64,000 nucleotides of DNA from the NCBI GenBank assembly GCA_965112155.1, contig OZ218103.1. One strand, given 5' to 3'. Positions 1-64,000 of the stretch are shown here, piece after piece. The translations under genes were made by a program, and so were the position numbers. The DNA is from Podarcis liolepis. Its lineage: Eukaryota. Each line of letters begins with the position of its first letter. Within the stretch, counting starts at the first letter, position 1. The notes below the pieces were generated by a model, which did no database searches, was not told where the DNA came from, and was given only the letters and a program-made list of their open reading frames with translations.

Positions 1-496
1 CTGAGCAGCTGTCTGGGAAAGGGATGAGCTGGCAGGTACGAGAAGCAGGGGGGTTGAGCAATCAAGGGTGGTCAGGAAAAGATGGTCCTCCCAGGACAGG
101 GTTAGAGGCCGAGAGACACTGTGCTCACACTGTACAGACACAAACAGAGAGGAGTCAGAGGTTGCCCTTGCTACCCAGCAGGACAGTCCCAGTCCTGCTG
201 ACTCTCCTACCCCTCTGACACCCCACACTCAAGGAGAGTCCTGCATGTTGCTGAGCAATGGGCCAGACAGGCGCAGAGCTTGCCCTCTCAACGCAGCCTT
301 CATCTGCTTGGGAGGGATGCAGAGTGAAAGGCTCAGAGGGGGAAGGGCGGGCCTAGTGGTCATTTTCAGCAACGTCTGGATTAACGTGAACCAGAGGACT
401 CTGTTGTGTTGTTATTTCCTGTTAATAAAGAACTAACTGTGTTTTGTGCCTTCCGCGTGTGTGCCAGCCCTGTGGATGACCTGGGTTCACTCGACA
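1..496 (+). mobile_element. Possible solo-LTR-like repeat (3' part)
   Basis: AATAAA at ~424 followed by a GT-rich tract ending in ...CGACA; composition similar to 31685-32173; family not identified. Confidence 0.3.
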
Positions 497-1169
497 GCTC
501 CTTGACACTGGAACAGAACTGAACAGAAAGCACATTGCCACACAATGTGAATCATGGAAAGGTCAGATGAAGAATGTATAGGTACACAGCCCCACCCCAT
601 GGCAAGTTGAGGGTGCTGGTCTCAATTTACATCACACTTTATCAGTCTGGGCCCCTAATCCATTAGACATTAGGCTTTAGAGGAGATGTGGAAATTGTTA
701 CTGAATAATATATATCCATCTGTTAAGCAGAGTAGCTGAGCAGGAAAGCCCAGAGAGCTGACTGCTGACTGCATTCTGTGGCTGGCTTATTTCGGAGTCT
801 GGATTGAGAGAGCAGCATGGCCAACCTAGTTGTGTCTGCCTCAATCTAGAGGACAGGGAGATGAGTCAGTCACCTGCTTCCTTGTCCTCTTCCCGCTCAG
901 GGTGTGTTAGGTAGGGAGCTACTGAGGATTCCTCCTTGGTCATCGACCTGCTGGCTTCCAACAGAAGTGCAATACCAATGCCACCTGGCTTTGGTCTTCT
1001 TTAAATGTGACCGCATGACCAAGTGAGCTGTTGTACCTGAGGTTCATCCCATGTCACTCCGATAACACTCAAAGGCCTGTGATCATAGAGTGGAGCCTAT
1101 TATATGTGTCTGTCCAGATAATGAACACCATTGACTGCCATTCTCAAGCTAACTTGTGTTGTCAAGTTA

Positions 1170-1455
1170 CAGATAGGTGTTGGTCTGCCATAGTCAAAAT
1201 AAAAAAAATTCCTTCCAGTAGCACCTTAAAGACCAACTAAGTTAGTTCTTGGTATGAGCTTTCGTGTGCATGCACACTTCTTCAGATACACTGAAACAGA
1301 AGTTGCCAGATCCTTCTATATAGTGAGAAGGTGGGGAGGGGTGGATCTGGCAACTTCTGTTTCAGTGTATCTGAAGAAGTGTGCATGCACACGAAAGCTC
1401 ATACCAAGAACTAACTTAGTTGGTCTTTAAGGTGCTACTGGAAGGAATTTTTTTA
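1170..1455. mobile_element. Penelope-like element remnant: inverted pseudo-LTR pair
   Basis: Arms 1202-1313 and 1343-1454 are reverse complements; near-identical to the Penelope 3' end at 41457-41615; flanked by an imperfect direct repeat TTGTG(T/C)TGTCAAGTTA. Confidence 0.85.
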
Positions 1456-1598
1456 TTGTGCTGTCAAGTTATTGCAGTGATCTCCTTTCGCCCCTCTCCT
1501 GGGTTTCAGGTAAAACCACCCATTCATCCTGTGGACCACAAGTAGCCCAGTTTTCTACTGCCTGTGGTGAAATAACCAGTGGATGGTGGAAAGTTAGC

Positions 1599-1747
1599 NN
1601 NNNNNNNNNNNNNNNNNNNNNNNNNNNNNNNNNNNNNNNNNNNNNNNNNNNNNNNNNNNNNNNNNNNNNNNNNNNNNNNNNNNNNNNNNNNNNNNNNNNN
1701 NNNNNNNNNNNNNNNNNNNNNNNNNNNNNNNNNNNNNNNNNNNNNNN
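1599..1747. other. Assembly gap (N run, 149 nt)
   Basis: Run of n. Confidence 0.99.
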
Positions 1748-4213
1748 ATGAAATGCAGAGCGAAGGGAGAAGGATGTGGTCAATGAGGTCCCAAGGATTT
1801 GGGTGTGCCCTGTGGATCTTGATGGGAAAACAGCATCTAATGCACAACCTTTGCCTCACCATTTGCCTCATATGTGATGCTCTAGGAAAGGAGATGGGTA
1901 ATTTCCAAAAGTAGTGTCAGCTAAGAGTACCCTAAACTGTATTGATGAAGGATGGAGACATCAGGGTCTCTGGGGTAATTAATGGCACGCCACAGAGTGC
2001 TCCACCAAGCCTGTGTGCTCCCTGCAAAGTGGATCTATCACTGTCTCAGAGACGCACTCTTGAGTGGCAGCCTCTCTCCAACTCCCCTGGGCATCAAGGC
2101 ATCCTGCCATCCACTATCTCTGACAGCCGGTATGATGTCCCAGCAGGGCAGAGGAAACATTTCGATAGGCGGGAAGGGTTGGCACAATAAAACCTGAAGC
2201 TTCAGACAAACACTCATGTTTATCAGCTTTCGATGCCCTGCCCCAGGCCTTGTGAGATATGAGCAGTGTAGACTATCTGTGAGTTTTAGTCCCTGTTTGA
2301 AGGCTCACTTTTATAGCAAAAACTGAAAATAGCTGTTTTATTTTTTTAAAAAAAAATAGTTGGAATTGTTTAGTTTCCAAGCAAATGAGTAAAAAAAGAT
2401 AACTTTGGAAATAAATAAATTAAATTAACTGACTGCCTCTACCACTCTGGCTCTATCTGTAAGCTAAGCTGAGAGCTAGATGCAGTTCTTGCTTCTCTCA
2501 TTCCTCTCTTTACCACTACCCTTGCCTCGCCCCCAGATGTTTCTGCCACTGCCAACATCGAGACTCTATGCCTCAGTGCAAACACCGGCACTGCAGTGAT
2601 GCTGTTTAAGGTATCAAGTGCCTGCCTGGCACACCATCATGCCATGGGGGTCTGTAGAATATCCCTCCTGGAGACACAAGTTCTGTGTGCCTTTGGCTCT
2701 GCTGGTTCACATCTCCTACTGGTTCGAGGAACATTGCTGATCAATCTCCCAGGCTGCCTTCTTGCACCTCCCGTCTCAGTTCTGCTTGTGAATGGTTAAT
2801 TGCTCTTTCTAGGTGGCTGGCTTTATTCTTGTTCAAAATCATGTTGCTCCTCTTTATTATTTGCTCGCTGTCTTCTGTTATCACATCATACAATTATGAA
2901 AGAAAAGCTTGCACAGTTTATAATTGTCTGCATGGATTCTGTGCCACCTGTACTTGGATTTCACAGTATTCACAAAACTTTTGTTCTTCCAGTTTTAGCT
3001 TGCTGTGCTCTCACTGTCTCCTTGGCTGCAGCAGAGCTGTAAGAAAATACTCTTATTTCCCTAATGTTTAAACGTCTACCTTTCTTCTTTAAACTTTCTC
3101 TTTTCCCTGGTTATCATAATCTTACTGGGTTAGTACTGGTTTTGTTCTGTTTTCATATTCCTCTTTGCTTTGTCTCTTTCTATCCCCCCCCCTATTTCCT
3201 TCCCCCTCCTGCTCCTTTTTGTTGGTGTCTCACTGTACACGGGAGAACTTTTCTGAATTTGGGTTTATTCTAATGCATTGAGTACATGTCAAACACTAGA
3301 AAGAACAACTGAACGTGATTATAACAACAGTGGCTGCCCTGCTCCCCACTCCCACTCCCACAGCAAGCCTAATAGCCGAGTGGATGCCTGAACTGGAATC
3401 CTCCACATACAAACTCAAAACTTAGCCTCTATACTTCATTGGCTCTGTCATTAGTACTCAGATGAGGCCAATCAAATTTAGTGCATGGCCGGTTGAGGTA
3501 TCACACTAATGGTTACATCAGCAGATACGATAATATGATTTTGGGGCCATTTATGATGATGCCACGTTTTCTGGACAGCTGAAGTATTAGCCGGGGGCCA
3601 ATGTTAGTGGCAAATTGGCAGCAGTTTCAGAGATAGATTCAAACTGCCCTGGTATTTTCCAGGGTCTGGTTTTGCAGCTCTCAAGATAACCACTTGTTGG
3701 GAACTGAGAACACAGATGTTAGCTTTCTGCCTAGGCAAGGCTTTCCAACCCAACAAGCTGCGCATGTTGTGCCATGCGCCATCACTTCTTCCCCAAAATG
3801 GGTCCAGTTCTGAAAGGGCAGCTTGGCATCCAGATGGACAACAGCTAACTGCCACCCAACAAGGGCTGGGAACCTTCTGGGCCAAATTAACCCAATCAGC
3901 TGTTGCCTTGCTCACAAAAATGTATATTCCTGCTTTCAGCAATGTCGGTAGAACAGCAGGGAAGCCATTGCAGGAAAAAGTAGCTTTGAATTAAAGCTAC
4001 TTTGACAGCAAAAAGTCATTGTTTATGATTTGCTACATAATTTTCTTTCTTAAAGGCATCTAATAACATGTATGTTAATGTTTCTTTGTCTATAGGAAGC
4101 CGGTCACTACAAAGAACAGCAGGGACCCCATTTGACAAAGGCAGGTTTAATCCTCAAAAGCACTTATACCTCTGGCCAAAACATTTAGAGCTCATTTGCA
4201 TAAACAATTACAG

Positions 4214-4656
4214 CAGTGTTTCCCAACCTTTTTTGGGCAAAGGCACACTTGTTTGATGAAAAAAATCTCGAGGCACACCACCATTACAGCCCCGTGACGT
4301 CAGCGCGCAGCATCATGCCGGGAGGGACGCATGAAAGTGTAAGTTTCAATTTTTTCCCTCCCCTCCTGTGTAAAGGGGAATGCACTCTGCTAAGTAAAGG
4401 CACTTGCCACAGCAGCGTCAACGTCACAGCACCCACCGGCACCCAAGAGAGAAGGGGTCTCAGCAGCCCTTTTGCCAGGAAGAGGAGCAAGAACGAGAGG
4501 AGGAGGAGGAAGAGGAAGAGAGTGCCCCCCAAAAAACATTCTCCTTTTGATCTTCCTTATTTGCAATTCCTCATTGCAAAACAGCGGTTGATATACAGCT
4601 GATTTTTTTGTTATTACAGTCCCCACCCCCTAACCTAGAAAAACACCACCTGTCAA

Positions 4657-4719
<63 letters not shown>

Positions 4720-5271
4720 CATTATTATTATTATTATTATTCCCCGCCACTCTGGGAGGCTGAAGCCCTTTAAGGCTTCCTTCTGTCCACTCTCTGTGAA
4801 TTACCTGCCCGGAGCGGGTTTTGGGGTGGGCGCTGCTGCCGGTGTCCTCCCCGTCAAGTCTCGCCTTGCCCGGTGCGTGGCGGCCGCCCTTTCCCACACT
4901 CTGCCGGCTGCGCTGCCAAGCCCCGCAGCTCGGCCTGTCAGCGTTACCGGGCTCGGCGGGCGGTAATTCCCGAAGAAAGCCGGCGGCGCTTGAAGAGCTG
5001 GCAAGCCCCCATTTGCATGTCTGTTTTCCACAGCCCTTGGAGAGGATTAAGTTCCCTCCTTCCTGCCGGGGAACCTCCAAGCTTTGGGGGTGGGGGGGGG
5101 AGGAGGCAGCAAAGCGAGGCAGGAAGGAGAGCGCGGCTTGGCTACTCGCCGCCGCCACCCCGCCTCTCGCCGCCGGACTCGCCCGCCTCCCTCCAGGCAA
5201 CATCTCGCGGCACACCAGGCAACATCTCGCGGCACACTAGTGTGCCACGGAACAGTGGTTGGGAAACACTG
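4214..5271. mobile_element. Non-autonomous hAT (Charlie-like) element A with CpG-island-like cargo
   Basis: TIR CAGTGTTTCCCAACC...GGTTGGGAAACACTG; perfect 8-bp TSD AATTACAG; both subterminal regions shared with 8897-10311 in inverted orientation. Confidence 0.93.
4663..4741. repeat. (TTA)n microsatellite, probably an L2-type tail inside element A
   Basis: ~26 TTA units followed by ccccgccactctggg, like the L2 ends at ~41690 and ~47195; explains the poly-N stretch in ORF 4571-5215. Confidence 0.85.
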
Positions 5272-5634
5272 AATTACAGGAGCGTATCTACAAGGTATGT
5301 GTACCAAACACACAAATCTTGTTCCTTTAAAAGGGGGCTGGGGGATGAGCTGTCTAACTTGCTAAAGCTGCTATAGGTAATTGTGAGGTACAGAAATAAT
5401 GAGAATGTGCATTGCAAAATCACATTTTGGAGCATCTCTTCTGCCATGAGCATACTGGGTAGCTTTAGACAAGCCGGACTCCTTTAGGCTTAACTCCTTA
5501 TCTGCAAATTATAGGAATGATAAAATGCTGGTCGAAATTGATGATTACAGCAGAGTAACTAAGTACTAGTGATCTTGAGTCACAAGAAGCTTGCTGTGAA
5601 TTCTCCACCTAACTAAAATGTAGAAAACTTGTAT

Positions 5635-6045
5635 TATTGTTATTTACTGGATATATACACTACACCTTCTCCCCAGGAGCCCAGGGAAGCAAACACATCA
5701 ATACTTATGCAATTAAAAGTTCTAACAGTTTAAAGCAACTTTCTAAAAAGCAATTATTTGCTCTCAAACTAACAATTTCAGGGTTGCCAGGGACACAACT
5801 TTCAGCCAGCCAATGCCTGGGTAAACAGGAACGTCTTTGAATTTCTTCTAAATGTTAATAGCGAGGGAGATTGACGCGCCACACTCTCAAGGGGGGGCAT
5901 TCCACAAATGAGTGACTGCTTCTGAGAAGCCAGTGGCATAGGTCACCACCATTTGGGACAACCACCAACATGGCCTCCCCAACTGATCCTAAAGCTTGGA
6001 AGATGGTTGATACTGGCGAAGGCCAGGAAGAGGCAGTGTAAGCTG
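5635..6045 (-). mobile_element. L2 LINE 3' fragment (degenerate)
   Basis: gggcattccacaa...gagaaggcc-type L2 3' signature in reverse, with AT-rich tail. Confidence 0.55.
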
Positions 6046-6374
6046 CTCCCATCACTCATGGCTCAGAACAACATTTCTGGTCAGATTCAACCAGTCTATT
6101 GCTATTTCATGGAGTGTACATTAACATTTTTTGAGAGTAAAATATTTTTATTAATTTCCACCAAAAAAACCCAAAATCATTGCATTAAAACCCCCCCATA
6201 AAATAAAACATTTATAACAGCTGCATACAGAATCAATATTAAATCCACATTGTGGGACTTCCCTCTACTTCTTCCCTTGGTTCCTTTGTATTATCTACAT
6301 TCATGCATGTCAATAAAATCTTTATCTCTAATTACCTCCAAATTTAAACATTGTTTATCGCATTACAAGTGTTT

Positions 6375-6517
6375 TTTAAAGACTATGGAAGAACGATATA
6401 AAAATTGCGGCTTGTACCTTACTTAAAGAGAACTATATGGTATTTAACACCGGTTAAATTGGCAAAAATGTATAAAACAAGTGAAAATAAGTGTTGGTAA
6501 TGTAAAGAAGTAGAAAG
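6375..6517 (+). mobile_element. L1-clade LINE ORF2 C-terminal fragment
   Basis: Frame reads WYLTPVKLAKMYKTSENKCW*CKEVE, the start of an L1 zinc knuckle (CWxC) with an in-frame stop; interrupted at TA by the Tc2-like element. Confidence 0.7.
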
Positions 6518-6519
6518 TA

Positions 6520-7300
6520 CCGTATTTTTCGCTCTATAACACACGCCTGACCGTAACACGCACATCGTTTTTAGAGGAGGAAAACGGGGGGGGGGGGATT
6601 CTGAATGAAACAGTGGATGTATCATTTTTGCGCCTCATGCTGTGGCCACAGACATGTGATCTGGTGGTGAATTTGGGGTGACCCAATGCAAAAATCCTGA
6701 GAATCCCTGTGGATCTGTGCTTTGTAACCACGTTTTTGCACCATTGTGGCCCCAGGCAACAGTGGGTGCGTGATTTTTTTGTTGCAGGCTGTAGCCATGG
6801 ACATGCTATGTGATCTGATGGTGAATTTGGGGTGACCCAATGCAAAGATCCTGAGGATCCATGTGGATCCGTGCTTTGTAACCACATTTTTGCACCATTG
6901 CAGCCCCAGGCAACAGTGGGTGCGTGATTTTTTTGGTGCAGGCTGTAGCCATGGACATGTAATGTGATCTGATGGTGAATTTGGCGTGACCCAATGCAAA
7001 GATCCTGAGGATCCATGTGGATCCGTGCTTTGTAACCACGTTTTAAGTGGGGAGGGAAGGAAAAACAGAGAAGGGACAAGGAGCACAAGAGGGGTGTGCA
7101 GAGAAGCAGCTGGCTAAGAATGCAGGAGAGGGGTTTAACGTGAGGGAGGAAAGGAAGGCAAAAGTTTTTCCCCACCCAGCCCCCCAAGCCAGCCCCCCCT
7201 CTCTCTCTCCCACCTGCATGTTTTCTGGCTGCCTGCGAGTCCCTAAAATGCTTCCCTGGACGCAGCAGCACCGGAGCACGGAGTGGAATTAGAAGGAAGG
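6520..7300. mobile_element. TcMar-Tc2/pogo-like non-autonomous element (left end only)
   Basis: TA|CCGTATTTTTCGCTCTATAA terminus shared with 33621 and 53007; right TIR not found, so the end coordinate is approximate. Confidence 0.6.
6652..7043. repeat. Tandem repeat, ~154-bp unit x ~2.5
   Basis: gtgatctg(g/a)tggtgaatttgg recurs at 6656, 6810 and 6964. Confidence 0.9.
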
Positions 7301-8896
7301 ACGTGATGTCACTGTATTGTCAACTGATTGGGGGGGGGAGAGAGATATTGACAAGGCAGATGTTGAGAAAGAGAAAGAATGATGGATCGATTCCCTTTTT
7401 CTAATCCCTCCCAAAAGCTTTTTCTATAAATTGTTGGCTGTGCTTGACAACCTATAGAAATATTGCTGGGGGGGGGGTGTCAGAAAAAGGGATCTGCTTG
7501 TTCCCTTCGCTGCCGTCTGGTAAGAAGCAAGGGGAGGTGAGGAGAGGTGGAGAGAGGGGGAGGAAATGGGTACCCCTTTCTTTGCTTTGGGGAAATTCAT
7601 TTACTCCTTTCCCTTTTGCCCTTACCAGGCAGCAGAGAGAGAACAAACTGATTCACTTTTCTTTCTTTCTTTTTCACAAAACTGGATAAAGAAAGAGGCA
7701 CCATCAGCTCTATTTCTGCCACTTGGGAAGGTGGGGCAAAAATATTGTGGGAAGTCAAAAGAAGAAGAATCTGATTACTGAAATTTCTTGGGGGCAGTCC
7801 ACGAACAACTGGATTGAAGAGGCCTCAATATGGCGGAATACCATGGGAAACAGGACTGAGTACCTGGCCTTAAAATATGTTAGTCCAAAGGAAGAGATGA
7901 GCACTCTCTAAATATTTAATGCACAACTCCCCTTCCCAGTCCTTTCCATGGTTTGGTTTCTCCGTAACAACTGGCTCCTTGACACTGCAGTTAGCTGCCT
8001 TAGGGATCCACAACATGCGAGCAGAACAGACAGAGCCTGGGTTTCAGAGATCTCATCCAGACAGCTCATGCAGAGAGAAATCTATCATAGAAATGTGTTT
8101 ATCAGTCTGGAAAAGATGATGGATTGTGTCGGCTCCGCTGGGAGCTCTTCTTAAAGGGGTGGGGGTGGGGAAGGCTTCAGATGATTTAAGCTTTGCATTC
8201 TGATTTTCACAACTACATTTTTCAGGGGCAATGCTTTCCAAAATTTTGTGCTGAGAAAACTCTTTCCACATCAGCTCATCCGCCGAGGAAGGGGAAGGCC
8301 AGAAGCACTTGCTGGAGTTTGGGTGGGCAGCAGAATGACGAGGGTGGAAGAAATGCCCCATTAACCACTTGCTAGCCTTGGTGGAGAGGAAGATTGCAGG
8401 GAGAAAAGATAACTCGTAACCGTCACAGGAGTTGGGGAAGAGCCAAGATGGTCTAGCAGTAACTGGGAAACTCTTTGCAACTAAGCATGTATTGGGCGCC
8501 ATTTCCTCGCCATTTAGTAATCATATGAGACACATCTGGTTGCTTTTTCAACAGGGAAAGAAAATAACACCGTATTTGATCCCTCCATCCTTGCTGGAGA
8601 TATTTCCAGTCCATGGCATGGTCCACTCTGTCCTGTCTCCACACTAATCAGTTATTTTGTAATAAAAATCTGCACCAAAGTACACAGGCAAGGTTATCCT
8701 GCCTAAAGCCACAAGGGTCCTCAGAAACACAGACATCCTCTTATTGTCAGAGACTCCTGGCTGGGAAGGAGTGGAAAGTTTGGGTACCACATCTCTATAG
8801 CTCAGTGGGCAGAGCATGAAGCTCTTAATTTCAGGGCTGTGAGTTTGAGCCCCACACTGGGCAAAAGATACCTGCATTGCAGGGGGTTAACTAGAT

Positions 8897-10311
8897 CAGT
8901 GTTTCCCAACCACTGTTCCGTGGCACACTAGTGTGCCGCGAGATGTTGCCTGGTGTGCCGCGGGAAAAATTAAAAAATTCGAAAGATTTTTTTTTTAAGT
9001 CAAATTTTCGATTGGGGCGCCGTCACTAGATGACCCCTGGGGTTCCCTCCCGCTCTGCGCCTCCATCCTCCTCCTCCGGGGAGGCCCTTCCTGGCTCTCG
9101 GGAAAGGCTTGGCGGCTGCCACTCACTCACTCGCTCGCCCACCCGTCCCTCCATCCCTGCACCCGGCCTCTCCCCCTCCATCCCCGGCGCGGGGGCTGCC
9201 GGGATCCGTAGTCCCCTCGCCCTTGGGCTCCGCGCCCGCGCGGGGTGCGCGAACTACGTTTCCCAGCGTGGCCTGGCGGGCCGGGCGTTTTGTTTGAAGC
9301 GCTCTTCTCCCGGCCATGGAATGAGCGCAGCGGCGGCGGCCGGGCGGGCAGGGCCTCTTCCGCGCAGACCCCGCGCAGCCTGCCTGCGCCCCCGCGGAGA
9401 TCGGGTGGCAGGATGGAGCCCGGGGATCCCCGCGGAGGCGGAGCGGCGGAGGCTGCCCCCCAGGTAGGGCTGCGTCGGGGGGGGGGTGTTTATTTTTGCA
9501 ATGCTGCATCCGCGCCGGAGGGGACGCATCGGACTGCGGGGAGACCCCTTGGCGGGCGTGCAAGGCAATGCATGCGTGCAGGCGTTGCATGGAGTGCAGT
9601 GCAATGCAATGGCAATGCGGCGCCCTGCATGCATGCATGCAACTTCCACCGGCGCTCCGGACTTGGCAGGTGAGGGGGGTCCCCAGTGGGCGGCAGAGAG
9701 AGCCGGGAGGGCGAAGGGGAGCCGGGGGGGAGCAGCGCTGCTCCCCGAGCCGAGCCCGGGGGGAAACTTCGGCGTCGTTGCGCCGGGTGTTGGAAGCGGA
9801 GGCTGGCGGGGGCCCCTCACCTGCAAAACCTGGTCGCCTCTCATATATTTCGTGCATTGCATTCATCGCCCGCTTTTTCCTTCAAGGAGCTCCCGGGGGC
9901 GCGCGTGGTTCTCCCCGTGTTATCCTCGCAACAACAGCCCTGCGAGGTGGGTCAGGCGAGTGGCCCAAGGGAGCACCCAGGGATTGTCCTGGCCAGGTGG
10001 GGTGATTTGAACCCTGCTCTCTGCCCGGTCTTCGTCCTCATTTAGCCCCCACATGTGCATGACTCTGCATGACTGAGGTTTTCCCCCCTCGTCTTGGCTA
10101 TGGTGTGAGTCTGTGCTGTTAATTAATGGGGTTCTGCCTTCAGAGAAGATGAGCCAGCCCTCAAGGAGGTGATTATGTAATTTGCTAGCAATTCATGTAC
10201 CTCCCGGCGTGACGCTGCGCGCTGACGTCACGGGGCTGTAATGGTGGTGTGCCTCGAGATTTTTTTCATGAAACAAGTGTGCCTTTGCCCAAAAAAGGTT
10301 GGGAAACACTG
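8897..10311. mobile_element. Non-autonomous hAT (Charlie-like) element B with CpG-island-like cargo
   Basis: Same TIRs as element A; perfect TSD AACTAGAT; interior unrelated to A by eye. Confidence 0.93.
9030..9470 (+). promoter_or_regulatory. Captured CpG-island promoter / first-exon-like segment inside element B
   Basis: Very high CpG; ACTACGTTTCCCAGCGTGGC at 9253 (ZNF143/THAP11-type motif); gcaggATGG at 9413, 17 codons MEPGDPRGGGAAEAAPQ, then CAG|GTAGGG at 9463/9464. Confidence 0.6.
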
Positions 10312-10747
10312 AACTAGATGGCCCTTGTTGTCTCTTCCAACCCTATAATTCTATGATTCTATCTTATTGAAGGACACTTCTGTCTAAATGCACAGCTTCC
10401 CTCTGCTCTCATCATCTCCCTTCCCCCTGCTCTGGAGTTAGGGGGTTGCTACCTTCTTCCCTTTTTCTCACCACTTCCTTTCCCTCAGCCCTCTCCTTCC
10501 CCTGCTCCCTCCCACCATCCCTGCCTCCTTAATCTTCCTGCTCAACGTTGCTCCTTGCTCTCCAGGCTGCCTTGCCTGCTTCCTCTTATGCTACATAGTC
10601 TTCTTTCACTTCCACCCCACTTTGCCGCCTCCTCCTCCTCCCCAATGGGGCCTATTCCTAAAGCTCCCAAAATACACAATTTTAGATATAATGGATATGG
10701 CATTAAAAAAAATCCTGAGAAGGTCTGAAATCCAAAGAACGTGTATC

Positions 10748-11392
10748 CAGGGGTGCAGGCCCAAACAGAGGGGGGGGGGGCATATGGGCCACTTGGCCCA
10801 GGCCTCCAATTCCAAAGGGGGCCTTGCCAAAAGCACTATTATATATCTATATTTTCCATTTTGTCTTTATATGCAGATACTGTTCAAGCCTTGAAATACA
10901 ATTATTTGTCAGCATAACGTTTGTGAAAATTATTTATATACTTACTTATTTATAAGACTTCAGTTATCCCCAGGGTAAAAAAAGGGGGGCCACATTATTT
11001 TCCTGGCCCGGGCCTCTGCCTGGCTCTGCAAGGCCCTGCAGGGGTGTAGCTAGCTGCTCCGGCACCCAGAGAGGCGGTGGTGGGGCAAACCACCCCGGTG
11101 GGGGGGCCATCCAGGGGGGTGCTGTGGTGATCTGCGGGGGGGGGGGAGTGCCACGGCGAGCTGCCCACGGAGTCCACCTGGCAGACGCAAGCCCCATGCT
11201 GCCATTTTGGGCAGCATGGGGCGCCGAGTCACTGTGTCACTCCCAGGAGAGACGTGTGGCTCAGGCGCACTGCAGGTCAGGCCCCGCGGTAAGTGCCACC
11301 CCCTGCAGTATGCCATTTTGTTATCTCCTCAAGGATGACACCAGGGGTGGGCTGCAACCCCCCCCCACACACACACCCTTCCTATGCCTCTG
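10748..11392. mobile_element. hAT MITE (outer), CAGGGGTGTAG...CTATGCCTCTG
   Basis: Imperfect TIRs; TSD (C/G)GTGTATC. Confidence 0.7.
10756..11038. mobile_element. hAT MITE (inner), nested in the terminus of the outer element
   Basis: CAGGCCC...CAGAG / CTCTG...GGCCCTG ends; TSD CAGGGGTG at 10748-10755 and 11039-11046. Confidence 0.75.
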
Positions 11393-11794
11393 GGTGTATC
11401 AGGTCATTGTATCGGAATTCACAAATATCTAATCGCTTGAGCATTCCTGAGCAGTAGTCTCCACCTGTAAGGAGCACACCCCAAAGAGGGGAGAAAAGGT
11501 TGTAAGACAAGAAAGATGGAATGCAGTGCACAGTTACTTCAGAGCAAGTCCCACCGGACTCCTCGGGACTTGCTTCCAAGAAGCAATGCACAGAGGTAAG
11601 AAGGAAGCGGGTCAGGCACGAGAAACGCAAAGTTAAAAGGTAACAGAAGGAAAGAAGTGTGCAACCAGTGAGAAAAATTATGAGGGGGAGGAGGTATGAA
11701 GAGAAAAACCTAGAAGCAGAGGGAAGGTGAACATAAAGTTCTTCACTTGGGAATAAGTCCCACTCTAACTCAGTAGACCCTACTTCCAAGGAAA

Positions 11795-12055
11795 GGGAGC
11801 AGTGGCGCTGTGGTCTAAACCACTGAGCCTCTTGGGCTTGCTGATCAGAAGGTCAGCAGTTCAAATCCTCACAACGGGGTGAGCTCCTGTTGCTCTGTCT
11901 CAGCTCCTGCCAACCTAGCAGTTCGAAAGCACACCAGCGGGAGTAGATAAATAGGTACCGCTGTGGCAGGAAGGTAAATGGCATTTCTATATGTGCCACA
12001 CCCCATAGTCAAGTTTGACTGGACTTAACTGTCCAGGGGTCCTCTACCGTTACTT
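11795..12055 (+). mobile_element. Sauria SINE (Squam1), internally deleted
   Basis: gtggcgctgtggtctaaaccactgagcc...aacctagcagttcgaaagcac...tagataaataggtacc; TSD TACT(T/C)CCAAGGAAA. Confidence 0.88.
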
Positions 12056-12983
12056 TACTCCCAAGGAAATATGAATGGGGTTGGGAGGAGCATAAAATTC
12101 AGGGGGAATAAATTCAGAGGGACAAGAGGAGAGCAGACACGAGGCTCAATGCCAGAAATGGGGCGTTCTACCACCTGTGTGTGAGACTAGAATGCTAGCT
12201 GTCACACATTCCTGCTTCCGCCCCTCGTGGATATTCATTGGTATTCCATGATTTGCCATCCCTACCGGTGGGCTGTCCTTGACAGAATGTCTGCTGTGCT
12301 CTGCTGCTTTTTGTCTTGCCCCTCCTTTGCGCAGGAGGACAGGAAATACTTTCACAAGGACCCTTTTCTCTCTAATCGTGCTGGAAGTGAACAAGAGCAA
12401 ATGTTGCCAGCTGGAAAGATCCATCTATAGAAACTTGGCAAATCTGGCAGGCAGCGGTGCCTTTACTTTTTCTTTCTTTGTTGCATTTTACTCTCCTGGA
12501 TAGCTTTTGTTTGTTTGCTTGCTTGCTTGCTTGCTTTTTTAAAAGAATAAATCTGTGTTTTGAGGAGTGGAGAAGGGGGCAGAGGGAGGAGAGAGAAAGA
12601 AGAAGAAAACTCGCAGCCCCAAACAAACCCACACAAATGCCAAAAAGAACAGCTTGCTTGCAGACTTGGTTTTTGCAAAGCAGCCATTGTGGGTGTGGAG
12701 CTAGTCAAGCAAAAAACATGGAGGGGTCGATTTCCTTGAGTTTGGCATGAGAAGAATGGGGAAGGGTGCAAATTGAAGATACGATTTTGAAAAAGAAAAA
12801 TCCTTAAAACTTAAGACTAGAAGCCATCTGACAGTATCGACTTTGTGATGGTAGACTCTCTTTGTTACAGTAGATAAATATGTTTCTAAGGCTGTACAGT
12901 ACATAAACCAGTCTTTTAAAACATTTAACACACAAGTCTTGTATGAGTGAAATCTAGCCCTACGCAGCATAATGGTGGCGAGA

Positions 12984-13230
12984 GAAGAAAAAGAGTTGGG
13001 ATTTGATATCCCGCTTTATCACTACCCAAAGGAGTCTCAAAGCGGCTAACGTTCTCCTTTCCCTCCCCTCCCCACAACAAACACTCTGTGAGGTGAGTGG
13101 GGCTGAGAGACTTCAGAGAAGTGTGACTGGCCCAAGGTCACCCAGCAGCTGCATGTGGAGGAGCGGAGACGCGAACCCAGTTCCCCAGATTATGAGGCTA
13201 CCGCTCTGAACCACTACACCACACTGGCTC
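12984..13230 (-). mobile_element. Squam3-type tRNA-derived SINE
   Basis: Reverse complement of gagccagtgtggtgtagtggtt...tcacctcacagagtgtttgttgtgggg...gatatcaaatcc; sister of 49628-49880. Confidence 0.85.
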
Positions 13231-13437
13231 TCCAGAGAAATCTAGGACACATCCTAGGGCACAGAAATGTGTTTTCAGGTCTGTGTCTGAGTGTCATCGT
13301 CGTCCCCCCACACACACTCCCAAGTGCCTTCCCCCTGAAAACTCCCACTATCCTTGAGCACTGGCAACACTGGCAAGGGCTGGTGGGAGTTGGAGCCCAA
13401 CTATATCTGGGAGGGTTACAGGTTTGCCATCTCCTGC

Positions 13438-13584
13438 CAGTGGCGTAGCGTGGGGGGTGCAGGGGGGGCCGGCCGTACCAGGCGCAACACCTGGGGGTTA
13501 GGATTAGGGGGCGCAAATCCACGGGTTAGGAGGCGCAAATTACTTGCCTTGCCCCGGGTGCTGACAACCCACGCTACGCCACTG
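13438..13584 (+). mobile_element. hAT MITE with TTAGGG repeats (copy 1, 147 bp)
   Basis: TIR CAGTGGCGTAGCGTGGG/CCCACGCTACGCCACTG; TSD TCTCCTGC. Confidence 0.93.
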
Positions 13585-13819
13585 TCTCCTGCTTTAGCAG
13601 ACGGGAGGCAAAGTGAGGAAATGGAACAGCAGACAGGAGAATCCATTCCACTGCAGGGAAGCATTCATGCTAAATGCTTGGTACAAACGACGGCTCACTT
13701 AGGCCTCCCGCCCCCTTAGCAAATGAACCAAAGCTAACATAGCCTATATGCTGAATGTGCTGGAGAAACTCTAGCATTAAGGAACTGGCCATTCAGATGG
13801 AATTCTCCCGCTATCCTTA

Positions 13820-14146
<327 letters not shown>

Positions 14147-14361
14147 TCATCACAGTACAGACTTCTTCCTTTTCTCATCATAGGTTGCAAAGGCTCCTGC
14201 TGAAATTAAAGACTGCACTTCACTGAATTCTGCTTAAGAGGATTCTTTCATGGGGTCCATGACACAGTGCCCTGTGTTTCGATTTCCACCATGTTCATTT
14301 GGTGTGTGTTGTTGTTTTTAAAGCAAGGCTGCAAATCATAACACTGGGAGGATAGGTGCCT

Positions 14362-14364
<3 letters not shown>

Positions 14365-14416
<52 letters not shown>

Positions 14417-14418
14417 TG
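14365..14418. repeat. (TC)n(TG)n microsatellite
   Basis: Direct. Confidence 0.95.
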
Positions 14419-14465
14419 AAGAAAAAGGGGACAGAATCATCACAGACTTTCTATATAGGGTTAAT

Positions 14466-14821
14466 AAGGTAAAGGTAAAAGGACCCCTGACCATTAAGTC
14501 CAGTCGTGGCCGACTCTGGGGTTGCGGCGCTCATCTCGCTTTATTGGCCGAGGGAGCCGGTGTATAGCTTCCGGGTCATGTGGCCAGCATAACTAAGCCG
14601 CTTCTGGCTAACCAGAGCATCGCATGGAAACGCCGTTTACCTTCCCGCCGGAGGGGTACCTATTTATCTACTTGCACTTTGACGTGCTTTCGAACTGCTA
14701 GGTTGGCAGGAGCAGGGACCGAGCAACAGGAGCTCACCCCATCGCGGGGATTCAAACCGCCGACCTTCTGATTGGCAAGTCCTAGGCTCTGTGGTTTAAC
14801 ACACAGCACCACCCGCATCCC
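14466..14821 (-). mobile_element. Sauria SINE (Squam1)
   Basis: Near full length; ACCTTT tail on the minus strand; TSD TATAGGGTTA. Confidence 0.92.
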
Positions 14822-15424
14822 TGTATAGGGTTAGGGGACCTTTTTCAGCTCAGTTCTTTGTGAGGAACCTTGTAGGGGTTGCCTCAATGTCAGAAGTAGG
14901 CAGAGTCCCAAGGCAAAAGTGGTCAGAACAATGGCCTTCGCACAATGGGCTACACCCCAGCAACACAAAAATCAGACGTTTCTACAGATGCAGTTCCATT
15001 TCCAGCAATGGACGAGATGACCCTAGCAGTTCCTTCCAACTCTACAATTCTGTGGCCTCCAAGCAAGCAAGGGGCATAAGCGCACAACACCCCCCCAACA
15101 GGGGAAAGCGTTTCAGGACGGGGTAGAGCAGGGCTGGTGATGTTGGGGAGGGAACCTTAGGAGGCCAGACAGAAAGTCCTGGAGGGACATATTTGGTCCC
15201 TGCGCCTTAGGTGCCACAACTCCACTCTACCTCTTTTCTTAGCTGTGGGCAGGATTTCTGCATTGCAGGGGGTTGGACTAGATGACCCTCGGGGATCCCT
15301 TCCAGAATTCTATTATTCTCTGCTGGTGAAAAGTAGCTTGGGAACAATGGTTCCCAGCTGGAAAATGACTAGATGGAAGGGGAAAGGGGTAATTTCTTTC
15401 TATCTCTCTCTCTCTCACACACAC

Positions 15425-15455
<31 letters not shown>

Positions 15456-15457
<2 letters not shown>

Positions 15458-15603
15458 GTGGCATAGCGTGGGGGTGCAGGGGGGGGGCCGGCTGCACCGG
15501 GCGCAACATCTGGGGGTTAGGGTTAGGGGGCACAAATCCACGGGTTAGGGGGCGCAAATTACTTGCCTTGCCCCGGGTGCTGACAACCCACGCTACGCCA
15601 CTG
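15456..15603 (+). mobile_element. hAT MITE with TTAGGG repeats (copy 2, 148 bp) inserted in a (CATACA)n microsatellite
   Basis: Same TIRs; TSD CATACACA. Confidence 0.93.
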
Positions 15604-16814
15604 CATACACATACACATACAGAGAACGGTGCTCTCTCTAACAAGCCCTTGGAAAGTTCCCCATGAAGAGCTGTGGTCCTCTGCTTACCTGATTTAAGTC
15701 TCTTCCAGATATACTATGCTGCCTTTTTAATTGCTATTTGTTCTTCTATTATTTTTACTGCACTGCTTTCTTTGACTCACTTCAATAGGGATAATAGCAG
15801 CAGCACAGCAGCAGCAGCAACTTATGGCCCTCGAGTTGAAAAAGGTTCCCTACCCCTGATGTAAAGGAATATGTAGAGACCTGATCCTGTCTCCACATGG
15901 GGCGGGCGGGAGGAAGCACTTCTTGAGAGAGATGATTCAATAACAGCCAGTAATGAGATGTGCTTAAAAGAAGAAGAGGCAGAGATGTAGATACATCCCA
16001 GATATTATGACAAGCTCTTTCTATTTGCCTACCATAATTAGGGGCAGAATCTAATAAGTTGGCACAGCACTGTCAGTGCTATTATTAACTAGTGAAATGG
16101 CCATCATTAGAAGGAGTAGAGGAGAGGGGGGGGTGGAGAGACTGGGTCTGTGTCTTTCCGGCATTCTTATGTGGCCAACGTCCATATCTATCCCAGGGTC
16201 CCAGTCAATGAAGACAAGGCTAAAAGTAACGGGTGTTTTTTTCCCCTTTTTTATGCCTCTACATATTTAGTCAGTCCCTGCCAACCTATCCCGACCTGGG
16301 AGTTCCATGTGACATTAGTTTTTTTGGTGTGTGGGGTTCCCCCCCCCCAACTTTATTGAAAATTTCAAAAACAGTTACCTGGAAGCCGGTTTGTGGAGAA
16401 AAAGCAATCCATAACATAAATGCTTCAAAGTGAAAAGAAATAATATCAAAGCATTCTTTTTAGTTTATCCTGAAAAGAACTCTCATGATATTGGTCACCA
16501 TAATTCCTGGTTTCTGCAAGTGTTTGAACCATATGGTACTACCACACTAAAAGCAGCCCTGTGGGCGACAGCAGAAGGAAACTTCAGGAGCATGGAGGGA
16601 GATCACTAATGACGGCAGCAACTGGAAGGAACTTACACTGGCGCAAAGTTAAACCTGGCCTGGTAGCATATGGGCAGCCACTGCAGTTCCTTCAGTCACG
16701 GCACAACATTTTGATGGCAGGCTGCTCCAGCCAGTAGCTTAGCTACCACACGCTGCATTAGCTGCAGCTTCTGGACAAACCCTGGCACAACTCCAGTCTC
16801 AGGTGGTCAAGCCG

Positions 16815-17098
16815 GGTGGTTCTACCTGGACACTGAGGTCCAGCTCCAAAGGCCTTCTGGTGGTTCCCTCACTGCGAGAAGCCAAGTTACAGGGAACCAG
16901 GCAGAGGGCCTTCTCGGTAGTGGCACCCTCCCTGTGGAACGCCCTCCCACCAGATGTCAAGGAAAACAACAACTACCAGACTTTTAGAAGACATCTGAAG
17001 GCAGCCCTGTTCAGGGAAGCATTTAATGTTTGATGTATTAGAGTAATATATTTTTTTTGGAAGCCACCCAGAGTGGCTGGGGAATAATTAATTAATTA

Positions 17099-17147
<49 letters not shown>
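16815..17147 (+). mobile_element. L2 LINE 3' end with (TTA)n tail
   Basis: RQRAFSVVAPSLWNALP...FRRHLKAALF, typical L2 ORF2 C-terminus. Confidence 0.88.
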
Positions 17148-17413
17148 GCTATCTCAGTCCAGGAACAGCCAGGGTTGGTGTACCAACCAAAGCTTTAGCA
17201 AGTGAGGACACCTGTGACAAACATGGAACCAGGAGCAAACCAGAATCTACATACCTGCTCCTTTGATGGGAGTGTGACCCCAGATAGAATGGGCAACTGG
17301 CCTATCTCATGGAGATGGGAATATCTCGCCCAGTGCCGCCAGCAGGGCTCTTCTCAGAATGCGCCTTCATGATTGTCCCAACCCCACCCCAACTGATCCA
17401 GAAGGAAGCTCTA

Positions 17414-17749
<336 letters not shown>

Positions 17750-18083
17750 TTAACTACCCATTTGTATGATCAGAGCTGACCAACTCTACTCGCATCTCCC
17801 AAAGAACCAACAGCAAACAAGTTCAAAGGGATTATTTGATCCTTGCTTGCTAAAGTATTATTAAATTACTTACAGATTCTTATTGATGTATGAATTACCC
17901 CTGGACAGAGTCCCTGGGAAGAAAGCCTGGGCCCTTGTTAACATCTGAACTACTGACACATTGGTATGGCTACAGAGGCTGGAGTTTCTCACTGCCCAAA
18001 TGAGACTCGATGTTAGTTTAAAATGCAACTGCACTATGGGGGTAGCTTTAGCCATTTGTTCCAGCCATGATCCCAACCAGAAA

Positions 18084-18128
<45 letters not shown>

Positions 18129-18375
18129 AATAAATGTATACATACCGACTATTTGCCATAGGAAGAAAGCTGTCAATTGTGCCAATCAATTTTCCTTCCA
18201 TTGCAAATAACAGAAATGCCTGCTGGATCTAAGATGTATCAGTGCTAGCAGCTCAGATCCTGCTCAGAATCTGCTGTACAAAAAAAAGGCCCTGGATAGC
18301 TGCTCCTGAGCAATCATCAGAAGCTAACTAGGCTCACATGCCTCTGATTTCTTTCTCCCACAACTGCAGTATTCC

Positions 18376-19035
18376 CAGTGGCGTAGCGTGGGGGGTGCCA
18401 GGGGTGCCGGCCGCACCGGGCGCAACATCTGGGGGGGGCGCGAGTCCAGAGGGCCCAGCCCCGTCGTGCCCTCGGCCCGCCCCTATTGTCAGAGCGGCCA
18501 GCCAGCCTCCGCCTGCTCCTACCTTGCCCACCCGAGGACTGCGGCAGCGCCCGCCCCCGTGGCCACCTACCCCCGCCTCGCCCATTGGCTTGCCTCCCTC
18601 GGCCCCGCCTCTCTCCGATGGCCGCGGGGGTGTCCTGCTCGGCGCCAGCGCCTTTTTTCAGGAGGTAGGGAGGCTGGACGGGGAGGTGGGGTCGGAAGCG
18701 GGCAGAGAAGGAGGAGAGCTCGTAGCCAAAAGGGCTGCACCGGCTGGCAAAGGGCCGGGGAAAGTTTGGAGAGGAGAAACGCACTGTCATGATTTCCCAG
18801 TGGAAGTGGCAGGATTAGGGATGGCAAAGCGTAATTACACACGAATTTCGCTGGGTGAGAGCTTCGGGGATCAATCGGCGGAAATGGGAATCAATTGGAA
18901 TATGAGAAAGAGAGAGAGGGGGGGACCATCATTCATAGGCATAGATTTGTAGGGTTAGGGGGCACAAATCCACGGGTTAGGGGGCGCAAATTACTTGCCT
19001 TGCCCCGGGTGCTGACAACCCACGCTACGCCGCTG
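18376..19035 (+). mobile_element. hAT element C (TTAGGG family, long copy) with ~500-bp CpG-rich cargo
   Basis: Same TIRs as the short copies; TSD AGTATTCC; unique interior ~18440-18950. Confidence 0.93.
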
Positions 19036-20310
19036 AGTATTCCAACAGCTGAATGTGCTTTCCTGTGCTAGGCTGAAAATACAGAGCAACTGAAAAACTG
19101 CAGCTCTTCCTGCTCTACAGCTCTCACTTAAACCACGGTGGAATCTACACACACATTAAAAAACGTTCTGAAAACGCTTTTTAAAGTGTTGTTTTTTTTA
19201 ATAGATTGAATTTTCCATAAGGCTCACCATCGCCATCTAGTATCACATTGTATTTTGCACTAAAATGTTTTATTTGCAGCTATATAGCTGAGTCCCAGGC
19301 GCAGGCATTGGGCCTTAATACATGAGCTACAGTACAAGCCAGGGTGAGGGCAGGGCGTGAGTGGAAGCCCCACCTCCAGTGTACCTGGGCATTAGTAAGA
19401 CTTTTACATGATTAACTTGTAATCAGACCTTTTCAAGCACAGCCGAACACACTGAGAAACCCTCCTGCAAGCAGAAACTATGTTTTACTGGGTTTCCCAA
19501 CAATGATGGACGTTTCTAAACACCTTCTTTCCATCACTAAGCATGCTAATTGCAGGGAGGCCTAAGGAGCTGCTTACACACCCAGAATATTGGGAATGGA
19601 GGCTTCCGGTACACCATTGCCCCTTCTATCGGTGTTACATCTTGTGCATTCCGGGAAATGCCTAAACACATTTCGGGTCTCTCCTGGCAAACTGGAAACT
19701 GGCTTTTTAGCTACCATTTTGAAAACCTGCCTAACATTTCGTACTTAAGAGCAAGCAAATGAAACTTTAACACGTGGAATGATAAAAGTTTGTAATCTTA
19801 TCAGGACAAGTTATTTGTTCTTTACTGTTGTAACATTTGTTTTCTCAAAATTTATCTTCTGTGCCATGAAAGTATATAAAGACAGTATTATTATTTTTTT
19901 AAAAAAGGAAATGATTAAATAATTTAATGATGCATGGCTAACTTTATTTATGCATGAATTGTGATGCTTGTTTTGAGTCCCTATCCAAGCTGTGGGTGGG
20001 ATGGATGCCCCAATTTATCCCATCCTGGTTGGAATACCATGAGCATCCCTTGCAAAGAAAGTTGGGCCATCTGGCATCCAGACTTGCATGGCTTGTTTTG
20101 AATGACCACATGGGGGTGGGGAGAAGAAAGATGCACAAGGGGGCAACAGAACTGAAAGCTGGTCCCATATTGTGGGTTTAGGTTAAAGATGGGCTTTGGG
20201 TACAAAAGAATAAGGACCTGGATAGTTCAGTTGGTTAATGCCAAGGTCACAGTTTTGATCCCTGTAAGAGACAGCTGCATATTCCTACATTGCAGGGAGT
20301 TTGACTAAAT

Positions 20311-20437
20311 CAGGCTTCCTCAACCTTGGGGCCCCCCCAGATGTTTTTGGCCTACAACTCCCATGATCCCTAGCTAGCAGGACCAGTGGTCAGGGATGAT
20401 GGGAACTGTAGTCTCAAAACATCTGGAGGGCCAAGGA
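20311..20437. mobile_element. Palindromic hAT-type MITE (CTACAACTCCCA...TGGGAACTGTAG family) inserted in a tRNA-SINE remnant
   Basis: Internal inverted repeat ccagatgtttt..ctacaactcccatgatccct / agggatgatgggaactgtagt..aaaacatctgg; decayed copies also near 13340, 22085, 26670, 27550, 31450, 36600, 50230 and 55075. Confidence 0.7.
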
Positions 20438-20540
20438 CCCCCCTCTGACCCTGTGGATTCTATGAAATCTATGCCTAACACAGCAACAACCCACCCACTC
20501 AACCATACACAATATTGAAGGCAAGTATACACAAAGTTTA

Positions 20541-20948
<408 letters not shown>

Positions 20949-21081
20949 CTACAGAAATCAAAGAGACTTCAGGTAACATCCAGGAAAAGGCTTGGTGTAA
21001 TTGCAACAGAGAGCTTGTACCTTGCACCTGCGCCTTCCCCAAGTATCCCATTATCTTTTTAAAAGCAAAAAATAAACAATA

Positions 21082-21314
21082 CAGTGGTTACATACGCTTC
21101 AGGTTACATACGCTTCAGGTTACAGACTCTGCTAACCCAGAAATATTACCTCGGGTTAAGAACTTTGCTTCAGGATGAGAACAGAAATTGTGCAGCGGTG
21201 GTGCAGCGGCAGCAGGAGGCCCCATTAGCTAAAGTGGTGCTTCAGGTTAAGAACAGTTTCAGGTTAAGAACAGACCTCCAGAACGAATTAAGTACTCAAC
21301 CCGAGGTACCACTG
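21082..21314. mobile_element. TcMar-Tigger-like MITE
   Basis: TA|CAGTGGT...AACCCGAGGTACCACTG|TA; sister of 24144 and 42596. Confidence 0.85.
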
Positions 21315-21789
21315 TATTTGCTATTTTTCAAGGCTGCAAGAAGAAAAACCCATAGAAATGTGGCTGCTGTTAACTGTGGAAGAACCACTTCAGAAGGAAA
21401 CAGAGAAAATAAGACTCAGCAAATAGCTACACAGTTAGCAGACTTTAACAACCAGCAGAACACTGTCACGTATTTTAATTTAGCAGTTAGCTTTCCACTT
21501 TCTGCTCCTCATTCACTCCTCTGACTCCATACCAGATTGTGGGTCACGGGAATCACCACCAATGCTGATGTCCTAAACAAGCACCACTGAAATGAATGGG
21601 AGCTGTGCTTTAAAGGAGTTCCAGATCATTTCAAAGAGGCCTCCTGTTGTATTGGACTCTTATGCCTTTCGTGGATTTTCTCAACAGTCATGCCATTAGC
21701 ATCAGAAACACAAGGGGAGCTGCTGGGTATCTTCCTGTTAAATTAATCAACATGTATTTTAAAGCTCTTGCTATGACATTGGGGCCAAT

Positions 21790-21927
21790 NNNNNNNNNNN
21801 NNNNNNNNNNNNNNNNNNNNNNNNNNNNNNNNNNNNNNNNNNNNNNNNNNNNNNNNNNNNNNNNNNNNNNNNNNNNNNNNNNNNNNNNNNNNNNNNNNNN
21901 NNNNNNNNNNNNNNNNNNNNNNNNNNN
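21790..21927. other. Assembly gap (N run)
   Basis: Run of n. Confidence 0.99.
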
Positions 21928-22646
21928 CATCCAGCATTACAGATGTTTAGGGGTGGCCTTGGTTGGAGTCAAGGGTAAGAGAAAAATGCAAGCCATGTTG
22001 CCGGCTGATGGATACATGTTCCTTAATCTCTTGGGAGGAAACAGGTGTTGGCTGGAGGCTGCATTTGTGGCATAAAGCACTAAACTACAACTCCCATAAT
22101 CCTTGACCATTGGCTGTACTGGCTAGAGCTGACAGGATTTGGAGTCCAATATGCCACCCTTGGCCTAGAGCTTAAGCAGTTGCCTTGAAGCTGAGCCACA
22201 GATCAAGAGAAGGGAAGGTTGTTGCTGTTTAATCCCATACTCTCAATCTAAAACTCATACTTCCTTTTCAGTTAAGTTACAAAAGCGTGAAAAACTATTT
22301 GCAAGAAGGTGGGCATCAGGGGAACAAGAAATAGGTCACTAATAAGGCAGCCGTGTCCCATTGATTACCTGGGCATAAAACAGGAGGGAAGGCCCCAATC
22401 ACAAGAAAACGGGGAGGGAGCCTTAAGGTGCACAAAAATGGTTTTATTAGGCCCAACACATTTTGGATTATAGCTGCCTGCAGGGGGTACTCACAGGTGA
22501 CAGTTCTCTGACTGGTGCAACATCACTGTTGCCATGCCTTTCCAGTTGCAAGTTGCCTGCGGTTGGCTCAGTTTGTGTATGGGGTTTGTGTATCCCTTTG
22601 GAAAGGATGTTCTGTGGAAAAAACAGCATCTGCATGTGGATGCAGG

Positions 22647-22815
22647 CAGTGGCGTAGCGTGGGGGGTGCAGGGGGGGCCGGCCGCACCGGGCGCAACATC
22701 TGGGGGTTAGGGTTATGGGGCGCAAATCCATGGGTTAGGGGGCGCAAATCCACGAGTTAGGGGGCGCAAATTACTTGCCTTGCCCCGGGTGCTGACAACC
22801 CACGCTACGCCACTG
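22647..22815 (+). mobile_element. hAT MITE with TTAGGG repeats (copy 4, 169 bp)
   Basis: Same TIRs; TSD GATGCAGG. Confidence 0.93.
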
Positions 22816-24143
22816 GATGCAGGTATATCCAAATCCGGGGGTTATCTATCTGCTGTACTTTCAAAGGGATGGACATCCACACTCACATTCTGCCCCAACT
22901 AGTCGTGCATAACAGCACACAACGCCTGCTGGATCGTGGCCAAAGCCTTGCCGTGCAGCACCGGCAGGAAATGTAACTGTCAGAACAGCATGGCAAACCC
23001 AGGGGTGTCGGCTGAGTTGCTTGGGCAAAGAAATATCATCCCCCCCTGATCCCTGAACTAGTAAAAGACGTGGAAACAAGAGCAGCTGCAAACCAGCATG
23101 GGAAATGCACAAAGCGTAGAAGGTAGAGAAGGTTTTGCAAGCATTTACTGGGCTTCTCAAAATCTCAACTTTCTCAGTTAAAACAAACAAACAAACAAAC
23201 AAACAAACAAACAAACGGAACAGAAATCTGACACAGCAAGTGGCACCCTGACTCTTGAACCGATAAGCAAAGCCACAGCTCCCTTCTGCTGGGTTGCCTT
23301 CCCTTTAAATTTTGCACATCAAGGAATAAAAATATATAAATAAATGACCAGCAGAGCTTCATGTTTTTTCTTGGCCATGTTCCAGTCTTTTCCATCTTCC
23401 TTTTTATGCAGTGAATAGTCTTGATAAAATAAAATAATAACCATCATCTGTTCCATTAGGACAAGACATTAAGCAAGAGTTACTAAGTGGGTAATAGAAC
23501 CAGCAGCTAGCAAAGACTTTTCTAAAGATTATTATTCCTCCACCACCCCTCCCCTCCCCACCGCTGTTCTTGGCCTAATGGAAATGGAATGCTCCCACCC
23601 TCCCTAATGGGGAAAATATATACCAACAGATTAAGCAGAGGAACAAAGACTTTTCAAAGCACAGAGCACTGAGGACAGGTAGGATCCTGAAGCCAGCTCT
23701 TATGGGTTCAGTTTACTATATCCTATTCTCCACAGCTGCACTCATTAAAATGGGGAAAATGCACCCAATTAAAACTGAAACAGAGTTTTGCATAACATTT
23801 AACTGGTCAATTTTTTTAACACATCAAACTTTTAGGTTTTTGAAGTTTCAGACACAATAAAAGAGCATTCAGACCCTGAGTGTTCATTTTACACACCAGG
23901 GAAGATGGAATCCACCAAACAACTGAAAATTAGATATACTTTCAAATTCCACCCCAAAAAGTATTTGAACTGGTTTCATACATTCCAATTGGTATGGGGT
24001 TAGGATTGAGCAGGAACCACAATTTAACAAAACTGGAGTTTTACAAAGTTTTAGGGAATCTGAAACCTGCTGCTAGGCCTGAAATCTGGGGTTGTACAGT
24101 GCCATCACGAAGACACCCACCCACGGCCTCTGCAGTGCACATA

Positions 24144-24384
24144 CAGTGGTACCTCGGGTTAAGTATTTAATTCGTTCCGGAGGTCCGTTCTTAACCTGAA
24201 ACTGTTCTTAACCTGAAGACCACTTTACCTAATGGGGCCTCCTGCTGCTGCCGCGCCGCCGGAGCACAATTTCAGTTCTCAGCCTGAAGCAAAGTTCTTA
24301 ACCCGAGGTAATATTTCTGGGTTAGCGGAGACTGTAACCTGAAGCATATGTAACCTGAAGCATATGTAACCCGAGGTACCACTG
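24144..24384. mobile_element. TcMar-Tigger-like MITE
   Basis: TIR CAGTGGTACCTCGGGTT/AACCCGAGGTACCACTG; TA TSD. Confidence 0.9.
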
Positions 24385-26929
24385 TATGAGCAGAGGGTCA
24401 CATCGCACTATTCCCATGATACACCTCAGGTCTCCATCCGCGTGTAGCACAACCTCAGACTTATAAATTCACTCTATCCAGAAGATTCAGTGGACACAGG
24501 AAAATGAAAATCTGCTCCCAGCAAAACTTTTTAGGGAGGGCAGGTGTTGCAAATGGACTACTGTTTGCTTCATTCCAGCCTTGGACACAACCAGGAAAAT
24601 GAATAGGATATTGTTCCATGAGGCTCCTGTTTGGGGGTCCGCTACATTCAGAACTGTAGGGGCATCTTTGGGAGCCATTAAATGGAACTAGAGGGGGAAA
24701 TGCTCTCTTCAACACCTAGAGGATCCTGGAGGGGGAGAGACTTAGGGTCCTGCCCCCTCCTGCTCCCAAATCTGGGGTGCTAAATGCTTTTAAGGATTCA
24801 GAGTAGAAAGTTGGCTGCAATTCAAACTAATCATCCACTCATGTCTGTTTAAGTTATGAAAGGGCCAGAGAACATTACAGCTTAAAGGGAGGGAGGGAGG
24901 GAGGTGGAAGGGTGGCTGAGAGATGTTCATTAACTATACATTCTCACCCAAGCTCACCCTTACATTCTGCCACACAGCACAGGAAAGTGGGATAATAATA
25001 CTCTCTTCTCACTGCACTCTTGTGCAGACAGCTCCTAAGCATCATCTGCAGAATGGCAACACCACAACTTGTTTATAGGAAGGGTTTGTTGCGGATTGCA
25101 CAGGCAGGCAGGCTGTGCTGGTCCCGTGGGCTAACCGAGAGGCAAGGTCTGAGTCCAGTCCGAGGTTGAAGGTTGGAGGGGGCAAGGTCCTGTTGCCTCC
25201 AGTATCACACTAAGCTTTGGAGGCACTCAGAAAGCAGGAAAAACAGACTTCACAATGACTTCGGAGGCCTTAAAAACCAGCCACATGTTTCAAGGCCTTG
25301 CACAAGGAACCCCAGCCTCTCCCTTGCCTGACTAAAGGGGCACTTGCCATGGGCAAACTGGTAAGCACACTTGTGGACCTCAAGTCACACCACAAGGTGT
25401 TTCTTTCCTTTCCTGCTTCCTTGAAAACAGGAGTGAGGGTTGAGTTGAGGTTTGAGCATGAATCACTCAATAGCACCTTGAATGCCTTCACCAGCTCCAA
25501 TAACTCAGTACTCAAGGGAGGCTCTGCATTACAATATATTTTGCATTTACTTCCCTCAACCTTTGAAATGGGTATGGAGGTTGAACAGGGACTGAAACAC
25601 GAGTACCAAATTTCATTCTGAAATCTCAGAGATAAGAACACATCCACCCATAATGAAACAGAGAATGTCAAATGGCAAGTGTGTCACTTCATTCAATCAA
25701 TTGCAGTTGGTGGCTTTTCATTTTAATAAGACAAAAGGGGGGAAATGAGCAAAGAACTCAAGTTTTTGTGTAATAGTTCAATAAAATGCTCCTGAACAGC
25801 TAGATCTTTTGATGCCACCCACTTGTGCTTAGAACTTTCAAAAATGCAAAATAAATGCATCAAGTGTCTCTTGATAAGTCTGTAAAAATGCAACCACAAT
25901 AGGATATTTTTCTCTGCTTTTCAAATTCAGTCTGATCCAGCATTGAGACTTGAGCATCAAAGGTCATTTTAGGTGCACTCTAATTTTGCAAAAGAATCCC
26001 ACGTACACAGGCTTTCATTGGGTGATTGGTGTAAGTCACAATGGCCGAGCACTGTCACCTAGCAACAGCTCATTACACTTTTAAAAAATGCAAATATTCT
26101 CCCACAAATGCCACACATTTATTCTGGACCAAAATTACCACCCACATAAAACCAAAGACTCTCATTCTAATGGTAACCCAAAAGAACCGGTGTGGGTGGT
26201 TTCATTGATAGGTCCAGAATATAATAACCAATTTCTTGTCCTTTCTAACTCGCATGGAATTCTCCAAACCATGGCAGATAATGATGCTCTAGGGGAGCCT
26301 TCTGGATAAAAACAACTACTTCTGGTTAAAATTTAAAAAGGATGTGTGAAAGTAGATGTTTTTTAAAAGGAAAGGCTTTTTCAACCAGAGAAAGATGAAC
26401 CGCTGGCTCTCACTGGGTGCTAAACCCGTGTCAAGACTGCAGGCGATGGCTCGCATGACTGAATGGTCCTCCAGAGGACTTGCACCTAGAAAACTAGCTG
26501 TCACAGAAAAGACTAGGCTAGAGGAGCCTTCTTCCTGACACGCCAGTTTTTAATATGTAGTGGGGCTTTTCTGTTTTCAACGTGAATTCCCACCTGAGCC
26601 TGAAGTGCCACTTCAGAGATCACTAGACAAGAGCATACGGTTTTAGGAGAGAGAGTCGAAGTCAGGGGGAGCCAACACAGTTGCCCTCTGACCGTTAGCC
26701 ATGCTGGGTCGGACTGGTGAGAGTTGGAGGGTCACAGGTTTGCAACCCCTAGTTTAAGGCTACAAAAGAAAGGAAGATGAGGGCAAACAGTCCCATGTTT
26801 CCAAGCCAAGGTTGTTTGTCTTGAAGGGCTGGGCTGAGTGAGAAGGGCTGGCAGATGTTGTGGGTTGAAGCTTCCATAATTGTTGACCATTGGCCATGCT
26901 GGATGGGACCGGTAAATTTTAATCCACAG

Positions 26930-27182
26930 CAGGGGTAGGCAACCTAAGGCCCGGGGGCCAGATGCAGCCCAATCACCTTCTAAATCCAGCCCATGAATGG
27001 TCGGGAATCAGTGTGTTTTTACATGAGGAGAATGTATGTTTTTATTTAAAATGCATCTCTGGGTTATTTGTGGGGCATAGGAATTCGTTCATTCCCCCCC
27101 CCCCAAAAAATATAGTACAGCCCACCACATGGTTTGAGGGACGGCGGACCGGCCCATGGCTGAAAAAGGTTGCTGACCCCTG
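26930..27182. mobile_element. hAT-Charlie-like MITE
   Basis: CAGGGGTAGGCAACCT...AGGTTGCTGACCCCTG ends; no clean TSD. Confidence 0.7.
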
Positions 27183-27206
27183 ACCTTGAGGGTACCCTAT
27201 TGGCTA

Positions 27207-27521
27207 GGTAAAAGGTAAAGGGACCCCTGACCTTCAGGTCCAGTAGTGACCGACTCTGGGGTTGCGGCACTCATCTCGCTTTATTGGGAGCCTGCATACA
27301 GCTTCCGGGTCATGTGGCAGCTCACGGAAACGCCGTTTACCTTCCCGCCGGAGTGGTACCTATTTATCTACTTGCACTTTGAAGTGCTTTCGAACTGCTA
27401 GGTTGGCAGGAGCTGGGACCGAGCAACGGGAGCTCACCCCGTCACAGGGATTCGAACCACCGACCTTCTGATTGGCAAGTCCTAGGTTCTTTGGTTTAGC
27501 CCACAGCGCCACCCGCATCCC
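27207..27521 (-). mobile_element. Sauria SINE (Squam1)
   Basis: Matches other copies; TSD TACCCTATT(G/A)GCTA. Confidence 0.9.
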
Positions 27522-28054
27522 TACCCTATTAGCTACCCATGTCCTAAACCAGGGAGGGAGAAACCCATGGTTCTCCAGATGGGCAGCCCCAGGCACTAAA
27601 GCCAATAATCAGGGGAGATGGAGTCCAACATCTGGAGGGCCACAGGTTCCCCATCACTGGTCTAAGTGGAAGAGGCTCCACTGGTGTGCACGATGACCTA
27701 GAATGCAACCCCTCACAAATGGGGAGTTGTCTGTATACGTTGAAGAGGCAGATGGGGCTTATCAACCTGGGAAGGTAGCCCATCTAGGAGAAGGAAAACT
27801 GAGCCTAAACTTCCACTGCCTTACAAGACATCTTTGGGAGAAGAAAAGGCTAAGGAGTAAACCTTACCCAAATCCAGAGTGGAGTCCCTAAGATGGCGCC
27901 TCCTTTTGCCAACTCCGGAGGCCAAGCTGGTGCCAAACGTATTGCTCAGCTTTCCTTTGGGGGGCTGGGGGGGGGAGTCTTGTAATCTGGGCAGCCCAGG
28001 ATCTCCATAAACACTGTGACCCACAGAGGTTGCATCAGTGCTGCAAATGCAGGA

Positions 28055-28405
28055 CAGTGGTGCCTCGCAAGACGAAAATAATCCGTTCCGCGAGTCTCTT
28101 CGTCTAGCGGTTTTTTCGTCTTGAGAAGCAACCCTATTAGCGGCTTAGCGGATTAGCGCTATTAGCGGTTTAGCGGTTTAGTGGCTATTAAAGGCTTAGC
28201 GGCTTAGTGGCTAAAAGGCTATTAGCGGCTTAGCGGCTTAGAAAAAGGGGGGGAGCAAAAAAAATGGCAAGACTCGCAAGACTTTTTCGTCTTGCGAAGC
28301 AAGCCCATAGGGAAATTCGTCTAGCGAAGCAACGCAAAAACGGAAAACCCTTTCGTCTAGCGAGTTTTCCGTCTCACGAGGCATTCGTCTTGCGGGGCAC
28401 CACTG
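28055..28405. mobile_element. TcMar-Tigger-like MITE with internal TTAGCGGC minisatellite
   Basis: TIR CAGTGGTGCCTCGCAAGACGAA/TTCGTCTTGCGGGGCACCACTG|TA. Confidence 0.85.
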
Positions 28406-31400
28406 TAGTTTGAAGTCACTGTCACCTCAATGTGGTAACATTGAGTCTGGAGCAGCAACATATAGGATTGCACTGCTAAGTCTGCTTTGGTTGCTGTACT
28501 TTGAAAACGATGCAGGCAGTTTACAGAGAATTCAGCAGTGATCAGAAAGATGATAAACAAGTTGAGAGCCAATGATGACTGAGGAAAGACTGCCGAAACA
28601 GGAAATGCTTAGCTTAGACAAAATAAGATTTAAGGGGGACAATGACAACAGTATCTAAAGCTCTTCCATTAAAAAGGAAGTAGGCAAATACTTGCTGAGG
28701 CGATGGAGGTAAGAATCCAAGTGGCAGCAAACAATATAGTTAATATTTATAAAGCCCCTCTCCCCCCAAAAGTGCTCGTGTGCATTATTGTATTATCTTT
28801 TCAAGGCCAGGGCCACTTAAAGCCAGCCAGCCAATCAGCCTGCCCAGTAATGAGGCTTGAAAGGGGAGGGGGTGGAGGAGTATCAATTTGGCACTCCCAC
28901 ACTCATGCCGCCTGAGACGATGGACTCATTCTGCCTCATCGCTGGGCCAGCACTGCACATTTTTTAATCCTGCCCTTTCTTCTAGAACCTCGGGACAGTG
29001 TGTGCCACGTGGTTCTCACATTGCTGCTTTAGCACAAGCCTCTGTATGTTGGCGTAGATCTGAGTAGGAAATAGATCTGGTGGATCCACTGCCGCTTCCC
29101 AAGCCCTGTGGGCTCACATCAGTCGGGGAAGCAGGGTATGGAGGGCAGAGAGTGGCTGATTTTGACCCCTCAGTTGATTTCAGTGGGGAAGGGATTAGTT
29201 GCAGCAGCTCCAGGCTGGCCTAGAGGGGCAGGCTGATCTTGGGTGCCTGTTTCATCAGAGAACCATCAGCAGTAGCTCTTCACCCCGGGGAGCTATCTTT
29301 GGACATAGTGATGGCCTCTGTGGCAGACATGCTTCTCTCTCGGTGGAGAAGCACCTTCTCTCCTTTCCAACCCTCTTCAGGCAAGGGAATTGCAGGTTAG
29401 GATTGCACTTCCTGGCTCAGAAACAGCTCCTCAATAATGCTAACAATCCCCATAGTATTACACCCATTTTACAGATGGAGAGGCTGAGGAGAGAATGGTA
29501 CCTTTGCCTATGTGAGGCAGCACACAGCTGTACAAATACAGGAAGTCCAGTAAATGAGCAAACTTCTAGAAGCAGGTGTTTACATGGTGCAATTCAACAC
29601 TCTGACCCAAGGAGCCTACTGCCATTTACTCAAGTAGAGGATCCGACCCACAACTTAGGGTTCTATCTGACAGTCAATAGGCAGTGTCTAGGGAAAAGAG
29701 GCTCTAACTGCTCTTTACTGTTTTGTTTTTGCCGCTTATTAATTTTTCTCCAGGACTAATCAAAAACAAAACATGAAGGGAGAGAGCTAGCCCCCGGCAG
29801 CAATCTGGGAGAGATATTGACATTCTCATTAAGGCAGGCTTCATTAAACAGCCCCGTCCTCAGTATCAGCGCAGCCTGACGACACATTGTCTCCAGCTAA
29901 TTATCTTCTGCTGGCAAAAGGAATTGCACAATTCTTCAACATCGCTTAAAAAAGAAAAGTCTACCTCGCCAACATTGATCTTTTGTTTCCTTTCCTTATT
30001 GGCATCCATTGAATTTTATCTCTGGCTGGCTTCCCCGCCTCCCCCCCGCCCCCACCCGCCGCCTGCTTTCCCTTTTTAAAAGTTTATGTGAAGAAACCAG
30101 CCAGTGGGGGTCAGGATGTAGGGAGGAGAGATTCTTCCAGACTGTTACTATTTTGGGTTGGGGTTCAGTCACATACCAGCAAATTCACATTGCATAATTA
30201 TAGCAGATTGGGAAGTTTTGCGCAACAATCCTGCCTCTCCAAAACATTGGGGGTTGTTTTTTTTTCCAGTAAAGGAAAATGACAGGAAATAATGTGATAG
30301 CAGATTCAGGCAGCAGGTGCTTTGATGCAATATCATCTCTCCTCCCTGCAAACGAATCAGGATGGACGAGTGTCCATCCTGGAAGTGCCCTTTGTCTTAC
30401 AACAATAGGATTGCACCTCCAAGACTCCGGGCTCTGTATGCTCAAGAAAGTGAGGCGGTTGGTAGCGGTGGTGGGAGAGGAATCTGAAATGTAGCATGCT
30501 GTCAGATTCAGTTCCGCTCCTGTGGATGGAGGAGGGGAAGACAAGCATGATCTCTCACTAGCCTACGGATGTTAGGAGGCTTCTTCACCAGGTTTTCTGA
30601 AGTCCTGCCTTGGGCAAGAGCCAGGTGATGCACACAGCCACTGCCAGGCTTGAGTCCCAGCTCTTTATTTAGAATAAAACCAGGGCATTCTTGGAAAGGA
30701 TTGATCTCCTGCTGTTGTTGACCCACCACCCTAGCTGTGAAGCCTCGGCAGCTGTTGGGTGCTGGGAACAGGAGCTGAATGACAAATGGGCAAAAAAAGA
30801 GAGAAAGCAATGTGGTATCTGGACAGAATATGGCATGGGTCAATTTGGGGAAGAGTTGTAACTCGGTGCTTTGCCTTCAGAAGGCCCCTGATCCGATTCT
30901 TGGCACCTCCAGATAGGCCTGGAACCCTGGGGGATGCTGCCAGTCTGTGCACGTAACATTAGTGATGGTGCTGAAGCTCATGACAGTGAGAAAAGAAGGC
31001 AGAAAACGATTCCCTGTTCTGAAAGCCCAAGCCTATTAAGAGCCAATCCAAGTCTCCTTTGACTTGATGAGCTAGTGTGGTCACAGCCTTCTCCAACATG
31101 GAAGCTGTTGCTGGTTGTCTCTAATGGCCCACGGCCCACCCTCATGAAACAGGGGCAGGGAAGGCTGCTGGCAGCAGCAGAGGCCTCATCTTTAAACCCT
31201 GGATTCTTGTGTGGATCATCCATTAGCACCTGGGAGTATGGAAAATGTAGTTCCCAAAGCTTCCACACTCAAAACAGGAAGCAAGCAAGCTGCAAATCTG
31301 TAGGCTATGCACCCAACTGAAAAAGCATTACTAAAACATTTCCTCCCAACACTCATAAGCGCTGGTTTCTGAGCCCCACAAGCAACTTGTTTTCTAGAGC

Positions 31401-31684
31401 AGAATTCTGTCCACTAATCAGAAACATAAGCACACCCTCGTTCAAGGATGGGACCTGTGGCCCGCCAGATGTTCTCAAACTGCCAATATCCATGACCATT
31501 GTCCTGGCTCTCACTGGAGGATGAAGAACTCGAACGTGGAGCATGGTTTCTGCCAAAATCTTTAAGGCTCGGATCAGCGTGGTGCAGGGGCAAAAGAGGG
31601 TTCAAATAGGATATGCATAGCTAAGCAAACTAGCAAGCGACGTGCCCACTTGGGTGCCATTATATGGAAATGGGGCAAGCACAA

Positions 31685-32173
31685 CTTCAGCAAGTTGAGC
31701 TATCGTCTGAACTGGGCAAGCAAACAGGAACTCCTTTTCGAGGGCTGAACCTGAGCTCACGCCTGCACTGGCGTCCCTGTGACTTAGGTGATGGAGGAGG
31801 TGACCACAACAGCTCTGAACTAGACTGAGCAGCAGACTCCTCCTGAGAGGATGGGCTAGAGCTGGGCTCCAGTGGTACCATGACTGGAAGCATGGCTGGC
31901 AAAGGAGCCGGGAGTGAAGTGGTCACAGCGCACCTGGGTGGTGTCGGGGGGGGCAGTGCTGGGGGGCTATGCCACTGAGACCCTCCCCAGGATCTGACTC
32001 CTCATCTGTAACTGTCTCCCAGCAGGGATTCTTCTGTCTCTTGAGTCCCTGGTGCAAACCACCCCAACCCACTGGGCCTCTCTCTGGGTCATCAAGAGGG
32101 AGCTCCTCCAGCTCCCTCCCCCCGAGTCCTGGTCTGACCAGCCCCCCATGATGACTCCTTGGGACTCATGACA
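31685..32173 (-). mobile_element. Possible LTR-like repeat
   Basis: Minus strand begins TGTCATGAG; purine/pyrimidine-skewed block resembling 1-496; family not identified. Confidence 0.3.
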
Positions 32174-33620
32174 ACCATTGGATGTCTGGCTGGGTGAGTG
32201 GGAGTTTAACATCCCTGCCCTAGTGCATTACGTGTGTGCATGCGTGTGTGTGTGTTAAAAAGTGATGCCAGGGGTGTTTGCCAAAAGCACTAAGACCAGA
32301 AAAGGTCTGGCAGCCACAGCGATAGGCATTTTCTTTTCTTCCTGGCCATGAAAGCCATTCTCCTCATTCTTGCATTTCAATCAACAAGTTAAATATTTTT
32401 TTTTAAGTACTATACAGATTCCTGAAGAATAATTCTACCAGCAACTACTAAAGACAGTAGCTAAAAATGGAATCTCCCCGTTTGGACCTGCAACACCTCT
32501 GATGACGAAAAGGGGGGCAAACGGCAGGGGGTGGCCACTTATACTGAGCTCCATGCGCTCTCTGTACTAATAAATAATAAATAAATGTTCTACACTACCA
32601 AAGAAACTGAACTAAGTAGCCTCATTTATGTAAATTAAATATGCCTATTTTTGCATAACTGATTGTCATAGGGGTAGGCAAGGAGGTATGAAGGGCACTG
32701 GAGCCCACCCCCTGAATATTGATAATATTAGGGCCCTTGGGGGGGGGGGCTTGTTTAGCAGTCTAGGATGGGGAAGCATTGAAGGAATAAGGCCCACTGA
32801 GGCTCTTTCACTTGCACAAAACGATTGCTTGCTGTTACGTGAGAAAGAGACCAAAGAAGAGCTAACTGAAGAGCCTGGTTCAGACAAGACAGTCCCAGCT
32901 CCTGAGAATTTTAGTTCTGTGAGCTGAGAATGAGCTTTGGGTCCAAAGACTCCCCCCACTCAGCTGCTGCTTGCCTCTCTCTTTCATGTGCCAGTTACAG
33001 GCACCAGCTCTAGTTAGTGGAAGCCACAGTTTCCCATCATGCCCAAAACAGAGAACTGTGGCTTGATGCCCATTTACCACCCAAAATCTTAAACCACACT
33101 TGGTATGTGGTTTAAGATCCTGGATAGTCAACTGACATTAAACCACAGTTCCTGATTTCAGAAGAAATGAGCCTCAAAGAGAAATGAGTCCTTGATCATT
33201 GCCCATCATGGCTGGGGCTGAGCATCATCTGGAGTCACTCCTGCTATGAAGAGTGGCCTTCATTAGGGACACTTCTGGCAAACATGTACCATGGTGTGTC
33301 GATTTCAAGGCACTGTTCACAATAAGCAGCACACATGGTATAAATGATTGTGTAATAAACAAATCAAGGATATATGAATAGATCCTTGCTTCGTTTAATT
33401 TCCTCAGGTGATTCATTTTGCTTGTGGAAGAACCTTCAAGCTTGCTCTGAATCCAGGGTTGAACTGATGACTTTTAGAACCACCTTCAAGGAATTTTGCT
33501 CCTCCCAGAGAAACTCTTTTGGCTCCCTCAAAAGTATCTCAAGATGCATTGACTGATGAAGGATCGCCATATTTTCTTTCAGCTTTTCCTTAGGCAGGTT
33601 CTCTGTAGCGATTGCAACTA

Positions 33621-34093
33621 CCGAATTTTTCGCCCCATATGACACACCGGCCCATAAGACGCATCAAGTTTTTTTGGGGGGAAATAAAGGGGGGAAAAAT
33701 TATTTCCCCCCCAAGCGCTTGTGGGGCCGGCAGCGGGGAGAAGCGCTCTTCTCCCCGCCGCCCGCCTTCAGATCAGGTCCGGGACAGCGGGAAGACGCGC
33801 TGCGCCTCCCAGCTGTCCCCGGAGCTTGCGGGGCTGGCGGCGTGGTCTCCCCGCCGTCAGCCTCCAAACCACTTCGGGAGACAGCGGGATGGCGGCGTTC
33901 CGCCTCCCTCTGTCCCCTGACCTTGTGGGGCTGGCGCTGGGGCTCGCCTGGAGAGCGAGAGGGGTCGGTGCACACCGATGCCTCTCGCTCTCCAGGCTTC
34001 AGCGAAAGCCTGCATTCGCCCCATAGGACACACACACATTTCCCCTTCATTTTTGGAGGGGAAAAAGTGCGTCCTATAGGGCGAAAAATACGG
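33621..34093. mobile_element. TcMar-Tc2/pogo-like MITE with GC-rich hairpin array
   Basis: TA|CCGAATTTTTCGCCCCATA...TATAGGGCGAAAAATACGG|TA. Confidence 0.88.
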
Positions 34094-34206
34094 TAATTGC
34101 CAGGCATTTCACTTCAAAATTACCCTTTTCACAATAGCATTGAGGTCTGGAATAACTGATTATAGGATGGAAGGCAACCACATCACATTGAGAGTTGGTG
34201 GTGGTG

Positions 34207-34714
<508 letters not shown>

Positions 34715-35663
34715 TCATGCCCACTTTTGCTCTGGTGATTGGCAGGGGAAGGTGGCTCTCAGGCTGAAAGAGGTTCCTCACCACTGATGTAAAGGGATGG
34801 ATACAACCATGGCTTTCTAGAACCAGATGCTTCAGGATGAAGGATGCACATGTAAAATTGTAAGTGTGTGTGTGTAATCACATCCCTGCAAACTTGTCTT
34901 TTGAGATCAGGGCAGCTCTTTGGGGTTTTCCAGGTCAAGACTGCTGAAGGACTGGACTATGGCTTAACAAAGCAGCACAACCTGTTTATACGCAGATTTT
35001 CATTGGCTGGCTGAGGGTCATGTGGACTTTGGCTGACACTTGAATTCATGAACCAGGCTGATGCTTCATTTCTTGCCCTCAATTCCTACTTTAAAAATGA
35101 CACACACCCCGTCTTATATCCTGCCAAATCCTCTTGCCTCAAAATCCTCTCAGATAAGTGCCTTGCTTTTGAGGCACTTTGTAAATAATAAATATTATTA
35201 TCTGTTTTGCCTTTTCCTCACTTTTCTGTACTAGGCCTTTCTCCCTCCAGGTTCTGATCCTCCAGCAAATAAGCCATTACTCACAAGGAGGGTGGACTTC
35301 TCTGGTTCGTCATTGCCAGCTCTGAAGCCCACAGTGTTCCTTGAGCTGGAATGCCAGCAAGGATTTAACCCAGTGAGCCACTTATGCAGCTCAGGCCCAA
35401 GGCAGGAGCTGTGACAAGATTAGCCTCAACAGCCTCTGGAAAGGTTTGAAGATACTCCCTTTCCCACAGGTTAAGTTTGCTCACTAGTCTGAGTGATCAT
35501 CCAGCTGCCCACCACATTAGCTCCACTCAGAAGCACGTTGCAAACAGGCTTATCTGTTCCGGGTCTTAAGTTGATGTTGATTCTTGAGCAGATGCTGCTG
35601 ATTAGTTATTATTGTTGATCTGTGCTTTTGAAATGTACTTCATTTCAGCCTATTTTGTTTGTG

Positions 35664-36009
35664 TAAAGGTAAAGGTGAAGGGACCCCTGACCATTAGGTC
35701 CAGTCGTGACCGACTCTGGGGTTGCGGCACTCATCTCGCTTTATTGGCCAAGGAAGCTGGCATACAGCTTCTGGGTCATGTGGCCAGCATGACTAAGTAA
35801 CCAGAGCAGCGCACGGAAATGCGGTTTACCTTCCCGCCGGTACAGTACCTATTTATCTACTTGCACTGGTGTGCTTTCAAACTGCTAGGTTGGCAGGAGC
35901 AGGGACTGAGCAACGGGAGCTCACCCCGTCATGGGGATTTGAACTGCCGACCTTCTGATCGGCAAGCCCTAGGCTCTGTGGTTTAACCCACAGCGCCACC
36001 CGCGTCCCC
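35664..36009 (-). mobile_element. Sauria SINE (Squam1)
   Basis: Near full length; TSD ATTTTGTTTGTGTA. Confidence 0.92.
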
Positions 36010-37030
36010 ATTTTGTTTGTGTATTTCAGTATTTATTCTATATTGCATGCTTTGTGTTGTGAGCCACCCAATATTCCTGTCTTAGAGAAAGGGCAAGGTA
36101 TAAAAACTACACAGTGACTAAGTAAGCAACTAAATGACATGCTCAGCTGCAGATGAGCTTCAGTCTTCACCTTTGCTTTGCACCCCTTTGCCTTTGCTCA
36201 TGACTACACAGGGGCTGTGTCTGCTGCTTCATCTACCTGTCTTATTGTTTCTACCAGTGGGACCCCTTGGCATAGACTATTATCATCTTGCTTATTTAAT
36301 CCTGATTCTTGATATGAGCCAATAGGCCAGGAGCAATTTTGCTTTTACATGCCTGCCTGCGTTCACGGGGTGGAAAGGTAACATAACCATTCCCTCAACT
36401 CTGAAACAGGACTCAATTATATTGTAACTTGCCCTAGGATCCTATTATGAAGCGCAGGTTAAATAGTTCCTTCCTAAAGAAAAATAACAACTAAATTTTG
36501 TGAGTTCCATAATGCAACTTTGGAAATACACATTCCGTCTTCCCAGATACAGCCAGGCCCCAGCTATTTCAGTTCCTTCCACAGGGCAGGAATGGACAAT
36601 GTGGTACCCTCCCAGGTGTTTTGGAGCACAGTGCCTATCAGCCCCAGCCAACATGGCTAACGGTCAGGGGTGATGCGAATTGTAGACCACATTGGCTGCT
36701 CCTTATGTAAGGTGGCTAGAATAGTAGAACATTTGTAAAGAAGAGGCCAACTCTAGGATGGTTTATAATAATGCCTAATTCCACCGGGTGCAATCCTATG
36801 CTGGGCACTCATGGAAAACAAGAGGCAGAATTACTCCCATCAGGTCCTACTGTATAACTCTCCCCTCATCCATCAGTTTCCTCCATGCATGGCATGCTGC
36901 TGTTCCTCTGAGCATGCAACAACTCAGAAGGGCCACGAAAGGGCAGCTAAGTCCTTCTCATATCTTACTATCAGCATCTTTCAGCTTGTCATTCCCCAGG
37001 GTCCTGGCTCACCACAGGCTAACTTTCAGC

Positions 37031-37610
37031 AGAATGATAGAATCATAGAGTTGGAAGAGACCACAAGGGCCATCGAGTCCAACCCCCTGCCAAGCAGGAA
37101 ACACCATCAGAGCACTCCTGACAGATGGTTGTCAAGCCTCTGCTTAAAGACCTCCAAAGTAGGAGACTCCACCACATTCCTTGGCAGCAAATTCCACTGT
37201 CGAACAGCTCTTACTGTCAGGAAGTTCTTCCTCATGTTTAGGTGGAATCTTCTTTCTTGTAGTTTGGATCCATTGCTCCGTGTCCACTTCTCTGGAGCAG
37301 CAGAAAACAACCTTTCTCCCTCCTCTATGTGACATCCTTTTATATATTTGAACATGGCTATCATATCACCCCTTAACCTCCTCTTCTCCAGGCTAAACAT
37401 GCCCAGCTCCCTTAGCCGTTCCTCATAAGGCATCGTTTCCAGGCCTTTGACCATTTTGGTTGCCCTCCTCTGGACCCGTTCCAGTTTGTCAGTGTCCTTT
37501 TTGAACTGTGGTGCCCAGAACTGGACACAGTACTCCAGGTGAGGTCTGACCAGAGCAGAATACAGTGGCACTATTACTTCCCTTGATCTAGATGCTATAC
37601 TCCTATTGAA
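37031..37610 (-). mobile_element. CR1 LINE 3' end (young, 5'-truncated)
   Basis: [47 protein letters not shown]...RLRGDMI, CR1 ORF2 C-terminus; ATTCTATG-type tail. Confidence 0.95.
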
Positions 37611-40600
37611 ACAAGAGTAGGGCCACCCACAGAGGCCTCTAGAGCAAAGCCAGAAGCAGATGTGACTCAACTGAACCACAGTGCACACTCAGAAGTGGAG
37701 CAGCACCAAATGCAAAGGCAGCTGGGAGGGAGAGAGAGAAGAGGGACAGAAGGATTATAGTTTGATCCAATGGGTGTTACTTCCCATCCTGCACTTTGTG
37801 AGGACTGCGCCTCTTTCCTCTCCATCTTTCCTTCCTCAAGGGCCAGGACGCTTAGCATCTGCTGCCATTCTGACTTCTGAACCAGCTGGGAGCCTAGAAA
37901 GGCCATTGTTCATTAGGTGCTAAGGTATCAGGCCACATCTGATGCCACCATACGCTGCATTCTGAAGGGTAACGAGTGTTTTCCCTTACTGTTATTAACC
38001 CCTGGCTCCAGATGGCTATTTTTTAATCTAGGTGTTAGAAGTTAATGCCAAAGTTAATGGCTTCCCAACCAAGGCCTTAATGGGAGCCACACAGGGGAAC
38101 CAAGCCGACCATCAATATCTTTCAAACTCTGAACCTGAAATCTGTGCTTTTTCAGCTCTTTCCCTTCTTGGCTCTAAATCTGGTATCCCATCATATAGAT
38201 TCATGAGCTGTATCCTTTGCTCAGGGTAATGCAACAAATTCCCCATCACATAATTTAACATGCCAAGGACTCGTATCCCTGGCCCTTCCCTACTGAAGGT
38301 AATGTGTGCCGGCAGAACTAGGCTAAAGCTGAGACTGATAGTCCTTTTCAAGGTCATAATCAGTGTGGTTCACTGGCAGGAGTGAATGGTTGCCCCCTCC
38401 TGCAAAACTAGCAAGGCTTAAGGCTGGTGTACTGCGGAAGGCCTTCTACGCCCCAGTTGCTGAGATCTGGGTGCTATTAAGATGGATCTTAGTCCTGGAC
38501 ACAATCCTTCAGGAATTTTCTCTCCTGCAAGCTGGAGAGAAATGAACAGGATAATCTCAAAGATGGCTAATTCCATGTCAGTTCAGCTACGTGGCCACAT
38601 ATGCAATTGTATGTGGGAAATACGTGGAAAGGGCTTGTGTAACCAAACCGGCCCCCACTGTCAGATTCCAAGCAAATGACTGACTGACTTAATTCTGAAT
38701 TAAATGTCCAGCCCTGCTCCTCTATTTTTAAGAGCTATTGTTGTTACACCTTGGGCTCCTTTAGAAGAAAGGGCAACATAACAAACAAACAAACAAACAA
38801 ACTTGTTTTTCAAAACTGATAAAAAGAAAGGTATATAATTTAAGGTGCCAAATACTATTTGCATGAACACAATTATACACATAAAACACCTAACGATTTG
38901 CAACAAACACTAACCTGTACAAAGGAGGCTTTGCAACATGATGTTGCAGTATGTAGAGATACGAAAACTGGAGAACACTGCAATTAACTGAGTTTAAATC
39001 TGTACCAGAGACTTACACTTGGATAAATTACAAGAAAGAGCCTTATTTTTTATTATTATTTTTATTCAAGTGATCAAGGATAATCTAGCCATAATCTATA
39101 TAAACAGGTGATTGATATTGGGGGGGGGGGCTGTATATTTAGTCATTCAGCTTGTGATCACTATTTCTTTGTGCATATAACAGCAAATCATGCCATTCAT
39201 CACTTCTATTGGATTTTTAGTGAGCAAAGGTATTTGCTATCCTTATGCAATTTATGTTCACACCATTATAGAAGATTGCAATTGAGCCTAAATCCATGTC
39301 AACGAAGCCTTGTCACCCAGAAAAGTGGTGTGCAAGTTTAATATTTTCATACTGTGTTGCCTAAAAACTGAAATGATATAATGATCCAACCACTAGGAAA
39401 TCCCAATGGGAGATGCTCTGAATCTTCCACATTGTTAAATGTAGTTCAGTCAAAAACAAAACAAAAAACAAAACCCCACGACATGTTGATCTTTCAGAAT
39501 AATTGATGTGAACTAAACAGCAGTATTATTGCATTTATATGCATAAATCAGTCTCTTTATAGCCTATTACAGCAAATTAGTAAAAGCTGGATTAATTATT
39601 AAGCTGGGGGGCGGGGGCTCACTCAAACTGGCCCCTCTGAGTGCAACAGAATGGCCAGAGAGTAAGGGTGTCCAGCAAGCAAACAGTCCTGTTCTCTGTT
39701 CCAGGCTCCTCTGGGGAAGAAACTAAACTAAACTTTGCCTGGACATTGGAGTTACTTTCCTCTACAGGAAACCAGCTTCAGCCATAGCAGGTAGCCACTC
39801 CAAGCAGAGGAGAAGCAGTCAGGACTATTTCCAGCTCAGATTGACCCCAAGGTGCTTTATCACTGATGGAGACCTATGGGGTATCTGTATCTTTCAAGAG
39901 ATTAATAAAAGAGTCTAAGGGAGACAGGATGAGCAGAAAAATAACAGAGGGCGAAACATTAAAACTTAACCATCCTAATTGTCCACATGACAACAAAAAA
40001 AACCCTTTCGCTACGGAGGGGAGTGTGTCATTCCCAGGGCCACCTTCATCACACAAGTCAGCTAGGATGTTTGTATCAAGGTAATTAATATCTGCTAAAG
40101 GCAGACAGTCAAGGTAATGGCCATCTATTCTAAACCATCTGCCAGGCACTTGGCTTGACATCGGAACATATTTGTGAAGGCGAGGTTAAACGGACAATTG
40201 TGGTGGGACTGGGGGGGGGGGGTTGCATTATAGAGATGAGAAGGACTCAAACCTCAGCCCATTCCTGCAGGCTAATTTGTTTAAGTGCTCATTATGGCAA
40301 CGGCCAAGAGGGCAACTGGAATCAGATATTATTTTAGCAAATTCAGGCTTGCTGCATGAAAATAAGACGGCTGGTTGTTCATCATCTATCCAGAGGGAGA
40401 ACACTTAGCTAAAAGCTGGCTTTTGCTCCCGTGTTTGCCTCTATGTGAAAAGTAAGAAGCCGCTGCTATTTTGTAGTTCTCTATTATCAGCGTCACACAA
40501 GCACCCATAACTGGGTTCCTTGCTTCTCTTTAAACCACAAAGAGAGATATGTCTGAAAATATGCAGCCATCATGTTGGAAGCCATTCCCTTGCTCTTGGG

Positions 40601-40724
40601 GGGAGGCTTTGGTGTCACATACCGCCACTCCCTCTTTCATAAGCTTCTTCCCCAGAGAAACAAAAATGAGATCATCACATCTTGCCAGCACCCCTTTTAA
40701 CAAAAAAAGGCAAGAAGTACTCTG

Positions 40725-41160
40725 ATGACTGCCTTGCCAGAGTAGTGCATGCTCTGGTTATCTCCCACTTGGACTACTGCAATATACTCTATGTGGGGCT
40801 ACCTTTGAAGGTGACCCAGAAACTACAACTAATCCAGAATGCGGCAGCTAGACTAGTGACTGGGAGCGGCCGCAGAGACCACATAACACCGGTCTTGAAA
40901 GACCTACATTGGCTCCCAGTACGTTTCTGTACAATTCAAAGTGTTGGTGCTGACCTTTAAAGCCTCAGTCCTGTATACCTGAAGGAGGGTTTTCACCCCC
41001 ATCGTTCTACCCGGACACTGAGGTCCAGCACCGAGGGCCTTCTGGCAGTTCCCTTGCTGCGAGAAGCCAAGTTATAGGGAACCAGGCAGAGGGCCTTCTT
41101 GGTAGTGGCACCCGCCCTGTGGAATGCTCTCTCACCAGATGTCAAAGAGAACAACAACTA
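40725..41160 (+). mobile_element. L2 LINE ORF2 3' fragment
   Basis: VHALVISHLDYCN...KLQLIQNAAARLVTG...HITPVLKDLHWLPV. Confidence 0.92.
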
Positions 41161-41162
41161 CC

Positions 41163-41615
41163 TCTGGTGTTTTACTACAAAGGAATTTCAGAAATAGACT
41201 GGAAAGAGAAGCTGCTGAATTGCAACTCATTACCAAACTTAAAACCATAGAGAGACCTGGTCTGAACAGAGACATTGGATTCTTATCTCATTATACATGA
41301 CTAAGCCATTTCTCACCTTCTCACCCCTTGCCTTTTCCTGTAAGACCTATTACAGTCGTTAAGAGTCATCAACAGGCTCATCTCAGCTATCTGCCAATCT
41401 CCCATTCCCACCACCCTTCTGAGTAATACCCCTCCCCACCTTCTCACCATATAGAAGGATCTGGCAACTTCTGTTTCAGTGTATCTGAAGAAGTGTGCAT
41501 GCACACGAAAGCTCATACCAAGAACTAACTTAGTTGGTCTTTAAGGTGCTACTGGAAGGAACTTTTTTATTTTATTTTGACTATGGCAGACCAACACGGC
41601 TACCTATCTGTAACT
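41163..41615 (+). mobile_element. Penelope-like element 3' end (GIY-YIG C-terminus plus pseudo-LTR)
   Basis: RNFRNRLEREAAELQLITKLKTIERPGLNRDIGFLSHYT*; downstream CTGAAGAAGTGTGCATGCACACGAAAGC motif. Confidence 0.85.
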
Positions 41616-41619
41616 GGAA

Positions 41620-42130
41620 CCATTGATAGTCCTGTCCTCCATGAATTTGTGTAATCCCTTTTTATAATAATAATAATGTATTATTTATTATTTATACCCC
41701 GCCCATCTGGCTGGGTTTCCCCAGCCACTCTGGGCAGCTTCCAACAAAATATTAAAATACAATGGTCTGTTAAACATTAAAAGCTTCCCTAAACAGGGCC
41801 ATTAAAGCCATCAAAGTTGGTGGTCATCACATCTTGTGCTGGTGAATTCTATATTTTAACTACATGCTGTGTGAAGAAGCATTTCCTTTTCTCTGTCTTG
41901 AATTTCCCACCATCCCACCATTCCCACCATTCATTTGGTGACCCCCAGGCTGTAAGTACTGCAGAATGAAGGAAAGACCCAAATGTTGTAACCTTCCCTC
42001 ACAGGGGAATTGCCCCAAGCCCTTATTTTGTTTGCACTTTTCTTCACTTTTTCCAGCTGAGAAGTATTATTTTTTGAAGTGTGGCGGCCAGAACCTGTAG
42101 TCCGTAGTCTTAAATGTGGCCATCTATAAA
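41620..42130 (-). mobile_element. Old CR1 3' fragment with a nested L2 tail (~41663-41800)
   Basis: cctccatgaatttgtgtaatcccttt...aaagccatc...gaattc CR1-type end; ttataccccgcccatctggctggg L2 tail. Confidence 0.6.
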
Positions 42131-42595
42131 GATACAATTATAGCTTTATTTTGAATGTGGAGTTGGCCTTTTTCACAGCTGCCACACACTAGGCATCTAT
42201 ATTCTTTGAGCCTTCTGCCACAATTCCAAGATCTTTCTTTCCTGGTCAGCCATCACCAGCTCAGACTCCATTAGTGTAAACACAGGGCTGGGATTTTTAG
42301 CAATCTCAATCTCCCTAAATCCAGATCATTTATGATCAAGTTAAAAAGTACATGCTCTAATCATGATACTTAGAGGGCTCCACTGCTTACTTCCCTCTAT
42401 TGTCCATTTATTTCTATTCTCTGCTTCCTGCTCTTTCTTCAGTTGTGTGTAAAGACCCCCAAAACCACCCCCTAAAATAAATACACAATAGACACAGATT
42501 TTTTGTTTAAGGTTTTCGGCAATAATTTTGGCCACAACTTTATTGAATTTCAGCTGTGAGTTATTGCCTAGGCATTGGTTCCTGACTACCTAATA

Positions 42596-42840
42596 CAGTG
42601 GTACCTCGGGTTACATACGCTTCAGGTTACATATGCTTCAGGTTACAGACTCCGCTAACCCAGAAATAGTGCTTCAGGTTAAGAACTTTGCTTCAGGACG
42701 AGAACAGAAATCGTGCTCCAGCGGTGCGGCAGCAGCAGGAGGCCCCATTAGCTAAAGTGGTACCTCAGGTTAAGAACAGTTTCTGGTTAAGAACAGGCCT
42801 CCAGAATGAATTAAGTAGTTGTTAACCTGAGGTACCACTG
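42596..42840. mobile_element. TcMar-Tigger-like MITE
   Basis: TA|CAGTGGTACCTCGGGTTA...TAACCTGAGGTACCACTG|TA. Confidence 0.9.
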
Positions 42841-45283
42841 TAATAACAACTACAACAACTTTTATTTTTACCCCACTATCCCCGGCCAGAGCCAGGCTTA
42901 GGGCAGCTAACAACAGTAAAAATTACAGTAAAAACATAATGGGGGGGAGACCCAATTTAAAATACAGATTAAAATGCAATTTAAAATGCAGCCTCATTTT
43001 AAAAGTAACCCATGGCAGGAACAGGGTTGACAACTGGGCTCCACCAGAGGTCAGTAAGGGAAAACATACTGGAGGAGCACGGAGTTGAGTGCAGGCTCCA
43101 GTTCACCCCATATGCTCCCAGGGACTCTGGCGTGGCCCTAACCCCAGAAAGCGGATCGGACAAAAGCAAGGAGAGTCCTTGGGTTCCTTTAAAGGAATTC
43201 CCTAGCAGTAGCGATGGAGGGGCAGGCACAGCCAACCACTTCCCTTCTGCAAAACATTGAACCAGTGCCTAACCGCCAACCTTACAAAGTTGTGATGATT
43301 TGCTACACGGTAGGCAAAAACCAAATGGCAACAGCCAAATGGCAAAATTCCTACTGGGCCCCTGCTCCAAAAACAGACAACCCCTAGAAAGGCATAGCAA
43401 GGCCAAAGAACAGTCCAAAATAAAGGGAGGGAGGGCAGGTGATCTGATGCATGTTGAAGGAAAGAGAAAGCTCTCAGCGACGTGCAACAGCCTGTATAGC
43501 CCCTCAGCAGCCAAAAGAAAACCCAACAGGCCAAATTTCTGCCCCAGCAACCAAGGGGCAACCAGTAGGGTGTTGTGGCTATCCAAACGATCCCGCCCCA
43601 CAACAGGGAGGCAGTTTAGGTGATCTCACCACAACACGTGCTCTCCCTGATTGAGGACACGATCCACCAAGCCGCCAGGCTCCTCTTCTCCCATGCCTGC
43701 AAATTTACTCAGGAAGATTTGATGTAGGGCTTTGTCACAACCTCTTTGAAAGTCCAAATATACAATGGCTGGGTTTTTTCGTTCTGTCTTTTGGTGTCCC
43801 TTATTTTGTCAGAGTTGGTGTTCCTTTTTGTTCTCCAAATCTGGGCAAGACTTCAGTTTTCTGAAGGGAGCCTTCTTGCATCTTTCCTTGCCTGTGGCTT
43901 GTTAAACACACTGGCAGGGTGGGAACTTTCCTGACCTGCTGTATAAATTCTACCTGAGCTTCTTTTATTGTGCTTTTGAATAACTCCCATGGGATGTGGA
44001 GAGACTTGACTCTCTTTCCCTTTCAACTTCCTTAAACCAGGCTCCTTGTTTTTGATAGGTTTCCTCTTCTGTAGTCTTGGCAATTGTACATCAAACTCAC
44101 TCTATATAGCACTGTGCTCATCGTTTCCCATTAGTCTGGCAGCACATCATGCGCCAGGTTCTAGGCGCCACTTAGGATTAAGTCCAGGGCAGGATGACTC
44201 CCTTCTGGCTGGTTCCATGGTCAGTTGTTCTCAGACACAGTTGTTTAGAGTATTTAGAAATTTTATTTTAACAGAAATCACCTATTTTCACAACACTTTC
44301 TCCTTTCAATGCCTCCCTGATTTTCATTCTTCAGCTCAATATGACCCTGAACATTTCAGTGGAAGGGGATGGAAATTCAAGATCTGTCATGAGCGTTCGC
44401 AGATCTACAAAAATAAATATCTGCCCCCACAAACAACAACCCAGAACTCAAACACTGCAAAGTGAAATTCCAAAGTCCTTTTTTTAAAAAAGAAAAAAAT
44501 GATTTTGTTTATACGATTTCAACATTGTATGCCACAAGCACCTATTTCCTCCAAATTCACTCCACCCGCAGAGTTACAGCATAGTAGCTTTTTAATACAC
44601 CAGCATGCCAAATAAAAAGAAAGATGGAAAGAAGACCTGGCTGAGTGCAGCTCGTTAATTTATCTTTCCTGAAGGGAGGGAGGGAAGGAGGATCTGTCAC
44701 AGGGTCCAGAGACCAGCAATGCTGAGAGACTGATCAGTGCAAAGGACTTTTGGGTCTAATCAAGCGTGTTTCAGAGTTACAAGAATTGGATAAAGTCATA
44801 AATCTGCCCACGGCTCAAGGAAATGGGGGCAATTAAGCCTGCAGGTGTGTATAATTGTCAAATTGATGATCTATATAAATCAGCAAGGTCTTGAATGTGG
44901 CAGGCTTAGTACGGCTGGGAAACGGGCTTCTTCCAAGAGGCTCTGAAGCAGCAGGAGGTCACTCGCCTGTGGAAAGCAAAGCACTGAGAGAAATCCGTTT
45001 CACCTTCACTGAGCCGCTTCCTTCTGCATTCATCGTAATCAGTCTCTCAGCAGCAAGTTATGTCAGAGACTTCAAGTAATTGGCACAAAGAGATGACAGA
45101 TGTAGCTCTTAGTGGTTACAGTTAGACATGCCCTGAATATTTGTGATTTCCGACTTCCAGTGTGGAAAGCCCCATCTTTGTTGTGGTGGATAAGTGTTTT
45201 GAAGAGGCAGCAAGTTTAAGTTAGTGATGCAATGAAAATGTATTGGCAGGATGCACAATTAAGGACCAAGCACAGGTGCTTAT

Positions 45284-45844
45284 ATGCCTGTTGACTTTGT
45301 CCATGGAGTTTTCCTGGCAGGGATACTGGAGTGGCTTGCCGGTTCCTGCTCCAGGTGGATCATGTTTGATCAAAACTCTCCACTATGACCTGTCCGTTTT
45401 GAGTGGCCCTGCACGGCATAGCTCATAGCTTCTCTGAGTTATTCAAGCCCCTTCGCCACTACAAGGCAGTGATCCATGAAGGAATTATGGTGCTGGAGGA
45501 GACTCTTGAGAGTCCTATGGACTGCAAGAAGATCAAACTTATCCATTCTGAAGGAAATCAGCCCTGAGTGCTCACTGGGAGGACAGATCCTGAAGTTGAG
45601 GTTCCAATACTTTGGCCACCTCATGAGAAGAGAAGACTCCCTGGAAAGGCCCCTGATGTTGGGAAAGATGGAGGGCACAAGGAGAAGGGGATGACAGAGG
45701 ATGAGATGGTTGGACAGTGTTCTCAAAGCTACCAGCGTGAGTTTGACCAAACTGCGGGAGGCAGTGGAAGACAGGAGTGCCTGGCGTGCTCTGGTCCATT
45801 GGGTCATGAAGAGTCGGACACGACTAAATGACTAAACAACAACA
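45284..45844 (+). mobile_element. RTE-BovB LINE insertion: 3' end preceded by an inverted 5'-end segment
   Basis: ELWCWRRLLRVLWTARRSNLSILKEISPECSL...YFGHLMRREDSLE; GAGTCGGACACGACT plus (CAA)n tail; TSD ACAGGTGCTTAT. Confidence 0.9.
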
Positions 45845-46054
45845 ACAGGTGCTTATGGACTGCACAGTTGACTTAATTTGTGTATTCCATTCAACATGGA
45901 AATTTTCAACAGGCAAAATGATGCCCACTTATGTTTACTGTGGATAATAACAACGTACATGTGATGTGAGGAACAGTGATTTAGAGCTGCATTAGGATAA
46001 CGGCCAATCTACTTTTGGAGATACATGTCCCAAACATATGCGCATGCAGGAAAG

Positions 46055-46055
<1 letters not shown>

Positions 46056-46100
<45 letters not shown>
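46056..46100. repeat. (CTAT)n microsatellite
   Basis: Direct. Confidence 0.95.
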
Positions 46101-47170
46101 GACAGGTTTTCCATTATTTCCTGCCTCCCTAGATTTCAGAGCCAGGACATATTGCATTCCACATTAGGCTTGATTGCCATGAGAATGATTTCCCAATCAA
46201 AACGTTTCTTTTGAGAATATTGAATGTGCCTGGCTGCAACCTTGCAGGTTAACAGCCTACTGGACAATATGTACCTAGACACAGGACAATGTGAGATCCC
46301 TGTGTCATAGGCTGTAGGCTGAGAAGGAATTATTACTTGCTCCAGACACGTAGCTGAGTGGCCACTTGCAAGGCTGCATTAATGACTGAGAAAAAGGCGG
46401 AATTGAGAAAGGGCCATAGCTCAATGGAAGATTTCTGACAACAGGCCAAGAAATTACCTCTGAGACCTTGGCAAATCACTACCAGTAGAAGCAATAGACA
46501 GCGCTAGATTTTATGAGGCAATATAAGGCAGATTCTTGTATCCTGAAGTATGACAGAGGGTTACAAAATTAGGAATGTTATGAACAGTGTGACTGGAGAG
46601 AAATCTTTCCTCTATCTCTCGTTGACCTGAAAATCACCCAGTGAAGCAGTAGACTCAGGCAATGTCCTAGGACACTTTTATGTAATATTTGCAAATCTGA
46701 CCCACAAAAAGATTACTAACCTGCCTGCCCACGCATATCAAAGTTCGTTGTAAGAAAGAAAGATTCTTCCAATTTACGAAATGCTCCCACTTCAAAAAGG
46801 CAATCAGATAAATGTTTGTTTCCAAGCTTGACCCAGCAAGATCTTACTCACCAGGCCAGGTCTTGGCTTGGCTTGGAACCACTGGTGCCAACTCCAGGGG
46901 GCCCTGGGTGCCTGGGCACCCAGAAACAATTCACTGTGGGTGCCCAGCCTCCACCCACTACTGCCCACTGCTTTATTTGCAGCTCTTTGGCACCTCTGCG
47001 GCGACTGGATCGAGGCCTCCGTCTCCACCACGGGGCCTCTGTTGGGGCCTGCTGCTGCCACAGAAGCACAAAATCGGTGCTGGAGAGCGGCGGTGGCATG
47101 AGACATGACATTATGTCATGACGTCACATCGCATGTGCACTGCTGGACACCCACAGGCTGGGGCCCAAGT

Positions 47171-47495
47171 TATAATAATAATAATTTCTTATTTATACCC
47201 CACCCATCTGGCTGAGTTTCCCCAGCCACTCTGGGCGGCTCCCAATCAAATGTTAAAAACAGTACAGCATTAAATATTAAAAACTTCCCTGAACAGGGCT
47301 ACCTTCAGATGTCTTTTAAAGATAGGATAGCTGCTTATTTCCTTGAGATCTGATGGGAGAGCGTTCCACCGGGCGGGCGCCACTACCGAGAAGGCCCTCT
47401 GCCTGGTTCCCTGTAACCTCACTTCTCGCAATGAGGGAACCGCCAGAAGGCCCTCAGCACTGGACCTCAGTGTCCGGGCTGAACAATGGGGGGTG
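47171..47495 (-). mobile_element. L2 LINE 3' end
   Basis: Reverse complement of the 16815-17147 family. Confidence 0.85.
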
Positions 47496-49627
47496 GAATT
47501 GCTCCTTCAGGTTGGCCCCTCTGACTGGAACTCACTGCCTATGCTCAACCACTTGGCAAAATCATACCTTCCAACATTTCTCCAATGAAAACAGAGAATC
47601 CTATTCCATATCCTCCAACACTTCTCCACTGAAAATAGGAATATCCAAGGGAAAGTGGGGCATTCCAGGATCAAATCAGAAACCAGGATGGCTTCCCTAA
47701 ATCCGGGGCTGTCCCTGGAAAATAGGGACACTTGGAGAATCTGCAGTGATGACTATAGAGGCTTGCTTTTGTGTTGCAATGGGAAGGCTGCCAGAGCTAC
47801 TCAGTGAGGTTAAGAGGCTACCCATGCGTTTTCTTATTTCCCAGCCTGGAACATCTCAAGGGAAATATTAAAGACACCCCCATGACACCAGAGGACCCAC
47901 TCAGGATGGAACTGCAAGACACAGCAAATATAGGACTCCCCAACTCATACTTGCCAAATAGTCAGGCCTGAACATGGGTACTAGTTACACTGGGATCCAA
48001 TGAACAGTGTGTGAGAGAGTGTGCATGTTTTCCCAAGCCACTTGGCACTCTCCTGGTTTCAAAGGTAAGGTTTGTGATTAGGGTCTCTCCCACAAATGCA
48101 TGCCTGACCCATTCCACACACAAAAATGTAATAGCAACCACCTATTTCCACTTGCTGGAACAGTATGCCAAATTAAACAACACAGCTCTGGAAGCCTTCC
48201 GACCAATCAAATCCAAGCAATGAAAGTTTATAAAGACTCTGAGCTTGTTAGATTAAAGGCCCTAAACAGCAGAGGTCATTAGTGCTCCATGAAAGTATGC
48301 TCTTCTATAAACCTTTCCAATTCTGCAGCATTCCTACTCAGCCAAGACCATTCAAAGCAATTCACAGATGAGATATTTGAGGCAAAAACAACACTTTGTG
48401 CTACAAAGGTCCATGTCCCCATCTCCTTTGCAATAGAGAAGGGATGGGAGTGCTTAACCCTTCCCTTTCCAACCATTTTCCCACTGAGACATGTTAAAGT
48501 GTTCAGGAAGGGTCAGCTCAAGCAAAGTTAATCCGTAAAGGAAGTACTTTATATACCTCCCTATGGAAGAGGAGGAGCCAATGGCCAGCTTGGGCAGGTA
48601 AAGTCAAGCCAGATCCAAATAGCTACAGTGATTTGGTTCCCCACGATGGTTGACAGATCTTGACACCTTCTTTTACAGTACATCCCAAACAATCTTGGAT
48701 ATATTTGGTATGCTTTGTTTTTTTCATTCCATAAGCAAGACAAGTCAATTTCACCCTACTCCTTTACTCAATTGCACATTATTCTATTCTATTATTCTAG
48801 GAAGATACATACATAAATGTATGTTTACATTTTTTTATTTATCTGAATTACTTCCATAGACACATTGCAAGCAGCAATGGGGTTTTGATCTGTTTTTTAA
48901 ACCATTCCACTTCTTACAAAACCCACAAAATAGGTCATTTTTTTCATCTGCTTGTTGCAAAATAGTCTCTTGGGGTTGTTCTTGGTGCTCATTAATATCA
49001 GCTGAAACATTCCCATCGACTTCAATTGACTTTTTAAAAAAATACCTATTCTGGCTCCCACTAACATTAGTTCCTCACTATTCCAACAGAGTTGGGTTCA
49101 GGCCCACCTTTTCCTTTGAAAGAACCAATCTTTGAAACTTCAGCAGATAAAACTCACAGGAACATTTCTGGAGATAGCTGTGAAGTTTGAAGACACAGGG
49201 TGACCAGGTTGCAAATTGGTTATCTGACTGGATTATCTACTTAAATTAATTCCTTATTTTTAAAAGAAATCTAATCCTGCTGTGTTAGTGTTTTTTTTTA
49301 TTCCCCTTTCTTTCTTTCAAAGGGGAACTTTTGGGTCCTTTTTCAGCACAATTCTTTGGTCAGGAAGGCAAAAGTGCAACAAAGCAGGTTTTCTTTCAAA
49401 AAAGCATTGCAATTGATTCTGCCTCAGCCATTTCTTAGGGATTTTGCATCAAGCAAAGCACATGAACAAAGTGCTGCCTGAAGATCTCTGTGCAAGTCAG
49501 AAGCTTACATTCTCTTTCTTCGGTAAAAGACAAAACCCCACCACCCTCCTGTTCTGTGTCTTCCACACCCTTCCCCATATATTTCACCACACTGGCCCCA
49601 TCTTTTCCTGCTGCCATGCTGCTTTAA

Positions 49628-49880
49628 AGCCAGTGTGGTGTAGTGGTTCAGAGCGGTAGTCTCGTAATCTGGGGGACCGGGTCCGATTCCCTGCTCCTCC
49701 ACATGCAGCTGCTGGGTGACCTTGGGCCAGTCACACTTCTCTGAAGCCTCTCAGCCCCCCTCACCTCACAGAGTGTTTGTTGTGGGGGAGGAAGGGAAAG
49801 GAGAATGTTAGCCGCTTTGAGACTCCTTAAAGGGAGTGAAAGGTGGGATATCAAATCCAAACTCTTCTTCTCTTCTTCTT
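49628..49880 (+). mobile_element. Squam3-type tRNA-derived SINE
   Basis: agccagtgtggtgtagtggttcagagcgg...gatatcaaatccaaactcttcttc. Confidence 0.87.
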
Positions 49881-51047
49881 TTGATATTGCCCCATTTGCC
49901 TCTGTCAAGCAGTCAACACACTCTCCTCCTTCCTTCCACAAAATCTGCCCAAGATTCCTAGAGTCACCCATATTTTCGGAACTTTCTGCAAACAGTCAAT
50001 TGGCTTTTTAGTACAACCCTCTCTGCTCTTAGCACACCCTTTCCTCTATGATTTCTTACACCCAAATCTTATTCTGCCATTCCAGTTACAAGAGCAGAGC
50101 AACGGGTTACGGTGCTGCAGCTAAGGCTATGCTTGGTGCTCGTAAGCGGAGCAGCCACGACATTTTTGAAAGGTAATACACAGGTTGCACTGTTTTGCCA
50201 GTAGCCAAATCTTGGGTCTACACAAGGGTTGTGGTACCTTTGGCCCAGATGTTGATGGACTCCAACTCTCAGCAACATCTGGAGGAGTGTGAGAAGATTG
50301 GTGACAGGAGATTCTTTTAGATCAGAGTGTTTTCAAGAAAGACAAAATGACACAAATCTTCCTTGAAATAACCCTTTATTGATTAACAGGTAATAACTAA
50401 TAAGAACTCATTCACTCCTCTCATTCACACCTACCAGATGGGCGGACTCACTAAAAAGGGTGATCTTTTCCAAGAGTCTGTGGGCGGCCACCTCTGCAGC
50501 AGGATAGCAACGTTCTGTGCCAAGGATTTCCCAGCCTTTGTATAGTTTCAGGTTCAATCCCCTTATGGGACAGCTGCATATTCTTTGTATTGCAGGGGGT
50601 TGTATTTGCAGGGGGTTGGACTAAATGATAGCTTTCGTCACATTATCTTCATGAATAATTATTTGTCTCAGCATATCCTTTAAGAACAGTTCATATCCTT
50701 TCAGAACAGTTCTTTGTCTCAGTATGTCCTCCGACTCATTCAAACATCTGGCACATCCTGTTTTGTCCACCCTGTTTTGCACATTCCAGTAGCTGCTTCA
50801 CCAGTTCAACAGTCCCTTGAACTCTGAACATTGAAGCCAAAGGTTTCCTACCCAAATCTACACATGTGATCCAGGCATTTAAACAGCCCCCTTCCTGTTT
50901 ACCTGCAACAGGCAAGAATCTCCTCTTATCAGAGGTTCAGCACCAGAATCACACCCAGGCCCATTGGCTATGAACTAGCCAGTTGTGACCAATAAGGGTC
51001 ATACTCTCATCTAAAGTGACTTGTGCCAACAATACCACCACCAACGG

Positions 51048-51435
51048 GCTGAAATGACTGGCAGAATCCGAGACCAGGGGAAAGAGACGGCGGAAGAAGA
51101 TTGGAAGAAATTCAAAATTTATCTTAAGAAATATTGTAAAATTAATGAGTGCTAAAATGTTGAGGTTATAGAAAAAAGGGGACTACAGCTGTAAAAGATT
51201 AAGTAAAAGAAAAGAACAAGGGAAAATTAGATAAACTCAAGGGGGAGGATTTGCTGAAACAAATTTGGAAATTGGGATGCAGAAAGGGGAGGTACGGGGA
51301 AGTCGGTGAAGTAAGGTTTAAGAAAAAAGGATTTGAAATTATACATGTTTGTTTATGTGTTTGTTTGTTTGTAGTGTGTATTGTTTGTGTTTATATAAAT
51401 TGTGAAAAACCAATAAATTTTTTTATAAAAAACAA
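51048..51435 (+). mobile_element. L1-clade LINE, 5'-truncated 3' end
   Basis: AEMTGRIRDQGKETAEEDWKKFKIYLKKYCKINEC*, 3'UTR, AATAAA, A-rich tail; 21-bp TSD CAACAATACCACCACCAACGG. Confidence 0.8.
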
Positions 51436-53006
51436 CAACAATACCACCACCAACGGTTCCTTTCTTTCGGGAGTAAAAGCAAAAATGCTTGTAGGGCCTC
51501 GAACCAGCAGTGACCAATGGAAGGCTACCTATTCTTCCTCCTGTTAGTTCTCTCTTTAATAACATTTGTTGTCATGTAGCTTGTGTTCCTCACACTAAGA
51601 GGGGATAACTGGAACAGCAAAAATAAGAAACACTGGGCCCATCCCAAAGTACTTCCAAAAAAACACAGGATGTGCAAAAACTCAACTATTGTATCCCAAA
51701 GAAAACATGAAGTTTTAGCAAATTTGCTTCTAACTTGCAGTCTCTGCCTGTGAAGACACCATTTCCCAAAAACTGATTTGATTTAAGGAGTTCATATTCC
51801 TTTGACATAGATTATTTTTTCTTTTTTTTCTAGGCATAGAATATGAATGCTTGTGTCATTTCAGTCCAGATACTCGCTAGTGTAAGGTATTCATTGGCTG
51901 TTAACATTACATAAATGTCTTCCACCGACACTTTAAACTTATGCTAAACTGCAGTCCTGCCGCTCTGGGCTTGTGTTGTGTGTGTTTTAAATACTCAAAG
52001 TGTCCTGTTATAGAAAGTTCCAAAGGTCGCAGTGAAACCTCGCTCACATCCTGTTAATATTAAGTGAAGCACTAAGTGCCTTTTGGGCATAGAATCAAAG
52101 CTCCATTGGGAGGAGTCACATAAGATTCCAGTTTTCCTGATCCTAAAGGCACAAACAGCCCTTTACAGGAAAAAAAAGAGAGATGAAGCAAAAGTGGAAA
52201 AGGTATGTTTTCTTTCCAAACTCCAGGATGCTCTGATAACGAGAAAAGTCGGGAAGCTGTTCTAGTTAGGATAATAACACAATCCACCCAAAGACAAGTT
52301 AAAACACTTTAAAGTCCATTAAATTCAGTGTGAAAAAACAAAGGTCATTATTATCTTTGCAATGCAATTTAATTTACTTCACGTTGGCTCGGGGGGGGGG
52401 GACTCCATCTATTCTACCCTTTGAGGTGACCACAGCCTACTGAACTTACAGTATTGTGTCTTTTTAAGCCAGCTTTCACCTCTTATGGCACAGGAGGTGT
52501 CTATGTTGGGCATGTCGTCAGCAGTACATTACACCATGGGCACAGATTCCCCTGTAATCTTCTGGTAATTGACCTTCTGGTAATTGAACACAGGAACAAC
52601 TAGATGAATATCTAGCTGGACTGTACTAACTCAGATTATTGATAGGTTTGAATCCTGACCCCACATTACAAAGAAATACTATGTACATATGAAACTGGCA
52701 TTTACAGAAGAGTTCCAACCTAACCACCTTCCTAGTGGCTGGCAGGGAATTTTTAATGGGAGAGGACAGCCAAGCTTGCAATCCTGAAGTGGTACAGCTC
52801 AACAGGGGCGCGGGGGTACACATGGAGGGCTTAGCTCTCACACATTGCAAATAATATTAGTCTGTGCATGTGCAATGGTCATCAACATTCTGCCCAAGCA
52901 TTAAGGCTTTCCAAGTCTGAACAAGAGGGGTGCATTAGCAGTCATTTTCTGTTGGAGCTGTGGCTCCTCCACAACTTCCTATACATTGCTCTAGAACCCC
53001 AACATA

Positions 53007-53266
53007 CCGTATTTTTTGCTCTATAAGACTCACTTTTTCCCTCCTAAAAAGTTAGGGGAAATGTGTGTGGGTCTTATGGGGTGAGTTCAGGTTGCCCAGC
53101 TATCCCAGAAGCCAGAACAGCAAGAGGGATCGCTGCTTTCGCTGCACAGCGATCCCTCTTGTTGTTCTGTCTTCTGAGATTCAGAATACTTTTTTTCTTG
53201 TTTTCCTCCTCCAAAAACTGGGTGCGTCTTATGGTCTGGGGTGTCTTAATAGAGCGAAAAATACAG
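53007..53266. mobile_element. TcMar-Tc2/pogo-like MITE
   Basis: TA|CCGTATTTTTTGCTCTAT...ATAGAGCGAAAAATACAG|TA. Confidence 0.85.
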
Positions 53267-53569
53267 TAGCTCCATTGAGTGGAGGAAGCTGGTGATCTGA
53301 ATTTCTGTATGCTTGAGCTTACTTCTGCAAGCTAGTCAAGCCAAGTCATCTGACAAAAAGGCAAAACAAAATCATACCCAGGGTCGTACCAAAACACAAC
53401 CTTGGCAGGTATGAGAGGCTCGGCACATGCTTTAGAACCTTTTTGCAATGTGTTGGGGTTTCGAGGTAGCCATGCACAAGTTCCATGCTAGGTGAGTCTA
53501 GGTGGAAAGTTAGAAGGTAGAAAGTTTGGATGAATAAATAATTATTTTGGCTGTGTACTTTAACATTCT

Positions 53570-53600
<31 letters not shown>

Positions 53601-54639
53601 TTGTGTGCAATTGTTTTTGTCGCATTCTATTGTTTCTGTTTACCAAGACTGCTCCCCACCCTGAGCCCCCAGGGATAGAGAGGGCTATCTATCTAAGTAA
53701 AAAGAATAAAATAAAATATGTCAGCCCAGTGCTGAAAACAGCTGTGGGCTATATTGCTTCCTACGGGAACTCAGTGTTTTCTTTAGGATAATTATTCCAA
53801 CTCAAGAGATATTACCTGCACAAGCACATATACCGAGATGACAGATATATGTGAAAGTCTAAATCAATGTTCCCCAAGTGAAAGTTTGACTCCAGTTGGA
53901 AAAGCCCATCTCCTTTCCTGCTCCTGCTCTTCTGGCAAAAGCAAAGTTGCCCATTACTATAAGTACATTATAGTACTGGGATCCAGAGACAAATGCTGGC
54001 TCCCTTCAACAGTCCAGTTACCTAACTGGAAACCCCCCAGTACACAGAGTAAGCCTATTTGGCTCACTGTTTCAGGATCCTTTCAATTTGCCCATGGTTC
54101 TGAACACGGTGGTTGTTCCCTCAGCACATGACACAAGAATAGCAGCTATATTCCCAGAACCTGCAGGGAAATTGACAATACTGATCTATTTCTCAAAAAT
54201 GCTGGCTGCATTTTCCCTCTGTGTACTGGGAAGAATGTGGATTTACTGACTAAAGACACAAGAGGCGTCCGGTTATGCATCAGATTCAGAAGATGGCTAC
54301 CATGCCTTCTAGTACATGAAAGATTCTGGGGAAATACAACAGCTTTAAAAACCTTCCAGTTTCAGAGAAGATGGGGGCCTGGGGGCCTCAGCACCATACC
54401 AATGAATGTGGCAGCCAGATTTACCTTAGAACATGAGCTGATGCACTAACAGAGTTCTATTCCTATACACCTTTGGTTGATTTGATTGGTATCCTATTCT
54501 CTTTTAAAATGTGGGGAGTTTTGTGGGGGAGAGTGGTTATTGGATTGTTGTTGTTTTTATTTTGATTATGTATTTGGTGGTTTTGTATTTTGATTTTGTT
54601 CTGTGAACCACCCTGAGACCTCTGGGTATAGGGTGGTAT

Positions 54640-54976
54640 AAAGGTAAAGGACCCCTGACAGTTAAGTTCAGTCGCGAATGACTCTGGGGTTGTGGCGCTC
54701 ATCTCACTTTACAGGCCGAGGGAGCCGGCGTTTGTCTGCTTCCGCAGACAGTTTTTCTGGGTCATGTGGACAGCATGACTTAAGCTGCTTCTGGTGAAAC
54801 GCTGTTTACCTTCCCGCCTGAGAGGTACCCATTTATCTACTTGCACAGCATGCTTTCGAACTGCTAGGTTGGCAGGAGTAGGGACCGAACAACAGGAGCT
54901 CACCCCATCACAGGGATAAATTATTATTATATTATTCGAACCGCCGACCTTCTGATCGGCAAGTTCAAGCGGCACA
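54640..54976 (-). mobile_element. Sauria SINE (Squam1) inserted in an L2 tail
   Basis: 20-bp TSD CTCTGGGTATAGGGTGGTAT. Confidence 0.88.
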
Positions 54977-55359
54977 CTCTGGGTATAGGGTGGTATGTTG
55001 TTGTTGTTGTTTTCTGCTTTGCAGGTGTTGAGTGTGATACTCACTACAAAACCCAAAGTTGTGTCCCTTTAGGCCAGTGATGGAGAACATGTGGCTTTCC
55101 AGATGTTCCAGAATACCAGCTCCCATCATCTGTAACCACTAGTCATGATGGCTGGAGCTGAGAGGAATAGAAGAACTAACACCCATCTTTGACATGCCCT
55201 TTTTAAAATAATAATAAAAGAACTCTGTATCCAGGTTTTTAGATTCCAAACTTAAAACCTTCCAATTCCCCCCATCATAAACCTGATTTCAAAAGCAATG
55301 TAACAGATATAGCAACAGCAAGTAGCTTAGGGCCACACCTCGACTGGTGCCAATGGGAA

Positions 55360-56425
55360 CTTTTTCACATGGTGAACAGCAGCCAAGTGGATAGGGGTGA
55401 TCCAACAGGCACTGTGCTGAGTACACAGACTTCCAAAAAGCTTTCAGGATAGTTCCCCACCAAAGACTTGTGAGTCATTGGATAATTGGTTAAAAAAAAG
55501 TAAGTGGAGTGTATGAATAAATGGCATTTTCAGCATGGAGAGATTTGAGTTATGGGTTTTTCCCAAGCAACAGTACTGAGATCTGTGCTTTTTAACTGAT
55601 TCATAAATGACCTGGAGTTATGGGTGAGGACTCGGGTGTTTGTAATTGTTCAGGGTGGCAAGAACAAAAAAATTGCAAGCAGTTCCAAAAGGATCTCTCT
55701 AAACCATCTAAATGGGCATTAAATTGGCAAATATGATTCAGTGTTAAGCAAGTGTAAAGTAAAGCACATTGGGGCAAAAAACAAACCTAGCTAGTTTCGC
55801 ATAAACACAGTGTCTGAACTGGTGGTGGCTGACCATGAATATGGCTCGATGAAAAAGTTGACCCAGTGTGCAGCAGCCATGAAAAAAGGGTCAGTTCCAT
55901 GCAAACCATCATTAGGAAAGGTTTCAAATATAAAACTTCCAATATAATAATGTCATTCTACAAATCTACGGTGCGACCGCACTTGGAATACGGTGCAAAA
56001 TTCTGGTTGTTGCACCTCAAAAAATATAATGTAGAGCAAGAAAAGGTTCTGGAAAGGGCAACCAAAACTATTATAGGGCTGAAACAACTCTGCTATAAGG
56101 AAAGGTCACAACATTTGAAGCATTTTAGTTTAGAAAAAAGGTAAGGTAGTGGGAACATGATCGAGGTGTAAAAAATAAAGTATGGTGTTGAGAGAATGGA
56201 TAGGGAAACATTTTCTCTCTCTCTCTCACAATACTAGAATCTGGAGTTATCCAATGAAGCTGAATGTTGGATGACCACAACAGACAATAAGATGTACTTC
56301 TCGCGGAGCATAAACAATGGAATTCAATAGCAGGTATTAAAACAAAAAACAGCTACTAAACAGCAAATTACATGATCAAAGTCACACCTAATTTGAATCC
56401 AAGGATGTTTTTATCAATGGCTATT
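55360..56425 (+). mobile_element. Old CR1 LINE ORF2 fragment (degenerate)
   Basis: FYKSTVRPHLEYGAKFW...EKVLERATK...FSLEKR; upstream gacttccaaaaagcttt (DFQKAF) RT motif. Confidence 0.85.
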
Positions 56426-56432
56426 TATAATA

Positions 56433-56684
56433 CAGTGGTACCTTAGTTGAAGAATAGCTTAGTTTATGAACAACTTGGATTAAGAACGCTACAAACCCAG
56501 AGGTAGGTGTTTTGGTTTGTGAACTTTGCCTTGCAATAAGAACATGTTCCGCTTCCTGTTGAGTGTGTTCCATTTGTAAATTGAGTCCCCCGCTGCTATG
56601 GGAAAGCACACCTTGGTTTCAGAGTGCTTTGGCTTAAAAACGAACTTCCGGAACGGATTAAGTTCATAAACCAAGGTACCACTA
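56433..56684. mobile_element. TcMar-Tigger-like MITE
   Basis: TA|CAGTGGTACCTT...AAGGTACCACT. Confidence 0.8.
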
Positions 56685-57032
56685 CATTCTGTGCAATACC
56701 GCTCTGTATGTTTTGCAGTCGGTCGCTGGAGAAATCTGCTCCCTGCTGAGCAGCAAGGCAGTTTTGTTTAAAAAAACATTGCAACAAGCCTAGGCATAGC
56801 CAAGGGGGGCAGCTGCTCCCCCATCAAAATCAATACAAATATGAGGTTCTGCCCCCACCCCAACAAAAGGCTGCCCCTGCCTAACAAAAATCTAGGCTAT
56901 GCCCATGGCAGCCAGCTCCCTCCAAGCTTGTCTTACAAAGTTCCACGGATGCTGCTGGAACTGGGAATGTTTTTGGGAGGAGTCGCTAGAGACTAGTGCT
57001 TTTCTGGGTTCTCCCCGTCTCTCTACCACATA

Positions 57033-57252
57033 CAGTGGATGCTCGGGTTGTGAACATGATCCATGCGGGAAGCACGTTTGCAACCCACAGCGTCCACAAC
57101 CCGCAGTACCACATCTGCGCATGTGTAGGTCACAATTCAGCACGTGCAAGCGCCGAAACCCGGAAGTAACCCGTTCCGGTACTTCCGGCTTTGATGCAGT
57201 GCACAACCCGAAATCGTGCAACCCGAAGCATCTGTAACCCGAGGTATGACTG
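57033..57252. mobile_element. TcMar-Tigger-like MITE
   Basis: TA|CAGTGGATGCTCGGGTT...AACCCGAGGTATGACTG|TA. Confidence 0.8.
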
Positions 57253-59736
57253 TACTGACAAGCAGCCTTCTTATTCTCCCAGGTATAAAAGAGTGGGGCA
57301 GCCTAAAGCAGCGCTCTGGCAATGCACAAAGTGCACTTAGTATTGCACAGTCGTTCTATCAATCTGCAAGAAGACAGAACAATAAGAAGCTGGAGAAAGT
57401 GACAGCTCAGCAGAAAAGACCTTGAGATTTACTCCTGTTTAGCTGACAGCATTTGTTAATCTAATTAATGTTGATCGTTCATTTGGTTATGGTCTTCAGG
57501 TATTCTCAAATACCTTCCTTTTAGACAAAGAGAAAGATAGAGAGGGAACTTCTACTTATGAGAAAGAGGAAGTGGATAGAAAATAGGGGTGGCCCTGTGG
57601 AATTTCATGGTCTAAATTTCCCTTTTCCCTTCCATTAAGAGTCACAGGGGACCTTCCATTCTCCCTGTGTAATAGATTTGCTGTCTCATCTTCTGTATCT
57701 GATTTTAACACCCTCCTTCCTAAGGTGAGTTAACCACACGTGATGAGGAGGGACATCCTGAAAAAGTTTTAGATAATGAAAATTTTGATACAAGTGAACC
57801 AGTGGTTTCAGCTGAACAAAGTTGCTTTTTTCATCTCCATAACTATTCAATCTCATACAAGGACATTCATGAGTTAAAAATAAATGGTGTGTAAAGCAGT
57901 GGTGTTGCAGCATTTGCCAGCGCCCAAGGTGCATGCATGCAGGGCAGAAGCAGGGGCAGGGTGCACCCGCTGCACCAATCCAGTCCTCACTGACCCCCTG
58001 CTATGCCCCTGTGTAAACAGCATCTTGTTTTGGAGTCCACCAAGTCTGCTAAGCAGTCAAACACCAAACAGTCCAAGACCTACAAGGTGGCTGGTGGAAA
58101 GGTAATCTTAGGATGGGGCATTCCTCTACAAGTCTTATCTTTTTTGGAGACTCAGATGTTTTGACCTTGTCTACAAGGTTTCATGGGGTATGACACAGCA
58201 GGACGTCACTACTCAAAATTCTTGGGACTCATTTACCTCTGCCTCCCTCTAAAATTGATTCGATTCAATTAACTCACCTTCCTTCGTGCACAGGTTCTAA
58301 AAGGATCGTCTTGATGCTTAACACTCCTCAGCTTCCTTCCTCTATATTGAGATCTACAAACCAATTTTTCCTTTTGTGAAAGATCTTTCCTGAAGCTAGC
58401 AACAAGCTCCCTGCAGACTTGTAACCACTGTCTCGGGGAACTCCACTGGGATGCAGGGTGAATTCACATGAGCAAAAGTATACCCTGGGTTGGGCATGAC
58501 ACGACTGTGCCATTACCGTTGACACAAGCCCTTGAATGACAAGAGCAATTTTAAGCACACAACTGCAAATGATTGCTTCTTTTCAGACAGAAGACTGCAT
58601 GGTGGGCCAATCACAGAACCACAATGCTCTGTGCACTGACCTCACCTTTCACAAGGCCTATTTTTAGGCAAGTGAATCAGACCACAACTTCAAGGAGTGC
58701 ATATGGGCAAGTCAAACAGAAACAAAGGCAAAGGAACAATTCACGACATCATGCAGGGGTATTGATGTGCATGAAACCAAAACGTTCTGTCTCACAGGGT
58801 TAGGACCACTGTGGATGGTAATCAATTTTTTATTTTTATTTTTATTTTAAAGTAGCCGAAAAAGTGAGAGAAAACTGCCTCCTTAGAATACCTACTCTCC
58901 CCTAGAGAGAAATGGGATTTCTGAAAATAAGAGACCATTTTAGTTGCCTGGATAAATCGATACACATTTTCTTGGCAGAGTTAGATTGCTGCTTCTCTCA
59001 ACTGCTTGCTGGGTAGCAACTCAAGACACAGGTCAAGGAAATGAAACTGATGTACCTTTACGTTTATTAGTGAGAACCATTCAATGCAAGTTTTCATTTT
59101 CTTCTCTCTCCCAGCAGAACAAAGAAAATTACCATCCTGCAAGAAATCATCAATAATTTATTCCTAATGTTATTAACCACTGAGAAGTGTTTGATTGGGA
59201 CATATTATGTTGTTTGATTGCCCTGTTTATATTGTAACTTCAAAGTCAATTTTGAAAGATACCTATTATATCTGCATGTGCGCTCAAAAAGCAAACACCA
59301 TCTTTGAGTCAATAAGTTATTTCAATAATTTAAATAAGATTTCTATGGGCTCTGTTGCTTAATGACATCTGCTTTTGCTTTCACTAATTTAATTTCTTCA
59401 TATGATAGCCTTTCCTCTGAATATGTGTTTTCTCCTAATATTACAATGCTTGTTATCTTTACCAAGATGTTAATCTAGGGTGAATGGACATTTACTCAAG
59501 AGCTGGTTGCTGGTTTAGTGGAGTAGCTAAGAGATTTAGCTAAGACTCTCAAAAGCTCTGAGCTCTGCAGCAATTGCACTAGGTCCACACTCAGGGGCAA
59601 GCATAGATTTCCCCTGCCCCCAGCCTGAATTATAAACTATTTCAGAGAAAAACTATGGGGTTATTGTGCTTGCCTCAGATTGGAAAAAATGAATTATGTG
59701 TCTCCAAGGTTCATATTGGAGACAAGGCTCATATTA

Positions 59737-60111
59737 GGGGACGCGGGTGGCACTGTGGTCTAAACCACTGAGCCTCTTGGGCTTGCCAATCAGAAGGTTG
59801 GCGGTTCGAATCCCCGCGACGGTGTGAGCTCCCGTTGCTCGGTCCCTGCTCTTGGCAACCTAGCAGTTCAAAAGCACATCAAAGTGCAAGTAGATAAATA
59901 GGTACTGCTCCGGCGGGAAGGTGAATGGCATTTCTGTGTGCTGCTCTGGTTCACCAGAAGAGGCTTAGTCATGCTGGCCACATGACCTGGAAAAACTGTC
60001 TGCGGACAAACGCCGGCTCCCTTAGCCTGTAAAGCAAGATGAGCACCACAACCCCAGAGTCGTCCGCGACTGGACTTAACTGTCAGGGGTCCTTTACCTT
60101 ACCTTTTTTTT
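59737..60111 (+). mobile_element. Sauria SINE (Squam1), full length
   Basis: gggacgcgggtggcactgtgg...ggttcgaatccc (B box)...tttacctt tail; TSD AAGGCTCATATT. Confidence 0.93.
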
Positions 60112-60369
60112 AAGGCTCATATTCTGAACCAGATTGTTATGAATTTAAGTGACACCATACTGGTCTGGAGCAGATTAGTTTGTCTGTGACTAATGGGGTC
60201 TATGTGACCTTGTATGAGCAAAAAGTCCTCCTTGATCTGGCTCTGGTCCTTGAGAAGCCAGAGTTGTTGCCAGGGGTGTCTTTTTCCTTCTCTAGCCAAT
60301 AATAATGCAAGTCAGACTTTGCCATGCTGCACTATGCTTCTGTACCTTCTAGATTTGATAGCTTCAATG

Positions 60370-60790
60370 CGCTTCATCTGGGGCTGCCCTTGAAGATGAT
60401 TTAGAAGCTTCAGCTGGGAAAGACTACTCCTGCACGACTCCTAACAGGTACTGATCAGCAGACACATATTCAGTCTGTTTTGCACCAGCTACACTGATTG
60501 CCAATTTGCTTCATAGCCCAAGTTAAGGTGTTGGTTTTAACCTTTCCTTGCATGGCCTGGGACACTCTTGCTTTAAGGACCCCTTCTCCCCTTATGAACC
60601 CACACACCAGTTGGGAGGCTCAGCAAACCTTACTGTCCATGCCATCTGTGGAATAAGCTTGAGCAGGGAAGACCACAAACAGAACCTTCCAGCAACTGCC
60701 CTGAATTTGTGAAAACTTCGTCCTAAAGAGATGACAAAAACTCCTTCTCTGATGTTTCTTTGGAGAGGGTGTGTGTAAGGCCCATTTATT
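60370..60790 (+). mobile_element. Old L2 fragment
   Basis: gggctgcccttgaag...gaagcttcagctgg...ccagctacactgattgcca, degenerate GLPLK/KLQL/LHWLP. Confidence 0.6.
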
Positions 60791-60908
60791 TTGCTAAATT
60801 CTGCTTTCAGAATTATCTTCTGTAGTTCTACGGTGCTGTTATGCCACTACATTTTTTTTGTTCTAAATTGTACCATTATTACTGTGGATTTTAAAGAAAT
60901 AATGAATA

Positions 60909-61106
60909 CAGTAGTACCGCAAAGTACTCCGGGAAGTAGTGTCCCAGTTTGCAAACTTTACATCGGTCTAAGAACGGAATCCGAATAATGGAAGGGCACC
61001 AGTGGCAGGAGGCCTCATTAGAGAAAGCGCTCCTTGGTTTAAGAACGGTTTTGGTTTAAGAACGGACTTCCAGAACAGATTAAGTTTGTAAACTGAGGTA
61101 CCACTG
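60909..61106. mobile_element. TcMar-Tigger-like MITE (decayed)
   Basis: TA|CAGTAGTACC...GAGGTACCACTG. Confidence 0.7.
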
Positions 61107-62382
61107 TTCTTGAGATGAGCAGTCTTGACCATGCAGAAAATCAGCAGTTGGCATAAGGCTGTTTCACTCTCCCAAACCCCTCTCCTTCTTTGTTTTACAC
61201 AGCTCCTGACCAAGTCAAAGGGGATTTGTGCAAGGTAACTTTCCACTGGGTTGTACCCCAGATTTTAATCATTGTCTTTCTGTACTCAGAGCACAAACTC
61301 AAATTTTACAGCAAAATGATGCAAGTATTCATTTTCATTTAGTTTAGTTCCAAACCCGATGACCATGAAGTCTGGACACCACAAGTCTGCAGAAGGGTGT
61401 GTGTGTGTGTGGCTTACTCAGGTTTTGTGCTGGGAATTAATGATGCTTCGAAAGGGATTGACAGAAAGTATGCTAGTGGTACAAACAACAGCTGCTAAAA
61501 AGAACTCTCCACACTCCCTTCCCTGTCCTATGCACCTGGCTGGGATTATTGTTGTTTTTCAAGGTGAGCAAGGAGCAATCCAGAGGCCTCCAGAGTCTTC
61601 TGGACACACCTGTGCAACTTTTGTACAACTGTTGTACACAGAGAAAACTTGGGAGCAACATGCTGAAAGACACAGGAAATGACTAAACAAGGTGACCGCA
61701 AAAAATATTTTTTTTGTAAAACATCGCAATAGCCGAATCAATGGGCAGCAAGCACCAAGATACATATGAGTATGTTCCCTTTCTCTTTTGCATGCCCATG
61801 TGCATATCTTTGCTTGAGTCAATGCTCCTTAGGTTATATTTTTGCCTTGCAAGGACTGATCCTAGGAAGGAAATAATGTTCCGCAAGCCCTTACTGCTAC
61901 TTGTGTTGGGTTGCCCATCCATCACTCATCTGATTTCTTTCCTACTTGTGTAATTCCAGGCAGGCAGTGATCACAGTATGATAGTGAATTTTACCTGTGC
62001 CCTGTTGTCACTAAGGGCACAAAGTCCCACTAGAGAGAACGGCGTTTCTTATACTGGCCGTACAAACCATCGTAGCTAATCAAGGATCATTGCTGAAAGA
62101 AGTGGGCTCCTGTCCATTCTGATTCACAAATTTTGGTTCACCGGCACCATGTTTCCTCACCAAGCTGTATATGCACGATATTGTATTGTAAGATACTCAG
62201 GTTATGAAACAGAAGGTTCAAGGTTCAGCTCTTGCTTCTAGACTCATCTGGGCACCTTAGACCTTTCTCTTAGCTTCTTTTCTTGTTTCCCCCAGCCTCA
62301 ATTTGCAACAGGGGGTAATAAATAATGATAGTGTCCTAATTTGCAAGATCAGATCAAGAAGAAGAATATGAATTCATCATAC

Positions 62383-62507
62383 CAGTGGCGTAGCGTGGGG
62401 GGTGCAGGGGGGGCCGGCCGCACCGGGTGCAACATCTGGGGGTTAGGGTTAGGGGGCGCAAATTACTTGCCTTGCCCCGGGTGCTGACAACCCACGCTAC
62501 GCCACTG
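62383..62507 (+). mobile_element. hAT MITE with TTAGGG repeats (copy 5, 125 bp)
   Basis: Same TIRs; TSD CATCATAC. Confidence 0.93.
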
Positions 62508-62792
62508 CATCATACTAAGAACTGGGCCCTGTAATCTTAGGCTGATCTGCTTCCATATTGAACTCAAATGTATAGAACAGGGGTATCACTTGGAACTATA
62601 TAGTTTTAAATGTGTTTGTAGGGGGATTGTGGGTTTGCTTTGTTTTTGTTCCTGTTTTTATTGTGTATTTTGTGATTTTATTTTGTATTTGAGTGCTGTG
62701 AAGTGCTCTGAGATCTTCAGATGAAGGGCAGTATACCAATTTAATTAATAAATAAAATAATAATAACCAGGGCAGTTTACCTACAATGCTGT

Positions 62793-62929
62793 NNNNNNNN
62801 NNNNNNNNNNNNNNNNNNNNNNNNNNNNNNNNNNNNNNNNNNNNNNNNNNNNNNNNNNNNNNNNNNNNNNNNNNNNNNNNNNNNNNNNNNNNNNNNNNNN
62901 NNNNNNNNNNNNNNNNNNNNNNNNNNNNN
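62793..62929. other. Assembly gap (N run)
   Basis: Run of n. Confidence 0.99.
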
Positions 62930-64000
62930 AAACAAGCCTGCTCAAGTGAAATGGACTTGAGTGAACATCACTTGGATGTATTTTGTGTGTGTGTGTGTTT
63001 CTGGTGGCTTCCAAATATTTAGTTCAGGAAAGAGGGGAAGGGAAAGGAGGAATGCCACTACCAGCTTATAATAATGGATAATAATGAGCCAGATCCCTGA
63101 AAGCTTCCTTCACCTTCCTGCTTCCTTTGTTTGCTACCACTTCCCTCTGACGTGACAGAGGCATCTGCCTCTCCAGTTTGCTCCTCATTCCCACTCTTAT
63201 CAAAATGAAGGCTGACACTCATCAGCCACAAAGTGAAACTGACTTGTGTCACTGCGATGAGTCTCTCCAGCAGATGGCGAGTGTAAAATCACAGCCTTCA
63301 GATGCTTTAGCTGTCAGTTGTCAACACACAAAAGGGCCAAATGCAAAGGTCCTGTGAGAGCAAGGTGATGGCACCTGAGACTTGGTATATGAGCACAAAT
63401 TCACATTCTTTTGCTGCAGATTAAATTAATGTGGCCTAAGAACCACCATTGCTTGGGTTCTATAAAAGGATTTGCATTTCTGGTCTGTGCCACTTAACAT
63501 GTGAAAGGGACACCCACCATTCTGTACCTTTCTGTTTCCACCATGTTAACCTGCAATTTAAAAAAGAAATGTCTCAAAACATAGGTTTAAATGTATGGTT
63601 CAATACGTATTTCAGCCTTCACCCTCTCCAGATGTTCTGGACTACAACTCCTATCAGTACCAGATAGCAGAACAGTGCACACTTTGTTTCGAAAACCTTC
63701 AGTTTTCAGAAGTAAATATGATATTGATAAATATGACAACAAATATGAAGAAGCAGGAACCTGAAAGTGACAGTTGAGAAACAGACTGATCAAATTTCAC
63801 GTAGCATCCATTGAGTCTTGGTTCACTACCCTGTTTTTCAGCTCTTTTTATGGAAATTAGTATTTTATGCCTGTTGACAGAGGAAGACTGGAGCAGGCAC
63901 AACAATTTTCAGAATATGTAATAATCTGTTTTACTCTAATGATGATGGTTACTTCTGTTTTTATTGTGCGTGTTTTTGCTCCTCATAAACTGGCACAGCC

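Follow-up and report, generated by a model that had tools for sequence, protein, structure and literature searches.

KRBA1 5' end carried by a hAT-like element present at about 1,000 copies in the wall lizard Podarcis liolepis

The 64,000-nt stretch of Podarcis liolepis contig OZ218103.1 analysed here, hereafter the window, contains in an intron of ASTN1 a mobile element, element B, whose interior resembles the start of a protein-coding gene. This raises the questions of which gene was captured, how it was captured, and whether the captured piece does anything at its new site. Our results indicate that element B very probably belongs to a set of about 1,000 hAT copies that carry exon 1, the splice donor, part of the intron and likely the promoter of KRBA1, and that these copies are likely methylated and mostly silent. 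Element B spans 8897-10311, with perfect 14-bp TIRs (CAGTGTTTCCCAAC at 8897-8910, and 10298-10311) and the TSD AACTAGAT on either side, at 8889-8896 and in the same letters at 10312-10319. The left and right transposon ends (8897-9024 and 10192-10311, both plus strand) enclose the cargo, and the interior of element B has a GC content of 0.6-0.76 and a CpG observed/expected ratio of 0.5-1.07, the latter being 0.33 for the whole window. Element B is inserted at an ACTAGAT site in an abundant SINE-like repeat (about 8790-8896 and 10312-10362), and a 154-bp tandem repeat (2.5 copies, 94% matches) lies elsewhere in the window at 6654-7044. Minus-strand ASTN1 exons flank element B on both sides, the nearest in-window one at 13937-14068 (PF19441 matches; gene named astrotactin-1) and the other just left of the window (C6:94487518-94487679), so the cargo is intronic and antisense to ASTN1, in agreement with the first-pass annotation of this DNA.

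The donor of the cargo is KRBA1. It was located in the genome by a pattern that accepts the last bases of the cargo and rejects the element end, and of the 3 places found, one was the donor, another a deleted copy and the third a chance match of short length. The interior of element B matches this single TIR-free locus (G000:C13:2.124-2.128 Mb) as two pieces. Cargo piece 1 (9025-10053, plus strand), which comprises the KRBA1 upstream CpG island, exon 1 and the start of intron 1, aligned with G000:C13:2124342-2125412 over 1078 columns, 987 of them identical and 56 of them gap columns, and cargo piece 2 (10063-10191, plus strand), from KRBA1 intron 1, was identical to G000:C13:2127428-2127556 at 124 of 129 positions. 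The 2,015 bp separating the two pieces in the donor are absent from element B, and the deletion junction (10054-10063, plus strand), where this DNA of about 2.0 kb is missing, is a 10-nt tandem duplicate of the bases that follow. Thus the DNA earlier described as intron-like is indeed KRBA1 intron 1, in two donor pieces and not as one continuous segment. No TIR was present at the donor locus (L021), and the terminal sequence of element B had no match in the 60 kb around it. The left breakpoint of the donor is located at the matching site in a remnant of a repeat similar to the SINE-like host of element B.

The identity of the gene comes from its coding exons. When 283 open frames out of the 285 listed were scanned against Pfam, one KRAB, seven KRBA1-repeat and five weak unrelated matches were obtained, with the KRAB box and KRBA1 repeats downstream of the donor. 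With the KRAB exon as query, KRBA1 of Podarcis muralis, Lacerta and Zootoca was obtained, and comparison of the captured peptide with the annotated proteins put the name KRBA1 to a gene that the first reading had left unnamed. The N-termini are MEPGGPRGGGAAEAAPQ followed by TSTPVD in P. muralis and MEPGDPRGGGAAEAEAAPQ followed by TSTPVD in P. lilfordi, and the annotated proteins run AAPQ/TSTPVD over the splice of the captured exon. The phase-0 acceptor of the KRAB exon lies at C13:2141709, 16.9 kb past the exon 1 donor, and the captured exon corresponds to the first coding exon in the KRBA1 annotations, joining the KRAB exon in frame according to the splice in database gene models. In addition, at least 21 pieces of P. 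muralis KRBA1 matched at 80% identity or more, in order along 38 kb at the donor. The earlier view that element B holds the captured 5' end of a protein-coding gene, and that a genic donor locus exists for it, is therefore confirmed. Two other sequences were seen in KRBA1 introns, namely a long, retroelement-like open frame (L027:1487-2203) and a weak GIY-YIG match (L028:7799-8398) that we take to be Penelope-like.

The motif at 9253, the ATG at 9413, the 17 codons, the GT at 9464 and the ATG at 9321 that had been pointed out before were all in place. The motif ACTACGTTTCCCAGCGTGGC is present at 9253; its full form ACTACnnnTCCCA (9253-9272, plus strand), presumably ZNF143/THAP11-like, has the same letters in the KRBA1 donor and was retained in 24 of 30 copies, and its pattern also matches 3 further places in the 60 kb around the donor. 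The ATG at 9413, in the start context GCAGGATGG (27 of 30 copies), opens the coding part of KRBA1 exon 1 (9413-9463, plus strand), whose 17 codons, MEPGDPRGGGAAEAAPQ, are identical to the P. muralis N-terminus at 16 of 17 residues; the commonest peptide form among the copies, MEPGDPRGGGAAEAEAAPQ, is that of the donor and of P. lilfordi KRBA1. The exon ends at a phase-0 splice donor (CAG/GTAGGG, with GTAGGG at 9464-9469, plus strand), and the sequence CAGGTAGG was retained in all 30 copies. The ATG at 9321, from which MSAAAAAGRAG is read, had been suggested as an alternative start; it is out of frame with the ATG at 9413 in donor and copy alike, and belongs to an overlapping upstream ORF of 48 codons (9321-9467, plus strand) that is also found in the donor. 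The old interspersed-repeat remnant at 9887-10020, earlier labelled MIR/L2-like, is native to KRBA1 intron 1, as had been supposed, matching the donor intron at 98%; one other match, at 79%, is present in the 60 kb surrounding the donor. Based on the CpG island, the presumed ZNF143/THAP11-like motif and the position, the captured region is likely the KRBA1 promoter.

The window alone does not show that element B has about 1,000 copies. A 27-nt pattern over the deletion junction, which is specific to element B, was found at 1,033 places (control, 0), and the motif of the right transposon end at 2,217 places. A DNA search with 9030-9520 of the cargo gave 1,115 candidates; the 40 that were scored were all copies, namely the one in the window and 39 more at 94-97%, with the donor not among them. 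The 20 top-scoring loci (the window's own included) were all full-length elements with their own perfect TSDs, and when the junction places were taken in order of position, 29 of the first 30 were full length and 29 had identical TSDs. At 48 sites read on both strands, 95 of the 96 readings had TA at TSD positions 4-5. A 136-bp element with the same TIRs (L051:260-395) was seen abutting one copy of element B. Helitrons have neither TIRs nor a TSD, and the presence of TIRs and 8-bp TSDs rules out a Helitron type for element B. Judging by its 8-bp TSDs and short perfect TIRs, element B is a non-autonomous hAT element, and the nnnTAnnn TSD consensus of its family matches the one described for the Buster family of hAT (PMC3517528). 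A host fragment between TIR-element ends, a parental locus unlinked to a TE and several distinct TSDs, which together define a multicopy Pack-TIR, were all observed.

The structure of element B, its donor and the name of that gene, the copy number, the internal deletion and the CpG-biased decay were observed directly, and from them we infer the repair and amplification steps as follows. A parent element with GC-rich ends may have been broken, and during repair of the break, by gap repair or a template switch, about 3.2 kb may have been copied in from the KRBA1 CpG island. The captured element would then have been shortened by the 2.0-kb deletion, which left a 10-nt duplicate where the two sides were joined. 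A putative Buster-type transposase could have moved the shortened element in one young burst, and the same parent family may have captured other CpG islands repeatedly, RANBP9 exon 1 among them. L112 has the left 128 bp of element B in common (left ends identical at 122 of 129 positions) and looks like a parent-like element. A pattern for a parent with the element B left end, whose letters exclude L112, was found at 7 places, all of them deleted copies of element B. An undeleted 3.4-kb intermediate was not among the best 40 of 3,274 candidates in a search with 1,501 of the 2,015 bp that element B lacks. Gap repair often leaves microhomology at breakpoints (PMC8277862), and none was seen by eye at the cargo junctions in comparison with the parent-like L112 or element A, from which the true parent may differ. 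The capture might also have been initiated by the transposase instead of by a chance template switch, if it cut or abortively inserted at a site of its preferred kind just upstream of KRBA1 and the lesion was then repaired into the element. The left breakpoint of the donor lies within GACTAGAT, which has the form of the nnnTAnnn target and is identical to the TSD of L097, and junctions without visible microhomology would also be expected from such an origin. However, what borders the cargo is internal sequence of the parent instead of a TIR end, and the element contains just 7 of the 8 target bases. In addition, 8-mers with TA at the centre occur frequently, and the donor locus holds neither an element nor a footprint. 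We consider this route unlikely. Transfer in the reverse direction, by which the KRBA1 start would be a domesticated piece of the transposon, could account for the 92-96% identity between the two, but it was rejected and has practically no probability in our view. The donor has no TIRs and is 2 kb longer than the cargo, the exon-1 peptide is common to Lacerta and Zootoca KRBA1, the Lacerta model starts with MTPGVPS, which is the sequence at the left edge of the cargo, and the element family is young, being merely about 0.6% diverged. The direction was from gene to element, because the donor is longer, lacks TIRs and shares its exon with other genera.

The mutation pattern of the copies bears on whether they are active. 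In 30 copies, one deleted copy being left out, CpG transitions were found at 270 of 7110 sites (3.8%) compared with 58 of 20116 (0.29%) at other C/G, a 13-fold difference, and the median non-CpG divergence was 0.59%. The first-pass annotation had taken the retained CpGs as a sign of unmethylated DNA; protection from methylation was rejected on account of this faster decay, and the copies are CpG-rich because the burst was recent, not because they are protected. CpG losses per copy ranged from 3 to 15, with 6 in the window copy. Since their variance (9.9) is close to the mean (9.0) and the window copy is typical, no protected subset is visible. These results suggest that germline copies of the KRBA1 type are methylated, and the copies are likely mostly silent. 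The pattern of germline CpG decay says little on the somatic methylation of the copies.

A different possibility is that the copies are working mobile promoters or exon traps like HelibatN3. In this reading, which we consider very unlikely, the window copy would start an antisense RNA in ASTN1 that is spliced from 9463 to a cryptic acceptor, and sense copies elsewhere would supply new first exons. The motif, ATG context and splice donor are retained in most or all of the copies as described above, and acceptor-like sites (10488, 12334 and 13942) and AATAAA (12107 and 12546) occur on the plus strand in a crude pattern scan run without a chance control. Moreover, the bat analogue HelibatN3 acts as a mobile promoter (PMC4778049), and with about 1,000 copies a few escapes from silencing are plausible. 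However, the 13-fold CpG decay speaks against active copies, and so does the RNA evidence, which comes from two contig sets and from two raw RNA runs, about 12% of each run being covered; the runs may derive from other individuals, species or tissues. RNA reads were found over the entire cargo on both strands at low depth, and some copies of the cargo are therefore transcribed in some form. The RNA junction looked for at the 9463 donor did not appear, neither as a joint nor as a loose end, among the matches listed for the two runs and two contig sets, and one RNA contig covers 9104-10225 unspliced across that site. The raw-read depth was 0 in the unique flanks 8700-8821 and 10408-10500, and the raw reads carried the family letter instead of the window-copy letter at 9354 (32 of 32), 9616 (20 of 20) and 9877 (30 of 30). 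This pattern fits read-through of other copies. The antisense RNA earlier attributed to the window copy thus found no support in these RNA runs of possibly other origin, and the ASTN1 copy of element B is most likely an ordinary antisense intronic passenger.

The KRBA1 capture is one of several, and the family with the ends of element B has captured CpG islands repeatedly, RANBP9 exon 1 included. The first 30 family members by position comprised 19 of the KRBA1 type and 11 with other GC-rich interiors in six further types, 5 of the 11 being of a second type and 6 spread over five others. A sister family (L099 and L125-L164, at least 40 copies) carries the 5' end of RANBP9, and 36 of the 40 best matches were full-length elements, with the RANBP9 donor not among these 40. 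L128, L134 and L161 are longer forms of it, and L128 contains the whole exon 1 up to the splice donor, which indicates that capture followed by internal deletion recurs. The second type forms a 1.0-kb sister family (L081-L092) at 212-273 places, whose CpG-rich cargo holds TGACGTCA and a donor-like GCGG/GTAAGG and shows CpG transitions of 3.6% compared with 0.43%. The donor of this C-type cargo was not found, as the 2 matches both continue into the element end, and KRBA1 is the sole cargo donor mapped in DNA. Element A (4214-5271, minus strand) has the same TIRs as element B and the TSD AATTACAG. Each of its ends includes a parent-type piece, and its interior, about 690 bp of GC-rich DNA, is its own and matches none of the other cargo types seen. 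Additional cargos resembling CpG islands were observed in L093, L117 and L100. L093 and L117 have a second right TIR close to the left end and a 3' segment in common with L128, a layout that suggests nested or serial capture.

Silencing of the copies might also strike the germline KRBA1 start itself, so that CpGs have been lost there since the capture; we regard this addition to the main account as possible and doubtful. When the donor was compared with the family majority, with two differences beside gaps dropped, CpG transitions amounted to 13 of 191 compared with 4 of 556 at other C/G (P = 1.3e-5), and 12 of the 13 were CpGs present in the majority and missing in the donor, with 1 gain (direction, P = 0.003). 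The promoter and exon 1 alone gave 5 of 91 compared with 2 of 219 (P = 0.025), the donor CpG ratio resembles that of the copies, and two non-CpG differences seem, by eye, to be donor-derived in comparison with the Lacerta gene model. However, this comparison sets one haploid allele against the family majority, without outgroup DNA or uncaptured CpG-island controls, and CpG islands also undergo CpG transitions. The donor differs twice as much at non-CpG sites (1.3% compared with 0.62% in the copies), mostly towards A/T, and local mutation or GC erosion near the contig end could therefore explain its CpG loss. The exon-1 peptide is unchanged from P. lilfordi, which also stands against spill-over, and a second donor for replication was not found for the C-type or RANBP9 cargo. 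The combined account, of serial CpG-island captures by a wall-lizard cut-and-paste family plus silencing that spills over onto a KRBA1 promoter losing CpGs as fast as the copies, is tentative and rather unlikely. If true, it would be an example from a vertebrate, and at a KRAB gene, of epigenetic conflict driven by capture.

In animals, multicopy capture of genes by cut-and-paste transposons is reportedly rare and low-copy. With a young family of 2,217 members, nearly half of them with the KRBA1 start, cut-and-paste capture reaches the scale of bat Helitrons and plant Pack-MULEs. The value of the family lies in this scale, in the serial captures and in a testable donor effect, and not in the single ASTN1 copy. 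About 1,000 copies of one CpG island, of the same age and in varied surroundings, provide a natural test of sequence-only methylation resistance, and with KRBA1 identified as a donor, it can be asked in a vertebrate whether silencing of a TE is harmful to the gene that was captured. The copies also complicate the mapping of short reads and the prediction of genes at KRBA1 and RANBP9. Among the titles and abstract openings searched, no publication on the element B family was found, nor one on capture of the KRBA1 or RANBP9 start.

In the survey of 100 animals by Tan et al. (2021), 4 multicopy Pack-TIR cases (1.4%) are reported, and the examples considered here have 3 to 5 copies (PMC8277862). 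Among them, Pack-hAT-N8_XT is similar to element B in being a hAT with TIR-element ends round a host fragment, a 5' GC-rich cargo, a TE-free parental locus on another chromosome and distinct TSDs (PMC8277862). In contrast to these examples, the element B capture is present at 1,033 copies, in a family with several cargos; captures abundant enough to be catalogued as a TE consensus may escape the method of the survey. At the level of the ends, the Buster-family hAT MITE Mar shares the TSD consensus nnnTAnnn (PMC3517528), and hAT2_NA of Manduca sexta has the same 14-mer TIR and an 8-bp TSD (PMC3845634). Unlike element B, neither is described as having host cargo in the parts of these reports drawn on here (PMC3517528; PMC3845634). 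For the CpG loss at KRBA1, maize offers a model, as the donor genes of TE-captured fragments acquire silencing marks there (bioRxiv 10.1101/777037); however, the maize conflict involves plant siRNA and was measured directly, whereas the KRBA1 case is read from the mutation pattern. HelibatN3 of Myotis bats, like element B, carries the promoter, first exon and partial intron 1 of one gene, with the NUBPL 5' end including the 5' UTR at about a thousand copies, and its family has likewise captured the 5' ends of many genes (PMC4224331; PMC4778049). However, HelibatN3 is a rolling-circle Helitron with demonstrated promoter activity, whereas element B has TIRs and 8-bp TSDs and carries a putative promoter. 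In cargo alone, HelibatN3 is the closest analogue of element B.
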